Source: an uncultured delta proteobacterium
GTDB taxonomy: Bacteria > Myxococcota > Myxococcia > Myxococcales > Myxococcaceae
Assembly (NCBI GenBank): GCA_963771175.1
Contig: CAVYSY010000052.1
Span: 128,001 to 192,000, forward strand
Direction of reading: 5' to 3'
Length of the DNA: 64,000 nucleotides
The notes under the pieces were generated by a model. The model saw only the letters and a list, made by a program, of their open reading frames with translations. It made no database searches and had not been told where the DNA came from. Of this stretch, positions 1 to 64,000 are shown in pieces. Within the stretch, counting starts at the first letter, position 1. Each line of letters opens with the position of its first letter. The position numbers and the translations under genes are program-made.

Positions 1-495
1 GTGGACCTGGCGAAGCTGGGCACGCCCATGCTGCTGCTGAGCCTGGTGCTGATGTTCATCGGCGGCTCGCCGGGCGGCACCGCGGGCGGAGTGAAGACGA
101 GCACGGTGGCGGTGCTGATCTTCACCTTCCGCGCCCTGCTGCACAACCGCTCCGAGGTGGAGGTGATGGGGCGCAGCGTGCCCTCGGCCACGGTGTACCG
201 GGCGTGCGCGGTGACACTCATCTCCTTCGGCCTGCTCTTCGGGCTGGCCTTCCTGCTCTTCGCCGCCGAGCCCACCCTGCCCTTCCGCGACCTGCTCTTC
301 GAGGTGGTGAGCGCGTTCGGCACCGTGGGGGTGACCACCGGGGTGACGCCGCAGCTGTCCGCCCTGGGCAAGCTGGTGGTGTGCGCGGCCATGTTCGTGG
401 GGCGGCTGGGCCCCTTCACCCTGGCGCTCGCGGTGGGGCTGTCCAAGGCGCACGCGAGCTACAGCTACCCCTCGACCAAGATTGTCGTGGGCTGA
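1..495 (+). CDS. trkH: Trk/Ktr K+ uptake membrane subunit, C-terminal part (5' end outside window)
   Basis: Motifs MFIGGSPGGTAGGVK, FEVVSAFGTVG and MFVGRLGP; ends IVVG; followed by trkA. Confidence 0.92.
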   Translation: MDLAKLGTPMLLLSLVLMFIGGSPGGTAGGVKTSTVAVLIFTFRALLHNRSEVEVMGRSVPSATVYRACAVTLISFGLLFGLAFLLFAAEPTLPFRDLLFEVVSAFGTVGVTTGVTPQLSALGKLVVCAAMFVGRLGPFTLALAVGLSKAHASYSYPSTKIVVG

Positions 496-504
496 GGAGT
501 GACG

Positions 505-1167
505 ATGAAGACGTACGTGGTGGTGGGCCTGGGCCAGTTCGGTGAGTACGTGGCCCGGCGACTGTCCGAGTCGGGCGGCGAGGTGCTGGCGGTGGACCTC
601 TCGCTGGAGCGCGTGGAGGCGGTGAAGGACGTGGTGGCGCAGGCGATGCGGGCGGACTGCACCTCGGAGGAGGCGCTGCGGGCGCTGGGGGTGGGCAAGG
701 CGGAGGTGGCGGTGGTGGCCCTGGGCGAGGAGGACTTCGAGGCGGCGGTGCTGGGGACGGCGGTGCTCAAGGCGCTGGGGGTGAAGACGGTGGTGGCGCG
801 CTCCTCCAGCCGGCAGCGGGGGAAGATTCTGTCGCTGGCGGGGGCCTCGCGGGTGGTGTACCCGGAGGCGGAGATGGGCGAGCAGCTCGCGCGCAGCCTG
901 TTGCACACGTGCCTGCAGGCCAGCACCGAGCTGCCCAGTGGCTACGCGCTCGCCGAGCTCCAGGTGCCCGAGCTCGCCTCGGGCAAGAGCCTGCAACAAC
1001 TGCGGCTGCGGCAGACGCACGGGCTGAACGTCATCGCCATCCAGCACCGGGGCGTGGTGAACGAGCCCATCCCCGAGGCCATGCTGCACGCGGGGGACGT
1101 GCTCCTGGTGGCCGGCCGGGGCGAGCGCGTCGCGGCGCTCGCCCGGCTGTGGGAGCCGGGGCGGTAG
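505..1167 (+). CDS. trkA: Trk/Ktr K+ uptake NAD-binding subunit (RCK N and C domains)
   Basis: N-terminal VVGLGQFG Rossmann motif, VVYPEAEMG, C-terminal LNVIAI...GDVLLV; GAGG before ATG 505 (in-frame GTG at 499). Confidence 0.92.
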   Translation: MKTYVVVGLGQFGEYVARRLSESGGEVLAVDLSLERVEAVKDVVAQAMRADCTSEEALRALGVGKAEVAVVALGEEDFEAAVLGTAVLKALGVKTVVARSSSRQRGKILSLAGASRVVYPEAEMGEQLARSLLHTCLQASTELPSGYALAELQVPELASGKSLQQLRLRQTHGLNVIAIQHRGVVNEPIPEAMLHAGDVLLVAGRGERVAALARLWEPGR

Positions 1168-1173
1168 GCTCTT

Positions 1174-1605
1174 TCAAGGAAGAGTCGCCACCTGCCGCTC
1201 CATCAGACGGAGAAGCCGGGTCTTGAGAACACGATACTCATCGACCCGCTCGTCCTCCAGGCTCGACTCGGCATGGAAGCGAATCCCGACCCCGTCGAGC
1301 AGTGCCATGTGGGGCAGCGCCGCGCTCTCGAGCTCTCGCCCGAACGCCTCCAGCGCAGTGCGGAGCCGCTCCAGGCCCGTTCCATCCGCGGCCACGACAT
1401 CGAGGAAGCTCCGCACGGCATTGCCACCGGGCGTGAGGTCCAGCTCACTGTCCACCAGAGTGCCCGGGTACTGCTCGGCCACCGTCATGACAGCCGGACG
1501 CGCCCAGTCGATTCCTGGCGATTCCTGGCCCTGATGAAGGCTCAAGAAGGCATTGATGCCTTCCCGGGAGCTCCGCGAGCGCACGCGCTGTGCAGTCACA
1601 TACAT
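1174..1605 (-). CDS. Hypothetical protein, 143 aa
   Basis: ATG overlaps the upstream stop (TGATG at 1603-1607); globular composition. Confidence 0.65.
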   Translation of the reverse strand: MYVTAQRVRSRSSREGINAFLSLHQGQESPGIDWARPAVMTVAEQYPGTLVDSELDLTPGGNAVRSFLDVVAADGTGLERLRTALEAFGRELESAALPHMALLDGVGIRFHAESSLEDERVDEYRVLKTRLLRLMERQVATLP

Positions 1606-2483
1606 CAGTGCAACACCTCTCGGACCGAGCCGGGCTGCCCCATGAGCACGGGCCTGTCAGTCAGATTGAGAGACGCCCGGGCCGACGCCGGCTCGAGCTC
1701 GGGGGCGGAGAGCAGCCTCCGGACCGAATCCTCGCCGAGGATCAGCTCCCGCCAGCGTGACTTGAGCGCTCGAAGCGCCAGACGGAGACCCCTCCAGTCC
1801 TGTTCCGCCACATAGGCGCCAAGCTCCCGCAGCGGGAACTTGAGCTCATCGATCGCGGCATGCCAGCCGAACTCCTGCAGCCCGGACACACGGACGAAGA
1901 GCACCTCCCAGGTCGCGGCGATGCGCTGCTCCTCCTCCGACCCACCGGTGCTCTCGAGCAGCGCCTCAGAGCCCAGGAGGAGTTCCCGGTCCACGTCCTC
2001 CAGGAGCTCCAATGCCCACCTCCACCAGGAGCCCGGCATAGGCTGCCTCGGGGGAATCGCTCGTCGCACAAGGCAGGCATGTGCCATGGAACCCAGCCCG
2101 TCGACGGAGCCTGCCGCCAGCGCGAAAAGACGAGACCGGCGCGACTCGGTCCCATCATCCAGGCGATGGTAGCTGGCCATGGCGCGAGTTCGTGGTTCCG
2201 GCTGCGAGGCACTCTGCTCATCATGAGGCAGGCGTGCGATGGGCTCGTGGGTCTCGAGATCCGCCATGCTCGCGGTGTCCGAGAACGCCTCCGCGTGCGC
2301 CCGAACCGCATCCGACACCTGGAACTCGGGCAGGTCCTTGCGATGAAGGTACTTGCAGGTGGTCGTCCCCGGACGCTCGATGAGAGAGCCCCACTGAAGA
2401 CAGAACCCCGCCCCCCGACCCAGCGTCAGACCCTGCGCGGGGTTGTGGATGCAGTTCCGGCAGGAAAAGAGGTCCCGGTCCAT
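1605..2483 (-). CDS. Hypothetical protein with N-terminal CX2CX16CX14C metal-binding motif
   Basis: MDRDLFSCRNCIHN...GFCLQWG...TTCKY; starts 2 nt after the upstream stop; helical-looking C-terminal region. Confidence 0.7.
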   Translation of the reverse strand: MDRDLFSCRNCIHNPAQGLTLGRGAGFCLQWGSLIERPGTTTCKYLHRKDLPEFQVSDAVRAHAEAFSDTASMADLETHEPIARLPHDEQSASQPEPRTRAMASYHRLDDGTESRRSRLFALAAGSVDGLGSMAHACLVRRAIPPRQPMPGSWWRWALELLEDVDRELLLGSEALLESTGGSEEEQRIAATWEVLFVRVSGLQEFGWHAAIDELKFPLRELGAYVAEQDWRGLRLALRALKSRWRELILGEDSVRRLLSAPELEPASARASLNLTDRPVLMGQPGSVREVLH

Positions 2484-2485
2484 GT

Positions 2486-2956
2486 TCAAACCTTCGAGAA
2501 GTATTTGCGGACGAGGGGCCGGGCCCACTCCGTCAGCAACTTGCGAGCAACCCGACTCGTGTCAAACCTCCACAAGACGAGAGCCTCCCTGCGCATCCGC
2601 GCCCGCGGGAGGGCCCTGAACGCCAGATCCTGGGCCTTGGCATCCGCAGGGGAGGAGCACTCCTGCCTGAGCACGGCCAGGAGCTCCTCATGGCGCACCA
2701 CACCATGCTCGTCCGCCTTGGCCTCGGCCTCGTGGAATCGCCAGAGCTGAGGACCAAACATCTTGATGCTGTCGGGGTCCGTGCTGAGCGAGGTGTAGCG
2801 TGTCCGCTGGCCACGCGCATGCACGATGTGCTCCGCATAAGTCGACGAATCATCCCCGAGATTGGGAGGAGTGATGTCGTCAGCCTGGTCTCGTCGAAAA
2901 TAGTCCCGTCCCACCGCCCCTACCCCCGCCCTTTCCGTCTGGGAAGCGAGTATCAA
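2486..2956 (-). CDS. Putative ADP-ribosyltransferase-fold protein (R-S-E clade-like)
   Basis: YFRRD, AEHIVH, RYTSLSTD and RREALV occur in the order of the ART R / SxS / E motifs; start codon uncertain. Confidence 0.5.
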   Translation of the reverse strand: MILASQTERAGVGAVGRDYFRRDQADDITPPNLGDDSSTYAEHIVHARGQRTRYTSLSTDPDSIKMFGPQLWRFHEAEAKADEHGVVRHEELLAVLRQECSSPADAKAQDLAFRALPRARMRREALVLWRFDTSRVARKLLTEWARPLVRKYFSKV

Positions 2957-3037
2957 AGCTCGCTTCCTTCGAGGTCAAGATTCGCCTGCACCCCTGAGTC
3001 GCCGCGTCGTCTACCGAACGCGTCCTCCCCTGAGGGG

Positions 3038-3241
3038 TTACGCCGCTTCACCGCGCGAGAAGATGCGCCGCAGGAGCGCCTCGCCCTCGGAGCGCGGAGG
3101 CGCCGACGAGACGAAGGACGGCAGCCCGTACGCCCCGGGCCGAGAGTCCGTCCCGCAGCCTCCCGCTCCCCGTGCGCACGGGAAGTCGAGGCCCTCGCTG
3201 TCCGGCGTGGTGAACGGAGGCTGTCCGGTGTCGTGGAACAT
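3038..3241 (-). CDS. Possible small hypothetical protein, 67 aa
   Basis: ATG-started ORF MFHDTGQPPF...EALLRRIFSRGEAA in an otherwise empty gap. Confidence 0.3.
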   Translation of the reverse strand: MFHDTGQPPFTTPDSEGLDFPCARGAGGCGTDSRPGAYGLPSFVSSAPPRSEGEALLRRIFSRGEAA

Positions 3242-3501
3242 GGTGAACCCCCGGGAAGAGAACGCCGCACCTGACGCACTCTGCCATCCGGGTCTGACAT
3301 CCCAGGTCATCCAGCCCCGCGGGACTCAGTCCCGGTTGAGCTCGCAGTAGGCAAATCGCCTGGGAATGCCTCGCCCGAGGAGCGCCCTCTCCGCCCTCCG
3401 GGGAGCGACCTGGGGGACGAGCAACCTGTTCCCGCTCCATTGCCGTCTCATTCCCCCCACCCCCACGTTGGCAGCGGACACTCGAAAAGGAGTCCAACAC
3501 C

Positions 3502-4200
3502 ATGAAGTCCGTCATTCGAATGGGTCTGTGCGTCGCGGCGCTGTCGGGCGGCGCGGCTCTGGCAGGGGACGAATGGCAGGAGCCGGCGTGCGGCGGCTCC
3601 GGCCAGGAGGAGACCCAGCCGGTGTACGGCGGCGCCGGCCAGGAGGAGATTCAGCCGGTGTACCACTACGAGGAGACGGGGTCGGATACGGGCGCCTACG
3701 TCCTGCTGGGCGGCGGCACCGAGGGCCACACCGGCGGGAACGCGGCCGACCTGAACCTGGGCTTCGCCTACGGCGCCATCGTCGGCTTCAAGCCCCTCAA
3801 GATGATCGGCGTGGAGCTGGGCTACAGCGGCGCCCTCAACGACATCGACGCGGCCGGTCCGGGTGGCACGGCGGACGGCGCGGACATCATTCGCAACGGC
3901 GGCCAGGCGGCGGTCACCGTCGGCTTCACCCCGACGAGGCTCCAGCCCTACTTGCTGGGCGGCATCGGCATCCAGGACTACAACGTGCGCGGCCCCGGCG
4001 GGCTGTTCGGCTACGTCGATGACTTCAGCGGGTACGTGCCGGCCGGCCTGGGCCTGCGCTACAACATCGGCCCTCTCATCACCGCCGACGCCCGCGTGAG
4101 CTACAACGTCCCGTTGGCGCAGGACTTCGCCCCCGAGGGCGACAACGGCTTCTGGGATGGCCGTTACCAGGCGCTGCTGCAGCTCGGCGGCACCTACTAG
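3502..4200 (+). CDS. Outer-membrane beta-barrel protein (OmpA/OmpW-like)
   Basis: AAGGAG RBS, signal peptide ending ALA, amphipathic strands (VELGYSG, LQPYLLGGIG, AGLGLRY), terminal Tyr. Confidence 0.8.
   Translation: MKSVIRMGLCVAALSGGAALAGDEWQEPACGGSGQEETQPVYGGAGQEEIQPVYHYEETGSDTGAYVLLGGGTEGHTGGNAADLNLGFAYGAIVGFKPLKMIGVELGYSGALNDIDAAGPGGTADGADIIRNGGQAAVTVGFTPTRLQPYLLGGIGIQDYNVRGPGGLFGYVDDFSGYVPAGLGLRYNIGPLITADARVSYNVPLAQDFAPEGDNGFWDGRYQALLQLGGTY
3592..3663 (+). repeat. Two-copy 36-bp in-frame tandem repeat
   Basis: ggcggctccggccaggaggagacccagccggtgtac followed by ggcggcgccggccaggaggagattcagccggtgtac. Confidence 0.9.
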
Positions 4201-4272
4201 CCGGCGCACCGTCACCGGAAGGTCCGGGGGCCCTCGCGCCCGCGGGCCTCCCCGTGTTCGTTTCCGCGGCCC

Positions 4273-4626
4273 TCAGGGGAAGCGCGCGAGGAAGGCGCCC
4301 AGCTTCGCGCCCGCCGCCCGCGTCGCCGGCTCCATCCCCTTCGCCCCTTCCGCCGGCAGCTGCGACACCAACTCCAGCAGCGCCGGCTTCATCTCGTCCC
4401 ACGCCTCCGCGGCCTTCGCGTCGCTGTCGAAGTAGCGGCGGTGCACCAGCCAGCCCGACACCGTGCACGTCAGCGCATGGAACGAGCGCGACGCATCCTC
4501 CTCCAGCGTGAGTCGCAGCCCCGCCGGGTGCTCCTCGTCCCGGACGAGGGTGCCGCCCTCCGCCCCCTCCAGCCCCAGCGTGCTGCCACCCTCCACCGGC
4601 CTCCAGCCCTGCTCATCACTCATCAC
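4273..4626 (-). CDS. Hypothetical protein, 117 aa
   Basis: GGAGG upstream; GC-rich third positions; GSTLGLEGAEGG...RDEEH...LTLE...GWLVHRRYF. Confidence 0.7.
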   Translation of the reverse strand: MMSDEQGWRPVEGGSTLGLEGAEGGTLVRDEEHPAGLRLTLEEDASRSFHALTCTVSGWLVHRRYFDSDAKAAEAWDEMKPALLELVSQLPAEGAKGMEPATRAAGAKLGAFLARFP

Positions 4627-4948
4627 CGTGCCTGCCTCCCACGCGGGCCCACCCTCCTCCGTCCCGGAGCCACCGGCAACCCGCTCGTCCGCTCCCCGTG
4701 GGGTGCCGAGCAGCGCCCCGCCCGCCCGCTCGGAGAGCCCTCTATTTTTCGACGATTATCCCTCCTTATCTCCCGCACCCGCCGTATGGATTTTCGCCCG
4801 AGCTACCCGGGAAAGTCTGAAAGCCCTCGCGAAATCCACACCGGCACGCGTCTGGGAATGAGCGGCACGCGCAACTGTCGGAGTGCCGCCGCCCGGGCAG
4901 CCTGCCGTCCGGGCGTTCATTTCACCTTCAACGAGGAGTCCGACTTCC

Positions 4949-5395
4949 ATGTATCGCATCACCATCGCCGTCCTGCTCTCCACCGCCATCGGATGCGGCA
5001 CCAGCCGTAGCGCGACCGGGGGGCTCGCGGCGCGCGAGGGCAACGGCACCGTGGCGGGCATCATCACACTGGCCAATGAAGTGACACCGAGGACGGGGGA
5101 TTTCTGCGAGGGCGTCACCGTGAAGGTGACCCCGTCCGGCGCGCCCGAGGACACGCTGGGCGACCGCATGGTGAAGGTGAGCCGCAGCCGCTGCAGCTAC
5201 CAGGTGGCCCACCTGCCCACCGACGCGGAGCTGCAGCTCGCCGTGACGCCGTCCGCGGCCTGGCGCTGCGACAACGGCGCCACGCCCACGCTCGCCCCGG
5301 AGCCTCGGGCGCTCACGCTGCGCGACTACGAGACGCTCACGCGCGACTTCCGCGTGAGCTGCCCGGCGCCCGAGGCCGCTCCGGCCACGCCGTGA
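4949..5395 (+). CDS. Putative lipoprotein
   Basis: GAGGAG RBS; lipobox-like TAIGC; four further Cys. Confidence 0.7.
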   Translation: MYRITIAVLLSTAIGCGTSRSATGGLAAREGNGTVAGIITLANEVTPRTGDFCEGVTVKVTPSGAPEDTLGDRMVKVSRSRCSYQVAHLPTDAELQLAVTPSAAWRCDNGATPTLAPEPRALTLRDYETLTRDFRVSCPAPEAAPATP

Positions 5396-5451
5396 GGTAG
5401 TCCCGCTGTCCAGTGGAGTCCCGGCCCGAGCCAGGAGCCGGGGCTCCCGCG

Positions 5452-6246
5452 CTACCGGACGTCCCGGCCCAGGTGGCAGCGCTTGTACTTGAGCCCGCTG
5501 CCACACCAGCAGGGGGCGTTGCGATCCGGAAGCGCCTCTCGCAGCGAGGGCTGCGCCGCCAGCTCGTCGAGCAGCGCCCGGAACAGCGCGCCGATCCGCA
5601 GCAGGGAGTTCCTCGCCCGCTCGGCCTTTCCGCGCTGGGCGACGTCGAGCGAGCCCCCGAGGTCCTCGATGGCGAGCTCCATCTCGACGATGGCCTGGTT
5701 GGCGAACAGATCCTCCGCGTCCTCCTCGAATGGGTAGGCAGCGAGAGCCCGCTTCAAGGGCTCGATGGCGCGCGGGTCCCCGTAGCGCGACAGGTTCAAC
5801 GCGGCCTGCACCGGAGACTCCTGGAGCTGCGCGAGGAGCACCGGGAGGATGCGCTCGTCCCTCGACCCGGAGCGGGCCAGCACGGTGAGCAGGCCCAGAC
5901 GCTGCTCCGCCTCCCGGGTGCTCTCGAGCACCTCCAAGGCGGCCGGCACCACCGCGGGCCCCCACTCCTCGAGCCCAAAGAGGAGCGCGTCATGGAGCAT
6001 CTCCCCGGGCTCGCTGTGCCGCAGCCGCTCCAGCAGGGGCGCGAGGGCCTCGGGTGCCTTCAACTGCGCGAGCAGCTCGACCGCATGCACGGGCACCAAT
6101 CCCTCCGCCTCGCGGACGAGCTCCAGCAGCGGCGCCACCGCCTCGGAACCCAGCGCGAGGAGCTCCGAGCGCGGCTCCGCGGGCAGCTCCTCCTCGGCGT
6201 ACTCCAACAGCCTGCGCACCAACGTCCGCGCGTCGTGCTCACCCAT
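5452..6246 (-). CDS. HEAT-repeat protein with C-terminal SEC-C zinc motif
   Basis: C-terminal RNAPCWCGSGLKYKRCH; HEAT-like repeats (AVAPLLELV, ALAPLLERL, AIEPLKRAL); GGAGG RBS. Confidence 0.85.
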   Translation of the reverse strand: MGEHDARTLVRRLLEYAEEELPAEPRSELLALGSEAVAPLLELVREAEGLVPVHAVELLAQLKAPEALAPLLERLRHSEPGEMLHDALLFGLEEWGPAVVPAALEVLESTREAEQRLGLLTVLARSGSRDERILPVLLAQLQESPVQAALNLSRYGDPRAIEPLKRALAAYPFEEDAEDLFANQAIVEMELAIEDLGGSLDVAQRGKAERARNSLLRIGALFRALLDELAAQPSLREALPDRNAPCWCGSGLKYKRCHLGRDVR

Positions 6247-7420
6247 GGGGCCACCCTCCTCGCAGGTACCGATGGGCTTCCTCCACGAGCAGCGGATCAT
6301 GCGCCACCGTGAGCTGCTCGGGGAGAGGAGCCAGGAGCTGCCACACGCGCTCCCACCACTCCGCCAGCTCCGCGTCGTCCACCAGCCCGAGCCGGTGCAG
6401 GAACTCGCCCCACGGACGGAGCGCCATCGCCGTGGCGGCATGCACATGAGGGTGCAGCCCGCGGTCCTCGGGGAAGCTCACCACCCAGTGCGCCAGGTCC
6501 TTCGGGTCGGGCAGCAGCATGTCCCGGGGAGTCAGCACCCGGCCGCCATGCCCGAGCGGTCCGGGCATCAGGTGATAGAGCTCCGGGAAGATGAGCTGCG
6601 TGCGCCCCCACGGCCACCCCTGGCGGAGGCGCAGCTCCGGCTCGAGGGCCATCACCAGCGCCCGCTGCTCGTCGAACATGTCCCCCGGAGGAATCTGCAG
6701 CAGCGGCTCGGGAGGGTGCTTCCACGGCTGACGGCCGGTGCGCAGGAGCAAGGCCTTCTCGGCCCAGTGCGGCACCGCCCGGGCGAAGACCGAGAGCCGC
6801 TCGCCCAACCGCTCCATGGACAGGTCCGGCTCGCTCCGCAGCGCGGCGTCCATGCAGGTCAGCGCGGCGCGGGACACGTAGTCGACCTGCGTCCACTCGG
6901 CGAGCGTCTCGTCCTCGCGGACCTGGGACCAGCCATTCAGCAGACCGGCCCAGGCCTCATCGACCCGGCCGCGGTAGAGACACCACTCGGACAGGCGCAA
7001 CAGCAGGTCGGCATCCCCCGTGTCCCGAGCCAGCGCGGTGAGCGCCCCCGCCACGTCCCGGCCCGGCAGCCGCAGGGCCAGCTCCGCGCGCCAGGTGCGC
7101 ACCGCCGGCTCGACGTCGTACGCGCGCGGAGCGAGCTCCTTCCATGCATCGAGCACGCCCTCGAACTCCGCGTACCGCCCGGCGGCGTCGAGCACCTCCT
7201 CGAGGCGGCTCCCCACCTCGAAGAGGTCCTCCGGGTCGAAGCGCGGGTGACTGGCGGCCTCCCGCGCCAGCACCAGCTTCTCTTCGAGGGAGGCGGCCTC
7301 CAGCCGCTCGTAGAAGGTCAAGGGCAGCCCCGCCCCCTCCTGCTCGTCCACGGTTGGTTCTTCCGACCGGGCGGGCAACTCCCGCTTCCGCCACATCCTG
7401 TTCTGACGTTGATCACGCAT
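6239..7420 (-). CDS. Hypothetical alpha-helical protein, about 390 aa
   Basis: Long Leu/Glu/Ala/Trp-rich ORF overlapping the SEC-C gene by 8 nt; start uncertain. Confidence 0.7.
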   Translation of the reverse strand: MRDQRQNRMWRKRELPARSEEPTVDEQEGAGLPLTFYERLEAASLEEKLVLAREAASHPRFDPEDLFEVGSRLEEVLDAAGRYAEFEGVLDAWKELAPRAYDVEPAVRTWRAELALRLPGRDVAGALTALARDTGDADLLLRLSEWCLYRGRVDEAWAGLLNGWSQVREDETLAEWTQVDYVSRAALTCMDAALRSEPDLSMERLGERLSVFARAVPHWAEKALLLRTGRQPWKHPPEPLLQIPPGDMFDEQRALVMALEPELRLRQGWPWGRTQLIFPELYHLMPGPLGHGGRVLTPRDMLLPDPKDLAHWVVSFPEDRGLHPHVHAATAMALRPWGEFLHRLGLVDDAELAEWWERVWQLLAPLPEQLTVAHDPLLVEEAHRYLRGGWPHG

Positions 7421-7561
7421 TCGCGGGCCAATGTAGATCTGACCGCAGAAGTTGGCACGCGATTCTTACCTTTGATGTTGGGTGCAAGGGATGTGCACAG
7501 GGAACCGCGACGTCCAATGGGCCCTTGCCCGGCCCCGACCAGTCACGCTCTGCTCTCGCCC

Positions 7562-8888
7562 ATGTCGACTCCCGCGACCCACGAACCCCAGCAGCCACCC
7601 GCCCAGCGCCCGCTCACCAGACAGGACGCCAAGACGCTCGCACTGGCGGCACTGGGCGGTGCGCTGGAGTTCTACGACTTCATCATCTTCGTGTTCTTCA
7701 CCGCGGTCATCGGGCAGCTCTTCTTCCCGCCCGACACCCCCGAGTGGCTGCGCCAGTTGCAGGCGTTCGGACTGTTCGCGGCCGGCTATCTCGCGCGCCC
7801 CCTCGGCGGCATCGTCATGGCGCACTTCGGCGACCGCAGCGGCCGAAAGCGCATGTTCGCGCTGAGCGTGTTCATGATGGCGGTGCCGACGCTGCTCATC
7901 GGCGCGCTACCCACCTACGCCACGGCCGGTTACGCGGCGCCGCTGGCGCTGCTGGTGCTGCGCATGGTGCAGGGCGCGGCGGTGGGAGGTGAGGTGCCGG
8001 GCGCCTGGGTGTTCGTCTCCGAGCACGTGCCGGAGCACCGCGTCGGCTTCGCCTGCGGCACGCTCACCTCTGGCCTCACGTTCGGCATCCTGCTGGGCTC
8101 GCTGGTGGCGACGGCCATCAACAAGCTCTACAGCCCCGCGGAAGTGCTGGCCTTCGGCTGGCGCATCCCCTTCCTCGTGGGCGGCGTGTTCGGCTTCTTC
8201 GCCGTGTTCCTGCGCCGCTGGCTGGCCGAGACGCCGGTATTCGAGGAGATGCGCCAGCGCAAGGCCCTGGTGCGGGAGCTGCCGCTCAAGGCCGTGCTAC
8301 GCGGCCACGGCGTCGCGGTGGTGGTGTCCATGCTGCTCACCTGGGTACTCACCGCCGGCATCGTGGTGGTGATCCTCATGACGCCGACGTTCATGCAGAA
8401 GCTCTACGGCATCGCGCCGGCCCAGGCGCTGGAGGCCAACAGCGTGGCCACGCTGAGCCTCACCCTCGGCTGTGTCGTCTTCGGCCTGGTGCGCGGATCG
8501 CTTTGGCGCCGGCCGGATGCTGGGCCTCGGCTGCGTCGCGCTGCTCGGGTCGACGTACCTGCTCTATCGCGGCGTGGGCGCGACGCCGGAGCACCTCGTC
8601 TCGCTGTACGCGCTGACGGGCTTCTGCGTCGGAGTGGTCGGCGTGGTGCCCACGGTGATGGTGCGCGCCTTCCCCGCGGCGGTGCGCTTCTCGGGGCTCT
8701 CGTTCTCGTACAACGTGGCCTACGCCATCTTCGGCGGCCTGACGCCGCTGGTAGTCACCCTGATGATGAAGACCCAGCCGCTGGCGCCCGCGCATTACGT
8801 GGCGGGGCTGTGCGTGATGGGGATGCTGGTGGCGCTCTATCTCCTGAGCGCGGGGCGCGCGCGTTTCGCCGCGGTGAGCACCTCGTAG
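7562..8888 (+). CDS. MFS metabolite:H+ symporter (ProP/KgtP-like), one frameshift near 8490
   Basis: LGGALEFYDF, GDRSGRK, QGAAVGGEVPGA; continues in another frame as ADRFGAG...RFSGLSFSYNVAYAIFGG. Confidence 0.88.
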
Positions 8889-9092
8889 CGCGCCACCTCC
8901 GCTACCGCTCCTCGGAGGCCCGCCCGGCCGCGGCACCCGGTGGCGGACTTCCCCCCCTACGGAATCGTGCGGGGAGGGGGGCGCCGGGCACGGACTTCGG
9001 CAACCTGTCCACTAAGTGTACAAGTTCGTCGGAAGTGCGCCCGGGAGGCCAACAGACCCCGGAGCACAGGGGACTCCCCGAGTGGTTTTGAA

Positions 9093-9119
9093 AAACCTGT
9101 CCGACTGTCGGACAGGTTT
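9093..9119. repeat. 27-bp palindrome (REP-like), copy 1
   Basis: AAACCTGTCCGAC-T-GTCGGACAGGTTT, identical at 17938 and 29761. Confidence 0.9.
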
Positions 9120-9238
9120 CTGAAAAGTGCGCCCAGGAGGCGGGGGTTCTCAAGTGTCGGAGCTCGCGTGTGCGGTGCGGACGCACTGGCGCGGCTCGTT
9201 GCCCCTGAAGGATTCATTTCAGAGGGTCTGGCACCGCA

Positions 9239-10300
9239 TCACCCGAGCCGCTCGGACTCCGCGATCAGCTCCCGCATCAACTCCGCCGCCGGACGACCAC
9301 GAGACAGCGCGGCGGCCTGACCCGACCAGAGCGCCATGAAGCGGGAGTCGCCCCGGGCCGCCGCGGCGCTTCGCAGCGCGGTCGTGGCCGCGTGCTGGAG
9401 CGGAAACGGAAGGAGCTCCTCCGAGTGCTCGAGTGCCTCCGTGAAGGCGTTGGCGAGGCCTCGGGCCGGACGGCCGGAGAAGGCTCGCGTCACCACCGTC
9501 ATGTCGTCCCGGGCCTCCCGGAGCGCGGCCTTGTAGGCGGGCGCGATGCCCGACTCGGGGCAGGTCAGGAAGGCCGTCCCGAGCTGCGCCCCGCTCGCCC
9601 CGAGCACGCGCGCGGCGGCGATTCCGCGCCCGTCCATGATGCCCCCGCTCGCCACCACCGGAAGGCTCACGGCGTCCACCACCTGGGGGACCAATGCCAG
9701 GGTGCCCACCATCGCCGCCTCGAAGGGGCCCGCGAAGGTGCCTCGGTGTCCGCCGGCCTCGCTGCCCTGCGTGACGATGATGTCGACCCCCGCGGCCTCC
9801 AGCAGCTTCGCCTCGTGCACGGTCGTGGCCGTCCCCGCGAGCAGCATCCCTCGCGCCTTCACCCGCGAGAGCACCTCGGGAGCCGGAATGCCGAAGGTGA
9901 AGCTGAAGACCCGGGCACCGCTCTCCAGGACGGCGTCGAGCTGCTCCTCGAAAGGAGGCATCGGGGAGACCGGCGGTCGAGGCGGTGGAAGCCCGAGCTC
10001 CTGGTGGTAGCGGGCCAGCACCGCCAGCATGCGGCTCGACTCGACCTCGGCGGGCGCTGGCAGGGGCGCGAAGAGGTTGATGGCGAAGGGTCGGTCGGTG
10101 AGCTCCCGCACCCGCCGCGAGTGCCGCACGATGTCCTCGGGCTTCAGGTAGGCGGCTCCGGTGGACCCCAGCCCGCCCGCGTTCGAGGCGGCGGCGACCA
10201 GTTCCGGTGTCGTGGCGCCGCCCGCCATCGGGGCCTGGATGATGGGGTGCTCGATTCCGAGCAGGGTCGAGAGGCGACGCCAGGCACTGTCAGCGGTCAT
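9239..10300 (-). CDS. Nitronate monooxygenase (2-nitropropane dioxygenase family)
   Basis: PIIQAPMAGG, QGSEAGGHRGTF, VASGGIMDGRG, GTAFL, TRAFSGRPARG. Confidence 0.92.
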   Translation of the reverse strand: MTADSAWRRLSTLLGIEHPIIQAPMAGGATTPELVAAASNAGGLGSTGAAYLKPEDIVRHSRRVRELTDRPFAINLFAPLPAPAEVESSRMLAVLARYHQELGLPPPRPPVSPMPPFEEQLDAVLESGARVFSFTFGIPAPEVLSRVKARGMLLAGTATTVHEAKLLEAAGVDIIVTQGSEAGGHRGTFAGPFEAAMVGTLALVPQVVDAVSLPVVASGGIMDGRGIAAARVLGASGAQLGTAFLTCPESGIAPAYKAALREARDDMTVVTRAFSGRPARGLANAFTEALEHSEELLPFPLQHAATTALRSAAAARGDSRFMALWSGQAAALSRGRPAAELMRELIAESERLG

Positions 10301-10315
10301 GGTTTCCTTGAGTCC

Positions 10316-11365
10316 TTACTTGAGTGAGGACAGCAACGCGCCCATCTCTCCCGGCGTGAGAATCTGACTCGCGGCTCCCAGCGCCCTCGCCGTGCCCGGC
10401 ATGCCGTCCACCACGCAGCTCGCACCATCCTGCGCCACCGTGAGCGCCCCCGCCCGGCGCATCGCCAGCAGGCCCCTCGCCCCGTCCTCCCCCATCCCCG
10501 TGAGCAGCAGCCCCACCGCCCGCGAGCCGTAGAAGCCCGCCACGCTCTCGAAGAGCGCGTCCACCGAGGGCACCGCCACGCCCCTCGACGGCTGCGTGCG
10601 CAGCCTGCCCCCGCTCACCACCAGGTCCCGGTCCGCCGGAGACACGTACACCACGCCCGGCGTCAGCCACTCCCCTCCCTCCGCCACCTCCGTCCGCTGC
10701 CCCGTCCCCGCCAGCCAGCGCGCGAAGCCCTGCTCGAAGCCCCGGACGATGTGCTGCGCCACCACCACCGGAAAGGGGGTCGGCGCCGGCAGCGCTCGCA
10801 GCAGGTCGTACACGAGCGGCGGCGCCCCCGTGGAGCCACCGATGGCCACCAGCGAGCAGGGCCTCGCCTCGGGCATCGCGGACACCGCCGGTGGCACCGG
10901 CCGCACCGCCGCCGTCCGCAGGGAGGGCCGCTTCCGGCCCACCACCCGCGCGTACGCCATCACCCGCACCGTGCGCAGCAGCCGCTCCCGGAACTCCTTC
11001 ACCCCCTCCACTCCCCCTCCCGTCGGCTTGGCCAGCACGTCCACCGCCCCCGCCTTCAGCGACTCGAAGGTCCTGTCCCTCCCCGGCGTGTCCAGCTGCG
11101 CGCTGAGCACCACGATGGGACAGGGCGCCGTGGCCATGATCTCCGCGATGGCGTCCACCCCGTCCATCCCCGGCAGCACCAGGTCCATCAACACCAGGTT
11201 CGGGTTCCACCTCCGCACCGCCGCCACCGCGTCGCGGCCATTGGACACCGCCGGCAACAGCTCGATGTCCGGCTCCCGGCGCAGAATCTGCTCGAGGAAG
11301 GCGACGACGGAACGCGAGTCCTCCACCAGCAACAGCTTCAACAGATCGGCCTCCCTCCCCGGCAC
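10316..11365 (-). CDS. cheB: Chemotaxis protein-glutamate methylesterase (REC + CheB)
   Basis: REC (LLVEDS, LMDLVLPGMDG, LAKP); catalytic Ser/His/Asp in GGSTGAP, QHI and LTGMGEDGA. Confidence 0.92.
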   Translation of the reverse strand: MPGREADLLKLLLVEDSRSVVAFLEQILRREPDIELLPAVSNGRDAVAAVRRWNPNLVLMDLVLPGMDGVDAIAEIMATAPCPIVVLSAQLDTPGRDRTFESLKAGAVDVLAKPTGGGVEGVKEFRERLLRTVRVMAYARVVGRKRPSLRTAAVRPVPPAVSAMPEARPCSLVAIGGSTGAPPLVYDLLRALPAPTPFPVVVAQHIVRGFEQGFARWLAGTGQRTEVAEGGEWLTPGVVYVSPADRDLVVSGGRLRTQPSRGVAVPSVDALFESVAGFYGSRAVGLLLTGMGEDGARGLLAMRRAGALTVAQDGASCVVDGMPGTARALGAASQILTPGEMGALLSSLK

Positions 11366-11518
11366 GCACGAGCCGCCTCTTTTATCACGACGTGAGAGCC
11401 CACCGAGGCCTCCGGCGAAGCCTCTTGCGAGCAGGGGGGGGTTTTCCGATATGTCCTCCCCTCGTCGGACGTTCTCGCGGCCGGGCGACGTCTGCCCTCA
11501 CCACTGGAGCCCGTTTCC

Positions 11519-12430
11519 TTGGCCCACCGACTTCTCGTCCTCCTCTGCCTGCTCCTGGCGCCCAGCCTGTCCTTTGCCCTGGAGCCGAAAAGCCTGCCCG
11601 GCTTCGACCTCCAACGACTGCAGCTCGAGACCTCCGGACTGGGCTCGCTCGTGGTGGGAACTGGCCGCACGCTGGACCCGGGAGACTTCCGGGTCTCCGT
11701 CGAAGCGCACTACGAGCACATGCCGCTCAACTTCACGCGCACGTGGGACCCGGTCATCACCGTCATGGGCATGGTGGAGGACAAGTTCACCACGCACGTC
11801 ACCGCCGCCGTCGGCGTGCTGTCCTGGCTGCAGGTGGGCGCGCAGGTGCCCTTCATCGTCGTCCAGCGGGGCCACTCCACCCGGGGCATCCTCCCTCCCG
11901 ATGGCCAGGGACTGGGCACCCCCTGGGTGTCGGTGCGCGCGGCCCCCTGGCAGATGAAGAACGGGGCGCCCCTCAACCTCGGCGTGGAGCTCGCCGCCGG
12001 ACTGCCCGTGGGCCGGGAGGACCTCCTCGGCCGGGACACGTACGCGGTGCACCCCAAGCTCCAGCTCGGCGTCCACGGCGACTCCTTCCAGGTGGGGGGC
12101 GAGGTGGGAGCCCTGCTGCGTCCCCGGCACGACCTGTCCCCCCTGACGGGGCGCGAGCAGGACGTGCTCGGCAACGAGCTGCGCCTGGGCTTCACCGTCA
12201 CCTCCCGCGGGAAGAACAAGACGTCCACCCGGCCCGAGGTGAGCCTGCTCATGGGAGTGCCGCTCCAGGGGGGCCGCCTCGGCTACGAGGTCCTCGTGGG
12301 CGTGCGCAAGCACGTGGTGAGCGGGCTGGACCTGTACTTCCTGGGCGGCCCCGGCCTGGGCACCTCCGTCGACATGCCCGTCGTCCGGGTGCTGGCGGGC
12401 GCTTCCTTCTCCACCAGCACGGCCGATTAG
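11519..12430 (+). CDS. Secreted outer-membrane beta-barrel-like protein (resembles the N-terminal barrel of myxobacterial OmpA-family proteins)
   Basis: Signal peptide ending SFA; FDLQRLQL..GLGSLVVGTG; C-terminal GGPGLG...PVVRVLAG; GGAG before TTG start. Confidence 0.65.
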   Translation: MAHRLLVLLCLLLAPSLSFALEPKSLPGFDLQRLQLETSGLGSLVVGTGRTLDPGDFRVSVEAHYEHMPLNFTRTWDPVITVMGMVEDKFTTHVTAAVGVLSWLQVGAQVPFIVVQRGHSTRGILPPDGQGLGTPWVSVRAAPWQMKNGAPLNLGVELAAGLPVGREDLLGRDTYAVHPKLQLGVHGDSFQVGGEVGALLRPRHDLSPLTGREQDVLGNELRLGFTVTSRGKNKTSTRPEVSLLMGVPLQGGRLGYEVLVGVRKHVVSGLDLYFLGGPGLGTSVDMPVVRVLAGASFSTSTAD

Positions 12431-12484
12431 TCGCTCCTCCCTCCGCCCGCCCATCGCCTCCCGGGGCCATGCCTACCTTGTCCC

Positions 12485-12709
12485 ATGGCCATGTCCCACC
12501 CCACCCTCGCGTCCATCCGCTCGGCGATGGAGCACCACCCCCACACGTTCCTCGACGCCGGGGAAATCTCCGTGGCCACCCACGCGCGCACTGTCACCCT
12601 GCGCGGCGTGGTTCACGCCCAGGAGCAGCGGGACATGGCCGAGCACGACGCCTGGTACGTCTTCGGCGTGGACAAGGTGGAGAACCACCTCACCGTCATC
12701 GCCCGGTGA
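12485..12709 (+). CDS. Single BON-domain protein
   Basis: ISV...VTLRGVV...AEHDAWYVFGVDKVENHLTV matches the BON pattern. Confidence 0.75.
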   Translation: MAMSHPTLASIRSAMEHHPHTFLDAGEISVATHARTVTLRGVVHAQEQRDMAEHDAWYVFGVDKVENHLTVIAR

Positions 12710-12819
12710 GCCTCCCGCGCCCACGGAGGTGATGGCCACTCGGAGTATTCAGGGGTTACAGTGCTCACTGGAGTAAAGTCCACGTGGGCCCTGGTGGCCC
12801 CTGCTCCAAAAAGGAAGAC

Positions 12820-13989
12820 ATGTCGATGAGCCGTCACCCCCTGCGCACCTGGATGCTGGCGGGCGCCCTCGCGGGCTCCCTGGGTCTGGCCTGTACCGAG
12901 CCCGAGGAGCCCTTCCCCAACGCCGCCGAGCTGGAGCAGCTCCAGAGCATGCACACCCCCACGCGCAAGCCCCCGGTGGACCCCACCAACAAGTACGGGG
13001 ACAACGCGCAGGCGGCGGTGCTGGGAGATCGGCTCTTCGACGACGAGAAGCTGTCGAGCTGCGGCACCATCTCGTGCAAGAGCTGCCATGACGGCCCCGG
13101 CCGGACGGTGAACACGCCGACGGCGTTGGGCTGCAACGGCAACCGCACCGGGCGCAACCCGCCCTCGGTGCTGAACTCGGGCTACAGCACCTGGTTCATG
13201 TGGGACGGGCGCGCGGACCGGTTGTGGAACCAGGCGCTGCTGCCGCTGCTGAGCCCCATCGAGATGGCCTCCACCCCCGCCATCCTGCGCGCCCGCCTCT
13301 CCGAGCTGTACGCCGCGGACTACCGTGCCCTCTTCGGCAAGCTGCCCTCGGAGGAGACCGACGAGCAGCTCCTGGCCAACTTCGGCAAGGTCATGGCCGC
13401 GTATCAGCGCACGCTCAACTTCAACGACGCGCCCTTCGACCAGGACGTCCAGCGCTTCATCCAGGCGGCCGAGGCGGGCACGGCGGAGGCGGACCCGGCC
13501 TACCTGGGCCTCAAGACGTTCATGCGCAAGGGCCAGTGCATCGCGTGCCACAAGGGCGCGATGCTCAGCGATGACCAGTTCCACAACATCGGCGTGAAGG
13601 ACCAGAGCAACAGCAGTCCCGGGGTGACGCTGGCGGCCGGCCCGCTGCTGAACTGGGTCTTCAACTCGGCGGGGCAGTACAGCGACGCGCGCACGGGCAT
13701 CGAGTCGAATCGGCTGCAGCGGCTGGGCAGCGACCTGGTGCAGAAGAGCGCCGAGCTGGAGGGCGCCTACAAGACGCCCACCCTGCGCAACGTGGAGCTG
13801 ACGGGGCCCTACATGCACACGGGCGAGGTCCAGACGCTCGAGGACGTCATCGAGCTCTACAACAAGGGCGGCGAGCCCGCGGGCAACTTCGCCGGCGTGG
13901 TGTCGCAGACCATCACGCCGCTGGACCTCACCGACGAGGAGAAGCAGGCGCTGCTGAAGCTCCTCAAGTCGATGACGGGGGTGCAGTAG
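12820..13989 (+). CDS. Di-heme cytochrome c peroxidase / MauG-family lipoprotein
   Basis: Lipobox GLAC; heme motifs CKSCH and CIACH; RNPPSV, FMWDGRA, YKTPTLRNV, PYMHTG. Confidence 0.9.
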   Translation: MSMSRHPLRTWMLAGALAGSLGLACTEPEEPFPNAAELEQLQSMHTPTRKPPVDPTNKYGDNAQAAVLGDRLFDDEKLSSCGTISCKSCHDGPGRTVNTPTALGCNGNRTGRNPPSVLNSGYSTWFMWDGRADRLWNQALLPLLSPIEMASTPAILRARLSELYAADYRALFGKLPSEETDEQLLANFGKVMAAYQRTLNFNDAPFDQDVQRFIQAAEAGTAEADPAYLGLKTFMRKGQCIACHKGAMLSDDQFHNIGVKDQSNSSPGVTLAAGPLLNWVFNSAGQYSDARTGIESNRLQRLGSDLVQKSAELEGAYKTPTLRNVELTGPYMHTGEVQTLEDVIELYNKGGEPAGNFAGVVSQTITPLDLTDEEKQALLKLLKSMTGVQ

Positions 13990-14545
13990 TCGCGGCGGAC
14001 CTCGGCGCCTGGATGAGCGGCCAGGCGCGCTTGAGGGTGACGGCGACGGAGGCGGCCACGGCCGCCTTCACGCAGTCCCCGGGGACGAAGGCGAGCGAGC
14101 CCAGCGCCGCCTTCGCCAAGGGCAGCTTCGCGGACACGGCGAGCCAGGGAATGCCCACGGCGTAGATGACGCCGATGCCCCCGAGCACGTTGATGGCGAA
14201 GGCCCACGGCACCGAGAGCCGGTGCCAGGCGCGCTCGGTGAGCCAGCCGATGACGAAGGCCGCGGGCAGGAAGCCCACGAAGAAGCCGCCCGTGGGCCCC
14301 GGGAGCACCGCGAGCCCGCCATTGCCTCCGGCGAGCAGCGGCAGCCCCGCGGCCACCAGCACCTGGAAGAGCAGCAGGGACAGGCCCGCCTTGCGCGCGC
14401 CGAGCGTGGAGCCGGCGAGCATCACCCCCAGCGTCTGCGCGGTGATGGGCACGGGGATGAAGGGCAGCAGCAGGGGCGGCATCAGCCCGAGCGCGGCCAC
14501 GAGGGCGGCGAACAGGGCGACATGGACGAGGTCGCGGGTCTTCAC
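13964..14545 (-). CDS. bioY: Biotin ECF transporter substrate component BioY
   Basis: PVPITAQTLGV, GLPLLAGG, GPTGGFFVGF, FVPGD. Confidence 0.92.
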   Translation of the reverse strand: MKTRDLVHVALFAALVAALGLMPPLLLPFIPVPITAQTLGVMLAGSTLGARKAGLSLLLFQVLVAAGLPLLAGGNGGLAVLPGPTGGFFVGFLPAAFVIGWLTERAWHRLSVPWAFAINVLGGIGVIYAVGIPWLAVSAKLPLAKAALGSLAFVPGDCVKAAVAASVAVTLKRAWPLIQAPRSAATTAPPSST

Positions 14546-15154
14546 GAGGGTTCCTCGGGGTCGAAGCAGCGCGCGTCGATGGCGTCGGCGAGCGCATCCG
14601 CGGTGCGGAGCGTCTTGACGAGCAGCGGGACGAGCACGGCGAAGGGGTCTCTATCGAGGCCGCGCACCCGCTGGGCCTCCTGGACTTCGCGCAGCCAGAG
14701 CGCGAGCAGGGGGATGAAGCGCAGCGTCAGCGAGAGCAGCAGGCCCAGGCGCGCGGGGCTCACGCCGAGGCGCCCGAGGGGGCGCAGGGCCCGCTGGAGG
14801 GACTCGAGCATGTCCGAGGCGCGCGTCGTCAGGGAGACGAGCGTGGCGAGCAGTAGCAGGACGGCGAGCCGCAGCACGGCCTCCAGCGCGGGCACCCAGC
14901 CGGCCAGCAGCGCGTGCAGGACGAACAGCGGGCCGAGCACGAAGGCGGAGAGGCGGAGGACGGGCAGCACCTCGCGCGGGCGCAGGCCGCGCGAGCCCGT
15001 AGAGGCCGAGCGTGGCCACCAGCGCGGCGGAGAGGACGGGCAGCGGGTGGAAGAGCAGCAGCCCCGTGCCGGCCCCGAGCAGGCCGAGCATCTTCGCGCC
15101 CGCGGGCACGGCGTGGACGGGCGAGTCGCGGTGGAGGTAGAGGCCGAGGCTCAC
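14542..15154 (-). CDS. bioN: ECF transmembrane component BioN/EcfT, frameshift near 14980
   Basis: N-terminal [13 protein letters not shown]-terminal LRFIP...AQRVRG...ADAIDAR; overlaps bioM and bioY by 4 nt each. Confidence 0.85.
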
Positions 15155-15825
15155 GCCATCATCCGCACGTAGGAGTCGAGGGCCACGGAGGGCACGTCAT
15201 CCAGGACGACGCGGCCCCCGTCGAAGACGAGCACACGGTCGAAGTCGCGCAGCAGCTCCAGGTCGTGCGAGACGACGATGGCCGTCTGGGGCATGTCGTG
15301 GATGGCCTGGGCGAGGCGGCGCTTGTTGCGCAGGTCCAGGAGCGTGGTGGGCTCGTCGAAGACGACGTAGCTCGGCTCCATGACGAGCACGGAGGAGAGC
15401 GCGAGGAGCTGCTTCTGGCCCCCGCTGAGCAGGTGGGCCGGGTGGTGGCGGAAGTCCTCCAGGCCGTAGCGGTGGAGGATGGCGGTGACGCGCTCGGAGA
15501 TGTCGGCCGGGCCGAGCCGGAGGTTCTTCAGCCCGAAGGCCACGTCCTCCTCCACGGTGGGGAGGACGATTTGATTGTCCGGGTTCTGGAAGACGAAGCC
15601 CACCTTGCGGCGGATGGCGCGGGCGTCCTTGCGCGTGTCGAGCCCGTCCACGAGCACCCGCCCCCGCTCGGGCACGAGCAGCCCATTGAGCAGGCGCGCG
15701 AAGGTGCTCTTCCCGGAGCCATTGCCGCCCACCACGGCCACGCGGCGCTCGGACAGGGTCAGGTCGAGCCCCTGGAGGACCGGGCGCTCGCCGAAGTGGT
15801 GGTGGACGTCGTGGAGTTGAATCAT
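15151..15825 (-). CDS. bioM: ECF ABC ATPase BioM/EcfA
   Basis: Walker [32 protein letters not shown]. Confidence 0.92.
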
Positions 15826-15886
15826 CGCTACCGCTACGGGCGGCGGACTGTACCCCTTTTTCGACGCGGGGGAGCGCCCCTCTCAC

Positions 15887-17217
15887 TCAGTGTACGGGCA
15901 CCGGCTCCTGCTCGGGCGAGCTGCCGGGCAGCGTCCGGGGTTGGAGACACGGAAGCCGGTTCGCGTGCAGCCCGGTGATGAGGCGCACATCCTGCCGCTT
16001 GGTGAAGTACGTGTAGGCCCAGTCGAGCAGCACCGCCACCTTGTTGCGGAAGCCAATCAAGAAGGTGATGTGGACGCCCAGCCACATCCACCACGCGGGC
16101 TTGCCCTTGAGGCGGTACCTGTCGAAGAGCACGCCCACCGCGGAGCCTCGGCCGATGACGGCGAAGGTGCCCCGGTCATGGTAGCGGAAGGGCTCCAGCG
16201 GCTGTCCCTTCAGCTGGCGGAGGAGGCTCTTCGCCCACGTACCGGCCCATCTGCATGGCCGCCGGGGCCACGCCCGGCACCGGCTTGCCGTCCTGCACGA
16301 GGGAGGCGAGGTCCCCGATCACGAAGACCTCCTCGTGACCGGGGACGGTCAGCGTGGGCTCCACCTTCACCCGCCCGCCTTGTCGAGCGGCACGCCGAGC
16401 GTCCGCGCCAGGGGAGAGGCGGCCACGCCCGCGCCCCAGAGCACGGTCCGCGCCTGGATGCGGGTGTCGCCCACGGTGACGCCCTCGTCGTCCACGGCGG
16501 TCACCATGGCCCCGGTGCGCACCTCCACGCCGAGCTTCTCCAGGTCGCTGGCGTGCCCGCTCCGAGAGTTCCTCGGGGTAGACGGTGAGGACGCGGGGCA
16601 GGCCCTCCAGGAGGAGGACGCGGGCCTGGGAGGTATCGATGCGGCGGAAGTCCCTGCGGCAGGGAGTGCCGGCTCATGTACGCGAGGGCGCCCGCCAGCT
16701 CCACGCCGGTGGGGCCGGCGCCGATGATGACGAAGGTGAGCCACTCGCGCTGGCGCTCGGGGTCCGGCTCGCGCTCGGCGGCCTCGAAGGCCAGCAGCAC
16801 GCGCCGCGGATGTCCAGCGCGTCATCGATGCGTCTTGAGGCCAGGGGCGAAGCGGCGCCCACTCCGGGTGGCCGAAGTACGAGTGCGTGGCGCCCGTGGC
16901 GAGCACCAGGGTGTCGTAGGGCATCTCGCCGCCATCGCAGACGAGCACCTTGCGCTCCAGCTCGACGGAGCTGCGCCTCGGCGAGCAGCACGGTGATGTT
17001 CGGGCGCGCAGGACCTGGCGGATGGGCGCGGCGATGTCCGCCGGGGCTGAGCGACGGCGGTGGCCACCTGATAGAGCAGCGGCTGGAACAGGTGGTGGTT
17101 GTAGCGGTCGATCACCGTCACATCCACGGGGGCGCCCTTCAGCTTGCGCGCGGCCTCGAGGCCCCCGAAGCCTCCGCCCACGATGACCACGTGATGCCTT
17201 CGCCGGGTGTCTTCCAT
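15887..17217 (-). pseudogene. ndh: Type II NADH dehydrogenase with several frameshifts (probably assembly errors)
   Basis: [53 protein letters not shown] and HITFLIGFRNK lie in different frames. Confidence 0.85.
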
Positions 17218-17379
17218 GCCGGGAAAGGTGGGCCGAGGGGCAACCCTCGACCAGCCGCCGGGAAGTGCACGGTCTCCTGGAGAACGCCGCCTGCTCGCTC
17301 GCCAACAGGGCCGGGAGCCAGGGACATGCTCGGGAGCCCGCTTCCGGTCGGCTCGGGCGGATAGCACCCGTGGGCCTCG

Positions 17380-17907
17380 TCATCGCCGTCGCGCGCGGAA
17401 GACCCAGACAGCCAACGCGTAGAACCCCGAAATGCCGAGCAGCAGGAACTTCACTCCGGCCACGAGCGCCGCGAACCGGAGCAGGGACTCGGGCGGCTGC
17501 TGGAACGAGTCGAGCGCGCGCCAGAGCGCGACATCTTCCAGTGCGTCGAGTACCGCCGCGACGAACGGGGCCATGGCGAGCCACGCCCCCAGCAACGCCC
17601 ACCTGTCGGGCGCGGCCCGTGCGGCCAACAGCACCAGTGCGGAGATGAGGAAGGGATAGGCCAGCAGATAGGGCACGTCGTACCGCAGTGAGCTCCGGGC
17701 CGCCTCCCTCCCCGCCTCACCCCAGGACGAGAACATCCGCATCGCGCGCTCGGTCGACCAGGCGAACTCGTAACAGACGATGTTGTAGGGCGTCAGCGCC
17801 CCGTCGATGGCCCACAGCTTCAGCGAGAGCGCGACCGTGAGGACTCCGGAGATGGCGACGATGACCCACAGGGTCCTCCGGCTCGGGATGCGCAAGAGTG
17901 CATTCAT
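17380..17907 (-). CDS. Hypothetical integral membrane protein
   Basis: About four hydrophobic segments; SLRYD..Y, D.LED and KF patterns. Confidence 0.7.
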   Translation of the reverse strand: MNALLRIPSRRTLWVIVAISGVLTVALSLKLWAIDGALTPYNIVCYEFAWSTERAMRMFSSWGEAGREAARSSLRYDVPYLLAYPFLISALVLLAARAAPDRWALLGAWLAMAPFVAAVLDALEDVALWRALDSFQQPPESLLRFAALVAGVKFLLLGISGFYALAVWVFRARRR

Positions 17908-17937
17908 GGAGGGGGACCTCCCGGGCGAACTTTTCAA

Positions 17938-17964
17938 AAACCTGTCCGACTGTCGGACAGGTTT
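17938..17964. repeat. 27-bp palindrome (REP-like), copy 2
   Basis: AAACCTGTCCGACTGTCGGACAGGTTT. Confidence 0.9.
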
Positions 17965-18000
17965 GCGCAGAACGCGACCGGGAGGTCGAGTCCCGCGCAG

Positions 18001-19417
18001 CTACCGCACCAGGTGGAACGCCGTCTGCCGCTGGTAGGCCCAGCGCACCTTCCGTCGCGCCGATGATCACGTCCTCCTCCTGCGCCGACGCGCACCGGCT
18101 GCCCGTCCCCACTCCGGCACCGGGGTCGTCGCCTGCAGCTCGATGGAGAACCACTGCGTTGCGGGATGACCCGGTCGTCGCCGTGGCCCGGCACGCCCGT
18201 CCTGGTGGTCCCACAGGCCGATCAGCGGCCCCGCCCCGTGCCCGTTCAGCCCGATCGGGTGCGAGTACACCGTGCCGTCGATGCCCTCGGCCTTCATGCG
18301 CGCCAGCGCGCCGCGCGCAGGATCTCGTTGCCCGTGCGCCCCGGGCGCAGCTCGCTCGACCACGATGTCCTGCAGCGCGGTTGCGATCGCGCGCAGCGCC
18401 GCCTTCAGCCCCGCCGGCACCGTCCGTCTCGCCCTCGCGCAGCACGTAGCCCATGTGCTGCGTGTCCGTGTTCAGCCGCAGCGCCGTGATGCCGAAGTCG
18501 CAGTGCAGCACGTCGCCGCGCTCGATGACCGGGTTCTCCCCGAGTCCGCCTCCGTGCTCGCCCCTGCCGCTGCACCTCCACGCGACGGCTGGAACCAGGT
18601 GCCGAGCCCGAGGTCGTTCACCCGCTGGCGCATCCACCACACCACGTCGCTCGGTGCGCGTCATGCCCGGCCGGTGATCACCTGGCTGGAGAAGGCCGTC
18701 TCGATGATGTCCCACGCCACCTGCGTCATGCTCCTCGAAGAAGCGCTCCTCGTCCGCGCACCCGCCACGCGATGAGGTCCACCGCCAGCCCCTCCGGCGC
18801 GGCTTCAAGCGCGACGTCCACTTGGGCCCCAGCGCCTCGCTCATCCCTCAGGTACTCGCCGGGCGAGAGGCCGTCCGCGAAGGCGAAGGTGCGCGACATG
18901 TCGATGGCGATGACCTCGGGCTGGCGCTCCTCGATCACCGTCCTTCAGCACCTGCCACTGCTCGGGGCCCCACAGCTCGGCCTGCGCGCGTCGACCGCCG
19001 CCCGCGTCCACCTGCGCGCTGCGCGCGCCGCGCCTGGTAACACGCCGCCCTGCGTGCCGCCGCCCAGCGCGAGCCGCTCCACGCCCTGCTCCGGGCCCGC
19101 GGTCGAAGAAGACGTAGATGGTGCGCCGGCGCGCGGCGAAGGTCGTGGGCGACACGAGCGACGTGAACACCGGGTCCTCGTTGTACTCGCGCATCGGCAC
19201 CACCCACATGTCGACGCCGTGCTGGCGCATCAGCGCCGGACAGCACCGTGTCCATGCGCTCGCGCAGCCAGCCCTGCTGCCGCTCGGCCTGCTCGCGCAG
19301 CGTGCCGAAGGGACGCTCGGGCACGGCCTCCGGTGCACGGGCGGCCGGAGACGTGGTGGCACAGGCGGACGTGAAGAGGAACAAGGGGACGAGGAGACGA
19401 ATCCGGGTGTTCTTCAT
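18001..19417 (-). pseudogene. M24 (Xaa-Pro aminopeptidase-like) metallopeptidase lipoprotein with many frameshifts
   Basis: Lipobox TSAC; MREYNEDPVF, GDVLHCDFGI, NTDTQHMGYVL, YSHPIGLNGHGAG, WFSIEL, EED and terminal FHLVR spread over several frames. Confidence 0.8.
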
Positions 19418-19517
19418 GGCCGCGCAGCTTCCCATCGCGGCTACGTGCTCACCAGGGATTGCTCGTGAAGCGACAGTGGATGAGCCGAAGCTCACTCGCG
19501 TCGGGGCTGCTCACGGT

Positions 19518-20870
19518 TCAAGCCTCCGAGGCCCCCACCGGAAGCTCGAGGCGCAGGCGCGCGCCTCCCTCGGCCCGGTTCTCCGCCACCAGCGTGCCCC
19601 CGAACTGCTCCACCATCTCCCGGGAGAGCGCCAGGCCCAGGCCCGTCCCCTTCTCGTGTCCCTTGGTGGTGAAGAAGGTCTCGAAGAGGCGGGGCAGCAC
19701 GTCCGGTGGAAAGCCGGGGCCGTTGTCCTCCACCAGCAGCAGCACCCGCTCGCCCTCCTGCCTGCCGGTGATGCGCACCTCGGCGCCGGGGCGCCCCTCC
19801 AGCGCGTCCCCCGCGTTCACCAGCAGGTTGAGCAGCACCTGCGCCAGCCTCCGGCGGATGGCCAGCACCGGGGGCAGCTCCGCCGGAATGTCCACCTCCA
19901 GCCGGGCCACGTGCTGGAGCTTCAGCCGGGCAATCCGCGCCGCGTCGCTCACCACGTCCGCCAGCGCGCACTCCGTGGGCTCACCCGCGTCCATCCGCGA
20001 GAAGCCCCTCAGGTCCGCGACGATCTGCCGCACGCGCTCGACACCCACGCGCGTCTCACGGAAGACCTCGGCCAGCTCCTCCCGCGACGGGGGAGTCTCG
20101 GACAGCACCTCCTGCTCGAGGTAGTGGAGGTTGGCGCCGATGAAGGCCACCGGGTTGTTGATTTCGTGCACCACGCTCGCCGCGAGCTGCCCGAGCGTGG
20201 CCAGCTTCTCCGAGTGGGTCCGTCGGCGCTCGCTGATGGCCAGCTTCTCGAGGGCCTCGCGCCGCGCTCGCTCCACGCGCCCCTCGGCCTCCGCCCGCTG
20301 GGCCTTGCGGAACTCGCTGGCCCCGTACGCGCCAATGAGCGTGGTCGTCACCACCACCCCGGCCCACAGGAGGACCTGGGACACCGGGCGGCCCTCCACC
20401 CACAGCAGGCTCGAGGCCCCCACGCCGCACAGCACTCCGGAGAGGCTCGCGGAGATGGAGTCCTGCGGGTAGAGCAGGCACAGGATGAGCGGCAGGCAGG
20501 GAAAGAAGTTGAAGTAGACGCTTCCGGTGGCCCCCGTCACGAGCACCAGCCCAATGAAGGACAGGCTGGCGATCGCGCTCTGGACGGCGGCGTGCAAGCG
20601 GACCGTCGACGCGGACTGCGCCTCCCACAGCAGCGCCGAGACCACCATGCCCAGGGCCCAGACGAGGCGGATCGCCAACGCCCAGCCGCTGAGCCCCACG
20701 ACGAGCACATCCAGCGAGTACTGCGACAGGATGCCCCCGGCGAGCAGGAGCAGCATCTTCCGGCGCGGGCTCCACCTCGAGGGCGACTCCGACGCGGTCC
20801 CGACGCTCCACGGGCCCGCCTTCTCGGGGGAGTTCCGGAGGGTGGTGCGGAGAACGGTGGACGGCCCCAT
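19518..20870 (-). CDS. Membrane sensor histidine kinase (HisKA + HATPase)
   Basis: Several TM segments; H-box VVHEINNP; QVLLNLLVNA; EDNGPG; FFTTK..GTGLGL; start uncertain (up to 20897). Confidence 0.92.
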   Translation of the reverse strand: MGPSTVLRTTLRNSPEKAGPWSVGTASESPSRWSPRRKMLLLLAGGILSQYSLDVLVVGLSGWALAIRLVWALGMVVSALLWEAQSASTVRLHAAVQSAIASLSFIGLVLVTGATGSVYFNFFPCLPLILCLLYPQDSISASLSGVLCGVGASSLLWVEGRPVSQVLLWAGVVVTTTLIGAYGASEFRKAQRAEAEGRVERARREALEKLAISERRRTHSEKLATLGQLAASVVHEINNPVAFIGANLHYLEQEVLSETPPSREELAEVFRETRVGVERVRQIVADLRGFSRMDAGEPTECALADVVSDAARIARLKLQHVARLEVDIPAELPPVLAIRRRLAQVLLNLLVNAGDALEGRPGAEVRITGRQEGERVLLLVEDNGPGFPPDVLPRLFETFFTTKGHEKGTGLGLALSREMVEQFGGTLVAENRAEGGARLRLELPVGASEA

Positions 20871-20948
20871 GGGTCGCTCCTGGTAGGGAGCGGCCATCCT
20901 CGCACAGCCCTGGCCCCTCGTCTGGCCCCCCCCTCGGGGACGTACATC

Positions 20949-22712
20949 CTAAAGGAAACTAGACGATGAACGCGTGACGAAGACGAGGTCGTCCACGTCA
21001 TCGTAGACGCCGCCGGGGCACGGCTCGGCGCTGCCCGCGTAGCGGAACACGCCTCGCACCGCCTGCAGCGAGCCCGCGGGCAGCACGAACGTCGCCGACA
21101 ACTCCTGCGCCCCCGGCCGGCTCGGCGTGAGCGTCGTCAGGTACGTCCACGCCGGACCGCGCGCGTCCGCCGCCGAGTACAGGTCCAGCCGGTTCGCCTC
21201 CGGGTCCTCGTACGCCCACACCGTGGCCACCACCCGCACCGTCTTCCCCGGCGCCAGGTTCCCCCCATCCACCGTCGTCACCCGCAGGCCCTCGAGCGCC
21301 TCGTCCCGCGCGTGCTTCCCGACCTCGCCATCCCCGCACGAGCCGTGCAGCGTGTTCGGCGCGTTCGCCTCCGGGCCGAGCGGCCCCCGCCCCGACAGCA
21401 GCGTGCCCGAGCCGCACCCCTGCCCCGCCCCCTCGCACCGCGGCGCCCGCAGCTCGGGGTCGTACAGGGCCCGCTCCACGCCACAGCCCTCCGCGCCACA
21501 CTGCCGCGTCTCCACCTCGCACGGGCCGCACTCCAGCGTCCCACCGCAGCCATCCGCCACCGCGCCACACGCCCGGCCCGCCGCCTCGCACGTCAACGGC
21601 AGGCACACCTCCGGCACCACGTACCGCTCGCTCGTGGCCAGCGTCCCCGTCACATCATTGGAGCCGCCCGCCACCAGCACCGCGCCGTCCTCCAGCCGAG
21701 TCACGCCCGCGCCCCGCCGCGCCTCCCGCAGCGCCGGCTCCGCGCTCCACGAGTCCGACGCCGGGTCGTACCGCTCCACCGACGCGAGCGCCCCCGACAG
21801 CACGTGGAAGCCGCCCACCACCAGCACCCGCCCGTCCTCGGCCACCAGCGCCCCGTGCGCCTCGCGCGGCGTGCCCGGCGCCGCCGCCAGCCGCCACTCG
21901 CCGCTCACCGGCTCGTACAGCTCCGCCGTGGCCGCCGCGCGCGCCGTCGTGCCTCCCACCACCAGCACCCGCCCGTCCGGCAACAGCGTCACCGAGTGCC
22001 CCGAGCGGTGCGTCCCCGCCGCGCCTCCCACCGGCCCCGCCTTCGTCCATTGGCCGCTCGTCGGCTCGTACAGCTCCGCCTGCAGTCCGCTCACGAAGAG
22101 CACCTTGCCGCTCGCCAGCACCACGCCCGTCTGGGCCCCGCCGCGCGCGGACGTCGGCGCCCCCGTGCGCGTCCACCGCCCCGTCGCCGGGTCGAACAGC
22201 TCCGCCGAGCGCACCGGGTGCCGGTCCACGTCGAAGCCTCCCGCCACCAGCACGCGCCCGTCCGGCAGCAGCACCGCCGCGGGGTCATTGCGCGCCTCGG
22301 CCATGTCCGGCACCGGCGTCCACCGGCCCGTGCCCGCGTCGTACAGCTCGGCGCTCGCCAGCGCTCCAAAGGAGGCCGAGTACGTGCCGCCCGCCACCAG
22401 CACGCGCCCGTCCCTCAGCGCCACCACCGCGTGGTTGCGCCGGGGCGTGCGCATCGCTCCCACCGCGCGCCACTCCCCTGTCTCCGGGTCGTACACCTCG
22501 CTGCTCGACAGCGTGCGGTTGCCGTCATGTCCCCCCGCCGCCAGCACGCGCCCGTCCGTCAGCGCCACCAGGGGCAGCAGCTTGCGCGGCGTTCCCAGCA
22601 GCGCCTGGGACACCCGCTCCACCGACAGCTCCTCCGGCGGCGGAGCCGAGCTGCACGAGAACACCAGCGTGAAGAGCGCCAGCATGGCGCAGGACGTCGA
22701 AACCCTTTTCAT
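20949..22712 (-). CDS. Kelch-repeat lipoprotein with Cys-rich linker and C-terminal beta domain
   Basis: Lipobox VFSC; repeated DGRVLVAGG...AELYDP..W; linker CLPLTC..CGAVADGCGGTLECG. Confidence 0.88.
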   Translation of the reverse strand: MKRVSTSCAMLALFTLVFSCSSAPPPEELSVERVSQALLGTPRKLLPLVALTDGRVLAAGGHDGNRTLSSSEVYDPETGEWRAVGAMRTPRRNHAVVALRDGRVLVAGGTYSASFGALASAELYDAGTGRWTPVPDMAEARNDPAAVLLPDGRVLVAGGFDVDRHPVRSAELFDPATGRWTRTGAPTSARGGAQTGVVLASGKVLFVSGLQAELYEPTSGQWTKAGPVGGAAGTHRSGHSVTLLPDGRVLVVGGTTARAAATAELYEPVSGEWRLAAAPGTPREAHGALVAEDGRVLVVGGFHVLSGALASVERYDPASDSWSAEPALREARRGAGVTRLEDGAVLVAGGSNDVTGTLATSERYVVPEVCLPLTCEAAGRACGAVADGCGGTLECGPCEVETRQCGAEGCGVERALYDPELRAPRCEGAGQGCGSGTLLSGRGPLGPEANAPNTLHGSCGDGEVGKHARDEALEGLRVTTVDGGNLAPGKTVRVVATVWAYEDPEANRLDLYSAADARGPAWTYLTTLTPSRPGAQELSATFVLPAGSLQAVRGVFRYAGSAEPCPGGVYDDVDDLVFVTRSSSSFL

Positions 22713-22840
22713 GACCCTTCCCACTCCGTTCCGAGAGGGACGGGTCTACACGCCGGGTCTGACATCTCCGGACCGCACTTCCCTTGCGATTCCGGGGGGT
22801 TATCGTCCTCCGTCCGACATCTGCGCGGGGCTCGTGCCGC

Positions 22841-22871
22841 GGCCCGTCATGGGCCCGTCATGGGCCCATCA
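22841..22871 (+). repeat. Short 11-bp tandem repeat
   Basis: ggcccgtcatg twice, then ggcccatca. Confidence 0.6.
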
Positions 22872-23204
22872 CTGGCTCGTCATGGAGCCGTCCAGGTCGT
22901 GGTGCCAGACGTGCTCCTCGTCCTCCACGTTCACCGGCTCCGCCTCCAGGCCCTCGTGGTGCCGGGGCGGCAGCGCGCCACCGTCATCGTCCTCCAGCTT
23001 CAGCAGGTGCGGCGTGCGGTCGAGGAACACCTCGCCGTCGCGCACGTGGCGCACGTCCGCGTACTCCACCAGGAACTCGTCGCGCGAGAGCCGCCGCGGC
23101 TCCAGCTCGAAGTGGCTCTCCCCCACCGCGCCCACGCGCCCCACCCTCCGCCCGTCCGCGTCCCGCACCACCATTCCCTCGCGCACTTCCTCATGTCCCA
23201 CCAT
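22869..23204 (-). CDS. DUF2171/PRC-barrel-like small protein
   Basis: GGAGG RBS; VREGMVVRDADGRRVGRV...VRHVRDGEVFL. Confidence 0.7.
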   Translation of the reverse strand: MVGHEEVREGMVVRDADGRRVGRVGAVGESHFELEPRRLSRDEFLVEYADVRHVRDGEVFLDRTPHLLKLEDDDGGALPPRHHEGLEAEPVNVEDEEHVWHHDLDGSMTSQ

Positions 23205-23384
23205 GGCGTCCTCCTCTCCTTCTGAGTGGGAAACATCCGGCGCCGCGGCAATGGCCGACGGCTCGCTGGGAGAGCGGGCCGGCGGACAGGGGCTGGCTCC
23301 TCGCCCTGGCGCGCGTGCGGAAGGTGGCGGCGGGGGGCCGCGGGAAGGGCCGGTGCCTAACGTAGGTCCAGAGAGGAGGTCGCC

Positions 23385-23582
23385 ATGCTCCTGGAATTGA
23401 CCGCTTTGGAGGCCCGAGACCTCAAGGAGATCCTGGACTCGTCCCTGAGAGAGTTGCTCGACGAAATCGCCCACGCCGACCACCGCGCCTACCGCGAGAT
23501 GCTGCAGGAGCGCTACAGCCGGCTCGAACAGCTCAACCGGCGGATGGAAGCGGCCGCCGAGAGCGATCAGATCTACGCCTGA
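23385..23582 (+). CDS. Small helical hypothetical protein, 65 aa
   Basis: GAGGAGG RBS; LRELLDEIAHADHRAYREML. Confidence 0.75.
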   Translation: MLLELTALEARDLKEILDSSLRELLDEIAHADHRAYREMLQERYSRLEQLNRRMEAAAESDQIYA

Positions 23583-23836
23583 GCCGGGCGAGGGACGTCC
23601 GGCATGCGGCCCAGCGGAGAGCCGCGCTCCGGGAGCCAAGAAGGAGGGCCCGGGCAGGAGGGGCCATCCGAACTGGCGCCCGGACAGGCTGGGTGCGCTC
23701 CGCCCGAGAGGACTGGGAGGCGACAGGCGCTCCGTTCGCCATGCCCTGTGCATCCTGGCTGGCCCAGGCGCATCCTCCAGGCGTGAGGATGTGAGCATGC
23801 GGGCCGTGCCGCGTGTGCTCGGCCGTGGGGGTGGAG

Positions 23837-24838
23837 ATGGCGAGCCCGACCGTGCTGGACACCCCGCTCCCCATGAAGCGGGGACGCTGGTGGTGGGTGC
23901 CCGGCGTCGTCCTGCTGCTCGCCCTCGTGGCCTTCGTGCTCGCGCGCCACACCGAGGAGGAGGAGTTCCTCCGGCTGCTGCGCCAGGCCCGGCCCGGGTG
24001 GCTGCTGGTGGCCCTGGTGCTCCAGATGGCCACCTACCTGTGCGACGGCGTCCTGTGGCAGCGCGTGCTGGCGCGCACGGGAGTGCGGGCCTCGGTGTGG
24101 GAGCTGGCGCGGCTGTCACTGATGAAGCTCACCTTCGATCAAATCATCCCCACGGCCGGCATCGGGGGCTCGCTGATGGTGGCGCGGGGCCTGCGCAAGA
24201 GGGGGGGCACGCCGGGAGCGGCGGCGGCGGCCATCCTCATCACCCTGCTGTGCTTCTACGCGGCCCAGGCGCTCTCGGTGGGGTCGAGCCTCGTCTTCCT
24301 CTGGTCCCACGAGGAGCTCAACGCGCTGGTCCGGTGGCTGGCCACGGCCTTCTCCGTGGTGGCCGTCGCCGTGCCCGTCGTCATCCTGACGGTGGCGGGA
24401 CGCCAACACGGGCGGCCCGGCCGGTGGCTGCGGCGCGTGCCCGGGCTGTCGGCCCTGCTGAAGCTCCTGGCCGAGGTCCCCCCGCGACTGCTACGCGACC
24501 CGCGACTGCTGGCCGAGGGCACCCTGCTCCAGGTGGTCATCTTCGTCCTCGACGCCGCCACCCTGGGCTCGCTCGTGCGGGCGCTGGGCGAGTCCGTCGC
24601 GCTCGGCACCGTCTTCGTCAGCTTCATGATGGCGTCCGTGGCGCAGACGGTGTCCTTCATCCCCGGGGGCGTGGGGACCTTCGAGGCCGCCTCGGTGGCC
24701 ATGCTCTCCTTCCTCGGGGTGCCGGTGGAGGCGGCGCTGACGGCCACCCTGCTGTTACGCGGCTTCACCCTCTGGATACCGTTGCTCCCTGGCTTCTACC
24801 TGTTGCGCTGGAGCGCCCGGCAGGGAGGCCGGACGTGA
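23837..24838 (+). CDS. Lysylphosphatidylglycerol-synthase TM / flippase-like membrane protein (UPF0104)
   Basis: Multi-pass; DQIIPTAGIGG, IPGGVGTFEA, LLLRGFTLWIP. Confidence 0.85.
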   Translation: MASPTVLDTPLPMKRGRWWWVPGVVLLLALVAFVLARHTEEEEFLRLLRQARPGWLLVALVLQMATYLCDGVLWQRVLARTGVRASVWELARLSLMKLTFDQIIPTAGIGGSLMVARGLRKRGGTPGAAAAAILITLLCFYAAQALSVGSSLVFLWSHEELNALVRWLATAFSVVAVAVPVVILTVAGRQHGRPGRWLRRVPGLSALLKLLAEVPPRLLRDPRLLAEGTLLQVVIFVLDAATLGSLVRALGESVALGTVFVSFMMASVAQTVSFIPGGVGTFEAASVAMLSFLGVPVEAALTATLLLRGFTLWIPLLPGFYLLRWSARQGGRT

Positions 24839-24891
24839 AGCCTCGGAGGGCAGTAAGGGCTGACCCGAGCACGACAACCTGACACAACAGG

Positions 24892-26145
24892 TCAGTCCCG
24901 CGAGCCCCCACCCTTCTTCTCCAGCTCGCGCAGAATGGCCTCCGGATCATCCTCCTCCTGGAGCACGAAGACGCCCTCGTCGGCGTGCGGCTCCGCGGAC
25001 GCCCTCGGTGAAGGCGGGGGACGCCGCTGCGGGGGCGGAGCGGGGCGTGGCGCCGGCCTCGTCCGCGCGGGCGTCGGGGTGAGCGGCTCCGTCCGAGGCT
25101 CCAGCGGGAGCGGGGCCGGCGGCAACGGGGCCGGTGCCTCCTCCGTGGCCGAGGGCAGGTTCCAGTCCGTCTTCCGGTTCAGCCACTCCCCGTAGCGCGT
25201 GAAGGTCCAGGAGCCATCGGCGGCCCCGGTCTCGATCGCCGACGGCAGCTTGAAGAAGAACCCCTGGCGGATGAGGCTCCTCACCGGCGTGCTGCCCATG
25301 AGAATTTCGCACTCGGGGATGCGGATGCCGAGGTCGTCGCGGTAGCGCAGGCGCTGGCACACCACTCCGACGAGGCAGTCGGCGAGCTGCGCGCACACCG
25401 CTCCTTGTATCTCCGGCGGGAAGGAGGCCACCACGCGCTGGAGCGCCTCGGGCGCGCTGGAGGAGTGGACGGTGGCGAGCACGAGGTGCCCCGTCTCCGC
25501 GGCGTTCAGCGTCAGCCTCATCACCTCCGGCTCGCGCAGCTCGCCAATCATCAGCACGTCCGGGTCCTCCCGCAGCGCATCCACGAGCGCCTGGGCGAAC
25601 GAGGGCGTGTCGCGTCCCACCTCGCGCTGGCGGATGAAGGACTGGCGCGGCGCCAGCGCGTACTCGATGGGGCTCTCCACCGTGATGATGTGGCGGGCCT
25701 CGCTCAGGTTGATTTCATTGAGCAGCGCCGCGAGGGTGGACGTCTTGCCCATGCCGGTGGGGCCACTCACCAGCACGAGCCCGTGAGCGGGCTCGATGAG
25801 GCGCCGCAGCTCCGGGTGCAGGTTGAGCTTCTTGAGCGTGGCCTGCGAGGACGCGAGCAGGCGGATGGCGAAGCCCACCCCGCGCGCGCTGCGCAGGATG
25901 TTGATGCGGCACCGCTGCCCCTCGAGGTTGTACGAGCCGTCGTACGAGCAGCGCTCGATGAACGCGGGCCAGTCGCTCTCCCCGATGATGTCCCGAGCCA
26001 TCTCGGTGAGCGCCGCGGCGGGAACGGGCTCGCCGGTGAGCCGCAGTTCGCCGCGAACCCGCAGGGCCATGGGCATTCCGCCCTCGAGATGGATGTCACT
26101 CGCGCCCTGCTCCCGGGCGAGCCTGATGATGGATTCGAGCCTCAT
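24892..26145 (-). CDS. pilT: PilT/PilU-family type IV pilus retraction ATPase paralogue with Pro-rich tail
   Basis: ASDIHL, Walker A GPTGMGKTST, TVESPIEY, QREVG, LREDPDVLMIGELR, AETGHLVLATVH. Confidence 0.88.
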   Translation of the reverse strand: MRLESIIRLAREQGASDIHLEGGMPMALRVRGELRLTGEPVPAAALTEMARDIIGESDWPAFIERCSYDGSYNLEGQRCRINILRSARGVGFAIRLLASSQATLKKLNLHPELRRLIEPAHGLVLVSGPTGMGKTSTLAALLNEINLSEARHIITVESPIEYALAPRQSFIRQREVGRDTPSFAQALVDALREDPDVLMIGELREPEVMRLTLNAAETGHLVLATVHSSSAPEALQRVVASFPPEIQGAVCAQLADCLVGVVCQRLRYRDDLGIRIPECEILMGSTPVRSLIRQGFFFKLPSAIETGAADGSWTFTRYGEWLNRKTDWNLPSATEEAPAPLPPAPLPLEPRTEPLTPTPARTRPAPRPAPPPQRRPPPSPRASAEPHADEGVFVLQEEDDPEAILRELEKKGGGSRD

Positions 26146-26361
26146 GCCTTCCCCTCCAGACACAGGGGTTTAGCAAGGGGGATGCCGACTCATCACCGGG
26201 CCCGTCCTCCCAGGAGTGCGGGCCGGAACATGCCAACGTGTCCGAGTGACGGAAAGGGGACGCGACAGTCTGTCCGGACGTGCGGGGGATTGGCCACCTC
26301 CAGCCCCCGTGAGAGCCAGGCGCACCAGTCAACGTGCCGCTGCCGCCAGAGGCGAGCCGGC

Positions 26362-27117
26362 TCAGGACCTTCGGGCATATTGCCGCAGGGCAAAGGCAGC
26401 GCCTTGCGGGTCCTCGCACTGAGCGACACGGTCGCCACCGGAGAGCTGCATCGGTTGTTCGTTCAGCACCCGGCCACCGAGAGACCGCACCTTCTCGACC
26501 GTGGCCTCGAGGTCATCCACCGTCAGGTAGAAGAGCCAGTGGGTGTGGATGGACGGGATGCGTGCCGTGTTGACCATGCCGCCCACGTTCCGCCCGGCCC
26601 CGTCCCAGGTAAACAGCTGATACGTCCCCACCTCGGGCCCCAGCTCCAAGGCCTCGGTCGCCCGCCATCCGAACAGCTCCGAGTAGCTGGACCACGCGTG
26701 CTCACGGTCGATCGTGTTGAGCTCGTGCCACGCGACAGCCCCGAGGCCCACGCCACTCCTTCCGGAGCTCATCGCGAATACCGCGCCTTGCGGGTCCTTG
26801 AGGATGGCGACGCGTTGGCCCTGCGCGGGCTGCTGCACGGGGCCCAGCATCTGGCCACCGAGCGCCACGAAGCGACGCGCCGCTGCATCGACGTCGTCGA
26901 CGCCGATATGGCCGAGCCAGTGCGCCGGGGCTCCTTGGGCCCGCGCCCGCTCGGGCAATGCCATCAGTTCGCCCACGCGCTGCTCGCCCGCCCAGAACAC
27001 CCGGGATTCGCCCGACCGTTGGACCTGCCATCCCATGAGGCCTGCGTAGAACGCCTGGGCCGCCTCCAAGTCCGTGGTTCTCAGGTCGTACGAAACGAAC
27101 GTGCAGGGAGTCGCCAT
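26362..27117 (-). CDS. Two-domain VOC/glyoxalase-family protein
   Basis: YDLRTTD..AQAFY, HWLGHIGVDDVD, DPQGAVF; second repeat WHELNT..WLFYLTVDDLE..DPQGAAF. Confidence 0.88.
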   Translation of the reverse strand: MATPCTFVSYDLRTTDLEAAQAFYAGLMGWQVQRSGESRVFWAGEQRVGELMALPERARAQGAPAHWLGHIGVDDVDAAARRFVALGGQMLGPVQQPAQGQRVAILKDPQGAVFAMSSGRSGVGLGAVAWHELNTIDREHAWSSYSELFGWRATEALELGPEVGTYQLFTWDGAGRNVGGMVNTARIPSIHTHWLFYLTVDDLEATVEKVRSLGGRVLNEQPMQLSGGDRVAQCEDPQGAAFALRQYARRS

Positions 27118-27196
27118 CGCCTCTTTCTCGGGTTCAACCCGCCGCCACGTCATGCGGCAGCGGGATGCGGTGAGTGTCCGCCAGGGAGATGCGGAG

Positions 27197-28653
27197 TCAA
27201 CCCCGCTCGAGGGAGCGTTTCGTCCCGGCTGCCGCCGCGAGGCAGGTGCGCAGGCGCCGGAGTCCCTCGTCGATGCGCGCTGTCGGCATCGAGCCATAGC
27301 CGAGCACCAGGCCAGGCTGAGCGGGAGTGCTCGTGTAGTAGCGGGAGAGCGCGACGAGTCCGACTCCCGCCGCCTTCGCACGCACCACCGCCTCCCGCTC
27401 CAGCTTCAGGTCGCCCCGCCGGAAGGTCGCGCTCAGGTGCAGGCCCGCCATGGAGGGGAGGGGCTGGAGCCAGTCGCCGAAGTGGCGCGCCAATCCCTCC
27501 GCGACGCGCTCATGCCGGCTCTCGTATTCGCGTCGCATCTTGCGGATGTGCCGCGCGAGGAGCCCCTCGTCGATGAAGCGCGCGAGCGCCGCCTGCGTCG
27601 GAAGCTGGCCGTGCCAGTCACTCACGCGCCTGGCCGCCGGAGCTCCCTCTGGAGGAGGGCGGGAGCGATGAGGAACCCCAGGCGCAGCGCCGGGAGCATG
27701 ACCTTCGAGAACGAGCCGACGTAGATGACTCGGCCGCAGCGGTCCAGGCCATGCAGCGTCTCCAGCGGACGGCCACCGAAGCGGAACTCGCTGTCGTAGT
27801 CGTCTTCGATCACCACCGCGTCCCGTTGCTCCGCCCAGTCGAGCAGCGCGCTCCGCCGGGCGGGCGACATGGGCATGCCGAGCGGGAACTGGTGCGAGGG
27901 AGTGACGTAGACGAGCGCGCGTCCGGTCCGGCAGCGCACGCACCTCGAGGCCCTCGGCGTCGACGGGAACGCGGGACGACGCGCGCCCCCAGGGACTGGA
28001 ACAGCAGCCGGGCAGGCGGATAGCCCGGCTCCTCCACGGCGACGCAGTCCCCCGGCTCGATGAGCACCCGCCCGATGAGGTCGAGCGCCTGCTGCGCGCC
28101 GTTCGTGACGATGACGTCCTCCCGCGTCCGCGCGCACGCCACGCGCGACACCGACATGCCGGGCCACCGCTTCTCGTAGCCCGGGGTGACCGGCCGCCTC
28201 GCCGTATCCCGCCGGCATCGCGGCGGCACGCAACTGGCGCGTCATCAGCCGACGCCACGCCTCGAAGGGAAAGAGCTGCGCATCCGGAATGCCGACGCGA
28301 AAGTCATAGGCGGAGGGGGCCTCGGGTGCGCCCGGGGCGGGCTGCTCGCTCCAGAAGGCCCGGGCGCGCAGGTGCACCCCGGAGCTCGCTCGAGGCCGGC
28401 CGCCACGCGCGGGTGCTTCGCCCTGGACGAAGCTGCCCGCCCGGGGGCGGCCCGCCAGCAGCCCCTCGGCGGTGAGCCATTCATAGGCAACGCTCACCGT
28501 GTTGCGGGACACCTTCAGGCGCCGGGCCAGCTCCCGGGTGGGCGGCACCCGTTCTCCCCGTCGCAGGCGCCCATCGAGGATGGCCGTGCGCAGCTCGCGG
28601 TAGATCTGCCCGGCGAGGTCTCTCCGGCTCTGGAGGTTGACGTGAAGGTCCAT
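27197..28653 (-). pseudogene. MocR/GabR-family PLP-dependent GntR regulator with frameshifts (probably assembly errors)
   Basis: wHTH PPTRELARRLKVSRNTV; VTNGAQQAL; TPSHQFPLG; IEDDYDSEFR; GSFSKVMLPALRLG. Confidence 0.85.
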
Positions 28654-28670
28654 GCGAACCGGACCCATAG

Positions 28671-28716
28671 ATTGGCCCAATGAGATTCGTCAATTCTGGC
28701 TCCGCCATCAGGCCAG
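28671..28716. promoter_or_regulatory. Candidate MocR operator in the divergent intergenic region
   Basis: ATTGG-C-CCAAT palindrome at 28671-28681 and CTGGC-N11-GCCAG at 28696-28716. Confidence 0.4.
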
Positions 28717-28756
28717 TGCCGCGGGCACTCTGTCGTCACTTCTCGACGGAGACCGC

Positions 28757-29215
28757 ATGACTCTCGCCAATCCCTTCGCTTCGCACCCCATCGACACCGA
28801 GCGCATCCCGTGGATTCCGATGGGGCCTCCCGGGCTCTCGTTCAAGCCGCTCCGCTTCTTCCGGGACGGCAGCGGCTGGACCTATCTCTTCCGGCTGGAG
28901 CCCGGCACCCGCATTCCGCGGCACCGGCACACCGGCGAGGTGCACGGGTTCAACCTCGCGGGCAGGCGCAAGCTCCTCGATACCGGGGAAGAGATTGGCC
29001 CGGGCACCTACGTCTATGAGCCGCCCGGCAACGTCGACAGTTGGATGGCCGTCGGCGACGAGCCGGTGGTTCTCCTCATCACCGTGCGCGGCGCGATCGA
29101 ATACCTGGGGAAGGACGACGAGGTCGTCGGCCAGGTGACGTCGAGCGACCGGCTCGAGACCTACCAGCGCTGGTGCGAGGAGAACGGCGCCGAATTCCTC
29201 GCGACCCGCGAGTGA
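28757..29215 (+). CDS. Cupin, 2,4'-dihydroxyacetophenone dioxygenase/ChrR-like
   Basis: IPW, PRHRHTGEVHGF, GTYVYEPPG, VRGAIEY. Confidence 0.8.
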   Translation: MTLANPFASHPIDTERIPWIPMGPPGLSFKPLRFFRDGSGWTYLFRLEPGTRIPRHRHTGEVHGFNLAGRRKLLDTGEEIGPGTYVYEPPGNVDSWMAVGDEPVVLLITVRGAIEYLGKDDEVVGQVTSSDRLETYQRWCEENGAEFLATRE

Positions 29216-29254
29216 CGCTCCGGAGGCCCATCGGAAGGTGTGCGTCGGAAGGTG

Positions 29255-29707
29255 TCAGAGACTCGTACTGCTGAAGGTCACGGTTCTTCCGCGCAGCCGC
29301 ACCACCAGCAGCGTGACGCACAGTGCGCACAAAACGCCGAGGAAGAGGGTGCTGAACAACGGCGCCTTCCACGCGCCGGAGTGACCCGCGAGGATCATCG
29401 CTGTCTTTCGCGGACGCGGATCCACCAGCACCCGCACGGTGGAGCCCTCGGGATATTGGGTGTACTGCGTCTGGCCCACCTGGATGCGTGACTGCAGATT
29501 CGGCTGCACGCTGTTCCCAGAGAGCCGGACATCGAGGAAGTAGCTGGTGGGCTTGCCTCCCTGCCACTCCCGGCCCACCACCACGCCGGTCTCCTGAACA
29601 CCCACTTTCGTGAGCAGGGACGCGGTGCGGTACTCCCGGAACGACATGACCGTGCCCACGAACGATACGAGCGCGACCACCGCGGCGATCAGGATCTGAC
29701 GGTTCAT
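29255..29707 (-). CDS. DUF3592-like membrane protein
   Basis: TM - G..ETGVVV...G.TVRVLVDP - TM architecture. Confidence 0.6.
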   Translation of the reverse strand: MNRQILIAAVVALVSFVGTVMSFREYRTASLLTKVGVQETGVVVGREWQGGKPTSYFLDVRLSGNSVQPNLQSRIQVGQTQYTQYPEGSTVRVLVDPRPRKTAMILAGHSGAWKAPLFSTLFLGVLCALCVTLLVVRLRGRTVTFSSTSL

Positions 29708-29760
29708 ACCGCTGCGGAGGCTACCAGAAACCCCACCCGCCTCCTGGGCGCGCATTTCAG

Positions 29761-29787
29761 AAACCTGTCCGACTGTCGGACAGGTTT
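29761..29787. repeat. 27-bp palindrome (REP-like), copy 3
   Basis: AAACCTGTCCGACTGTCGGACAGGTTT; its flanks match the reverse complement of the copy 1 flanks. Confidence 0.9.
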
Positions 29788-29868
29788 TTCAAGACCGCGC
29801 CCGGCAGCCCCCCTTCCGCCCATGTCGATGCGCTGTTGCGTGATGTTCCTCTACGTCTGAAACTCGAA

Positions 29869-30561
29869 TCAAATCGCCAGGAGAGAAGGCAGCTCCGCAA
29901 CGGACTGAAGCGTGAACCGGGGCGCCGGCAAATGGGCCGGCAAAGGCAGAGCCTTGGCGTTTATCCAGCAGAAATCCATACCCGCGTTCAGAGAACCCAG
30001 ATAATCGCTGGTGAGGGAGTCACCGACCATGAGGGTATGGGCGGGGGCGGTCTTCAGCTCCATCAGCGCGATGTCGAAAATCTCCTTCTGGGGCTTCGAC
30101 GTGGCGACCTCCTCGGAGATGACGAAGGACTGAAACCACCGTCCCAAGGAGAGGTGGTGATATTTCGCCTTCTGGATGTGGGTAATCCCGTTGGTGACGA
30201 TGCCCAACCTATATCGACGCTCGAGCAAGGAGAGCGCTTCCGCCGTGCCCGGTATCCAGCGCGCGGTCGTACCCAGCTCGTTCTCATAGAAGGCAGCCAC
30301 CCGCTCCGCCTCCATGCTTGCTCCCAGGGCCTCTGAAAGAAGCTGGAATCGCTTCAGCCGGAGCTGACCTACTGGCAGCTGGGTGCTTTCCACTGCCTTC
30401 CACAACGATTGATTTATCTGATGAAAGCGGCTGTTGAAGGCCTCCTTTTCCGCGAAGGCCCTGTAGAAACTCTCATAGACGAGCGCCAGCGCCGAGGTCT
30501 CCGAGGCCTTGAAGTCAATCAAGGTGTCATCGAGGTCGAAGAGGATGCCCTGGTAGCTCAT
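29869..30561 (-). CDS. yjjG: YjjG-family HAD pyrimidine nucleotidase
   Basis: LFDLDDTLIDF, IVTNG, ISEEV..SKP, MVGDSLTSD. Confidence 0.85.
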   Translation of the reverse strand: MSYQGILFDLDDTLIDFKASETSALALVYESFYRAFAEKEAFNSRFHQINQSLWKAVESTQLPVGQLRLKRFQLLSEALGASMEAERVAAFYENELGTTARWIPGTAEALSLLERRYRLGIVTNGITHIQKAKYHHLSLGRWFQSFVISEEVATSKPQKEIFDIALMELKTAPAHTLMVGDSLTSDYLGSLNAGMDFCWINAKALPLPAHLPAPRFTLQSVAELPSLLAI

Positions 30562-32303
30562 GACTCTTTCCTCGAGCGGCCGAGCAGCACCGCCAGCACG
30601 ACGAGACCCAGCGCCCCGAGGCCACTGCCCGTGGCCACCGGCACCGCCCCACACCCGAAGCCCACCCGCAGCGCGAGCGCGTCCCCCACGGTGAAGCCCA
30701 GCGGCTCCGAGAGCCCACCCCGCACGCCGAGCTGCTCGGCCCAGGCACGCGCCTCGTGGGGGCCCTTGGCGAGCGCCGGGCTGGCCTCGACGGCGAAGCC
30801 ACCCGCGCTGTCCGCCACCACGGGCGAGCCCAGGGGGGCCCCGTCAATGAACACCTGCACCGTGGCTCCGGGCGCCGTCTTGCCCTCGAGGCGCGCCGAG
30901 GGGTCCACGTCGACCGCGCCCCTTCCGGGAGAGACCCAGGTCACCGTGGGCGCGGTGAAGCCCTGGTCGATAGTCGTCGAGCCTCCCGCGGAGTCCGGCG
31001 CTCCCTCGGTGACGGGCTCGGCCCCCCAGTTCCCCGCGGTGGGCGTGGAGCCCGCCAGCCCCCCGTTCACGGAGGTGACACACCCCGCCTCCACGCCCGC
31101 CACACCCTGGATGAAGAGCCGCCCGCCACCGCCTCCGCCTCCGGGGGAGACGTCGCTGTTGGCCCCCGCGCCACCCCGGGCCTCCACCCCCGTGCAGCCG
31201 AACTGCGTCTCGATGCGCACGTGTACCGTGCCGCCCGCGCCGCCTCCACCTCCACCTCCGTGCGTCGCCGCGAGGGGCGTGGCGCCATTGGCGGTGATGA
31301 AGCCGCGAGGACGGGGACCCTGCAGCTCCCGGGCCCGGAAGAAGATGATGCCGCCGCCCGCGCCTCCGTTCGTCCCCTCGAGGCCGGCGCCTCCGCCGCC
31401 GCCGAGCAACAGGCGCTCCCAGTGCTGGTAGCGCAGCGCAGCGCCGCCGTGGCCACCCACGACGCGCGCGGAGTCGTCCGAGCCGGAGTTGCCTCCCCGC
31501 CCGCCCCTGCCGACGTGACCGCCTCCGCCTCCGCCCGCGTCGTGGCAGTTGCCGCCTCCGCCCGCGTTGCCGAGTCGGCCATGCCCGTGCGTGGGCGCAC
31601 CGGCGCTCGCGCTGGCGAGGCCCTCGCCCTTGTTCGTGCCGCCTCCGCTCGCGCCCCCGCTGCCCACGGGCCCGTTCAGCGCCGCACAGCCATACAGCGC
31701 CGTGGCCACTCCGGTCTCGGCCACGCCGCCCCGGAAGCCCGCGCCATCCGCCACCAGCGAGCCCTGGTTGAAGACCGTGCCGGTGACCAGGAAGGCCAGC
31801 ACGCCTCCGTTGCGCCCGTTCCAGGGTGGCGCCTGCAGCGAGCTGCCGCTCGTCGAGATGCGCACGTCCGAGTACTCGGGCACACGCACCACCTGGCTCA
31901 CGGTGGCGAAACGGTTCACCAGCGGCGCGGTGAGGCGCAGCACCCCGGGCGCGACGCTCGCCAGTCGCGCCAGCTCCCACCGGCCCGCGCCCGAGCCCAC
32001 CAGTTCCACCGAGACGTCGGTCTCCACGACTCCGGGCAGCGCCGTGTCGCTCCCCATCTGCAGCACGAGCACCAGCTCGCCCGCGGCGAAGGCCGACACG
32101 TCCGTCACGCGCAGCTCGCTGGCTCCCGCGAGCGCCTCGGCGGTGAGCGGCGTGGAGTCGTTGATGACGGTGCCCGTGGTCCGCACCTGCAGCGAGCCAT
32201 GCTGGCCATTGCCCAGGCCGAACACGTCCACCTCGGCGCGCACCGCCACCGGTGCCAGCGCGAGCACCACGGCCAACAGCCCCAGCAGGGGGCGTGACGA
32301 CAT
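30558..32303 (-). CDS. AgmC-like Gly-rich surface protein with Ig-like domain and MYXO-CTERM-like tail
   Basis: DVFGLGNGQHG, GELVLVLQ, GRWELAR, VVRVPEY, WNG..GGVLAF, poly-Gly repeats; C-terminal GFGC + TM + RSRK. Confidence 0.8.
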   Translation of the reverse strand: MSSRPLLGLLAVVLALAPVAVRAEVDVFGLGNGQHGSLQVRTTGTVINDSTPLTAEALAGASELRVTDVSAFAAGELVLVLQMGSDTALPGVVETDVSVELVGSGAGRWELARLASVAPGVLRLTAPLVNRFATVSQVVRVPEYSDVRISTSGSSLQAPPWNGRNGGVLAFLVTGTVFNQGSLVADGAGFRGGVAETGVATALYGCAALNGPVGSGGASGGGTNKGEGLASASAGAPTHGHGRLGNAGGGGNCHDAGGGGGGHVGRGGRGGNSGSDDSARVVGGHGGAALRYQHWERLLLGGGGGAGLEGTNGGAGGGIIFFRARELQGPRPRGFITANGATPLAATHGGGGGGGAGGTVHVRIETQFGCTGVEARGGAGANSDVSPGGGGGGGRLFIQGVAGVEAGCVTSVNGGLAGSTPTAGNWGAEPVTEGAPDSAGGSTTIDQGFTAPTVTWVSPGRGAVDVDPSARLEGKTAPGATVQVFIDGAPLGSPVVADSAGGFAVEASPALAKGPHEARAWAEQLGVRGGLSEPLGFTVGDALALRVGFGCGAVPVATGSGLGALGLVVLAVLLGRSRKES

Positions 32304-32426
32304 GTCCGGAACGAAGTGACGCAACGCGATGGGAGACACGGTCCCCTCCGGAGTCCAGTGCTCGTCATATGAGAGGCCCGGGGAGAACCGCAACTCAGGG
32401 ACACTCAGCATTGTCGTGGGAGCCAC

Positions 32427-33194
32427 TCAGAACCGTCCCTGCGCGAGCGAGAACACGGGCACCACGCGGCCGGGGCGCGAGACATCCGAGGCGAGCACGG
32501 GGAGCGGAGCACCCATGGAGACGCGCGCGCCGTCGACGTTGAGGAGCGCGGTGGAGGGAGCCCTCGCGGAGAAGCGCCGGTCCTCCTTGGTGAGGTTGAC
32601 GACGACGGTCTGCGCCAGGGCGACGAGGAGCCAACTGCCGACGTGGGTGGGCCAGAGGACGAGCTCGAGCCCGCCGTAGCGCATGGGCTGGGCGTACTGG
32701 ATGGCCCAGTAGGCGGCGTAGGTGGCGACGCCCGAGAGCCAGGTCCACATGAAGCTGTGGGAGTACCTCAGCTCGGTGCTGGCGATGAGCCAGATGGGGA
32801 TGGTGCTGAGGAGCGGGAGGATGGCGCCGTTGACGAGGATCATCGCGTGGGTGCCCGCGCCCAGGACGGTATTCGTGCCCGCGCCCCCGGTGAAGGCATC
32901 GGTGAGGACGGCGGCCCCGAAGAGGGAGACGACCTCGACGGCCCACATGCCGCTGCCGATGAGGAGCTGCGTGCCGAAGCCGCTGAAGAACTCACCGAAG
33001 GCGCGCATGACGGAAAAGGGCGAGGAGCGCGCGGGCCTGCCGGGCAGGTGCTCGTGAGAGAGGAGCCCGTAACTCGTGGGCGCGGCGACGCTCGGCGCGA
33101 GCAGGCTGAACGAGGACGGCTCGTGCATGTCGAGCCGGGGAGCATCCGCCGGGGAGAACTGCAGGACACTGATGACGAGCAGGGTGGTGAGCAT
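32427..33194 (-). CDS. Hypothetical membrane or secreted protein
   Basis: Hydrophobic helices; C-terminal SALL...P...[11 protein letters not shown]. Confidence 0.65.
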
Positions 33195-33260
33195 GCGTGC
33201 TCCGGGATGAAGGCGCCGGAAGGGCGCATTCCGAATCATGCCCCACCACGGCCCCTCGGC

Positions 33261-34276
33261 TCACCGCCTCCGCCCGCTCGCCGTGTCGAACCGGTGCAAC
33301 CTCCGTGGGTCGTAGCGCAGCCACACCGTGTCTCCCGTGCGGCCCTTGAAGTCCGCGGGGGCCCTCGCGATGAGGTGCTCGCCGCCCACGTCCACCGTCA
33401 CCCAGCTCTCCGCGCCCATCAACTCCACCAGGTACACCCGGCCGCTCTGTGTGCCCTCGGGCGCCGCGCCCGTGCCCACCTCCAGGTGCTCCGGCCGCAG
33501 CCCCAGCGTCACCCCCTCCTCCCGGCAGCCCCAGCGTCTCCGGCTTCACCAGGTTGATGCGCGGCGAGCCGAAGAACGCCGCCACGAACAGGTTCGCCGG
33601 TGCGTCGTACAGCTCGCGCGGCGGCGCCACCTGCTGCACCTCCCCCTGGTTCATCACCACCACCCGGTCCGACAGCGTCATCGCCTCGGCCTGGTCGTGC
33701 GTGACGTAGATGAACGTCGCCGCCAGCCGCTCGTGCAGCTTCTTGATCTCCCCCCGCATCTGCGTGCGCAGCGCCGCGTCCAGGTTCGACAGCGGCTCGT
33801 CGAACAGGAACACCTTCGGCCTGCGCACCAGCGCCCGCCCGAGCGCCACGCGCTGCCGCTGCCCTCCGGACAGCTCCTTCGGCCGGCGCGCCAGCAGCTT
33901 CTCCAACCCGAGCAGCGCCGCCGTCTCGTTCACCCGCTGCGTCGATGCTCCCCTTGTCCAGGCCCGACACCTTCAGCGGGAAGGCCAGGTTCCCCCTCAC
34001 GTCCATGTGCGGGTACAGCGCGTAGCTCTGGAACACCATGGCGATGTCCCGCTCGCGCGGCGACATGTCGTTCACCACCACGCCGTCGATGCGCAGCTCC
34101 CCGCCCGACATCTCCTCCAGCCCGGCGATGAGGTTCAGCGTCGTCGACTTGCCACACCCCGAGGGCCCCACCAACGAGACGAACTCGCCGTCGGCGATCT
34201 CCAGCGTCACATCCTTCGCCGCGACCACGCCGCCCTTGTACTCCTTGCGAACACGTTCCAGAGAGACCGTTGCCAC
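33261..34276 (-). pseudogene. Sugar ABC transporter ATPase (MalK/MsiK-like) with two frameshifts (probably assembly errors)
   Basis: [48 protein letters not shown] region LGLRPEHL. Confidence 0.88.
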
Positions 34277-34475
34277 GCCGAGCCTCCTTCGGAGTCCACC
34301 CGGCAGACTACCGACGGGGCGGCGCGGCACGGCCCTCCACCTCGGAGAGGTGTCCGGTACGAGACCGGCGCCCGGCTCCTGTCGCTCCCAGTGCAACCCG
34401 GGACACTCCCCGAGAGAGAGGCACCCCGGAGGCCGCATCTGCTAACCTCTCGGCAACGGCGAGCCGCCGTCTCCC

Positions 34476-37400
34476 ATGCGCTGTCCGGTCTGCCACCGCC
34501 GCCTCTCCCCCGGTGCCGCCTGTCCCCAGCATGCGGCGCGGCCCCGGCCCACCCCGGAACCCGAGCCCCTCCCGCTGCCCCAGGTGCCCGGGCTCCAGCT
34601 CCGCGCGTGGATTGGCTCCGGTGGCTTCTCCCGGGTGTTCTCCGCCCGGCGCGAGGAGGACGGGCGCGAGGTGGCCCTGAAGGTGGCGCTCGGCCCCTTC
34701 GCCGCGCGCTTCTCCCGCGAGGCCTCGGCGCTGCGCCGCGTGGGCCCTCCCACCGTGCCCGAGCTCTTCCACGAGGGCTCCGCCGACGGACGCCCCTACC
34801 TCGTCCTCGAGCGCCTGCGGGGCCAGACGCTCGCCGCCTGGATGGACGCGCTCCCCGGCTCGGGCGCCGCGCCCCTCTCGCACGTGAGGGACCTGCTCGC
34901 CGGACTGTGTGGCGCCCTGGAGCGCGTGCATGGCGCCGGGCTCGTCCACCGCGACCTCAAGCCGGAGAACGTCTTCCTGCGCGAGGGGGGCGCGCTCAGC
35001 CTCCTGGACTTCGGCCTCGCGCGCTTCCTCGACGGCTCCGGCTCCGAGGAGCCCGAGGAGTCCGTCAGCCTCACCCGCACCGGCCAGCGGCTCGGCACCG
35101 TCCTCTATATGGCGCCCGAGCAGTGCCTGGAGGCCCGCGACGTGGATGCGCGGGCGGACCTCTACGCGCTCGGCGTCCTCCTCTTCGAGCTGCTCACCGG
35201 CGCCCCTCCCTTCACCGGCGGGCCGGACGAGGTGCTGCACGGCCACGTCAGCCTCCGGCCGCCTCGCGTCTCCGAGCGCGCCCCCGTCCCGCCGGCCCTC
35301 GACGACGTCCTCCTGCGCTGCCTCGCCAAGGAGCGCACGGAGCGCTTCGGCACCGCCGCCGAGCTGCCTCGCCGCCTTCGACGCCGCCTGCCGCACCGCC
35401 CCTCCGCGCCCACCGCGGCGGAGGACGTGCTCGCGCCCGCGAGGCCCCAGGGCGTGCGCCCGGTGGCCCTCCTCGGCGTGCGCAGCGAGGCGCCCGTGGA
35501 CCAGCTCGTCGCGACGCTGGCTCCCGAGGGCGGGCTGCTCGCGCGCGTCCACGCGGGCCGCTACCTCGTCGCCTTCCCCGAGCACCCCTCGGCCGAGGCG
35601 GGGCTCCGCGCCGCCACCCGCGCCGCCCGGCACCTCCTCGACGCGCCCGGCACCACCGCCGTCCTCCACCTCGCGGAGCTGCACGTGCGCCCCGGCGCCA
35701 CCTTCACGCGCCTCGCGGGCACGGCCCTGGAGCAGCCGGAGTCCTGGTGGCCCGACGCGGGCCAGGGTGGAGCCGCCTCCCTCGTGGCCACTCCCGAGGC
35801 CGCCGCCCGGCTCGGGGAAGGCGCGACGACGCCGGGCCCGGAGAGCACCCTGCTGCTCACCGGAGACTCCTCCATCACCCGGGCCCCGGGAGCCACCGAG
35901 CCCCCGCCCCTCCTGGGCCGCGACGCGCTGCTCGACACGCTCCTGGCGGATGCGGCCCGCTCCTTCATCGGCCCCGGCCCCGGCTTCTCCGTCCTCACGG
36001 GCGAGGCGGGCCACGGGAAGACGCGCCTGCTCGACGCGCTCGCCACACGCCTGGAGGCGGAGGGCCGGGCCCGCGTGGTGCGCCTCGCCGCGCCCCACCC
36101 CGACGCGTCCGCGGCGGATGCCCTGCTCCATGCGCTGTGGGCGCTCGGCCATCCGGACGAGCCCACTCCTCCCGCACTGCCCTCCCGGGCCCGGCGCCAT
36201 ACCCTCGCCCGCGCCGTGGCCGAGGCCCTGCGCCACCTCGCCACCCAGCGGCCCCTGGCCCTCCTGCTGGACGACGCGCACCAGGCGGACCCCACCTCGC
36301 TGGACGCGCTGGAGATGGCCACGCTCACCGCGCTGGACGTGCCCCTGTGGGTGTGCGCCGCCGGACGCCCCGAGCTGCTCGGCCCGCGGCCACTCCTCGG
36401 CGAGCGGGCCGGCTACCTCGCACGCCACGTGCTGCCACCACTCGCGCCCGAGGCCAGCCGCGCGCTGCTGCTGCACCTGCTTCGCCCCGCCGAGTTCATC
36501 CCCGAGCCGGTGCTGGCCCGCCTGGAGCAACTGGCGCAGGGCGTGCCGCTGTCGCTGGTGGAGGTGGCCGAGGCGCTGCGGGTCTCGGGAGCCCTGCGCG
36601 AGGCCCCCGGGGGCGAGTGGTACGTGGCGGCGGACGAGCTGCTGCACGTCTCGGTGACGCCCCTCTTCGAGCGACTCGCCACGCGGGCCCTCTCCTTATT
36701 ACCCGCGGCGCACCAGGGCCTCGCGCAGCTGTGCGCGGTGCTGGGCCAGGAGCTGACGGTGGCGCAGGTGGACGCGGCGCAGCGGCACCTGGACGCGCGG
36801 GAGGACACGGCGCGAGTGGCCGGCCTGGACGCGGGAGCGGGGCTCACGAGGCTGGAGCGCGCGGGGCTGCTGCGGACGGTGGCCCCGGGCCGCTTCGCCT
36901 TCCGCCAGCCCCAACTGCGCGAGGCCCTCGAGCGCGCCCTGCCCGCCCCGTGGCGACGCGCGCTGCACGCGGCGGCCCTGCGGGGCCTGTCGGGACAGGG
37001 GGCCTCGGAGCAGCGCCGGCGCGCCCGCCATGCCGCGGCCTGCGGCGCGCACGAGGAGTCCTTCGCCGCGTGGTTCTCCCTGGGCGAGGCCGCGCGCCAG
37101 GCCCACCGCTACGTGGAGGCCGAGCAGGACTACACCCACGCCCTGGCGCAGCTCCCCGAGGGGGACACGGCGCGGCGCGCGCGGGTGCTGGCGGGACGGG
37201 GCCGGGTGCGCTACCGCACGCACCGCTTCCGCGAGGCGCTGGCGGACCTGAGCGCGGCGCGCGCGCTGGCTGGGGCGCAGGGGGACACCTCGCTGGAGGT
37301 GGACATGCTGCTGGAGGAGGCCACCGTCCTGGACTGGCTGGAGGACCCCCAGACGACGACGGCGCGCACGGCCGAGGCCCTGGAGAAGGCCGAGCACCTC

Positions 37401-38312
37401 GACGACCCACGCCTGTCCGTGCGCTGCTCGCTGGCCCGCGCGAGACAGGCCTGGAGGGAGGGAGACTGGCCACGCGCCACGCGGCTGCTGACCGCCACGG
37501 AGGAGTCCGCCCTGCTCGCGCGGGACGCGGAGACGCGCTGCATCGCGCTGATGATGATGGCCACGGGGCTGGCGCTGCAGGAGCAGGAGGAAGCGGCGGC
37601 CCGGGCCTTCGACGAGGCGCTGGCGCTGTGCCGCAAGGAGGGGGACACGCTGCACGAGGCCGCGACGCTCATCAACCGGCCCTTCCTCTGGATGCTGAGG
37701 GGGAACGTGGAGGCGGCGCTGGAGGACCTGCGGCGCGCCTCGGCGCTGGCGCGCGAGCTGGGCCACCCGCAGATCGAGCGCTGGGCCACGGGCAACCTCG
37801 CCGAGTTCCTCCATTGGGCGGGACGCACCGAGGAGGCGTACCGGCTGGCCCGGCGCGCGCGCGAGCTGGGCGAGCGCTTCTTCGCCGAGCACCCGGTGGC
37901 GGTGGACGCGGTGCTGCTGGCGCGGGTGAGCGCGGCGCGAGGAGAGCTGGAGGAGGCCCGGAAGCTGCTGGCCTGGCTCTCCGCCCGCTGCCGGCGCGAG
38001 CTCACCCCGCCCAACACCCTGGCGCTATGGAGGCTGGTGGAGCTGCGGGTGCGCGAGGCGGACACGGGCACCCGGGACGCCGAGGCCTGGAAGACGCTCG
38101 CCGCCGAGGCCCAGCCGAACACCTCGGGGGACGAGCTGACGGAGGTGCTGTACGAGGCCACCCTCTCCGCCCTCCGGGCCGGGAACCCGGACGAGGCCCG
38201 GGAGTGGCTCACCCGGGCCCAGGGCACGGCGGCGGCCTCCCCCCTGTGGCGCTCACGCCTGGAGGCATTCCGCGTTGCCTCGAAAACAACACCCACGGCG
38301 GGAGACCTGTAG
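34476..38312 (+). CDS. Ser/Thr kinase fused to a STAND-type AAA ATPase and TPR repeats
   Basis: N-terminal CPVC..CPQH; GSGGFSRV, VALK, HRDLKPEN, DFG, APE; Walker A GEAGHGKT, Walker B LLLDDAH, GVPL; TPR-like C-terminus. Confidence 0.92.
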   Translation: MRCPVCHRRLSPGAACPQHAARPRPTPEPEPLPLPQVPGLQLRAWIGSGGFSRVFSARREEDGREVALKVALGPFAARFSREASALRRVGPPTVPELFHEGSADGRPYLVLERLRGQTLAAWMDALPGSGAAPLSHVRDLLAGLCGALERVHGAGLVHRDLKPENVFLREGGALSLLDFGLARFLDGSGSEEPEESVSLTRTGQRLGTVLYMAPEQCLEARDVDARADLYALGVLLFELLTGAPPFTGGPDEVLHGHVSLRPPRVSERAPVPPALDDVLLRCLAKERTERFGTAAELPRRLRRRLPHRPSAPTAAEDVLAPARPQGVRPVALLGVRSEAPVDQLVATLAPEGGLLARVHAGRYLVAFPEHPSAEAGLRAATRAARHLLDAPGTTAVLHLAELHVRPGATFTRLAGTALEQPESWWPDAGQGGAASLVATPEAAARLGEGATTPGPESTLLLTGDSSITRAPGATEPPPLLGRDALLDTLLADAARSFIGPGPGFSVLTGEAGHGKTRLLDALATRLEAEGRARVVRLAAPHPDASAADALLHALWALGHPDEPTPPALPSRARRHTLARAVAEALRHLATQRPLALLLDDAHQADPTSLDALEMATLTALDVPLWVCAAGRPELLGPRPLLGERAGYLARHVLPPLAPEASRALLLHLLRPAEFIPEPVLARLEQLAQGVPLSLVEVAEALRVSGALREAPGGEWYVAADELLHVSVTPLFERLATRALSLLPAAHQGLAQLCAVLGQELTVAQVDAAQRHLDAREDTARVAGLDAGAGLTRLERAGLLRTVAPGRFAFRQPQLREALERALPAPWRRALHAAALRGLSGQGASEQRRRARHAAACGAHEESFAAWFSLGEAARQAHRYVEAEQDYTHALAQLPEGDTARRARVLAGRGRVRYRTHRFREALADLSAARALAGAQGDTSLEVDMLLEEATVLDWLEDPQTTTARTAEALEKAEHLDDPRLSVRCSLARARQAWREGDWPRATRLLTATEESALLARDAETRCIALMMMATGLALQEQEEAAARAFDEALALCRKEGDTLHEAATLINRPFLWMLRGNVEAALEDLRRASALARELGHPQIERWATGNLAEFLHWAGRTEEAYRLARRARELGERFFAEHPVAVDAVLLARVSAARGELEEARKLLAWLSARCRRELTPPNTLALWRLVELRVREADTGTRDAEAWKTLAAEAQPNTSGDELTEVLYEATLSALRAGNPDEAREWLTRAQGTAAASPLWRSRLEAFRVASKTTPTAGDL

Positions 38313-38405
38313 CCCCCGGAGCAACAGGGCCTCCACCCCTCCCCCTCCTCCCGAGGGAGAAGGCCCGCGGCGCCCCTGGCCCACCCCATGCAACGGCCCC
38401 AGAGC

Positions 38406-39897
38406 ATGAAATCCATGCCATTCCGGATGCTCCCTCCTTCCAAGCGCTCCCCGTTGCACTCCCTCTTCCTGGGCGTGTCGCTGCTGCTCGGCTCCGTGGG
38501 CTGCCAGTCCGCGGCCCTGTCCGAGGACGAGGCGACAGGCACGGCGGGACAGGAGATGCGCGTGGCCAACTCGCTCACCACGCTGGCGCTCGCCTACAAC
38601 GCCATCTCCACCAACCCCACGGCGAACAACCTGGTGGCGAACAACGGGCTGGCGGGGCTCTTCGATTCCGGCGCACGGCAACGGATATGTGCAGTGGCAG
38701 CTCCGGGACGTGGATGCGCAGCACTTCATGGCGTACCTGGTGGGCTGCGCGCTGGACGAGACGCAGCGCATCACCTGGAAGGACCCGCTCACCAACAACA
38801 TGGAGGAGTGGCAGGGCAAGGCGGGCCTGTGCCCCCAGTGGGAGCTGGGGCCCCCGACGGAGGCGTGCAGGCGCCGGGTGTCGGCCTGTATCCTGGCGCG
38901 CAACAACGCCTACGGCCGGCGGGTGGAGCTGTCGCTGCGCGGCGAGGACCCGAGCGACGCCACGCGCTTCGCGCTGGAGAAGAAGACAGCGGCGGTGGAC
39001 TACGACCCGGACCTGGAGCAGTACGTCCCGAGCTTCCAGACCTGTGACGTGCCCCAGAGCGGGGTGCACCGCGACTGTGGCTGGGAGGTGGGCCTCATCG
39101 GCCGGTGCGCGCCGGGCGAGACGGTGCGGCTGGGAATGGGAGGCCAGGCGCCGGACCAGTGCTCCACGGGCGCGACGTTGGGCAGCGAGGGGACGGGCCA
39201 CGGGGTGCTGCGCGTGTGCGAGGGCATCATCGGCTGCGACGAGGGCGACCAGCGCCAGCTCGCCCAGAGCGAGGGCTCGTGCGGCACGACGCTGCCGGCG
39301 GTGACGTTCATCTGCCCGGCCGCGGGGGACTTCAACGTGATGACGGCGCCGTATGACAGCGAGCAGAGCTACTCGGGCGGCGTGGAAGTGGAGCTGGGCA
39401 CGCCGGCGGACACGGCCTACGAGCTCTCCGAGAGCGACGTCTTCCACTACCGGGAGGGCGCCTTCTACGGGACGCTCTTCGACTCCTCGGCGCTGGCGGC
39501 CAACGTGTACGTGAACAAGCTCGGCGGAGTGGAGGGCAAGACGCAGCTCGTCACCGGCTCGGTGTACCGGAAGATGTTCTCCTGCTACGCGCCGGAGTGG
39601 ATGCACGGGGTGGCGTACGCCACGCACCGCGTGTGCGCGCTGCCCAACTCGGGCGCGAACTGCGCGGCCACGGTGACGGGGGCGTGCACCAACCCGAGGG
39701 AGCAGGGCTTCCCCGGCTCGGTGTGCCGCGTGGAGGACGGGTCGCTCGTCAGCGGGGATGGGGACTTCGAGCAGTGCATGGACCCGAGCAAGGAGGAGTG
39801 GCTGGAGCCCGTCACCGTCTACCTGCACACCCCCTGCGACCTGGTGCCGGATCCGACGATTTCCGACCTCTGTGTCCGGAAGTCCTCGTGGAGGTAA
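38406..39897 (+). CDS. Cys-rich secreted lipoprotein, one frameshift near 38680
   Basis: Lipobox SVGC; continues in another frame as YLVGCAL...GLCPQW...VSACILARNN..VELSLRG and EGAFYG; many Cys. Confidence 0.75.
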
Positions 39898-39915
39898 CCT
39901 CTCGGACCCGAGCCC

Positions 39916-41325
39916 ATGACGAACCGGAAGGAGGACGCCCCCTGGTCGCTGTACGGTGAGGAGCTGTCGCCAGGGGCGCAGGTGGGCGGCTACCTCATCG
40001 AGAGCACGCGCTACCGGGGAAGCGTCTCGACGCTCTACCGCGCGAGGGAGACGCGCACGGGGGCTCCGGTGGCGCTGAAGGTGATGAGGCCCCAGTTCGC
40101 CACCGCGCGAGGGGCCCTGCGCCGCTTCCAGCAGGAGGCGGAGACGCTCCAGCGGTTGCGGCACCCGCACATCGTGGACGTGCTGGAGCACGGGGCGCTG
40201 CCGGATGGCCGGCCCTTCATCGCCATGGAGTGGCTGGAGGGGAGGGACCTGGCGGCGGAGCTGGCGGCGCGAGGCTCCTTCTCCGCGCCCGAGGCGCTGG
40301 AGTTGCTGGAGCAGGTGGGCTCGGCGCTGCGGGCGGCGCACGGTGCGGGGGTGGTGCACCGGGACTTGAAGGCGCAGAACGTGATGGTGCTGCCGGGGGG
40401 GACGGGGCCCCTGGTGAAGCTGGTGGACTTCGGGGTGGCGAAGCTGCTGGCGCCGGAGGAGCCGGGCACGGCGTTGACGAGCACGGGGCTGGTGCTGGGC
40501 ACGCCGCTGTCCATGGCGCCGGAGCAGATTCGAGGGGAGACGCCGGACGCGAGGACGGACCTCTACGGACTGGGGGTGCTGCTGTACCAGCTCGTCACGG
40601 GGCAGCCGCCCTTCCAGGGAACGACGCAGGTGGAGCTGGAGGAGCAACACCTGCACGCGCCGGCGCCGAGGGCGAGCGAGCGGGCCCCGGTGCCGGCGGC
40701 GCTGGACGCGGTGGTGGGGCGCTGCCTGGAGAAGCGGCGGGAGGACCGCTACCCGAGCGTGGACGCGGCACTGGAGGACCTGCGGCGCGCGGTGAGGGGA
40801 GAGCGACAGGGCCGAGCGAGCCAGGTGCGGGCACTGGGGTTGTACGTGGAGGCGAGGATGGAGGGGGTGGAGGGGCGGGTGGACGAGGCCACGCTGGACG
40901 CGGTGGACGCGCTGCTGGAGCGCGCGCGCGCACGGGTGGACGCGCTGGGGCTGCGGGTGATGGTGGAAGGGAGCAACTTCCTGCTGGGAGTCACGGCACT
41001 GCCGGACGAGGCGGATGCCGAGCGAGAAGCGCGCAAGCGGATGCTGGAGCTGGCACTCGCGCTGGCGGAGGAGCGAGAGGGAGCGCGGGTGTCACTGGTG
41101 CCCACGCTGCATGTGGACACGGCGACGCTGCGCCCGGACGCGAGCGGCAGACCGGGCCTGGGGGGAGGCCGGCTGCTGCGGTTGTCTGCCTGGACGGGGG
41201 GACACCCGGGCCGGGGCGTGGTGGTGACGGAGGCGGCGCTCACGGGGCTGGAGGACACCTTCGCCTCGGAAGAGCTCCCCGGCCCCGGGAGCCTGCGCCA
41301 CGTCTCGCGGGGGACGCCGTCGTAG
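39916..41325 (+). CDS. Ser/Thr protein kinase with C-terminal extension
   Basis: VALK, HRDLKAQN, DFG, GTPLSMAPE, DLYGLG; atypical Gly loop YRGSVSTLY. Confidence 0.92.
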   Translation: MTNRKEDAPWSLYGEELSPGAQVGGYLIESTRYRGSVSTLYRARETRTGAPVALKVMRPQFATARGALRRFQQEAETLQRLRHPHIVDVLEHGALPDGRPFIAMEWLEGRDLAAELAARGSFSAPEALELLEQVGSALRAAHGAGVVHRDLKAQNVMVLPGGTGPLVKLVDFGVAKLLAPEEPGTALTSTGLVLGTPLSMAPEQIRGETPDARTDLYGLGVLLYQLVTGQPPFQGTTQVELEEQHLHAPAPRASERAPVPAALDAVVGRCLEKRREDRYPSVDAALEDLRRAVRGERQGRASQVRALGLYVEARMEGVEGRVDEATLDAVDALLERARARVDALGLRVMVEGSNFLLGVTALPDEADAEREARKRMLELALALAEEREGARVSLVPTLHVDTATLRPDASGRPGLGGGRLLRLSAWTGGHPGRGVVVTEAALTGLEDTFASEELPGPGSLRHVSRGTPS

Positions 41326-41379
41326 CGGCTCTCCAGCGATTGACCCTTCAGGACCGCCTCCCCTACCCTTCACCACTCC

Positions 41380-41826
41380 ATGCGGGAATTGGCGATCCTC
41401 TTCCTACTCTGTATTCCCTTGATGGGCTGTGCTCATGGTCCCTGCAGGACACTGGGTTCGCTCCTTGGCTGTGATTGCGTGAGCAAGCGGGAACAGCCTG
41501 AGTATCAGGATATGAGCATCCAGCTTCCCGTCTTCGACTCCGAGCTGGCCCTGGACACGGACCTGGATGGCCAGACGCTTCAGGCCATTCGAATCGCCGC
41601 GGATGACTTCCTGGACGCGGACCCGAAAGAACAGTCCTGCGCGAGCAAGCAATCCTCGCATCGATATCGGGCTGTCAGGCGGGGGAACGTCATTTTCGTG
41701 CGGATTGATTACAAGCCAGAGAACTGTGGTCAGACCGTGGGCATGCTCGACGGAGGAGCCACATATGCCGTCAGCGCGGAAGGCAAGCTCCTGCGCCGGA
41801 CTCTGGATGGGCTCGGCGATTGGTAA
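41380..41826 (+). CDS. Hypothetical lipoprotein
   Basis: Lipobox LMGC; AIRIAADDFL, VIFVRI, DGGATYAVS..GKLLRR; visibly lower GC than the flanks. Confidence 0.7.
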   Translation: MRELAILFLLCIPLMGCAHGPCRTLGSLLGCDCVSKREQPEYQDMSIQLPVFDSELALDTDLDGQTLQAIRIAADDFLDADPKEQSCASKQSSHRYRAVRRGNVIFVRIDYKPENCGQTVGMLDGGATYAVSAEGKLLRRTLDGLGDW

Positions 41827-41898
41827 TCCCGCCTTCCCTCTTTCCTTCTGTGAAGCGCCCCCCGAGTCAGGCACAGCGGCCCGGCCGCTCCGAGTGGG

Positions 41899-42741
41899 TT
41901 ACCGCACGGTGAGCGTGTACGAACCGCCGTTGCGACGGATCTCCGCGTTCAGGTCGTCGCGGAACTGACGCTGCGTCGCCGCATCCCCGACGATGCCGAT
42001 GCAGCCCGCGGTGCCGCGCGCGCCACCGTCCGGGTGGATGCGCAGCGCCGTGCGGTCGCGGCCCGCGCGCGCGTCGTACATCGCGTCAGAGTTGGGGCGG
42101 CGCGCGTCCTCCATGCGGAAGCTGTAGCCGACGCCGTCGCGCACGAAAGCCGCCTCGGAGCGGTTGTTGCGGTGCGCCGTCACCCGGTAGGTGCCCTGCG
42201 GCGTCGAGTAGAGGTTGGTCGAGCCGGAGTTGAAATTGTACGAGCGGCCGTTCACCGTGATGGAGCCGGTGGTCAGGCCACGGCCGTCGAGTGGGTTGTT
42301 CAGACGCGCGGTGCCGTTGGCGGCGTTGGGCGTCGTGCCAGTCGAGCCCCTGGCGCCATCGAGCGCGCCCATCGTGCGGCGGCCGGCGATGCCGTCCACC
42401 TGCAGGCCCTGCGAGCGCTGGAAATCACGCACCGCGCGCTCGGTGCGCGGGCCGAACTTGCCGTCACTGGCACCCGGGTCGAAGCCCGAGGAGCGCAGCT
42501 TGTCCTGGAGCGAGCGCACCGACTCACTGCGCATCCCGGAGCGCAGCGAGCCCGTCGCCGAGCCCGGCTGGGTGCGGCTGGCGGGCGTGAAGCTGCTGCG
42601 GGTGGAGTAGCCAGTGGCCGTGCGGGTGCTGGTGCCGGTGCGCGAGGTCGTGCCCGTGCGCGACGTGCCACCCGTGCGCGACGTGCTGCTTGAAGACCGA
42701 GAAGACGTGCCCGAGGACCGCGAAGAACCAGAAACGCTCAT
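41899..42741 (-). CDS. Peptidoglycan-binding protein with C-terminal L,D-transpeptidase-like (Tlde1/DUF2778-like) domain
   Basis: PG_binding_1 pattern VRSLQDKL..DGKFGPRTERAVRDFQ..GLQVDGIAG; catalytic-type LRIHPDG...GTAGCI. Confidence 0.78.
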   Translation of the reverse strand: MSVSGSSRSSGTSSRSSSSTSRTGGTSRTGTTSRTGTSTRTATGYSTRSSFTPASRTQPGSATGSLRSGMRSESVRSLQDKLRSSGFDPGASDGKFGPRTERAVRDFQRSQGLQVDGIAGRRTMGALDGARGSTGTTPNAANGTARLNNPLDGRGLTTGSITVNGRSYNFNSGSTNLYSTPQGTYRVTAHRNNRSEAAFVRDGVGYSFRMEDARRPNSDAMYDARAGRDRTALRIHPDGGARGTAGCIGIVGDAATQRQFRDDLNAEIRRNGGSYTLTVR

Positions 42742-42794
42742 GATGAACTCCCTATCAGTGGCGCTCCGCGACCGGCGTTGGGCGGAACAATTCC

Positions 42795-42823
42795 ATTATC
42801 GGAATGTGGGCGGAGGTGTTTCC
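42795..42823 (-). promoter_or_regulatory. Candidate sigma28 (FliA/WhiG)-like promoter
   Basis: Minus strand GGAAAC-N15-CCGATAAT, about 55 nt upstream of the ATG; CCGATAA matches the sigma28 -10 core. Confidence 0.45.
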
Positions 42824-43068
42824 TCTCTTTTGTTCTTTTCCTGGGCTGGCCCGGCCGTCCTCTCCCGACGGGACCCTGAGCAGCGCGTCATGGCCGCCTC
42901 GGCGCGTGGCGAAGACCAGGTCGTCCACTTCACCGGGGCTAGCCCACCGCGAACGTTACCCAGGCGAAACAGGCTCGTACCCGCGAACCCTATCACTCTT
43001 CTACCCAGTCCTTATTGTGCCCTTCCCCATCACCCGCTCGCGCGGGCTGCACACGGAGGGTTTCCGAC

Positions 43069-43473
43069 ATGGCCTCACGTTTCCGCCCGTTTCTCGCTGG
43101 TCTCGGTGGCACCGTCCTGCTCGCGCTCTGCGGGTGTGGCGGTGGAGATGACGATGACAATGGAGAGCCGACGGGCAACACCTGCCCTCCCGGCGGCACC
43201 ACGCTCACCGCGCAGAACTTCGCCCAGCCGTTCTTCCAGAGCTACTGCACGCGCTGCCACAGTTCGACGCTCAGTGGCCCCCAGCGCAACGGGGCTCCGC
43301 CCGATGCCAACTTCGACACGCTGGAGGGCATTCGCGCCGAACTGGAGGAGATCAACGAGCTGGCCGGCGCTGACAGTGCGGGGGTGAACACCGTGATGCC
43401 GCCCAGTGACCCCAAGCCCACGGACGACGAACGGCGCCAGCTCAATGAATGGATCATCTGCGGCGCCCCGTGA
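43069..43473 (+). CDS. Monoheme c-type cytochrome lipoprotein
   Basis: GGAGG RBS; lipobox LCGC; CTRCH; distal MPP; C-terminal EWIICGAP. Confidence 0.8.
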   Translation: MASRFRPFLAGLGGTVLLALCGCGGGDDDDNGEPTGNTCPPGGTTLTAQNFAQPFFQSYCTRCHSSTLSGPQRNGAPPDANFDTLEGIRAELEEINELAGADSAGVNTVMPPSDPKPTDDERRQLNEWIICGAP

Positions 43474-43491
43474 CCAGGAGGGGAACGCGAG

Positions 43492-44028
43492 ATGAGACTC
43501 GGACACGTGTGCGCGCTGTGGCTGCTCGTCGCCCTACCGGCGATGGCGCAGGTGGAGCGCGTGGGGAACGCGACCGCCGGGTTCAACGGCAAGGGCCCCG
43601 GGGGCTTCAAGCTCGAGGGCACGACCCACGAGCTCTCCATCAAGGACGACGGGCAGAAGGTGACCTACGTCGTGCCGCTGGCCACGCTGAAGACGGGCAT
43701 CGAGCTGAGGGATCGCCACATGCGCGAGAAGTACCTCCAGACCGACAAGTACCCCGACGCCGTGCTGGTGGTGCCCTGGAGCGCCATCCGCCTCCCGGAG
43801 CAGGGGCAGTCCGTGACCCAGACCGTCACCGGGCAGATGAGCCTGCACGGCAAGACGAAGGACGTGCCCGTGACGTACACCGTGCGCAGGAATGGCGACG
43901 TCTACGAGACGACCGGGAAAGTACCGCTCAACATCAAGGACTTCGGCATCGACATCCCGAGCTACCTCGGGGTGACCGTCAAGCCGGACATCGAGACCTC
44001 GGTCGCCTTCAACTTCAAGCGGAAATAG
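43492..44028 (+). CDS. yceI: YceI-family polyisoprenoid-binding periplasmic protein
   Basis: Signal peptide ending AMA; LKTGIELRDRHM..KYLQTDKYP, GQMSLHGKTKDV, KDFGI. Confidence 0.88.
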   Translation: MRLGHVCALWLLVALPAMAQVERVGNATAGFNGKGPGGFKLEGTTHELSIKDDGQKVTYVVPLATLKTGIELRDRHMREKYLQTDKYPDAVLVVPWSAIRLPEQGQSVTQTVTGQMSLHGKTKDVPVTYTVRRNGDVYETTGKVPLNIKDFGIDIPSYLGVTVKPDIETSVAFNFKRK

Positions 44029-44045
44029 GAGGAGCGCGAGAGCCT

Positions 44046-45218
44046 ATGCGCCAGGGGCTGGTCGTACTGATGGTGGTGGGTTGCCTCGCCGCTGCTCGCG
44101 CCGAGGCCTTTCCGTGGATGATCCGTCACGGCTACACGAACTGCGCCTCGTGCCATCACGACCCCTCCGGAGGAGCCCTCGTGACGCCGTACGGACGGGC
44201 CCAGTCCGAGCTGCTCCTCGCGGCCCGATACGGGCAGCGGAAGGAAGCGGAGGAGGCAAGCCCCACCACGGCCTTCTTGTTCGGGGCGGTCACCCTGCCG
44301 GACTGGCTCAACCTGGGCTTGTCCTTCCGCGGCGCGGGGCTCCTCACACGGACCGGTGGCAATACGGACGTGCGAGCCCTCCAGATGGTGAGCGATCTCC
44401 GGGCGAACGTGTCCGTGGGGCCACTCCGGGCCGGCGGCTCGATAGGGTTCGTGGCGCGCCAGGCGAGGTTCGCCGCGTTGACGAACTTCGAGGAGAACAA
44501 CATCGTCTCCCGCGAGCATTGGCTCGGGGTGACCAACGAGGACCAGACCCTGCTGCTGAGGGCCGGACGGATGACGCTGCCCTTCGGTCTTCGCAACGTC
44601 GAGCACACGCTGTGGGCGCGGGTGAGCACGCGCACCGACCACAACGAGCAGCAGCAGCACGGGGTGGCGCTGGCCTACAACACCGAAGGACTCCGGGCCG
44701 AGGTGATGGGCATCCTCGGCAACTTCCAGCTCCACCCGAGTCTCTACTGGGAACACGGTTACTCCGGCTATGTCGAATGGGCGCCGTTCACGAGGGCCGC
44801 CTTCGGGGTGAGCAGCCTCCTGACCCATGCCGAGTACGACGTGGTGACGATACGGCCTTCCTTCCTCCGCCAGGCGCACGGCGTCTTCGCGCGGGTGGCA
44901 CCCGTCACTCCGGTGGTGTTCCTGCTGGAGGCGGATGTGCTGCTCGACAGGCCCGAGGGGGGCCCGACCACGAGCGGCTACACCGGACTGCTCCAGGTGG
45001 ACTACGAGCTGAGGCAGGGCTTCCACCTCCTGGCCACCGCCGAGCTCCTCCAGCGGCCCGGGGTCCACGTCACCGAGGTCGGAGGCTGGCTCTCGTTCGA
45101 CTACTTCATCCTTCCGCAGTTGGAGGTCCGGCTCGACGCCATCCTGAGGCACACCGGCCAGAGCGCCGCCGAGCCCAATGTGATGAACCTTCTGGGGCAG
45201 CTGCGCCTCTCCATCTGA
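44046..45218 (+). CDS. Monoheme cytochrome c fused to an outer-membrane beta-barrel (Cyc2-like architecture)
   Basis: GGAGG RBS; signal ending AEA; FPWMIRHGYTNCASCH...VTPYGR, then amphipathic beta-strands to the C-terminus. Confidence 0.72.
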   Translation: MRQGLVVLMVVGCLAAARAEAFPWMIRHGYTNCASCHHDPSGGALVTPYGRAQSELLLAARYGQRKEAEEASPTTAFLFGAVTLPDWLNLGLSFRGAGLLTRTGGNTDVRALQMVSDLRANVSVGPLRAGGSIGFVARQARFAALTNFEENNIVSREHWLGVTNEDQTLLLRAGRMTLPFGLRNVEHTLWARVSTRTDHNEQQQHGVALAYNTEGLRAEVMGILGNFQLHPSLYWEHGYSGYVEWAPFTRAAFGVSSLLTHAEYDVVTIRPSFLRQAHGVFARVAPVTPVVFLLEADVLLDRPEGGPTTSGYTGLLQVDYELRQGFHLLATAELLQRPGVHVTEVGGWLSFDYFILPQLEVRLDAILRHTGQSAAEPNVMNLLGQLRLSI

Positions 45219-45242
45219 CCCGCCGTGCTCCCCGTGAACGCC

Positions 45243-45725
45243 ATGCACCCGCCTCCCCGCCTCGCCCGCCCAGCACTCGTCGCGCTGGCACTCCTCGCCG
45301 CGCCCTCCGCGCTCGCGACCCCCAACTTCCCGGGCGCCGTCCAGAGCGAGCTCAACCTCTCCCGCGCGCCCGAATGCTCGCTGTGCCACATCGGGGTCCA
45401 GGCGCGAGGAACCGTGAACACGCCCTTCGGAACCTCCATGCGCCAGAGGGGGCTGCGCGCGAACGACGAGGAGAGCCTCCGGACCGCGCTGGACATGATG
45501 CGCGCCGAAGCCGTGGACAGTGATGGGGACGGGACGCCGGACGTGGAGGAGCTCATCGCTGGCGACGACCCGAACCAGGGCCCCGAGCCCCCGAGCGACA
45601 CGCCGCCGGAGCCTACCTTTGGATGTGCCAGCAGCCCGGAGGGAGCGACCTGGTGGGCGCTGCTCCTCCTCGCGCTCGCGGTGGCTCCCCGGGCCGGCCA
45701 TGCGCCGGGTCCCCCTCGCACCTGA
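45243..45725 (+). CDS. Monoheme CxxCH protein with Ca-binding TSP3-like repeat and MYXO-CTERM-like anchor
   Basis: Signal ending ALA; CSLCH...NTPFG; DSDGDGTPDVEE..GDDPN; FGCAS + hydrophobic segment + Arg. Confidence 0.72.
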   Translation: MHPPPRLARPALVALALLAAPSALATPNFPGAVQSELNLSRAPECSLCHIGVQARGTVNTPFGTSMRQRGLRANDEESLRTALDMMRAEAVDSDGDGTPDVEELIAGDDPNQGPEPPSDTPPEPTFGCASSPEGATWWALLLLALAVAPRAGHAPGPPRT

Positions 45726-45884
45726 ATCACACCGCGCTACGGCTTGTCCGCGACGAGCAGGGCCTCGACGTTGCCCGCGGGTCCGGGCACGGTGGAGTCC
45801 ATCACCCCAGTCCAGCTCTGGGCGATGAGGCCCAGAGAGGTCTCCGGGCCTGTCGTCAGGAGCCGAGCCAGGCTGGGCTTCCGG

Positions 45885-46673
45885 TCACGGGCACTGGAGA
45901 TCGAAGTTCTTCGTTTCCCCGTCGGGGTCGGTCACCTTGACACTCGAGGTGCCATTGAACTCCGTGGTGAAGACGCCGTCCTCGCCCTCCACCGTCACCT
46001 TGCCCGCGGTGGGGCACTGGTCCACGCAGCGCTGGTAGCCGGTGATGGTCGAGGTGGTGACCTTATCGCCGCGCGTGCTACCACCCTGGCCATTCAGGGT
46101 CACACACCCGCTCCCCTGCTCCCAGGTCATGGTGAGCTGCGTGTCCCGGGAGTCGACCACGTTCGGAGCGCGGCTGCGCGACCTCATCGTCACCGTCCGC
46201 TGGGTGCCCGCACGCGTGGCGGTCCCGTTCAGGTCGAGGATGAAGGGGTTTCCGCCCGCGGTCAGGTCCGTAGAGGAGGCGGTGAAGACCAGCTGGCCGT
46301 TGCTCTCCGAGAGTTCGAGCTTCACGGCCCCGGAGACCGACCTCAATCCGAAGGCGCCTTCGCAGTTGTTGAAGGTGTAATTCACCGTGGTGCCCGAGGC
46401 CGTCGCCACCGCACACCCGGCAGGGGTGAAGTAGGTGCCGGCCCGGCTGGCAATCGCAGACGCGGCCGCTTCCAGATCTATTTGCTGCGCGACCGGGGCG
46501 GAGAAGTAGTAGACGCCGTAGGGATCGACCCAGCCGTAGGCGTAATACGCATCGTAGCCGGACCAGTATGGGTCGTAATAGGCGTAGTCGTAATAGTAGG
46601 GATCGTAGTAGGTGCTGGCGCACCCGGTCATCGCCATCACCAAGAGATAGAGCATCGCCTTGAATCGTTTCAC
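45885..46673 (-). CDS. Lipoprotein with Tyr-rich N-terminal segment
   Basis: AAAGGAG before GTG; lipobox MTGC; Tyr-rich tract; beta-rich Thr/Gly body with paired Cys. Confidence 0.8.
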   Translation of the reverse strand: MKRFKAMLYLLVMAMTGCASTYYDPYYYDYAYYDPYWSGYDAYYAYGWVDPYGVYYFSAPVAQQIDLEAAASAIASRAGTYFTPAGCAVATASGTTVNYTFNNCEGAFGLRSVSGAVKLELSESNGQLVFTASSTDLTAGGNPFILDLNGTATRAGTQRTVTMRSRSRAPNVVDSRDTQLTMTWEQGSGCVTLNGQGGSTRGDKVTTSTITGYQRCVDQCPTAGKVTVEGEDGVFTTEFNGTSSVKVTDPDGETKNFDLQCP

Positions 46674-46768
46674 CGTCGGCTCCTTTCAATGCACTGAAGG
46701 TAGAGCCAGGTCAGTGAGCAAACCGCGTACCAGCGGGAATCCAGAGGGAGCTCCGCGGTGCGTCCCTG

Positions 46769-47492
46769 GTGCGGAGGGAAACGGATTTCCCATCCGAGAG
46801 AGAAGTATTCCAGGGGTTGAGGCGAGGTTGCCACTTTGGGGAAGGCGAGAATTTCGAGCCTGTGGAGGAGCGCATCATCGTCCCCCCTCAGAGGCTCATC
46901 CCAGCACCGGCGCCCACCGGCTCCTATGCGGCCTACGAAAAGGTGGTTCAGCCCGAGTTGGGGATGGTGTACGGCACCGGCTGGCTGCCCCCCCATGCTC
47001 GACCTGCGGGACTACACCCCGTCGACCAAGGAGGTGGCGGAGATGTCGGCCAGGCTCGGCATCTCGCCGAGCGACCTCACCGCACAGTTGCCCTCGGCCG
47101 TCGACGTGAGGCAGTACTGCTCGCCCATCGACAACCAGGGCCCACTCGGTGCGTGCACGGCTCACGCCGCGGTGGGGATCGTCGAGTACTTCCAGAACCG
47201 CGCCTTCAACAGCTACGTCGATGGCTCGAGACTGTTCGTCGACAAGACAACGCGCAACCTCATGGGAGTGGTGGGCGACACGGGTGCCTGGCTCCGGTAC
47301 ACCATGGCGGCGCTCACCTACTGCGGCGTCCCTCCAGAGAAGTACTGGCCCTAACCACCGCCACCCAGGAAAGGGTACGGCTGGCTGCCCTACGACTACG
47401 TGCTCAAATCCCTGGCACTCGATTTCTGGTCCATCCTGAGCATGAGCTGGGTGAATACGAATCGTTTCGGAATCGAGGCGACGCAGCACTGA
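46769..47492 (+). pseudogene. Papain-like C1 cysteine peptidase relic (frameshift plus internal deletion)
   Basis: GTGWLP / DLRDY, LPSAVD..CSPIDNQG..GACTAHA, SRLF, G.PPEKYWP stop, then directly the C-terminal GYGWLPYDYVL..LALDFWS; start uncertain. Confidence 0.8.
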
Positions 47493-47525
47493 AAGTCCTT
47501 CGAGCAATTGGGGGCCGGCGCCTCC

Positions 47526-48519
47526 TCACCTGGGAGGCGCCATGAGCCGCTCGCCCAGCAACTGGACGTAGCGCGCCCGGCTGATGTTGCGGCCGGTGAT
47601 GACCACGGCGATGTCTCGGAAGCCCTCCGGTGGGTGGCGCAGCAATGCGGCCACCGTCGCGGCTCCGGAGGGCTCGACGACGAGCTGGTGCTCCTCGAGC
47701 AACCAGGCCATCGCATCCTGGATGTCCGCCTCCGACACGAGCAGCACCCGGTCCACGTACTTCTGGGCCAGGGGCAGAGTGAGGGTGTCCGGCTCCGGCT
47801 GCGCCCCCAGCCCGTCCGCGATGCTGGGCCGGGCCGCCACCGGGACGGGCCGTCCGTGCCGCATCCACTCCGCGAGCACCGGGCTCACCTCGGGCTGCAC
47901 GCCCCAGAGCTTCATGCCGGGGGTTGCGGTCCTTCATCGCCACGCCCATCCCGCTGATGAGGCCGCCACCGCCGATGGCCACCACCGCGAGGTCCACCTC
48001 CGGCAGGTCATCGAGCACCTCCAGCCCCACCGTGCCGCCCCCGGCGATGATGTCCGGGTCGTTGTAGGCGGAGACGAAGAGGCGCTGGTGCTCGCGCGCG
48101 TGCGCCTGGGCCGCCTCGCGCGCTGCGGGCACCGAATCGAGGAAGTGGAGCCGGGCCCCATTGCGGCGCATGACCTCCACCTTGCGCGGGTCCGCCGTGC
48201 GCGGAAGGAACAGCTCCACGGGGACGCCGAGCCGCCGCGCGACGTGGGACAGGCCGATGCCGTGGCCGCCGGCGGTGGAGGCCACCACCCCGCGCGCACG
48301 CGTGGCGTCGTCCACGGCCAGCAGCTTGTTGAAGGAGATGCGCGGCTTGAAGCTGCCCGTCACCTGGAGGCACTCCAGCTTGAGGAAGACGTGGGCGCCG
48401 AGCCGCTCGGAGAGCGCGGCGGACGGCTCCAGCGGCGTGTGCCGGATGAACGGGGCGATGCGCTCGCGCGCCTGGCGGATGGACTGGGGCGTGACGAGGG
48501 TGTGCGGCGCGGAGGACAT
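47526..48519 (-). CDS. PLP-dependent threonine/serine dehydratase-family enzyme, one frameshift near 47920
   Basis: TPLE, FLKLECLQVTGSFKPR, ASTAGGHG, IGGGGLISG, SIADGL, VVEPSGAA, ITGRN. Confidence 0.88.
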
Positions 48520-48615
48520 GGGGACTCCTGTGTGCGGAGGCCTCACGGATGTGCCACCCCGAGCCTCCGCGCGGAACGGGCATGAGCGCGGGGGCAGGCA
48601 TGCGAGAATGCAGGG

Positions 48616-49512
48616 GTGGACTGGAATGACCTGCGCTACCTGCTCGCAGTGTACGAGGGCGGCTCGCTCGCGGCCGCGGCGCGCAAGCTGCGCGTGGACG
48701 CGGCGACGGTGGGCCGGCGGCTCGCGGCGCTGGAGCGCTCCGTGGGTGTCCGCCTGCTGGAGAAGGCCCCCGGAGGGATGCGCCTGACCGTCTCCGGCGA
48801 GCAGGCGGTGCAAGCCGCGCGGCACATCGACGAGACCGCCACCACGCTGGAGCGACAGCTCGCCGGGGCGGATGTCCAGGTGTCCGGGAGCGTCCGCGTC
48901 ACCGCACCCGAGACAGTGGTGAGCCACGTGCTCGCGCCACACCTGCCCGCCTGGCGAGAACGCTACCCCGCGCTACGACTGGAATTGCTGGCGGCCACCC
49001 AGGTGCTCAACCTGTCCCGCCGTGAGGCGGACGTGGCGGTGCGGCTGTTCCGACCACAGGAACCCACGCTCGTGGTGCGCAAGCTGGGCGAGCTCTCCTT
49101 CGCGCTGTACGGCTCCAGGGCCTACGTGCGCCAGCATGGGCGTCCCCGGCTGGAGGCACTGCGCGAGCACGTGCTGCTGGGCTACGACGACTCCCTGGCA
49201 CAGACGCCAGAGAAGCAGTGGCTGGAGCGCGCGGGGGACGGGGCCCTCTTCGTCCTGCGCAGCAACAGCCGTTATGCGCTGCTGGAAGCCGCGCGCAAGG
49301 GATTGGGACTCACGGTGCTGCCCTGCTACCTCGCGGACGGCGTGTCGGGGCTCGTGAGGCTCTCCCGCCTGGACGACCTTCCCAGGCGCGAGGCCTGGCT
49401 GGCCGTTCACCCAGACCTCCAACATGCCCCGCGCGTGCGGGCGACCATCGACCTGCTGGTGGAGGTCTTCCAACGGGAAGGCGCTCGGCTGCGGGGCGAG
49501 CGGCCGAGGTGA
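48616..49512 (+). CDS. LysR-family transcriptional regulator
   Basis: MDWNDLRYLLAV..GSLAAAARKL..ATVGRRL HTH; NLSRREADVAVR; divergent from the dehydratase. Confidence 0.92.
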   Translation: MDWNDLRYLLAVYEGGSLAAAARKLRVDAATVGRRLAALERSVGVRLLEKAPGGMRLTVSGEQAVQAARHIDETATTLERQLAGADVQVSGSVRVTAPETVVSHVLAPHLPAWRERYPALRLELLAATQVLNLSRREADVAVRLFRPQEPTLVVRKLGELSFALYGSRAYVRQHGRPRLEALREHVLLGYDDSLAQTPEKQWLERAGDGALFVLRSNSRYALLEAARKGLGLTVLPCYLADGVSGLVRLSRLDDLPRREAWLAVHPDLQHAPRVRATIDLLVEVFQREGARLRGERPR

Positions 49513-49531
49513 ATCACGGGAAGGTGGAAGG

Positions 49532-49747
49532 TCGACTTTCGCCATTTTGGGCGCCTCAGAGGGAAGAACGAGGTGCCTTCCCAAAGGGAAGTCAGAGGGA
49601 GCCAGTCAAAAATGGCGAAAGTCGAGTTTGACACCGTCCCCGGTCCCGGGACACGAAGCCTCGGTATCGAATCCTCCAACATCTGCCCAGGGACTCGCTC
49701 CCTTCCTCGATTACTCGCTTGTTCCCCTCAAACTGGCGAAAGTCGAG
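49532..49747. repeat. 17-bp inverted repeat plus a third direct copy
   Basis: TCGACTTTCGCCATTTT (49532-49548) pairs with AAAATGGCGAAAGTCGA (49609-49625); TGGCGAAAGTCGAG recurs at 49734-49747. Confidence 0.8.
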
Positions 49748-49930
49748 CCTGCCCCCCCCTTCTCGACTAGCGATTTCTCTTTGCAGCACCAGGCACGCGG
49801 GCCAACCCCAATCCATTAGGATGCCGGTGCTGTTGAGCATTTGGTAGGCGCTGCATCGAACGGCCATCGCATATCTCGAATAGTTCATTGCGCCAAACAA
49901 CACCTCCAGCCTCCATGTGCATCTCTTCGC

Positions 49931-50422
49931 TCACGGGAGAGCCATAAAGATAACGCTTGCCTCTATATACAATGCCAAATGTTTTGGGTCCGCCCCTCCT
50001 GTAGAGTCCCGGACGACCGTGATGCACATCCAACCCTTGCCACAGGAGTCGAGCTCCCTGTGGTCGCACTGACGGAAGCACGCGCTCTGCGTGCTCCGGC
50101 CCACCCACAGAGGTAGTTCGAGGGGCAGCTCTCGGGCAGGAGCGGGGGTCCTTTGGGCCAGCCACATCCAAGAGGAGGTGAGCGCTTCACGTACTGCGAG
50201 CCGTCCGCTCTTGAGATCGGCGATTGTGCGTGGCGTACAAGCCGTGAACACCAGCCATGTGGCGTCAGTGGATTCCTCCGCAGTGTAAGCGAGGAGCGGC
50301 TGACCGGAGGCGGTCTTGGTAGTGTAGAGAACAGGCGTCTCCGCCTCATAGAGAACTTCCTCTACCTCCACCGAACCGAGCAGAGCCGGATCGACCATGT
50401 GCGCGCCGTTGGGCTCATTCAT
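49931..50422 (-). pseudogene. DUF6575-like protein, probably truncated
   Basis: VLYEAETPVLY...LLAY...WLV...IADLKSGRLAVREAL; ATGA overlap with the upstream gene; sequence becomes implausible after WMWLAQ. Confidence 0.5.
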
Positions 50423-50793
50423 GGGCATGACACGGCTTCCTTGAAGTACTGGTGTCGTTCGACACCCCGATAAGGCCACCAATCAATGTGGCCGCTCTTG
50501 ACGTTCGACAGCTTCATTTTCCCACATGAAGGGTCCAGCGTGCCCTCGGCGACACGCGTACCGAGATGAGGTGAGAGCCTGAGCCGATGACACGCGCGCT
50601 CCCGGCTCGTGAAGACCGAAACCGATCTGCGCGCGCAGGGAGGAGCACTCGGTGCGAGGCCGAGTTCCTCGTGGGTTCTGAAATCTTCAGGGCTTGGTGC
50701 TCGGTTGCGGACGATTCGAAACACGCCTCCGCTTGCATCCTCAGCGTCAGTAGGGGGGCATCCGGGGGGCCAGTCGCTCGGAGATTCGGCCAT
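50419..50793 (-). CDS. Small ART/RES-like hypothetical protein
   Basis: WPPGCPP.DA, VFR, DF, C...SVSVF, GHIDWW. Confidence 0.55.
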   Translation of the reverse strand: MAESPSDWPPGCPPTDAEDASGGVFRIVRNRAPSPEDFRTHEELGLAPSAPPCARRSVSVFTSRERACHRLRLSPHLGTRVAEGTLDPSCGKMKLSNVKSGHIDWWPYRGVERHQYFKEAVSCP

Positions 50794-51075
50794 TGTTCGC
50801 TCTGGATGCGAGTAGCAATCGAGAGGGGGCGAAAGTCAAGAGGTAGTGCCTTGGCCCATGCGCTGCACCTCATCTGGTACTGCCTGCTGGCTAGGCAGCA
50901 TAGCCGACAGCCAGAGAATAGGGGCTCGTTCGGCAAGTACCTGTATGCGCGCACGCGCACTGCGGTCGTGAACCTTCAAACGGATGCGGCGTTGGGCCTG
51001 GGCAGGCCTACCACGTTGATGGTGGACGGCGTTGACTTACGGCCGGTTTCAGAGGACTCCCAGCTAGGCCGACTC

Positions 51076-51543
51076 CTACCGCGAGTCGCGCACGCCGATG
51101 GCGAGCTGCCCGAGTCTGACGCTCTTGGCCAGCTCCATCACCTGCACCACGGTGCCGTGGGGGACGCCTTCGTCGGCCTGGACGATGACGATGGTGTCCG
51201 GGTTCTCCTGCTGGGCCTTGGCGAAGGCGCGGCGAACTCGTCCTCGCTGACCACGTTGCCACCCAGGACGAAGCGCCCGTCCGCTAGCACGGCCACGGAC
51301 AGCTCCGTGGCGCGCGCCGTCACGTCGGTGGTGCCACCCTTGGGCAGGTTCACCTTGAGGCCCGTCTGCGCGCCGCCCGGGGCCTGCTGTACGATGACCG
51401 AGTTCATCACCATGAAGATGATGAGGAGCATGAGGAAAATGTCCGTCAGCGGGGTGATGTTGATCTCCCCGAAGCCCGACATCCTCGAAGCCCGAATCCT
51501 CGCCGTTGCCTTCGGAATCCCCCGGAGTCTTGCCCATCGCCAT
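51076..51543 (-). pseudogene. exbD: ExbD/TolR-family protein with two frameshifts
   Basis: MAMGKTPG.. / EINITPLTDIFLMLLIIFMV..VNLPK / IVQADEGVPHGTVVQVMELAK lie in different frames. Confidence 0.8.
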
Positions 51544-51861
51544 AGGGGTGGACCGCAGGACTCCGGCGGGAACAAGGCGCGTCCACCGAGGCCGAATCGA
51601 ATCCTCGGACACATACCCGGGACACCTGTCCTGGCAACGAACATCCTCCGGGCGGCTCACGAGCGGAGTGGTGGCTCGTGGGATGCGCCGCGGGCGTGCT
51701 GGTAGCCACGCTGCATAGCCGCATACGTTCGCCGCAAGCGTCGCGGGGCGTGGGTGTGGGGAACTGAGCAGTCCCGGGGCCGAGCACCTCCCACTTCGGG
51801 CTCGGCGCACGCACCTACCGGGTGGGCTCGGTTCAGACGTCCCCCGACCCAGGAGGCGCGC

Positions 51862-53022
51862 ATGAGCGTCCATCTGCAGCACTTCTCGGTGCGCTACGAG
51901 TATCCGGTCCACTTCACTCGAGACGTCCTCTCCCCGGACAACCCCGCCCTGGCCGAGGCCCTCTGCCGCCTGGAGTCGCGGCGGCACCGGGTGCTGGCGT
52001 TCATCGACCGCGGTGTCTCCGACGCATGGCCCGACCTGAGAGGCCGGCTGCTCCAATATTCGGAGCGCCACACGGACTGTCTCCAGCTCGTCTCGGAGCC
52101 GCTGCTCGTCGAGGGCGGAGAGGCCTGCAAGAACGACCCGTCCGCTCCCATGCGCTTGCTGGCGAAGCTGGACGAGTTCTCGCTCGATCGACATTCCTTC
52201 GTCCTGGCCATCGGAGGCGGGGCGATGTTGGACCTGGTCGGGTTCGCCGCGGCCACCGCTCATCGCGGCATCCGGCTCGTCCGTGTGCCCAGCACCGTGC
52301 TGTCCCAGGCCGATGGGGGCCTCGGGGTGAAGAATGGCGTCAATGCCTTCGGGAAGAAGAACTTCCTCGGCACCTTCGTGCCTCCCTTCGCCGTGCTCAA
52401 CGACTCCCTCCTGCTGGAGACGCTCAGCCTCCGGGACAAGCGCTCCGGCATGGCCGAGGCCGTGAAGGTGGCCCTCCTCAAGGCTCCCGTCTTCTTCGCG
52501 TGGATGGAGACCCATGCGGAGGCGCTCGCCCGCGCCGAGCCCGAGGCCCTGGCCATCCTCGTGCGCGGCGCCGCCAAGCTGCATCTGCGGCACATCGCCA
52601 CCTCGGGAGACCCGTTCGAGCTGGGCAGCGCGCGCCCGCTGGACTTCGGCCACTGGGCCGCCCACAAGCTGGAGGTGCTCTCGGAGCACCGGCTGCGCCA
52701 CGGGGAGGCCGTGGCCATCGGCATCGCCCTGGACACCGCGTACTCGGTGGAGCGTGGGCTGCTCGAGCCCGCCGCGCGCGCGCGCGTGGTGGGACTCCTG
52801 GAGGCGCTGGGCTTCCGGCTGTGGGACGAGGCGCTGGCGCTCGAGAGGGCTGGGCGCCCCCGCGTGCTCGACGGCCTCGCCGAGTTCCGCGAGCACCTGG
52901 GCGGAGAGCTGACCGTCACCCTCCTGCCCGCCATCGGCAAGGGGCTCGAGGTGCATGACATCTGCCTGGAGCGCATGGGCCTCGCACTGGAATGGCTCGC
53001 CCGGAGGAAGGGGGCGAGATGA
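51862..53022 (+). CDS. eboD: EboD, 3-dehydroquinate-synthase-like sugar-phosphate cyclase
   Basis: GGEACKND, DRHS, IGGGAMLDLVG, GVKNGVN, HI...GDPFELGSARPLDFGHWAAHKLE, HGEAV, EFREHLGG. Confidence 0.88.
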   Translation: MSVHLQHFSVRYEYPVHFTRDVLSPDNPALAEALCRLESRRHRVLAFIDRGVSDAWPDLRGRLLQYSERHTDCLQLVSEPLLVEGGEACKNDPSAPMRLLAKLDEFSLDRHSFVLAIGGGAMLDLVGFAAATAHRGIRLVRVPSTVLSQADGGLGVKNGVNAFGKKNFLGTFVPPFAVLNDSLLLETLSLRDKRSGMAEAVKVALLKAPVFFAWMETHAEALARAEPEALAILVRGAAKLHLRHIATSGDPFELGSARPLDFGHWAAHKLEVLSEHRLRHGEAVAIGIALDTAYSVERGLLEPAARARVVGLLEALGFRLWDEALALERAGRPRVLDGLAEFREHLGGELTVTLLPAIGKGLEVHDICLERMGLALEWLARRKGAR

Positions 53023-54233
53023 GGCTCGCTTCGCCTGGCGGGCCGCACCTCACCTACTGCACCAACGTCCACCCCGGCGAGGGCTGGGCCGAGGTGTTCG
53101 ACAACCTCGAGCGGTACGTCGTCCCCGTCAAGGCGCTCGTCTCACCGGAGCAGCCCTTCGGTGTGGGTCTGCGCCTGTCCGCGCGTGCCGCCGAGGAGCT
53201 CTCCCGGCCCGGAGTGCTCGCCGCCTTCCGAGACTGGCTGGGCGCGAGTGGACTGTATGTCTTCACCCTCAATGGCTTTCCCCATGGCGCCTTCCACGGA
53301 GCGCCGGTGAAGGAGGGCGTCTACCGGCCGGACTGGCTGGAGCCGGAGCGAGGCGTCTACACGGAGCGGCTGGCGCACCTGCTGGCGGCGCTGCTGCCCG
53401 AGGGCGTGGAGGGCAGCATCAGCACCGTCCCGTGTGCCTTCCGGACGAGGGTCCGCTTCAACGGCGATGTCGAGCGCATGGCCCGGCGGCTCCTGGAGCA
53501 CCTGTCCTCGCTGCACCGCCTCCGCGAGGACACGGGCCGGAGGGTGTCCCTTGCCCTCGAACCCGAGCCGGGCTGCTTCCTCGAGACGACGGCGGACGTC
53601 GTCTCCTTCTTCCAGGAGCACCTCCTCTCGCGCGACGCGCTGGCGTGCTTCGGCCGGATGAGCGGGCTGTCGCTCGGGGAGGCCGAGGCGTTCCTCCGTT
53701 ACCACCTCGGCGTCTGCCTCGACGCCTGCCACCTCGCGGTGGAGTTCGAGCAGCCTCGGGAGTGCCTGGAGGCCCTCGGGCGGGCGGGCTTGCGCGTCTG
53801 CAAGTACCAGCTCAGCGCCGGGTTGCGGGTGCGCTGGGAGGAGGGGTCGCGAGAGTCCCTGCTCGCGGCGCTCTCCCGCTTCGCCGAGGGCGTCTACCTG
53901 CACCAGGTGGTGCAGCGCCGAGGGGGCACGCTGGCGAAATGGGATGATCTCCCCGAGGCGCTCGCCCGGGCCGCCGAGGAGCTCGGACCCCTGGGCGAGT
54001 GGCGCATCCACTTCCACGTGCCGATCTTCCACGAGGCGCTGGGACACCAGCTCACCAGCACGCAGGCGCAGGTGAGCGAGCTGCTGGCGCTGCTGCACGA
54101 GGAGGGGACGGCACAGCACCTCGAGGTGGAGACGTACACCTGGGAGGTGCTGCCCGAGGAGCTCCGGACGGGGAGCGTGGTGGACTCCCTGGCGCGCGAG
54201 CTGCGCTGGGTGCGCGGGAGGATGGAAGGATGA
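53019..54233 (+). CDS. eboE: EboE, xylose-isomerase-like TIM-barrel protein
   Basis: HLTYCTNVHPGE, GVGLRLS, TLNGFP.G.FH...VK..VY.PDW, LEPEP, YLHQV, WRIHFHVP, HLEVETYTW. Confidence 0.9.
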   Translation: MRLASPGGPHLTYCTNVHPGEGWAEVFDNLERYVVPVKALVSPEQPFGVGLRLSARAAEELSRPGVLAAFRDWLGASGLYVFTLNGFPHGAFHGAPVKEGVYRPDWLEPERGVYTERLAHLLAALLPEGVEGSISTVPCAFRTRVRFNGDVERMARRLLEHLSSLHRLREDTGRRVSLALEPEPGCFLETTADVVSFFQEHLLSRDALACFGRMSGLSLGEAEAFLRYHLGVCLDACHLAVEFEQPRECLEALGRAGLRVCKYQLSAGLRVRWEEGSRESLLAALSRFAEGVYLHQVVQRRGGTLAKWDDLPEALARAAEELGPLGEWRIHFHVPIFHEALGHQLTSTQAQVSELLALLHEEGTAQHLEVETYTWEVLPEELRTGSVVDSLARELRWVRGRMEG

Positions 54234-55111
54234 GCACGCTGCTCGGGCGGCTGGGCGTGTACCTGCGGCTCGGCCGCGTCTCCAACCTGCCCACCGTGTG
54301 GTCCAACGTTCTGGCGGGCATGGTGCTGGCGGGTGGGGTGGTGGAGCCGGGAGGCCTCGCGGGGCTGCTGCTCTCGCTCAGCCTGTTCTACGTGGCCGGC
54401 ATGTTCCTCAATGATGGCTTCGACCGGGGCGTGGATGCGCGAGAGCGGCCGGAGCGGCCCATTCCCGCGGGACGCGTCGGTGCGGGCGAGGTGTTCGCGC
54501 TCGGCTTCGGAATGCTGGCCCTGGCGGTGCTGCTCGTGGTGTTGCAGGCCCGGCGGTCCGGAGTGGGGAGCGGCCCGGCGCTGTTGGCGGGGCTCGCCCT
54601 GGCTGGCGCCATCGTCCTCTATGACGTCTGGCACAAGGACAATCCGGCCAGCCCGCTGGTGATGGGTTCCTGTCGGATGTTGATCTACGTCACCGCGGCC
54701 GCCACCCTCACCGGGCGCGTGGGCTCGTCCGTGGTGGAGGGCGCGCTGGTGCTGCTCTGCTACCTCATCGGCCTCACCTATGCGGCGAAACAGGAGCGCC
54801 GTGAGCGGGTGGGACACTTCTGGCCGCTGCTCTTCCTCGCCGTGCCCTTCGTCTACGTGGCCCCGTCCTTCCTCCGCTCGCCGGTGGTGGCGGGGCTCTT
54901 CCTGGGCTTCCTCGCGTGGGTGGGCCATGCCGTGTCGCTGCTGGTGCGGCGCCCACCCCAGGTGCCTCGAGCGGTGGTCTCCTTCATCGCCGGTATCTCC
55001 CTGCTCGATGCGCTGCTCATCGCCGTCAGCGGCCGCCCGGAGCTGGCCGGGCTGGCGGCTCTGGCCTTTCCGGCTACGCTGTTCCTGCAGCGCTACGTTC
55101 GAGGGACGTGA
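54230..55111 (+). CDS. eboC: EboC, UbiA-family prenyltransferase
   Basis: RVSNLPTVWSN, GMFLNDGFD..D..ERPERPIP, YD..HK, MGSCR, LLDA. Confidence 0.88.
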   Translation: MSTLLGRLGVYLRLGRVSNLPTVWSNVLAGMVLAGGVVEPGGLAGLLLSLSLFYVAGMFLNDGFDRGVDARERPERPIPAGRVGAGEVFALGFGMLALAVLLVVLQARRSGVGSGPALLAGLALAGAIVLYDVWHKDNPASPLVMGSCRMLIYVTAAATLTGRVGSSVVEGALVLLCYLIGLTYAAKQERRERVGHFWPLLFLAVPFVYVAPSFLRSPVVAGLFLGFLAWVGHAVSLLVRRPPQVPRAVVSFIAGISLLDALLIAVSGRPELAGLAALAFPATLFLQRYVRGT

Positions 55112-56501
55112 CGGCGGACCTGGACTCGAAGAGGTGCGAGAGGATGAGCTCCTTGACCTCCGTCGCCCGTACCTCGCGCTCCGGTAGCAGCCGTGGCTCG
55201 CTGGAGAGGAGCAGCGGCCCCCGCGCCGCATCCTCCGTTGGCCGGCCGTGAGAGCCCTTCACCAGGCTCGCATCCAGCGGCACCACGTCCATCAGGTAGC
55301 GCAGACCCAACTTCTTCTTCAGCAGCGTCAGGCCCACCTTGAGCTGAGGCACGCGCAGCGATGGACTCGTGAACAGCTCCACCGGGTCGTACCCGGGCTT
55401 GCGGTGGATGTCGACGGTGCGGGCGAAGTCTGGCGCCCTCCGGTCATCCAGCCAGTAGTAGTAGCTGAACCAGCGGTCCGGTCGGGAGATGGCCACCAGC
55501 TCGCCCGAGCGCGGATGTGCCAGGCCGTGCCGACGCTTGCCCTCCTCGTCCAGCACCTCCTCCACGCCGTCCAGCCGCTCCAGCAGCCGCTTCACCTGAG
55601 CGACCAACTCGGGACGCTGGACGTAGACATGGGCCACCTGGTGATCGGCCACCGCGAAGGCCTGGGAGGCCCCCGCATCCAGCTTCTCCTCTCCCAGCTC
55701 CTCGCGGACGGCGAGCCAGCCGGCCTCGCGAAGCGCGCGGTTGAGGTGCACCGCGCCTCGCACCGGCGTCATGCCGTACTCGGACAGCACCAGCACCCGG
55801 GCCCCATCGGCGGTGACGTGGCGGATGAGCTCGCCACAGACGTCATCCACCTCGCGCAGCGCTCGAGGAATGTCCGGATGGTCCGGCCCCAGCCGCTGCA
55901 AGTCGTAGTCGAGGTGCGGCAGGTAGACGAGCGTGAGCGTCGGCCGGTGGCGGTCGTAGACGATTCGCGCGCAGCGGGCGATCCACCGGGAGGAGGAGAT
56001 GTCGGCACCCGGACCCCAGAACTGGAAGAGGGGGAAGGGCCCGAGCTCCGCGTTCAGCTCCTCGCGCAGGCTCGCGGGCGAGGTGTAGATGTCGGGCAGC
56101 TTGAGGCCGTCGGCGCGGTAGATGGGGCGCGGGGTGACGGAGAAGTCCACCGCCGCGTACATGTTGTACCACCAGAAGAGCTGGGCACAGGTGAACGAGG
56201 CATCCCTCGCCCGGGCCGCTTCCCACAACTTCTCCCCACCCACGAGCCGGTTGGACTGGCGCCAGAGCCACACCTCGGCCAGCTCCCGGAAGTACCAGCC
56301 ATTGGCCACGCAGCCGTGCTCGGAGGGTGGCAGGCCGGTGGTGAAGGTGGCCTGCACCGAGCTGGTGACCGCGGGCAGCACCGTCCGCAGCGGACGCATG
56401 CTCCCGGCCCGGGCGAGTGCCCGCAGGTGGGGCGTGTGCTCCCCCAGCATTCCGGGGGTGAGTCCCACCACGTTGAGCACCACCGTGCGGTGCAGGCTCA
56501 T
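55074..56501 (-). CDS. eboF: EboF, nucleotide pyrophosphatase / alkaline-phosphatase-superfamily protein
   Basis: VLNVVGLT, PAVT, HG.VANGW, LFWWYNM, YLPHLDY.LQR, DHQVAHVY, DIHRKPGYDP, KGSHG. Confidence 0.9.
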   Translation of the reverse strand: MSLHRTVVLNVVGLTPGMLGEHTPHLRALARAGSMRPLRTVLPAVTSSVQATFTTGLPPSEHGCVANGWYFRELAEVWLWRQSNRLVGGEKLWEAARARDASFTCAQLFWWYNMYAAVDFSVTPRPIYRADGLKLPDIYTSPASLREELNAELGPFPLFQFWGPGADISSSRWIARCARIVYDRHRPTLTLVYLPHLDYDLQRLGPDHPDIPRALREVDDVCGELIRHVTADGARVLVLSEYGMTPVRGAVHLNRALREAGWLAVREELGEEKLDAGASQAFAVADHQVAHVYVQRPELVAQVKRLLERLDGVEEVLDEEGKRRHGLAHPRSGELVAISRPDRWFSYYYWLDDRRAPDFARTVDIHRKPGYDPVELFTSPSLRVPQLKVGLTLLKKKLGLRYLMDVVPLDASLVKGSHGRPTEDAARGPLLLSSEPRLLPEREVRATEVKELILSHLFESRSAVTSLERSAAGTA

Positions 56502-57382
56502 GGCCTCACCACAGCGGTCTGCCCGCGCAGCACCGAGTTGCCCTCCCACAGCTCTCGTTGATCGATCTTCGCTGGCTTCTCCAGCTCCGTCAGCTCCAGC
56601 CGGCCGCTCTGGGCGAAGAAGGCCACGGGGTTGCGCCAGACGATGGTTTCGATTGTCTCCTCGTCCACCCCGCGCTCCCGCATCCGTGCCACCGTCTTCG
56701 GCACCTTCAGCGGATCACTCACTCCCCAGTCCGCGGCGCTGTTGATGAGGATGCGCTCGGCGCCGTAGCGCTGGACGAGCGTCACCATGCGCTCCTCGTC
56801 CATCTTCGTGTGCGGGTAGATGGAGTGCCCGGCCCAGCAGCCGCTCTCCAGGACCAGCGGCAACGTCTCCTCGGTGTTGTGGTCCACCAGCACCCGCTCC
56901 TCGGGGAAGCGGTGCTCGCGCAGCAGCGCGAGGGTGTGCTCGGTGCCCCGCTTCTTGTCGCGGTGGGGCGTGTGGACGAGCACCGGCAATTCGAAGCGCC
57001 GGGCCAGCTCGAGCTGCTCGGAGAAGCAGCGCTCCTCGGAGGGCGTCAGCTCGTCGAAGCCGATCTCTCCCACCGCCACCACGCTGTCCTTGCCCAGGTA
57101 GCGCGGCAGCAACGCGAGCACCTGGTCCACCAGGTTCGCGTCGTTGGCCTCCTTGGGGTTGAGGGCCAGGGCGCAGAAGTGGCGGATGCCGAACTGGCTG
57201 GCGCGGAAGCGCTCCCAGCCCACCAGCGAGGCGAAGTAGTCCTCGAAGCTGCCCACCTGCGTGCGCGGCTGGCCGAGCCAGAACGCGGGTTCGAGCACCG
57301 CGGCGATGCCCATGGCGGCCATGGACTGGTAGTCGTCCGTCGTGCGGGACGTCATGTGGATGTGTGGATCGAACAGCTTCAT
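56498..57382 (-). CDS. eboB: EboB, TatD-family metallohydrolase
   Basis: DPHIHMTSRTTDDY, EPAFWLGQPR, GWERFRASQFG, HTPHRDK, SAADWG.SDPL. Confidence 0.9.
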   Translation of the reverse strand: MKLFDPHIHMTSRTTDDYQSMAAMGIAAVLEPAFWLGQPRTQVGSFEDYFASLVGWERFRASQFGIRHFCALALNPKEANDANLVDQVLALLPRYLGKDSVVAVGEIGFDELTPSEERCFSEQLELARRFELPVLVHTPHRDKKRGTEHTLALLREHRFPEERVLVDHNTEETLPLVLESGCWAGHSIYPHTKMDEERMVTLVQRYGAERILINSAADWGVSDPLKVPKTVARMRERGVDEETIETIVWRNPVAFFAQSGRLELTELEKPAKIDQRELWEGNSVLRGQTAVVRP

Positions 57383-58053
57383 GCGGAGGCTCCCGAGGGA
57401 AGAAGAAGGGTGAGGTCATGCGGGAGGCTGCGTCCGGCCGCCCTGCGCTCGCTCGCGTAGGCAGCGGCCATGCGGGCCAGCTCGGGGTTGCGCCGGCGCT
57501 CCAGCCCCACCACGCGCGCCAGGGGCACGCCGGTGAAGACGGCCTTGAGCACCAACTGGTTGAAGGCGGACTCCGGGAAGAGCGCCGCGGGGTAGGAGTT
57601 CTCGCAGGCGATGGCCTCGAAGACGGGCTGGACGTGGGTGCGGCAGGCGTCTCTTGCCAGCTCCAGGAAGCGCTCGGGACGGAGCAGCAGTGGCAGCGTC
57701 TTCAGTACGGCCTGCCGCTCGGCGTTGTCCCCGCTTCGGTAGCACGCGGCGACGAGGGCCTCGTGTCTCTCCGGCGCCAGCTGCTCCTGCGCGCGCAGCA
57801 GCAGCGCCACACGTCCCAGCAGCGCGGGAGTGCAGGTGTCCGGGGCCAGCGACAAGCCGAGCCCGGCCAGCGCGTCCCCCGGAGTGCCGAGCGGCTTCTG
57901 GCCGAGCCGCCGCCCGGCCATGGCGAAGGCCTCGAGGAAGGCCGAGTCGTCGAGGCCGTTTCCGGAGGAGGGAGCACTGGCTCGGGAGAGCCACTCCCAA
58001 GTGGAGGAATCGAGCCGGGACTCCAGGAATCCGAGCAGGTGCGAAGCACTCAT
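57379..58053 (-). CDS. eboA: EboA-domain protein
   Basis: GD..ER.AVL..LP, ACR......FEAIACEN.YPA, FNQLVLKAVF, ERRAAGR. Confidence 0.88.
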   Translation of the reverse strand: MSASHLLGFLESRLDSSTWEWLSRASAPSSGNGLDDSAFLEAFAMAGRRLGQKPLGTPGDALAGLGLSLAPDTCTPALLGRVALLLRAQEQLAPERHEALVAACYRSGDNAERQAVLKTLPLLLRPERFLELARDACRTHVQPVFEAIACENSYPAALFPESAFNQLVLKAVFTGVPLARVVGLERRRNPELARMAAAYASERRAAGRSLPHDLTLLLPSGASA

Positions 58054-58228
58054 GGCCGAGCGAGTTAGTGACGACAAAACGCCGTCACAAGCGCGGGCCG
58101 CGGCACTGGCTGGAAGTGGACGCGCTCCAGACAGGCCACTGTGGTTCGGGTGACAACCCCGGCCCGGCTCGGGTGCCCCCAGGTCCCATCCCCCGGAGAA
58201 AGGCACCCGCACACTGCGCTCGGACGCA

Positions 58229-58348
58229 CTTCCGCCCGAGGAGCTCGCCCAGCTCATGGCGCGCTTCTACGACGTCATGGCGGGAGTGGCCTTCGAGAAT
58301 GAGGCCACGCTCGACAAGTTCATTGGCGATGCGGTGATGGCGCTGTGA
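58229..58348 (+). pseudogene. Fragment of a class III adenylate/guanylate cyclase
   Basis: Translates LPPEELAQLMARFYDVMAGVAFENEATLDKFIGDAVMAL then stop. Confidence 0.7.
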
Positions 58349-58349
58349 C

Positions 58350-59066
58350 TCAGCGCGGGGGGAGCCTCTTCTGCGAGCCGCCGAACTTGAAGATAGGGCC
58401 CGAGAGCTCCAGCTGGACGTAGTTGCGCGGGAGCCGCTCCGCCTCGAGGCCCAAGGAGACGTTCTGTTCGACCACGATGTCCGCGCCGAGGATGTGGTTG
58501 TAGGTCACCCCGAGACGGAGGCCGCCGAAGTCGATGCCGAGCTGCGGCGCGATACCGTAGAACCGGCCGCCCGACTGAGAGACACCCGCTCCACCGCTCC
58601 CCGCGCTCACGCTCTGACCGGCGAGCACGTACATGCCGCCTCCAAAGCCGGCGAACGGACGAACGCCGGAGCTCCCGAGGAGGAGCTCCGCCTTGACGAG
58701 CGAGGCCGATGAAGCCCCGAGCGCGACCGTCGTGTTCCCAGCCGGCACGATGCGGCCGCCGAACACGACGCCACCATCGATCCGAAAACCCACCGCGAAC
58801 CAATCGGTGACGTTCCACTTCGGCTCGACCACCGCCCCGATTCCGTAGCTCTTCGTGCCGTAGCCCCAGAGGCCGGCCACGCCCGCGTGGACGACGAGGA
58901 GCGGCTGCTTGCGCTCACTGGGCGCCTCGCCCGTCATCGCGGACGCCTCGGGCCGATCAGCCGCCTCGACCGCGGGGGCACTGCTCGGAGAGGCGAAGAC
59001 GCAGAGGGGCAGCAGCGTGGCAACCAGCACGGCGCTGGCGTGTAGCTGGGACAATGCACGGTTCAT
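58350..59066 (-). CDS. Outer-membrane beta-barrel protein
   Basis: Signal ending VFA; EPKWNVTD, VRPFAGFGGG, GIAPQLG, GVTYNHI. Confidence 0.75.
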   Translation of the reverse strand: MNRALSQLHASAVLVATLLPLCVFASPSSAPAVEAADRPEASAMTGEAPSERKQPLLVVHAGVAGLWGYGTKSYGIGAVVEPKWNVTDWFAVGFRIDGGVVFGGRIVPAGNTTVALGASSASLVKAELLLGSSGVRPFAGFGGGMYVLAGQSVSAGSGGAGVSQSGGRFYGIAPQLGIDFGGLRLGVTYNHILGADIVVEQNVSLGLEAERLPRNYVQLELSGPIFKFGGSQKRLPPR

Positions 59067-59264
59067 CGAAAATCCTCGGGCGTTGATGTTGAAGCGGCTC
59101 GTGGACGATCGATTGTGCGGAATATTCACGTGAAGTGCGACCAGGCCCAGCGTCACGAGTGCGGAGAGAGGGAAGCAGGCAGGAGAGCCGCACGGCGGGG
59201 AGTCTCCTCGAGGGAGCCCACCCTGGGGCTAGACTCCAGCACTCCTCCGTTTGATGGATTTCGG

Positions 59265-60161
59265 GTGACGCCAAACGAAACATGGGGCCACGCCTCGCGG
59301 GCGCTGCGGCGACTGGGAGATACCGGCCTCCTCCTCCCCGCATCGGGAGCGGGGATGGTGACGATGCTGGCGCTGGCATGTACCGGCCGCGTCTCGGTCC
59401 CGCTGGCGCTGACGGTGGGGCTGCTCGTGTACTGCAGCTACCTCATCGACTTCGTGGGGGAGATAAACCAGTTCAAGCCGGAGTTGGCCTCCGCGCGCAC
59501 CCGGCTGCTGGCTCGCCGCCGTCACCTCCTGCTGCTGGGGGGCGCGGCGCTGCTGGGGGCGATGGTGCTGACGGGGGCCTTCGCCGGAGCGCTGCTCGCC
59601 GCCAGCCTGCTCCTCTATCCGATAGCCGTGGTGCTCTATGGACTGCCGGTGCTGTCGCGGCTGCCGTGGAGGTTCACCCGGCTCAAGGACGTGCCCTACC
59701 TCAAGGCCTTCTACGTCGCCTGCTTCTGGGCGCTCCTGGCGCCGTTCACCCTGGCCTTCCTGGGGCTTCACCGGCCCGGCACGGCGCTCGGTCATGCCGT
59801 GCTCCTCTTCGTGCGCACCTTCATGAGCATCAACCTCTGCGACCTGAAGGACGTGGAGCGGGACCGGCAGGCCGGTGTCCGCACGCTCGTGCTCGCGCTG
59901 GGGGAGACGCGGCTGTTGCGGTGGCTGCGGGGGATGAACCTGCTGACGCTTCCCTTGCTGCTGGGCCTCGTGCTCGCCGGGGCCGTTCCCCCCGCGATGC
60001 TCTTCCTGGGGCTCACGCTGGGCTGGTTCGCCCTGGCGCTGCGGCTGATGGAGCGCCGGGCCGCCGAGCCCGAGTTCATCTGCGCCATCTTCGTGGACGG
60101 AGAGTGGATTCTCTGGCCCGCCTATCTGCTACTCGGCATGTGGCTGCTGGACCCTGGGTGA
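59265..60161 (+). CDS. UbiA-family prenyltransferase
   Basis: Multi-pass; RLKDVPYLK..VA..W; Asp-rich CDLKDVERDRQAGVRTL; first Asp motif degenerate (YLIDFVGE); start uncertain. Confidence 0.8.
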   Translation: MTPNETWGHASRALRRLGDTGLLLPASGAGMVTMLALACTGRVSVPLALTVGLLVYCSYLIDFVGEINQFKPELASARTRLLARRRHLLLLGGAALLGAMVLTGAFAGALLAASLLLYPIAVVLYGLPVLSRLPWRFTRLKDVPYLKAFYVACFWALLAPFTLAFLGLHRPGTALGHAVLLFVRTFMSINLCDLKDVERDRQAGVRTLVLALGETRLLRWLRGMNLLTLPLLLGLVLAGAVPPAMLFLGLTLGWFALALRLMERRAAEPEFICAIFVDGEWILWPAYLLLGMWLLDPG

Positions 60162-60168
60162 CCCCATC

Positions 60169-60831
60169 ATGAATCGCGAGTCCCTCGACTTCTTCTCCCC
60201 CTCACTGCTGCTCCCCATCGTCTTCTCGCTGCTCAGCTGGCTCACCGTCTACGTGCTCATCATCCGCAAGGGGCTGGTGGAGCGAACGTACGCGATGCCG
60301 CTGCTGCCCTTGTGCGTGAACCTCTCGTATGAGTTCTTCTTCGGGTTCATCCGCCCGGACGCGCCGCCCATCAACTACGTCAACATCAGCTGGTTTCTGT
60401 TCGACCTGGGAATTGTCTTCACCTACCTGCGCTTCGGGGCGAAGGAGTTCCCCGCCGTGCTCCCCCGCTCCTGGTTCCTCCCCTCGTTCGTCGCCGTCCT
60501 CGCCCTGGCCTTCGCCGGCGTGGCGGCGATGACGTATGAGTTCAAGGACTGGACCGGCAGCTACACGGGGTGGGGCGCGAACACGCTGATGTCGGCTGCG
60601 TACATCGCCCTGCTGCTGCGGCGGGGGAGCACGGCCGGGCAGTCCATGTATATCGGCCTGTTCCGGCTCATCGGGAGCGCGGCGCTCATCTCCGTGGAGA
60701 TGCGCATCAGTCCGAACAGCGTTCTGCTGCCATTCTTCTATGTGGCCTTCGTCCTGTTGGACCTGACGTACCTTTTCCTCCTCCACGGCCAGTTCGTGAG
60801 GGAGGGAAAGAAGCCCTGGCGGATCGCGTAG
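60169..60831 (+). CDS. Pyr4/PaxB/XiaH-family integral-membrane terpene cyclase
   Basis: 220 aa, about seven TM; W..VY...IRKG...TYAMP..LCVNLSYE, WFLFD, RGSTAGQS, C-terminal D..Y. Confidence 0.78.
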   Translation: MNRESLDFFSPSLLLPIVFSLLSWLTVYVLIIRKGLVERTYAMPLLPLCVNLSYEFFFGFIRPDAPPINYVNISWFLFDLGIVFTYLRFGAKEFPAVLPRSWFLPSFVAVLALAFAGVAAMTYEFKDWTGSYTGWGANTLMSAAYIALLLRRGSTAGQSMYIGLFRLIGSAALISVEMRISPNSVLLPFFYVAFVLLDLTYLFLLHGQFVREGKKPWRIA

Positions 60832-60880
60832 CGCACGCCTTCTGGCGTACCAACCCCCTTCAGGGAAGTCGAGTAGGAGC

Positions 60881-61423
60881 TTGGCGGGTCACGTCATGAA
60901 GGAGGTCCTCGATGGTGGGGACGCGCGGAGACATTCTTCCGGCTCCTGGCCAAGTGCCACCCGAGCTATGCTCGGTTGTGGGTCGAAGGCGGAGTTCGCG
61001 CCGAACTTCCTGTGGCTCTTCTTTCCCACGGAGGCCCCAGGTCATGAGCGCATGGTCAGCGCGCCCATCGTCGCGAGCATCATGGGCGCCATCGCGGTGG
61101 CCTGGGAGCCGGAGTGGGCCCTCTCGACAGAGGACAGTCTCTGGGACCAGCTCTCCGGTGGCAGTCGGATCGGCTGCTTCCTGGGGTGGATGACGTACTT
61201 CTCGCGTGAGCGGGGAGAGGTGCCCGCCCTGCCCGCGCCCGCGCGCGTGGAGCCGGTAGACGACAAGGGCACGCTCGTCACGCTGACGCCCGAGCGGCTC
61301 ACCGCGAGCAATCCCGAGCACGTGGCCCTCGCCTGGCGCGTCCAGAAGCTGCTCGAAGAGCGAGGACTGCTCAAGCGGGTGGTCGAGCCCCTGCTGTCGT
61401 GCGGCCATGAAGGAGTTACGTGA
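60881..61423 (+). CDS. Imm52-like immunity protein, probably N-terminally truncated orphan
   Basis: AWEPEW, GWMTYFS..RG.VPALPAPARVEPV.DKGTLV.LTPER.TASNPEHV. Confidence 0.7.
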   Translation: MAGHVMKEVLDGGDARRHSSGSWPSATRAMLGCGSKAEFAPNFLWLFFPTEAPGHERMVSAPIVASIMGAIAVAWEPEWALSTEDSLWDQLSGGSRIGCFLGWMTYFSRERGEVPALPAPARVEPVDDKGTLVTLTPERLTASNPEHVALAWRVQKLLEERGLLKRVVEPLLSCGHEGVT

Positions 61424-61517
61424 GCAGTACCGGGCCTTCGTCGCGGCGCGATGAGGTCCAGCGCGGGGGGCAGATACTTTTCTGGCAAATGGCAATTGGA
61501 GGGTATGAGGAACGCCC

Positions 61518-62000
61518 ATGAGCGACGAGCGCACGCCTGCCGAGCCCGAAGTCATGGAGCCCACGTTCTGGCGGAAGAACGGCTGGACGGCCAGGGTCAT
61601 CAAGAACGAGGAGGACGACGGCTGGGCCGTGGAAATCCGCAAGCAGGGGATCGCCGAGCCCGTCCTCATCAGTCCGTGGGTGATGGGCCGCGATAAGAAG
61701 AACCCCAAGCCCTTCGATGCGACGGCGTTCTCGACCTTCGTGAAAACGGCCTCGGAGGTCCTGGACCGCTCCGCGCGACAGCGCGAGCAGGCCATGACCA
61801 AGAAGCTCTCCATCGCCTGGGAGGGCCGCTGGTACGAGGTTCGGCTCGAGCTCGTGGCCGATGAGTATGAGCCCCACGCGCTGCTCTCAGCCGTCGACGA
61901 CGCTGGCACGACCGTCGCGAAGCATCGCGTGCCCGTGACCTTCAAGTTCAACAGAGACGTCGCCAACGAGTGGGTGCGCGGCGGCTTCTGCGAGCCCTGA
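61518..62000 (+). CDS. Conserved-looking hypothetical protein, 160 aa
   Basis: GAGG RBS; WTARVIKNEEDDGWAV..EPVL.SPW.MGRDKKNPKP..F.T.VKTA. Confidence 0.8.
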   Translation: MSDERTPAEPEVMEPTFWRKNGWTARVIKNEEDDGWAVEIRKQGIAEPVLISPWVMGRDKKNPKPFDATAFSTFVKTASEVLDRSARQREQAMTKKLSIAWEGRWYEVRLELVADEYEPHALLSAVDDAGTTVAKHRVPVTFKFNRDVANEWVRGGFCEP

Positions 62001-62879
62001 GCTGGCTGGGCTTGCCCCGGTTACGTGGACAGTAGGGGTATACGCGCTAGACGCTACGGGAGTTGCGCGAGCAGTACCGTGGCTTCGTCGCGAAGTTCCG
62101 AGCGGCGGCGGATCGATGGAGGCGGGGGAATTCTTCGGCCCCCCTTTAAATTTTGACACCCTCTCGGGCCGGGCCGGGCACGAACCCTTTGACACCTTCC
62201 GAGTGGCTGCTCGGCGGAGGTGCCTTCGAGTCTTCGAGTAGCGATGCCGAGCCTGCGCTTTACCGGACTCCCCTGAAGCGGTTAGGAGAAGTGCAGGGGC
62301 AGTCGCACCAGGCCGCGCACCTGGGCACCCGGGCGCCATTGGAGCTGCTCGAGCGGCTCGACGCCGGAGTTGGAGGTGGCGCCCCTGCCGTGTTGGGAAG
62401 GACTGGGTACCGGGCCTTGTCGAGGTGTTCCGAGAGGCGGCGGCTCGGTGGAGGAGGGGGACTTCTCAGCGAGCTTTCCGCTCTTCTTCTTCCCGCCGCG
62501 TGTCGTGCTGGATCGCGTCGCGCGAGTTCTTTGACACCCTCTTTGGAGCCCATAAGAGGAATGGGGGCCTCTCTCGATGTGATTTAATTTTGCTGAACAG
62601 GTGTGACTTCAAGCAAGAGATAGCCCAGCGTCGTCGTATCGGTCGCATCCATCCAGCCAAAGTGGTAATCCCCCGCCAGCTTGATTGGCTTACCATAGCT
62701 ACCCGTCCTGTAGGTCAATGTGGTGCCGGCTTTGTATGACTGTCCATTTCGAAAGTCGAAATCGCTGGTCTCGGCTGAATATGATGCCTGCGTGATATAG
62801 TGAAGGTGATCAGTCGCAACAAGCATGAACCCCAAGTCTGCGACATCATGGCATTGCTCAAGACGCGCGATGGTGAGGC

Positions 62880-64000
62880 TCACTTGATGCCGTGCCGCCG
62901 CAGCAGGCGGTACAGGTACACGCGGTCCATGTCCGCGCCGGTGGCCGCCTGGGACACCTTGCCCTGGTGCAGCTCCAGCAGCGCGCGCAGGTAGCGCCGC
63001 TCGAAGTCGTCCAGCGCCAGCCGCCTCGCCTCCGCGTAGGGCACCTTCGGGTCCACCTCGAAGCGGCTGCCCGCCGGTGTCACATCCGAGAGCGCCAGTG
63101 TGTCCTCGAACACCAGACACCGCTCCAGGTAGTTGCGCAGCTCGCGCACGTTGCCCGGCCATGCCGCCTGCTCCAGCCGCGCGATGAACTCCGGCGAGCG
63201 CAGCGCCTGCGTCCGCTCCGGCTCCGCCCCCAGCGAGGTCAGCACCTGCTCCACCAGGAACTTCAGGTCCTCGGGCCGCTGGCGCACGGGCGGCAGGGGA
63301 ATGCGCAGCACCGCCAGCCGGAAGAAGAGGTCCGAGCGGAACCGTCCCGCGTTCACCTCGGCGCGCAGGTCCCGGTTGGTGGCGGCGATGATGCGCACGT
63401 CCACGGGCACGTAGTTGTTGGTGCCCACCCGGCGGATTTCCCGCGCCTCCAGCACGCGCAGCAGCTTGGGCTGGAGCTCCGCGGGCAGCTCGCCCATCTC
63501 GTCGAGGAAGAGGGTGCCGCCGTGGGCCTCCTCGAAGGCGCCGATGCGCCGGTTGGCCGCGCCGGTGAAGGCCCCCTTCTCGTGGCCGAACAGCTCGCTC
63601 TCCAGCAGGTCCGGGGGGATGGCGCCGCAGTCCACGGTGAGGAAGGGCTTGTCGCGGCGGGCACTCTCCTGGTGGATGGCCTGGGCCGCCTGGCTCTTGC
63701 CGGTGCCCGTCTCGCCCTCGAGCAGCACCGTCACGTCCTTGCTGGCCGCGCGCTCCAGCAGGGCGAAGCACATGCGCATCGGCACCGAGACGCCCACCAG
63801 CGAGCCGAAGCGCGTACGCTCGGACACCTGCAACCGGTTGCTGTCGGAGCTGAAATCGAAGCGAACCACCGCGCGGCCCAGCCGCAGGAGGCTCCCGCCT
63901 CGCAGGTACCCGTCGGCCACCTGCACGCCGTCGAGGATGATGCCGTTGGTGCTGTCCAGGTCCTTCACCCGCGCGCCCTTGGGGCCCACGCGAATCTCAC
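62880..64000 (-). CDS. Sigma54-dependent enhancer-binding protein with FHA domain (5' end outside window)
   Basis: [53 protein letters not shown]-terminal HTH. Confidence 0.93.

Follow-up and report, generated by a model that had tools for sequence, protein, structure and literature searches.

A cytochrome-porin family with the architecture of Cyc2 and a related haem domain, and a candidate outer-membrane redox module in Myxococcota

Introduction

Surveys of neutrophilic iron oxidation use Cyc2 as a marker gene and lean on its motif and on HMMs. Membership in the family can be judged by the criteria given in passages of Keffer et al. 2021 (PMC8406198), which combine an exported monohaem segment with a fused porin and two short motifs. 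The Cyc2 proteins of Acidithiobacillus ferrooxidans (Cyc2), Mariprofundus (Cyc2PV-1) and Ghiorsea (Cyc2TAG1_1) are 389-540 aa long. YceI-family proteins represent a second relevant group: excerpts of two papers (PMC9113575, PMC8981238) describe them as binding ubiquinone-8 or polyisoprenoids and as having cytochrome partners in two systems.

Here we analyze a myxobacterial locus in which a Cyc2-like protein and a YceI-family protein are encoded side by side, within a stretch of DNA of 64,000 nucleotides (hereafter, the window). An earlier note on this DNA had proposed that the locus encodes an outer-membrane electron conduit consisting of a cytochrome lipoprotein, YceI, a Cyc2-like cytochrome-porin and a MYXO-CTERM cytochrome, with the caution, which we find to be correct, that the haem motif does not by itself establish iron oxidation.

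Results

A four-gene operon with three CxxCH-containing proteins

Four co-directional ORFs (g1 to g4) occupy positions 43069-45725 of the + strand, with intergenic gaps of 18, 17 and 24 nt, and g1, g3 and g4 each contain a single CxxCH (CTRCH at aa 60-64, CASCH at aa 33-37 and CSLCH at aa 45-49, respectively), in full agreement with the earlier reading (Table 1). A GGAGG Shine-Dalgarno-like site precedes g1, g2 and g3, and no such sequence lies ahead of the g4 start. An alternative GTG start of g4 at 45225 would add 6 residues; the RefSeq start of the orthologue from Archangium lansingense is ATG. Scans of the region 42600-46000 yielded no promoter-like sites and one terminator-like site, located upstream of the operon, both counts being no higher than in shuffled sequences. 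A search of sequencing runs listed no RNA data set. The neighbours of the operon encode two Ser/Thr kinases, a peptidoglycan-binding protein, a lipoprotein, a PLP enzyme and a LysR regulator; these flanking genes seem to be unrelated to the operon and, with the exception of the kinases (9 loci), are not common to other loci. Cytochrome c maturation genes are present in the source genome.

Table 1. Features of the locus, in positions of the window
Feature	Coordinates	Strand	Evidence or details
g1, lipoprotein monohaem cytochrome c, 134 aa	43069..43473	+	lipobox LCGC 43126-43137; CTRCH 43246-43260
g1 candidate distal Met in MPP	43396-43404	+	
g2, exported YceI-family protein, 178 aa	43492..44028	+	PF04264, 67.1 bits (cut-off 23.7)
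g3, fused monohaem cytochrome-porin, 390 aa	44046..45218	+	conservation, AlphaFold2, Foldseek
g3 signal peptide, aa 1-21, ending AEA	44046..44108	+	read from sequence
g3 N-terminal haem domain, aa 22-60, CASCH at 44142-44156	44109..44225	+	conservation, hhalign
g3 loop between strands 5 and 6, aa 177-203, LPFGLRNVEHTLWARVSTRTDHNEQQ, porin loop L3 position	44574..44654	+	AlphaFold2 strand map
g4, exported monohaem protein, 160 aa	45243..45725	+	CSLCH 45375-45389; TSP3-like VDSDGDGTPDVEEL 45513-45557
g4 C-terminal sorting-type tail: FGC, hydrophobic helix, weak Arg tail	45618..45722	+	

Gene 3 encodes a predicted 16-strand barrel with an N-terminal haem domain

The proposal that g3 is a barrel is borne out by its AlphaFold2 model (pLDDT 79.1, pTM 0.79), which contains 16 strands with a pLDDT of ~85, and by the comparison of this model with the PDB using Foldseek, which returned 315 matches at E<=0.001, with 16-strand porins on top and E-values down to 4e-13. 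At the sequence level, g3 matches no family in Pfam or NCBIfam, and a search of PDB sequences returned nothing beyond one chance row (E=2). The A at position -1 of the signal peptide is kept even in distant relatives, and the CxxCH follows 11 residues into the mature chain. C33, C36 and H37 are invariant in all 26 aligned homologues, and the mean column conservation of the haem domain is 0.80. M25 and H28, considered as candidates for the distal haem ligand, were dropped as a general claim because there are distant relatives that lack them.

The most conserved part of the barrel is the loop in the position of porin loop L3 (0.74 vs 0.56-0.59 for the remaining barrel). P179 and G181 in this loop are present in all aligned distant relatives, and the loop also contains conserved acidic residues and a His. 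The haem segment is modelled with low confidence (pLDDT 39-52 for residues 11-40), and we therefore place it within the barrel on the analogy of models of Cyc2; the L3-position loop and the haem segment probably form a defined site within the pore. Long variants of the g3 family carry strongly acidic inserts, and in a search for fused forms longer than 684 aa, the single protein found was a transposase fusion.

The similarity of g3 to Cyc2 is confined to the haem domain

As in Cyc2, the g3 protein combines a signal peptide and a lone CXXCH near the N-terminus with a fused 16-strand porin, and its length of 390 aa exceeds the required minimum of 365 aa. The distance from the conserved Pro to the first Cys does not differ from that in 53 motif-defined Cyc2 proteins, and the (T/N)x(F/Y)G motif that follows the haem site in Cyc2 is found in g3 as well. 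However, g3 departs from both short motifs: in place of PXFAR[Q/K][T/Y], the g3 family has PWMIRHG, in agreement at P and R only, and PXL is missing four residues after the CXXCH, where g3 reads CASCH-HD-PSG and the family consensus is DPSGGG. The N-terminal Cyc2 pattern given in the earlier note likewise fits g3 at the P and R positions only. A motif text search of PMC7029218 returned no match.

Comparison of the haem domains of the g3 family and Cyc2 with hhalign gave a probability of 94.7% and a score of 33.6, against 24.3 +/- 2.5 for column shuffles, 0 of 60 of which reached the observed score; the similarity spans 28 columns only, in a haem domain of ~30 residues, but extends beyond the CxxCH itself. 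No similarity between the barrels of the two families was detected with the same method (0.2% probability), and for the whole mature proteins the probability drops to 67%. A Cyc2 profile, built here from 30 motif-defined Cyc2 proteins and distinct from the FeGenie HMMs, scored 8.5 bits on g3, at the N-terminus only. This profile had no match at E<=0.01 in the source genome, matched in 71 of 301 Myxococcota genomes, and touched the N-termini of some g3-family members in other genomes. Canonical Cyc2 and the g3 family are found together in at least 9 genomes, which argues for different roles of the two.

Canonical Cyc2 genes of Myxococcota have class-I cytochromes alongside, and a dihaem cytochrome family adjoining g3 homologues also adjoins canonical Cyc2 in another Myxococcota genome. 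Unlike Cyc2, however, g3 adjoins a dedicated cytochrome with a predicted surface location and a gene for YceI or a lipocalin, none of which was found within 1.6 kb of 80 canonical Cyc2 genes; the strongly conserved L3-position loop is a further difference. By sequence comparison, g3 appears to be a distant cousin of Cyc2 with the same architecture, related through the haem domain. The earlier description of g3 as Cyc2-like thus stands with respect to architecture and haem domain and fails with respect to the defining motifs and profile detection.

A partner cytochrome with a putative surface-sorting tail

Besides its haem motif, g4 contains a TSP3-like calcium-loop repeat. The CxxCH of g4 is kept in 70 of 71 homologous ORFs, and no conserved Met or second His that could serve as the distal haem ligand was found among 29 aligned homologues. 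G127 and C128 are invariant in all 29, a hydrophobic stretch comes next, and most homologues then have RRR(R); in the window copy, the Arg residues are merely scattered, forming a weaker cluster than in the homologues. This tail had been identified as MYXO-CTERM, and its FGC, hydrophobic and Arg elements are indeed present, but the MYXO-CTERM model (TIGR03901) scores 14.6 bits on it, below the curated cut-off of 20, and only 2 of the 29 homologues match at E<=0.01. MYXO-CTERM proteins are described in part of PMC11980579 as getting to the cell surface via myxosortase and the type II secretion system; judging from the Cys/helix/Arg tail, g4 probably undergoes lipidation and cleavage and is then exposed at the surface.

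The AlphaFold2 model of g4 has a pLDDT of 84.1. Foldseek found no match to this model at E<=0.001, and the best hit of a wide VIA-align search had a Z of 3.1, that is, these searches identified no solved fold relative; we do not claim from this lack of matches that the fold is new. The first haem and calcium-loop region of NCBIfam NF041762 (GEGP motif-containing dihaem protein) is matched by 17 of the 29 g4 homologues (best E 2.9e-7), whereas g4 itself reaches 13 bits, where the cut-off is 300. The NF041762 protein is a dihaem lipoprotein of ~400 aa, in contrast to the 160-aa, monohaem g4. Its gene adjoins that of a porin-like barrel of ~410 aa in three loci read, but this barrel has no haem motif; moreover, NF041762 occurs chiefly in a different family of Myxococcota (8 of 18), in which g3 homologues were detected in 0 of 18.

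A putative class-I-type cytochrome and a divergent YceI paralogue

Gene 1 had been described as a lipoprotein with CTRCH and a distal Met, for which the downstream Met of MPP is the candidate. The lipobox (LGGC in the orthologue), CTRCH and this Met are all kept in its one orthologue, found in A. lansingense only, and the latter two also in analogous cytochromes; the CxxCH motifs of g1, g3 and g4 are all conserved. The g1 protein scores 21.2 bits with Pfam Cytochrome_CBB3 (PF13442; cut-off 27) and 20.4 bits with Cytochrom_C (PF00034; cut-off 21.3), in both cases below the cut-off. Of 7 fetched loci with distant relatives of g3, 4 have neighbouring cytochromes that carry the g1 domain. The assignment of g2 to the YceI family is upheld by its PF04264 score. 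This protein is one of ~10 YceI matches in the genome, a low-scoring one among them, which makes it a divergent paralogue, and it matches no PDB sequence.

Distribution and conserved core of the module

Members of the g3 family were detected in 108 of 401 sampled Myxococcota genomes and in 1770 representative clusters at E<=0.001, including cellulolytic Polyangia and one Anaeromyxobacteraceae genome. Among 80 related loci, g3 and g4 share the locus in 68, g4 being the next gene downstream and in the same orientation in 67, and g4 is missing in 12. YceI is encoded in 46 of these loci (in 34, no more than 300 nt upstream and on the same strand) and a lipocalin in 12, YceI being absent from 10 of the latter; 56 loci encode one or the other and 24 neither. 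The lipocalins are of the Blc type, some with a surface-sorting tail like that of g4. Extra c-type cytochromes are encoded in 17 loci, with up to three such genes recurring per locus, and g1 itself in a single locus. The co-occurrence of all four genes, as originally suggested, accordingly applies to g3 and g4 and in part to YceI, but not to g1, although analogous cytochromes recur.

The conserved core of the module is g3 and g4. The g3 protein belongs to a large unnamed family, the gene pair is so far unnamed as well, and no description of the system was found in the public annotations and literature searched, consistent with the earlier note, which knew of none in myxobacteria. The module is carried by cultured strains of Archangium, Cystobacter, Labilithrix and Minicystis, and experiments are therefore feasible.

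Discussion

On balance, we lean towards the interpretation that the locus encodes an outer-membrane redox module or electron conduit with g3 and g4 at its core. Under this interpretation, g3 would be exported, would carry one covalent haem on a 35-40-residue N-terminal segment of the mature protein and would fold as a 16-strand barrel, with the haem of g4 at the cell surface facing its outer mouth; a complex prediction for g3 (aa 21-390) and g4 (aa 25-126) with two haems scored 0.07 against a mark of 0.32, too low for a verdict either way. On the periplasmic side, the lipoprotein class-I-type cytochrome c (g1), or mono-, di- or trihaem cytochromes in the same role in other lineages, would swap electrons with the haem of the barrel. 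The YceI protein, whose place a lipocalin takes in some lineages, would carry a hydrophobic cofactor, in all likelihood a quinone of the isoprenoid type. The surface, barrel and periplasmic cytochromes would thus be chained, so that electrons could cross the outer membrane through one haem per protein; the order of the haems suggested in the earlier note would be from the surface to the barrel to the lipoprotein. As for the direction, we lean to uptake: a small reductant outside the cell would be the donor, as with Cyc2, and the periplasmic pool of cytochrome c would receive the electrons.

Several other functions deserve consideration. The shared architecture and related haem domain, the class-I-type cytochrome partner, the presence of such cytochromes (and, in one case, of the shared dihaem family) next to canonical Cyc2 of Myxococcota, and the acidic residues and His of the L3-position loop would all be compatible with a Cyc2-type Fe(II) oxidase. 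In such an enzyme, dissolved Fe2+ would enter the barrel and reduce the g3 haem, and the electrons would move on via periplasmic cytochrome c to a terminal oxidase, either to gain energy or to detoxify iron. We nevertheless consider this analogy unlikely to hold: g3 lacks the motifs that define Cyc2 in the passages of PMC8406198, the Cyc2 profile barely registers on it and finds nothing in the source genome although it is matched in many other Myxococcota, the two families coexist in some genomes, and the g4, YceI and lipocalin genes were not found within 1.6 kb of the 80 canonical Cyc2 genes. The frequency of lipid-binding YceI or Blc-type lipocalins, which interchange across the loci, and the status of g2 as a divergent, operon-specific paralogue direct attention to an envelope antioxidant, where a carrier-held quinol or lipid antioxidant would quench peroxyl radicals or superoxide and the cytochromes would re-reduce it or drain the electron. 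This would be the outer-membrane counterpart of BcnA-LcoA, the YceI lipocalin and cytochrome b561 that, according to an excerpt of PMC9113575, guard against lipid peroxidation. Such a role is improbable to a similar degree, given the loci with neither carrier and the lack of a b561 gene (PF01292) on the contig of the window, matches to which sit on other contigs (C33 and C56); it also leaves the Cyc2-like haem domain unexplained.

The arrangement of surface cytochrome, porin and periplasmic cytochrome would also work, in the manner of MtrCAB or Pcc, for electron export to extracellular Fe(III), Mn(IV), humic substances or secreted oxidative enzymes, the latter as proposed for Cbp2D and lytic polysaccharide monooxygenases. 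Secreted proteins joining YceI-like and c-type cytochrome domains are described in part of PMC8981238, and the occurrence of the family in cellulolytic Polyangia and in Anaeromyxobacteraceae fits with export. However, every core protein here has one haem whereas the known outward conduits are multihaem chains with larger barrels, and no inner-membrane quinol dehydrogenase is linked to the loci examined, which makes export quite improbable in our assessment. Finally, there might be no conduit at all, with g3 being a solute-specific porin with a haem plug or sensor, or the set handling haem, porphyrin or metal and g4 acting as a surface binder. The unusual conservation of the L3-position loop suggests a specific binding site, g4 has neither a solved fold relative nor a conserved distal ligand, and the acidic inserts of the long variants could bind cations; still, the recurrence of up to three further c-type cytochrome genes in the loci and the kinship of the haem domain with that of a proven redox enzyme render this reading very unlikely.

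A broader version of the conduit interpretation, which we offer as speculation with little confidence, is that the phylum-wide cytochrome-porin and the lipid-anchored surface cytochrome form a minimal wire with one haem in each protein which, together with quinone-carrying YceI or lipocalin, manages surface redox in aerobic predatory myxobacteria and is not involved in metal respiration. Examples of such surface redox would be the quenching of lipid radicals or superoxide and the oxidation of extracellular reductants. If true, the module would represent a class of its own among redox systems of the outer membrane, new to science and serving defence or energy, that employs the same ancestral haem module as Cyc2.

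The g3 family, then, appears to be a sister of Cyc2 with the same build that is overlooked by the Cyc2 motifs and by a Cyc2 profile, is widespread in soil Myxococcota and is usually accompanied by partners not seen beside the 80 canonical Cyc2 genes. If the g3 module moves electrons, it would extend the range of outer-membrane conduits to aerobic predators, would rank, with its three monohaem proteins, as the smallest known system of this kind, and would connect YceI and the lipocalins, two families long without an explanation, to redox chemistry at the outer membrane.

Among other known systems, MtrCAB and Pcc resemble the module in that they, too, encode an outer-membrane barrel together with a lipid-anchored cytochrome at the surface and another cytochrome in the periplasm, but no sequence relation between their proteins and those of the window was detected. 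Theirs are deca- or multihaem proteins threaded through separate barrels of 20-26 strands, whereas here each protein has one CxxCH, and a single polypeptide holds both the haem segment and a barrel of 16 strands. With BcnA-LcoA and with Cbp2D, which combines a YceI-like X158 domain with c-type cytochrome domains, the module shares the genetic coupling of a YceI-family quinone or polyisoprenoid binder to a non-cytoplasmic haem protein. LcoA, however, is an inner-membrane b561 and Cbp2D is a secreted multidomain protein, whereas the partner of YceI here is a predicted outer-membrane c-type cytochrome-porin.

A compact unit of four genes for exported proteins

Four genes of the plus strand, denoted g1 (lipoprotein monohaem cytochrome), g2 (YceI protein; PF04264, 67.1 bits), g3 (fused cytochrome-porin) and g4 (small monohaem protein with a sorting-type tail), follow one another with gaps of 18, 17 and 24 nt, as the earlier note had described. 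Ribosome sites of the GGAGG type are found ahead of g1, g2 and g3; for g4, a GTG at 45225 is an alternative start that would add 6 residues, and the RefSeq start in the Archangium lansingense orthologue is ATG. Because the genes around them, encoding kinases, a peptidoglycan-binding protein and a lipoprotein, are on the opposite strand or unrelated, g1-g4 are treated here as a single unit. The N-terminus of g1 is a lipoprotein signal (LCGC; LGGC in the orthologue), and g2, g3 and g4 start with ordinary signal peptides ending in AMA, AEA and ALA, respectively. Motif counts in the ORFs agree with the reading of three of these proteins as monohaem: g1, g3 and g4 have one CxxCH each.

Genes of the unit and nearby features (window positions)
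Feature	Position	Strand	Description
g1	43069-43473	+	134 aa ORF
g2	43492-44028	+	178 aa ORF
g3	44046-45218	+	390 aa ORF
g4	45243-45725	+	160 aa ORF
Kinase gene 1	34476-38312	+	Ser/Thr protein kinase with AAA and TPR regions
Kinase gene 2	39916-41325	+	Ser/Thr protein kinase
PALP gene, first ORF	47404-48942	-	N-terminal two thirds
PALP gene, second ORF	47526-47915		C-terminal part (PF00291, 84 bits)

The two kinase genes of the table are situated upstream of the operon; at 8 other loci, g3 homologues also have kinase genes no more than 4 kb away. A nearby gene for a PLP-dependent (PALP) enzyme is apparently broken across two reading frames, as a result of a frameshift or, alternatively, of an error in the assembly.

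The g3 family: haem domain, barrel and spread

No Pfam or NCBIfam family matched g3 (top Pfam row, Porin_O_P, E 0.14). A word-index search identified 519 homologues at E<=0.001 among 8000 scored candidates, with the A. lansingense protein on top (86% identity); the names shown were all "hypothetical protein" except for a single "Cytochrome c domain-containing protein" in UniRef. Across 26 aligned homologues (44-86% identity), C33, C36 and H37 of the CxxCH motif are invariant, as are M25, H28, D39, P40, G42, T47, Y49 and G50, so that conservation of the motif is borne out. The AlphaFold2 model built from this alignment (pLDDT 79.1, pTM 0.79) has 16 predicted strands between residues 88 and 389, with the haem segment at low confidence, and Foldseek found 315 PDB matches at E<=0.001 headed by 16-strand porins (Vibrio OmpT, 4e-13; PorB; Omp32; OmpF; OprP), confirming the barrel expected from the sequence. 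Conservation amounts to 0.80 in the haem domain, 0.74 in a 27-residue loop between strands 5 and 6, and 0.56-0.59 in the remaining barrel; placed by strand count rather than by coordinates, this loop would occupy the site where L3 constricts general porins.

Among reference genomes, 382 stretches encode a g3 relative. The best 80 of these are, by record title, nearly all from Myxococcota, including many metagenome-assembled genomes, of which a few are labelled otherwise; the named genera are Archangium, Cystobacter, Vitiosangium, Labilithrix, Minicystis, Nannocystis, Sorangium and Byssovorax. In an even sample of Myxococcota, which takes in one unpublished genome (G196), g3 matches at E<=1e-5 were detected in 108 of 401 genomes, and in 79 of the 171 from the family to which the window belongs; copy number reaches 4 per genome, and the window's genome has one. 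Against 1.84 billion representative proteins, the g3 profile gave 1770 matches at E<=0.001, of which 1167 passed 1e-10 and 393 passed 1e-30. Distant relatives from seven loci with weaker matches, which read AYPQFIAKGYTNCASCH or similar, retain CxxCH with both its Cys and the His, as well as Gly in the YG motif, several Arg residues, and Pro and Gly in the LPFG segment; M25 and H28 are not retained.

Several variants were observed. Long members of the family (P0165, P0175, P0184 and P0202; 510-584 aa) have an extremely acidic insert of 100-200 residues between haem domain and barrel, with DSFDSFD repeats, Glu/Asp runs and some Lys. One metagenome gene call (P0228) joins YceI and a g3 homologue, the latter with its own signal peptide, in a single 475-aa protein, which is more likely to reflect read-through in the gene call than a real fusion.

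The small monohaem protein g4

A blastp search yielded 71 g4-like ORFs including that of the window, 70 with CxxCH and 53 with D.D.DG. Twenty-nine of them (158-183 aa), picked because their lengths suggested correct starts, were aligned; C45, C48, H49, N111, G127 and C128 are invariant, and there is no other conserved His or Met. AlphaFold2 predicts the structure of g4 with confidence (pLDDT 84.1; 90-97 for most of residues 30-115), and no solved relative was detected by Foldseek at E<=0.001 (best Z 3.1 in a wide VIA-align search). At the place of the MYXO-CTERM tail proposed in the earlier note, g4 has FGC followed by a hydrophobic stretch and scattered Arg, with G127-C128 invariant; it scores 14.6 bits against a cut-off of 20 (JDVT-CTERM, 16.1 against 27), and only 2 of the 29 homologues match MYXO-CTERM at E<=0.01. 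The repeat VDSDGDGTPDVEEL reaches 11 bits with TSP3_bac, below cut-off, and the A. lansingense orthologue is named "thrombospondin type 3 repeat-containing protein" in RefSeq. Of the 29 homologues, 17 match NCBIfam NF041762 ("GEGP motif-containing diheme protein") in the part that covers its first haem and the calcium loop (best E 2.9e-7); no paper on the "GEGP motif" was found in the literature.

In six Polyangia loci (L010, L012, L013, L016, L021, L038), g4 is lengthened to three CxxCH, two of them extra, lacks the sorting tail and is followed by a separate trihaem cytochrome of ~300 aa. In three further loci (L210, L211 and L214, of genomes G052, G023 and G102), the GEGP dihaem protein is a ~400-aa lipoprotein with a haem and calcium-loop region like that of g4, and its gene adjoins one for a ~410-aa porin-like barrel without a haem motif. 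The dihaem protein occurs in 8 of 18 genomes of one Myxococcota family, in which the search for g3 homologues gave no match; it could represent the g3/g4 theme in a split or alternative form.

Genomic partners of g3

The window proteins and representatives of neighbours were compared by tblastn (E<=1e-4, at least 60 aligned residues) with the best 80 of the 382 stretches. Co-occurrence of all four genes, as originally envisaged, held for part of the unit: g4 is present in 68 of the 80 loci, 67 times as the co-directional gene immediately after g3; YceI is present in 46, and in 34 of them it precedes g3 on that strand by no more than 300 nt; g1 is present in a single one, that of A. lansingense. 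A Blc-type lipocalin (PF08212, 120.8 bits) is encoded in 12 loci, 10 of which lack YceI, so that one or the other is found in 56 of 80. A few absences are due to the locus ending less than 600 nt downstream (three loci) or less than 700 nt upstream (two loci) of g3.

The domain of g1 (CxxCH ... MPP ... W-I/L-x-x-G-A) recurs in cytochromes adjoining distant g3 relatives; in a phmmer comparison with nine sequences, four matched at 1.3e-10, 3.8e-6, 8e-5 and 1.2e-4. Domain-sharing di- or trihaem cytochromes are encoded in 17 of the 80 loci; the likeness of the g1 domain to the first domain of the trihaem proteins is weaker (0.0014 for one, none for the other).

The lipocalins (L079:3018-3713 and 11 further loci) take the place of YceI next to g3 homologues; the C-terminus of the L079 representative has the same Cys/helix/Arg tail as g4, suggesting surface anchoring. 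One subgroup (L037, L042, L065, L072, L077) has YceI upstream, no g4, and a common upstream protein of ~435 aa; all but L077 also share a downstream ORF of unknown family, and neither product has a haem motif.

Possible function

The unit thus comprises four exported proteins in tight order. It has three haem-attachment motifs that are conserved, a porin barrel, and a haem module related to that of Cyc2, a proven redox enzyme of the outer membrane; g3 is strongly syntenic with g4 and with the gene for a lipid-binding barrel. For MYXO-CTERM proteins, lipidation has been proposed and myxosortase cleavage demonstrated, and the type II secretion system takes them to the surface (PMC11980579). In the proposed model, g4 would sit at the outer mouth of g3 and a periplasmic cytochrome, here g1, at the inner mouth; electrons could cross the outer membrane via the haems of g4, g3 and g1, with YceI or lipocalin giving or taking quinone or lipid.

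We lean towards a putative inward flow from a small external reductant because the partner cytochromes are of class-I type, probably of the His/Met kind, and an accessory dihaem protein recurs at a canonical Cyc2 locus. Class-I His/Met cytochromes usually feed oxidases. Nearly as likely is a putative antioxidant role centred on the lipid carrier. YceI proteins bind ubiquinone-8 or polyisoprenoids and are coupled to cytochrome b561 against lipid peroxidation (PMC9113575); in Cbp2D, the coupling is with domains of c-type cytochromes (PMC8981238). The window's genome has cytochrome c maturation genes, b561 genes on other contigs only, and ~10 YceI matches, with g2 among the low scorers.

Relation to Cyc2

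Public names of g1-g4 orthologues are hypothetical, YceI family or TSP3-repeat proteins, and no description of the g3 family or the gene module was found in the available parts of the literature on Cyc2 in myxobacteria and on outer-membrane cytochromes and extracellular electron transfer in Myxococcus. The cytochrome-porin idea is known already; the g3 family, the genes that accompany it and the range of its hosts are not known from earlier work.

Cyc2, the fused cytochrome-porin of iron oxidisers, is an Fe(II) oxidase with a low-spin haem (PMC8406198; PMC13692758). By the definition of Keffer et al. (PMC8406198), it has a signal peptide and a single CXXCH, is a 16-strand porin of 365 aa or more, and carries AXPXFAR[Q/K][T/Y] on the N-terminal side of the haem site and PXL on the C-terminal side. 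The g3 family lacks both defining motifs, and g3 is not Cyc2 by the published criteria. Nevertheless, A-Y-P-W-M-I-R-H-G-Y-T-x-C of the g3 family and A-x-P-x-F-A-R-Q-T-x-x-x-C of Cyc2 have identical Pro-to-Cys spacing, and T-x-Y-G-R resembles T-P-F-G-R of Cyc2.

For comparison, the Cyc2 motif was back-translated to DNA and a metagenome collection scanned; 80 loci were taken from at least 120 stretches, 74 with a motif-bearing ORF, 53 of these full length, and 30 of the latter were aligned. Profile-profile comparison with the g3 family gave 95.7% with signal peptides, 67% (E 5e-5) for mature proteins, 94.7% across 28 columns for haem domains only, and 0.2% for the barrels. The haem-domain score of 33.6 was not reached in any of 60 column shuffles with CxxCH columns held and the others permuted (24.3 +/- 2.5). 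By the same comparison, the haem region of g4 resembles that of Cyc2 (93.8%, 0/60 shuffles as high) and, more weakly, that of g3 (88%, 3/60). An HMM of the 30 Cyc2 proteins scores g3 at only 8.5 bits and has no match at E<=0.01 in the window's genome (81.7% complete); it matches 71 of 301 sampled Myxococcota genomes, so the search works. Genomes with both g3 family and Cyc2 include G070, G080, G095, G159, G167, G190, G206, G238 and G271.

Within flanks of up to 1.6 kb around 80 canonical Cyc2 genes from metagenomes, no YceI, lipocalin or g4 was detected, the sole weak g4 match being a Cyc2 haem domain itself. Six canonical Myxococcota Cyc2 genes have class-I-type cytochromes alongside, and one Cyc2 gene lies next to a member of the dihaem family also found at g3 loci. 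The likeness to Cyc2 first noticed in g3 therefore holds for its build and haem domain, but not for the defining motifs, the HMM score or the barrel. We conclude that the g3 family is separate from Cyc2, with which it shares the overall build and, probably, a common haem module.

Follow-up and report, generated by a model that had tools for sequence, protein, structure and literature searches.

A predicted prenylate-then-cyclize gene pair beside an ebo cluster in myxobacterial DNA

The window analyzed here, that is, the whole 64,000-nucleotide stretch of myxobacterial DNA, carries two adjacent, co-directed genes: UbiA2 (59265..60161, forward strand), which is predicted to encode a divergent membrane prenyltransferase of the UbiA superfamily, and TC (60169..60831, forward strand), which is predicted to encode a Pyr4-like seven-transmembrane (TM) terpene cyclase of 220 amino acids. 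Judging from the sequences, the pair is a real prenylate-then-cyclize cassette, a variant of the known logic in which a prenyltransferase is combined with a Pyr4-like cyclase. On balance, we consider it likely that UbiA2 and TC make up a self-contained, co-inherited two-gene unit that first prenylates and then cyclizes; the unit probably makes a cyclized, prenylated small molecule. The first-pass annotation of this region described a UbiA-family gene followed 7 nt later by a gene for a 220-aa multi-pass protein, and the coordinates, the Pfam match of UbiA2 and the seven-TM model of TC agree with this description. Its statement that no such combination had been described from myxobacteria is in line with our literature searches, the scope of which stops short of the list of 264 cyclases in PMC13307353.

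A Pyr4-like membrane cyclase

The TC protein matches the Pfam family PF25129 (Pyr4-like transmembrane terpene cyclases) with 100.8 bits (E = 1.2e-28; cut-off, 27 bits) across profile positions 21–221 of 227, and its nearest clusters in the ESM Atlas all belong to PF25129 (score 0.98). The AlphaFold2 model (pLDDT 95.8, pTM 0.91) consists of 7 long helices (residues 11–38, 45–61, 68–93, 100–124, 131–152, 160–180 and 186–211). The motifs singled out in the first-pass annotation, TYAMPLLPLCVNLSYE, WFLFD and a C-terminal D..Y, are all present, the last as D198..Y201 within LLDLTYL. Among 32 full-length relatives, E55, D79 and Y28 are invariant (32/32 each) and D198 is found in 28, with N in the remaining 4; each of E55, D198 and Y28 is retained by 90% or more of a set of 144 family representatives. 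In the model, E55, D79 and D198 sit mid-helix in TM2, TM3 and TM7, respectively. This arrangement was compared with that in DmtA1, where the acidic pair E60/D214, also present in Pyr4, places Glu in TM2 and Asp in TM7, with a Tyr in TM1 (PMC6173783, in the sections available); the TC residues were mapped onto the DmtA1/Pyr4 numbering by position and motif rather than by direct alignment.

One position departs from the common pattern. As noticed previously, the WE motif, in which Trp precedes the predicted catalytic Glu, reads YE in TC (Y54), whereas W is found in at least 90% of the 144 representatives. Tyr occupies this position in 5 of the 32 full-length relatives, all within the UbiA2-linked clade of TC itself, which suggests a conservative aromatic change that is common to close relatives and leaves family membership intact. 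The DxDD and DDxxD motifs of canonical terpene cyclases are missing, there being no DD dipeptide in the 220 residues. The family assignment proposed in the first-pass annotation, for which a search with a family HMM had been suggested as a check, thus holds: by profile score and by the conserved Glu, Asp and Tyr, TC classifies as a clear member of the Pyr4-like (PF25129) family.

Bacterial members of this family are numerous. A profile built from nine relatives retrieved 1,692 representatives (representative clusters) at E ≤ 1e-3, and a published survey, with a model derived from six bacterial homologs, two of them uncharacterized, collected 1,107 nr sequences, with actinobacteria accounting for two thirds of the filtered set (PMC13307353). 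A metagenomic relative (P0003) is 92% identical to TC and lies on a 2.4-kb contig.

Searches by sequence, profile and fold yielded no solved structure of a Pyr4-family member, and the best PDB folds for the TC model are the seven-TM proteins of the SWEET, KDEL-receptor and cystinosin types (TM-scores 0.5–0.6, E ≥ 0.017). These matches would fit a transporter-like or other membrane protein that shares only the Pyr4 fold and is not a cyclase, as would the many orphan bacterial homologs that lack terpenoid neighbors and the detection of terpenoid genes near only 264 of the 1,107 bacterial candidates (PMC13307353). We regard this possibility as very improbable: none of the weak fold matches reaches E ≤ 1e-3; the acidic residues with a catalytic role in characterized members are invariant or nearly so; and the cyclase gene is coupled to a prenyltransferase gene throughout its clade.

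A divergent UbiA-superfamily prenyltransferase

The open frame that includes UbiA2 (59115–60161, forward strand) matches the Pfam UbiA family (PF01040) with 44.5 bits (E = 1.5e-11; cut-off, 34.2 bits), a modest and partial match that spans profile positions 68–238 of 250. The start codon is uncertain. A GTG at 59265 is in frame, whereas the gene call in the protein database begins at the later ATG at 59355 and yields 268 amino acids; homologs align upstream of this ATG, so that the start at 59265 is reasonable. The GC content at third codon positions (GC3) is 0.90 for UbiA2 and 0.92 for TC, compared to 0.47 and 0.55 for the overlapping alternative frames, a contrast which indicates that both are real coding frames rather than chance ORFs of a window with 70% GC. 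The AlphaFold2 model of UbiA2 is all-helical (pLDDT 87.9, pTM 0.86), and its best PDB folds in a Foldseek search are the UbiA homologs 4tq4 (E = 3.3e-4) and 4od4 (TM-scores 0.62/0.67) as well as digeranylgeranylglyceryl phosphate (DGGGP) synthase, with TM-scores of 0.55–0.67. By HMM score and predicted fold, UbiA2 is assigned to the UbiA superfamily.

Members of this superfamily have two Asp-rich motifs that bind Mg2+ and diphosphate, of the NDxxDxxxD and DxxxD types. The second of these reads NLCDLKDVERD in UbiA2 and aligns with the motif of DGGGP synthase (6m31), and its form CD(L/F)KDxxRD is invariant in all six members of the UbiA2 family. The first motif is non-canonical, SYLIDFVGE (DxxxE, with no Asn), the family form being SYxID(H)LxD. 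Given the partial PF01040 match and the non-canonical first motif, UbiA2 may do something other than transfer prenyl groups to aromatic acceptors. Relatives retrieved by a word-indexed search (one protein, then five) were all unnamed or generically named and gave no functional lead.

The gene pair as a conserved unit

The TGA stop codon of UbiA2 ends at position 60161 and the ATG of TC starts at 60169; given this gap of only 7 nt, TC is probably translationally coupled to UbiA2. We searched for related cyclase loci with an alignment of six sequences as the query and, in an HMM scan of all six frames, recovered the cyclase in 43 of the 43 loci. The UbiA2-family HMM had matches in exactly the 7 loci closest to the window (hereinafter, the linked loci) and in none of the other 36. 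Thus, the UbiA gene and the cyclase gene indeed form a conserved minimal unit, as had been proposed, with the same UbiA subfamily in 7/7 of the closest loci, which, along with the window, span Myxococcota, Methylococcaceae and Verrucomicrobiota. In the window, L001, L002, L003 and L005, the loci with both genes on one strand and with coordinates listed for both ORFs, the gap between the two genes ranges from 7 to 36 nt. In the cyclase tree, a branch with SH-aLRT support of 93 separates the eight UbiA2-linked cyclases from the rest, and the linkage to UbiA2 maps onto this tree with a single change, compared to a mean of 7.5 when the labels are shuffled (0 of 500 shuffles gave a value as low). 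Two of the linked loci (L001 and L002) have IS110 transposases at a distance of up to about 3 kb from the pair.

Other than generic signaling domains, no conserved neighbors of the pair were detected. Polyprenyl synthases, P450s and epoxidases, including FAD-dependent ones, were found neither among the 76 ORFs of the linked loci nor in Pfam scans of selected window ORFs, in agreement with the earlier reading that neither an epoxidase nor a polyprenyl synthase accompanies the pair. Likewise, there is no acceptor-forming gene beside the pair in the scanned window ORFs or among the same 76 ORFs, and no quinone, carotenoid or hopanoid genes are conserved next to it. In principle, an acceptor might come from the ebo cluster of the window. 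Here, as in the bacterial meroterpenoid clusters that combine a prenyltransferase with a Pyr4-like cyclase, a prenyltransferase gene adjoins the cyclase gene. Most of the other sampled bacterial PF25129 members, including those from Bacillota (Peptostreptococcaceae, Lactobacillaceae), have no prenyl-related neighbor, and given these orphans, the functions of the family may extend beyond meroterpenoid cyclization.

A putative mechanism and alternative roles

Under the favored scheme, UbiA2, acting within the membrane in an Mg2+-dependent manner, would take an oligoprenyl chain from housekeeping metabolism, with FPP (farnesyl) or GGPP (geranylgeranyl) as the most likely donor, and attach it to a small acceptor for which no gene lies next to the pair. 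In TC, the buried E55, aided by D79, D198 and Y28, would serve as the Bronsted acid that protonates the terminal double bond of the chain directly; it is the lack of an epoxidase traveling with the pair that points to direct olefin protonation. A type-II-like polyene cyclization would follow and generate drimane- or labdane-like rings, and a heteroatom of the acceptor could possibly close a ring. Because neither an acceptor-forming gene nor a prenyl-diphosphate synthase comes with the pair, any particular substrate or product is a guess.

The same dearth of accompanying genes is compatible with roles outside meroterpenoid synthesis. UbiA2 could be a terpene synthase of the UbiA type or could modify a housekeeping isoprenoid lipid, such as a quinone, carotenoid or polyprenyl carrier, which TC would cyclize into a cyclic membrane terpenoid; or else, TC could first cyclize a prenyl diphosphate, with UbiA2 transferring the product. 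A cassette that moves among three phyla without an acceptor gene is most easily understood if isoprenoids of universal occurrence serve as both substrates. The atypical first Asp-rich motif of UbiA2 points in the same direction, as does its best profile match among solved structures, which is to a lipid synthase (DGGGP synthase 6m31, E = 4.6e-5), although that match is confined to the shared motif region. Furthermore, fungal Pyr4-family enzymes also make pure triterpenoids (PMC11109268, in the excerpts at hand), and evidence that UbiA-like enzymes can cyclize is cited in the available text of a recent preprint (10.64898/2026.05.21.724671). However, the characterized Pyr4-family pathways cyclize a chain pre-installed by a separate prenyltransferase or a squalene-type enzyme (PMC13307353 and the available portions of PMC11109268, PMC6173783 and PMC10882540), and quinone, carotenoid and hopanoid genes do not accompany the pair. 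Even taken jointly, these two readings appear improbable to us, and prenylation of a small acceptor followed by cyclization remains the preferred interpretation.

The ebo neighborhood

The window contains the complete set of six ebo genes in two converging blocks. The eboD-E-C block (51754..55111, forward strand) includes eboD (51754–53022; NCBIfam PRK06203, 553.6 bits; Pfam DHQ_synthase), eboE (within 52992–54233; NCBIfam TIM_EboE, 469.5 bits) and eboC (within 53999–55111; Pfam UbiA; 110.1 bits with the EboC model, below its cut-off of 250). It converges on eboF, the last gene of the eboA-B-F block (55074..58257, reverse strand), which comprises eboA (57379–58257; NCBIfam EboA_domain, 158.7 bits; cut-off, 50), eboB/TatD (56498–57382; Pfam TatD_DNase, 61.4 bits) and the eboF phosphodiesterase gene (55074–56549; Pfam Phosphodiest, 212.6 bits).

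The eboA-B-F strand is headed by a gene for a secreted Gly-rich protein (58350..59066, reverse strand). The first-pass annotation placed a divergent outer-membrane barrel gene and eboA about 1.2 kb from the pair; both genes are there, but the eboA start lies 1,008 nt from position 59265. The barrel assignment stands only as a lead: the protein has a signal-peptide-like N-terminus and its nearest ESM Atlas clusters are annotated as 'outer membrane protein beta-barrel' (0.97; PF13505 at rank 12), but there is no Pfam or NCBIfam match even at E ≤ 5. Thus, a small outer-membrane beta-barrel is a possible identity of this protein. No homolog was found in six other ebo loci (from Gemmatirosa, Deinococcus, Azospirillum, Mycetohabitans and two Streptomyces).

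The 198-bp divergent intergenic region (59067..59264) that separates this gene and eboA-B-F from the UbiA2-TC unit could be a shared control region; it contains no match to the sigma-70 or sigma-54 consensus and no notable repeat. A search around the pair turned up no sigma-70-like sites and no meaningful repeat; a single terminator-like site lies within TC, a lower count than in shuffled sequences. A sigma-54 activator is encoded at 62880–63989, and such activators or kinases adjoin the pair in 5 of the 8 loci. Control of the pair by sigma-54 was considered and rejected: the TGGCAC-N5-TTGC pattern occurs 55 times in the window, where 65 occurrences would be expected, and never within 59067–59264; the best matches in the upstream regions of the eight loci cover only 5–9 of 11 positions; and the kinases and activators next to the pair have no more than generic catalytic cores in common. 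A truncated Imm52 gene lies just downstream of the pair, so an older rearrangement is possible.

The ebo genes have recently been reported to determine the production of thallusin, which acts on the seaweed Ulva as a morphogen at picomolar levels, by making its farnesyl-quinoline precursor, with EboC farnesylating hydroxyquinolines (10.64898/2026.05.21.724671; bioRxiv, May 2026, in the text available). This renders outdated the earlier suggestion that Ebo might serve for export. The available text of the preprint names no enzyme for the drimane cyclization, self-cyclization by EboC being only speculated upon, and the word Pyr4 does not appear in the main text. Action of TC on an Ebo-derived substrate is therefore chemically more plausible than could be appreciated when the first-pass annotation was made, and with ebo providing a thallusin precursor pathway without a named cyclase, the adjacency of the pair to ebo becomes a testable lead.

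Accordingly, one could envisage that, in this lineage, TC serves the ebo pathway, alongside UbiA2 as an additional or alternative prenyltransferase, a reading that we consider rather unlikely. EboC would farnesylate a hydroxyquinaldic acid derived from cyclitol and aspartate, and TC would perform the drimane-forming, pyran-closing cyclization, steps that we hold to be similarly tentative. The outcome, equally tentative, would be a meroterpenoid of the saccharoquinoline/thallusin type, the release of which is aided by the neighboring barrel-like protein. Apart from the completeness of the ebo set, several observations are compatible with such a link. The pair diverges from the barrel-like gene and the eboA-B-F strand across just 198 bp, with eboA 1.0 kb away, and its GC3 values are similar to those of the ebo genes (0.79–0.94), on which grounds we reject a recent horizontal insertion of the pair next to ebo. 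The ebo core genes occur in Myxococcota and Verrucomicrobiota (10.64898/2026.05.21.724671, available text), and a bacterial Pyr4-like cyclase, ZigF, is already known to act on a prenylated quinolone (PMC13307353). In addition, the available part of the preprint describes Nostoc punctiforme PCC 73102 as an ebo-bearing producer of thallusin, and plasmid pNPUN02 of this strain harbors a cyclase homolog (40% identity) next to a gene for isopentenyl phosphate kinase.

The comparative evidence speaks against this link. An ebo gene was found within 10 kb in none of the 43 related cyclase loci, including the 7 with UbiA2 (tblastn, E ≤ 1e-5). Conversely, none of the six compared ebo loci has a TC or UbiA2 HMM match within 15 kb at E ≤ 1, whereas in the control scan of the window TC was recovered at E = 6.9e-83. 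Furthermore, in a plasmid collection, the 47 records with EboE (one of these, from Nonomuraea, is 11.85 Mb long) do not overlap with the 7 records that contain TC homologs. Co-occurrence of the pair with ebo, which the first-pass annotation had suggested as a check, is thus not borne out at the level of gene neighborhoods, which counts against the link only. The Bacteroidota producers in the preprint have complete six-gene operons, with no extra cyclization gene named in the available text, and a second prenyltransferase is left unexplained where EboC is already there. UbiA2 is related to EboC only at the superfamily level. It was also considered as an EboC duplicate or ortholog, which is ruled out by the lack of a match to the EboC model (NCBIfam NF035940) and by a BLASTP E-value of 0.38 against the window EboC.

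The adjacency to ebo, the product of which requires a cyclization of this very kind, may argue against an autonomous cassette in this genome. Most likely, the position of the pair beside ebo is either fortuitous or a lineage-specific recruitment rather than something characteristic of the cassette in general. In the most specific version of the latter, which we find doubtful, the myxobacterial TC was recruited to ebo as the dedicated enzyme that builds the drimane-pyran core of a saccharoquinoline/thallusin-type signal from the hydroxyquinaldic acid farnesylated by EboC, with UbiA2 diversifying prenylation and the outer-membrane barrel releasing the product. More broadly, unlinked Pyr4-like cyclases, such as that on the Nostoc punctiforme plasmid, may carry out the drimane step in other ebo-bearing producers. 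If TC cyclizes the EboC product, the missing step of the thallusin pathway is filled; if it does not, the idea that EboC cyclizes alone is strengthened. The two-gene, epoxidase-free cassette of Myxococcota, methanotrophs and Verrucomicrobiota would be the simplest version of prenylate-then-cyclize chemistry, and it is small enough for direct expression and assay.

Comparison with known systems

The closest parallel is the zig cluster of the bacterium Micromonospora zingiberis, in which the UbiA-like prenyltransferase ZigC and the Pyr4-like cyclase ZigF produce zigralones on a quinolone scaffold (PMC13307353; JACS 2026). In both cases, a UbiA-family prenyltransferase adds (or, for the pair, is predicted to add) the chain and a membrane cyclase of the PF25129 type folds it, and the quinolone scaffold is close to the ebo-derived quinoline. 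However, zig has some 15 genes, with a polyprenyl synthase, a TPP enzyme and five P450s among their products, and one of the P450s carries out an epoxidation ahead of cyclization, whereas the pair consists of two genes, lacks an epoxidase, a synthase and an acceptor pathway, and is not actinobacterial; ZigC and ZigF were compared with the pair by description. Other characterized bacterial PF25129-type cyclases, XiaH (xiamycin), TylF (tolypodiol) and GroF (gromomycin), which head the two largest groups of the survey (PMC13307353), belong to larger clusters, and XiaH is epoxide-initiated (PMC6173783, available sections); these, too, were compared with TC by description.

The drimentine loci of Streptomyces, which encode the phytoene-synthase-like prenyltransferase DmtC1 and the membrane cyclase DmtA1, resemble the pair in the small gene set, the seven TM helices of the cyclase, and the Glu, Asp and Tyr conserved in membrane cyclases including Pyr4; DmtA1 also has an extra Asp implicated in catalysis (PMC6173783, in the sections available), and D79 of TC is a candidate counterpart of DmtA1 D94. 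According to the same sections, drimane cyclization by DmtA1 is set off by protonation of a C=C bond, with no epoxidation, and the extra Asp is important where the protonated group is an olefin instead of an epoxide. Unlike the pair, these loci use a prenyltransferase of another family and a cyclodipeptide acceptor that is made by a locus-encoded CDPS.

Fungal Pyr4/Pyr6 of pyripyropene biosynthesis and their relatives are the founders of the family and of its prenylate-then-cyclize logic. Pyr6 is UbiA-like. Unlike the pair, these systems are found in eukaryotes, lie in clusters with PKS genes and usually start from an epoxide. In the MfmD and MfmH pair, MfmH forms a drimane from an unepoxidized farnesyl group (PMC10882540, available text), and a fungal survey notes clusters with UbiA and Pyr4 genes but without a PKS as uncharacterized (PMC11109268, in the excerpts at hand). 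Finally, the ebo pathway itself (10.64898/2026.05.21.724671, available text; for Ubi-297/EboC, PMC9235831) is similar in that its product requires farnesylation of the UbiA type followed by drimane cyclization. Elsewhere, in contrast to the window, ebo loci have no Pyr4-like gene nearby (0/6) and the pair occurs without ebo (0/43), and UbiA2 is not EboC.

Coding evidence and sequence features of the gene pair

Because the GC content of the window is 70%, long chance ORFs are common in it. Both ORFs of the pair analyzed here, UbiA2 and the adjacent cyclase, are nevertheless genuine genes. The UbiA2 frame (59115-60161, + strand) scores 44.5 bits (cut-off 34.2) with the Pfam UbiA profile PF01040, over positions 68-238 of the 250 in the profile, and its GC3 is 0.90 vs 0.47 in the overlapping alternative frame. 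The GTG at 59265 that the first-pass annotation chose as the start is in frame with this ORF; the database gene call starts at the ATG at 59355, and the alignment of homologs extends further upstream. The UbiA2 stop codon ends at 60161 and, 7 nt farther, the cyclase gene starts (60169-60831, + strand; 220 aa; GC3 0.92). Its product contains the motifs quoted in the first-pass annotation and matches PF25129, 'Pyr4-like transmembrane terpene cyclases' (100.8 bits, cut-off 27; E 1.2e-28), which bears out its assignment to the Pyr4 family. The earlier statement that the window lacks an epoxidase and a polyprenyl synthase is in line with the Pfam scans, in which none of the selected window ORFs matched a polyprenyl synthase, P450, or epoxidase.

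The ORF directly 3' of the cyclase gene (60881-61423, + strand) matches Immunity protein 52 (PF15579) over its C-terminal portion only (profile positions 91-231 of 233, E 5e-44). Because stop codons lie closely upstream in its frame, this immunity gene is truncated or shortened; no adjoining toxin gene was seen.

Within the UbiA superfamily, UbiA2 is a divergent protein. Its NCBIfam matches are all sub-threshold, and word-indexed searches retrieved five relatives only, labeled 'hypothetical' or 'UbiA family prenyltransferase'. The family retains the motifs SYxID(H)LxD and CD(L/F)KDxxRD, which read SYLIDFVGE and CDLKDVERD in the window protein. The AlphaFold2 model (pLDDT 87.9, from a 6-sequence alignment) matches the UbiA homologs 4tq4 and 4od4, DGGGP synthase, and UBIAD1, with TM scores of 0.53-0.67, and the best solved relative of the UbiA2 profile is the DGGGP synthase 6m31 (E 4.6e-5), aligned across the second motif. 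A purely terpenoid or lipid-modifying role of the pair appears quite unlikely. An origin of UbiA2 as a duplicate of EboC, the UbiA-type prenyltransferase of the nearby ebo cluster, was considered and rejected: BLASTP against the EboC of the window gave E 0.38, and the NCBIfam EboC model does not match UbiA2.

For the cyclase, a word-indexed search recovered just 9 relatives, the nearest named ones being from Methylocaldum (55%) and Nostoc (37%); a profile of these 9, compared with every protein of the representative library, retrieved 1,692 representatives at E<=1e-3. An AlphaFold2 model built from an alignment of 144 of these (pLDDT 95.8, pTM 0.91) consists of seven long helices. Sequence and profile searches found no solved structure in the family at E<=1, and Foldseek returned nothing at E<=1e-3, the best matches being the seven-helix SWEET, KDEL-receptor, and cystinosin proteins (TM 0.5-0.6). 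A non-cyclase role is, in our assessment, highly improbable.

Residue conservation was counted in 32 full-length cyclases, those of the window and 31 other loci; all Streptomyces loci but L027 (11 of 12), in which the matches end at residue 172, the partial L019, and the second cyclase copies of L018 and L020 were excluded. Y28, E55 (within TM2 of the model), and D79 (TM3) are present in 32 of 32, and D198 (TM7) in 28, with N in the remaining 4. In the window cyclase, Tyr replaces the Trp preceding the Glu; this Tyr occurs in 5 of the 32 sequences, all inside the UbiA2-linked clade, and is a clade-specific change. The Pyr4 residues corresponding to the Glu and Asp of such enzymes are E63 and D218. 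The DmtA1 paper (PMC6173783) states that membrane cyclases including Pyr4 share a conserved Glu and Asp, which are proposed to catalyze cyclization, that all of these enzymes retain a Tyr, and that an additional Asp is important when an olefin, not an epoxide, is protonated.

Conservation of the pair

A genome scan with one genome per species identified cyclase relatives at 43 loci. The UbiA2-family HMM matches exactly seven of these loci (L001-L007). In L001-L005 and L007, tblastn searches with eleven window proteins placed a UbiA2 homolog directly upstream of the cyclase and in the same orientation; in L006, it is divergent and farther from the cyclase. The intergenic gap is 7-36 nt in the same-strand loci with coordinates for both ORFs (the window, L001, L002, L003, and L005). 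In a tree of 45 cyclases, built by a 'quick' method and with long branches in several UbiA2-linked rows, the 8 UbiA2-linked cyclases fall on one side of a branch (SH-aLRT 93; 96 for 7 of them), and the UbiA2 label requires one change, compared with a mean of 7.5 after shuffling (0 of 500 shuffles equally low). These 8 cyclases span Myxococcota, Methylococcaceae, and Verrucomicrobiota.

Apart from the pair, just generic kinase and sigma-54 activator cores are conserved around it; no polyprenyl synthase, P450, or FAD epoxidase was detected among the 76 ORFs of L001-L007. L001 and L002 also carry IS110 transposases no farther than about 3 kb away.

Of the 8 loci, 5 (the window, 62880-63989, - strand; L001, L004, L005, and L006) encode histidine kinases, response regulators, or sigma-54 activators no more than 5 kb from the pair. 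Their common features are generic catalytic cores only, and the search for a sigma-54 promoter upstream of the pair found none. In a Prosthecobacter MAG (L004, 4714-5751), the UbiA2 homolog is broken into three overlapping frames, either a pseudogene or an assembly error, and the cyclase gene behind it is intact.

Genomic context of the other cyclases

The cyclase clades that are not linked to UbiA2 have different partners or none, as judged from 129 of 244 listed ORFs from 28 loci, and 22 more at E<=0.01. In Anaerolineales, an FkbM methyltransferase is a neighbor, joined in 2 loci by a polyprenyl synthase; the genes of Peptostreptococcaceae and Lactobacillaceae are orphans.

The Anaerolineales and other Chloroflexota (L010-L014, L019, and L043) show a distinct conserved context: 5' of the cyclase, an N_BRCA1_IG-domain protein, a YbjN-like protein, and an unknown protein of 250-280 aa (PIG-L in L014); 3', the FkbM-type methyltransferase, with the polyprenyl synthase 1.5 kb beyond in L010 and L011. 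The orphan PF25129 genes of Bacillota (L022, L023, L028, L038, L039, and L042) retain E55, D79, and D198 and have no isoprenoid gene nearby; in lactobacilli, the upstream neighbor encodes a TetR-like regulator. Acidobacteriota and an unclassified MAG (L017, L018, and L020) carry two tandem cyclase paralogs, and Asn replaces Asp at the D198 position in the aligned copies (the second copies of L018 and L020 not included). In a Rubrobacteraceae MAG (L008, 1168-4906), the cyclase gene is grouped with those for a TPP-dependent enzyme and a short-chain dehydrogenase, which recalls the association of a TPP enzyme with a cyclase reported for zig-type clusters.

In two Planctomycetota MAGs (L040, 8739-10633; L041, 8741-10630), a gene for an MpaB/Lcp-family oxygenase immediately precedes the cyclase homolog, with GTP cyclohydrolase I upstream. 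MpaB-type enzymes oxidatively cleave prenyl chains, and the producers of thallusin include Planctomycetota, with no enzyme assigned to their oxidative step; as a link to thallusin oxidation, this oxygenase is a lead only.

Relationship to the ebo cluster

The ebo set in the window is complete (51754-58257). To the left of the pair lie eboA, eboB (TatD), and eboF (phosphodiesterase) on the - strand; farther left, eboD, eboE, and eboC (+ strand) converge on eboF, and the 3' ends of the two blocks overlap at 55074-55111. The EboC of the window scores 110 bits, under the curated cut-off of 250. In Azospirillum, both blocks form one co-directional operon, A-B-F-D-E-C, and the order in Mycetohabitans is D-E-C-A-B-F.

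A 372-aa ORF (50587-51705, + strand) ends 49 nt upstream of eboD; it matches neither Pfam nor NCBIfam profiles, and 6 other ebo loci lack a homolog of it. With a GC3 of only 0.75 and a location in a lower-GC stretch (49.5-51 kb, GC 0.59-0.64), it is uncertain as a real gene. The divergent outer-membrane barrel gene of the first-pass annotation (58350-59066, - strand, left of the pair) is upheld in part: the product is a secreted Gly-rich protein whose nearest ESM Atlas clusters are 'outer membrane beta-barrel' (0.97) and which has no HMM match even at E<=5. In tblastn, neither this protein nor the 372-aa ORF nor Imm52 matched any of the 43 loci.

The first-pass annotation connected the pair to ebo. 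By conservation, this link fails, at the level of both neighborhoods and single records. None of the six Ebo proteins had a tblastn match within 10 kb in any of the 43 cyclase loci; the 47 records with EboE (from a plasmid collection, some chromosome-sized) do not overlap with the 7 records with a cyclase homolog; and 6 ebo loci, searched with 15 kb on either side, gave no cyclase or UbiA2 HMM match at E<=1 (on the window's own genes, these HMMs gave 6.9e-83 for the cyclase and 2.5e-130 for UbiA2).

Chemically, the link has become more plausible with a preprint of May 2026 (10.64898/2026.05.21.724671). It reports that ebo genes occur in all 27 tested thallusin producers and are absent from 8 non-producers; that thallusin is lost when eboB, C, E, or F is deleted; that an EboD cyclitol and aspartate give rise to the quinoline core; that hydroxyquinaldic acids are farnesylated by EboC; and that Myxococcota and Verrucomicrobiota also have ebo core genes. 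The preprint assigns no enzyme to drimane cyclization, suggesting that EboC possibly performs both steps, and 'Pyr4' is absent from the main text. ZigF, described in a survey of June 2026 (PMC13307353), is a bacterial Pyr4-like cyclase that acts on a prenylated quinolone and is encoded beside a UbiA-like prenyltransferase. Furthermore, the thallusin producer Nostoc punctiforme PCC 73102 (same preprint) has a cyclase homolog on plasmid pNPUN02. The codon bias of the pair in the window equals that of the ebo genes, and a 198-bp divergent spacer is common to both. A role of the cyclase in the neighboring ebo pathway is rather unlikely; if real, it would be a more important result than an autonomous pair.

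The Nostoc gene (L044, 8965-10739; 40% identity; annotated as hypothetical) adjoins a gene for isopentenyl phosphate kinase, which overlaps an IS4 transposase gene; neither a UbiA2 homolog nor an ebo gene lies within 9 kb. The same cyclase is found on two other Nostoc plasmids.

A proposed two-gene cassette and its known counterparts

The best-supported reading, which we consider somewhat probable, is that the pair is an autonomous two-gene cassette: UbiA2 would place a prenyl chain on an acceptor encoded elsewhere, not nearby, and the cyclase would then fold the chain through direct olefin protonation. In the literature searched, the combination of a UbiA prenyltransferase and a Pyr4-like cyclase is already known from bacteria; the minimal, epoxidase-free cassette spanning three phyla and its place beside ebo are not described there. 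The supplement of PMC13307353 may list members of the clade. Direct olefin protonation, as proposed for the window cyclase, is what DmtA1 (PMC6173783) and MfmH (PMC10882540) do.
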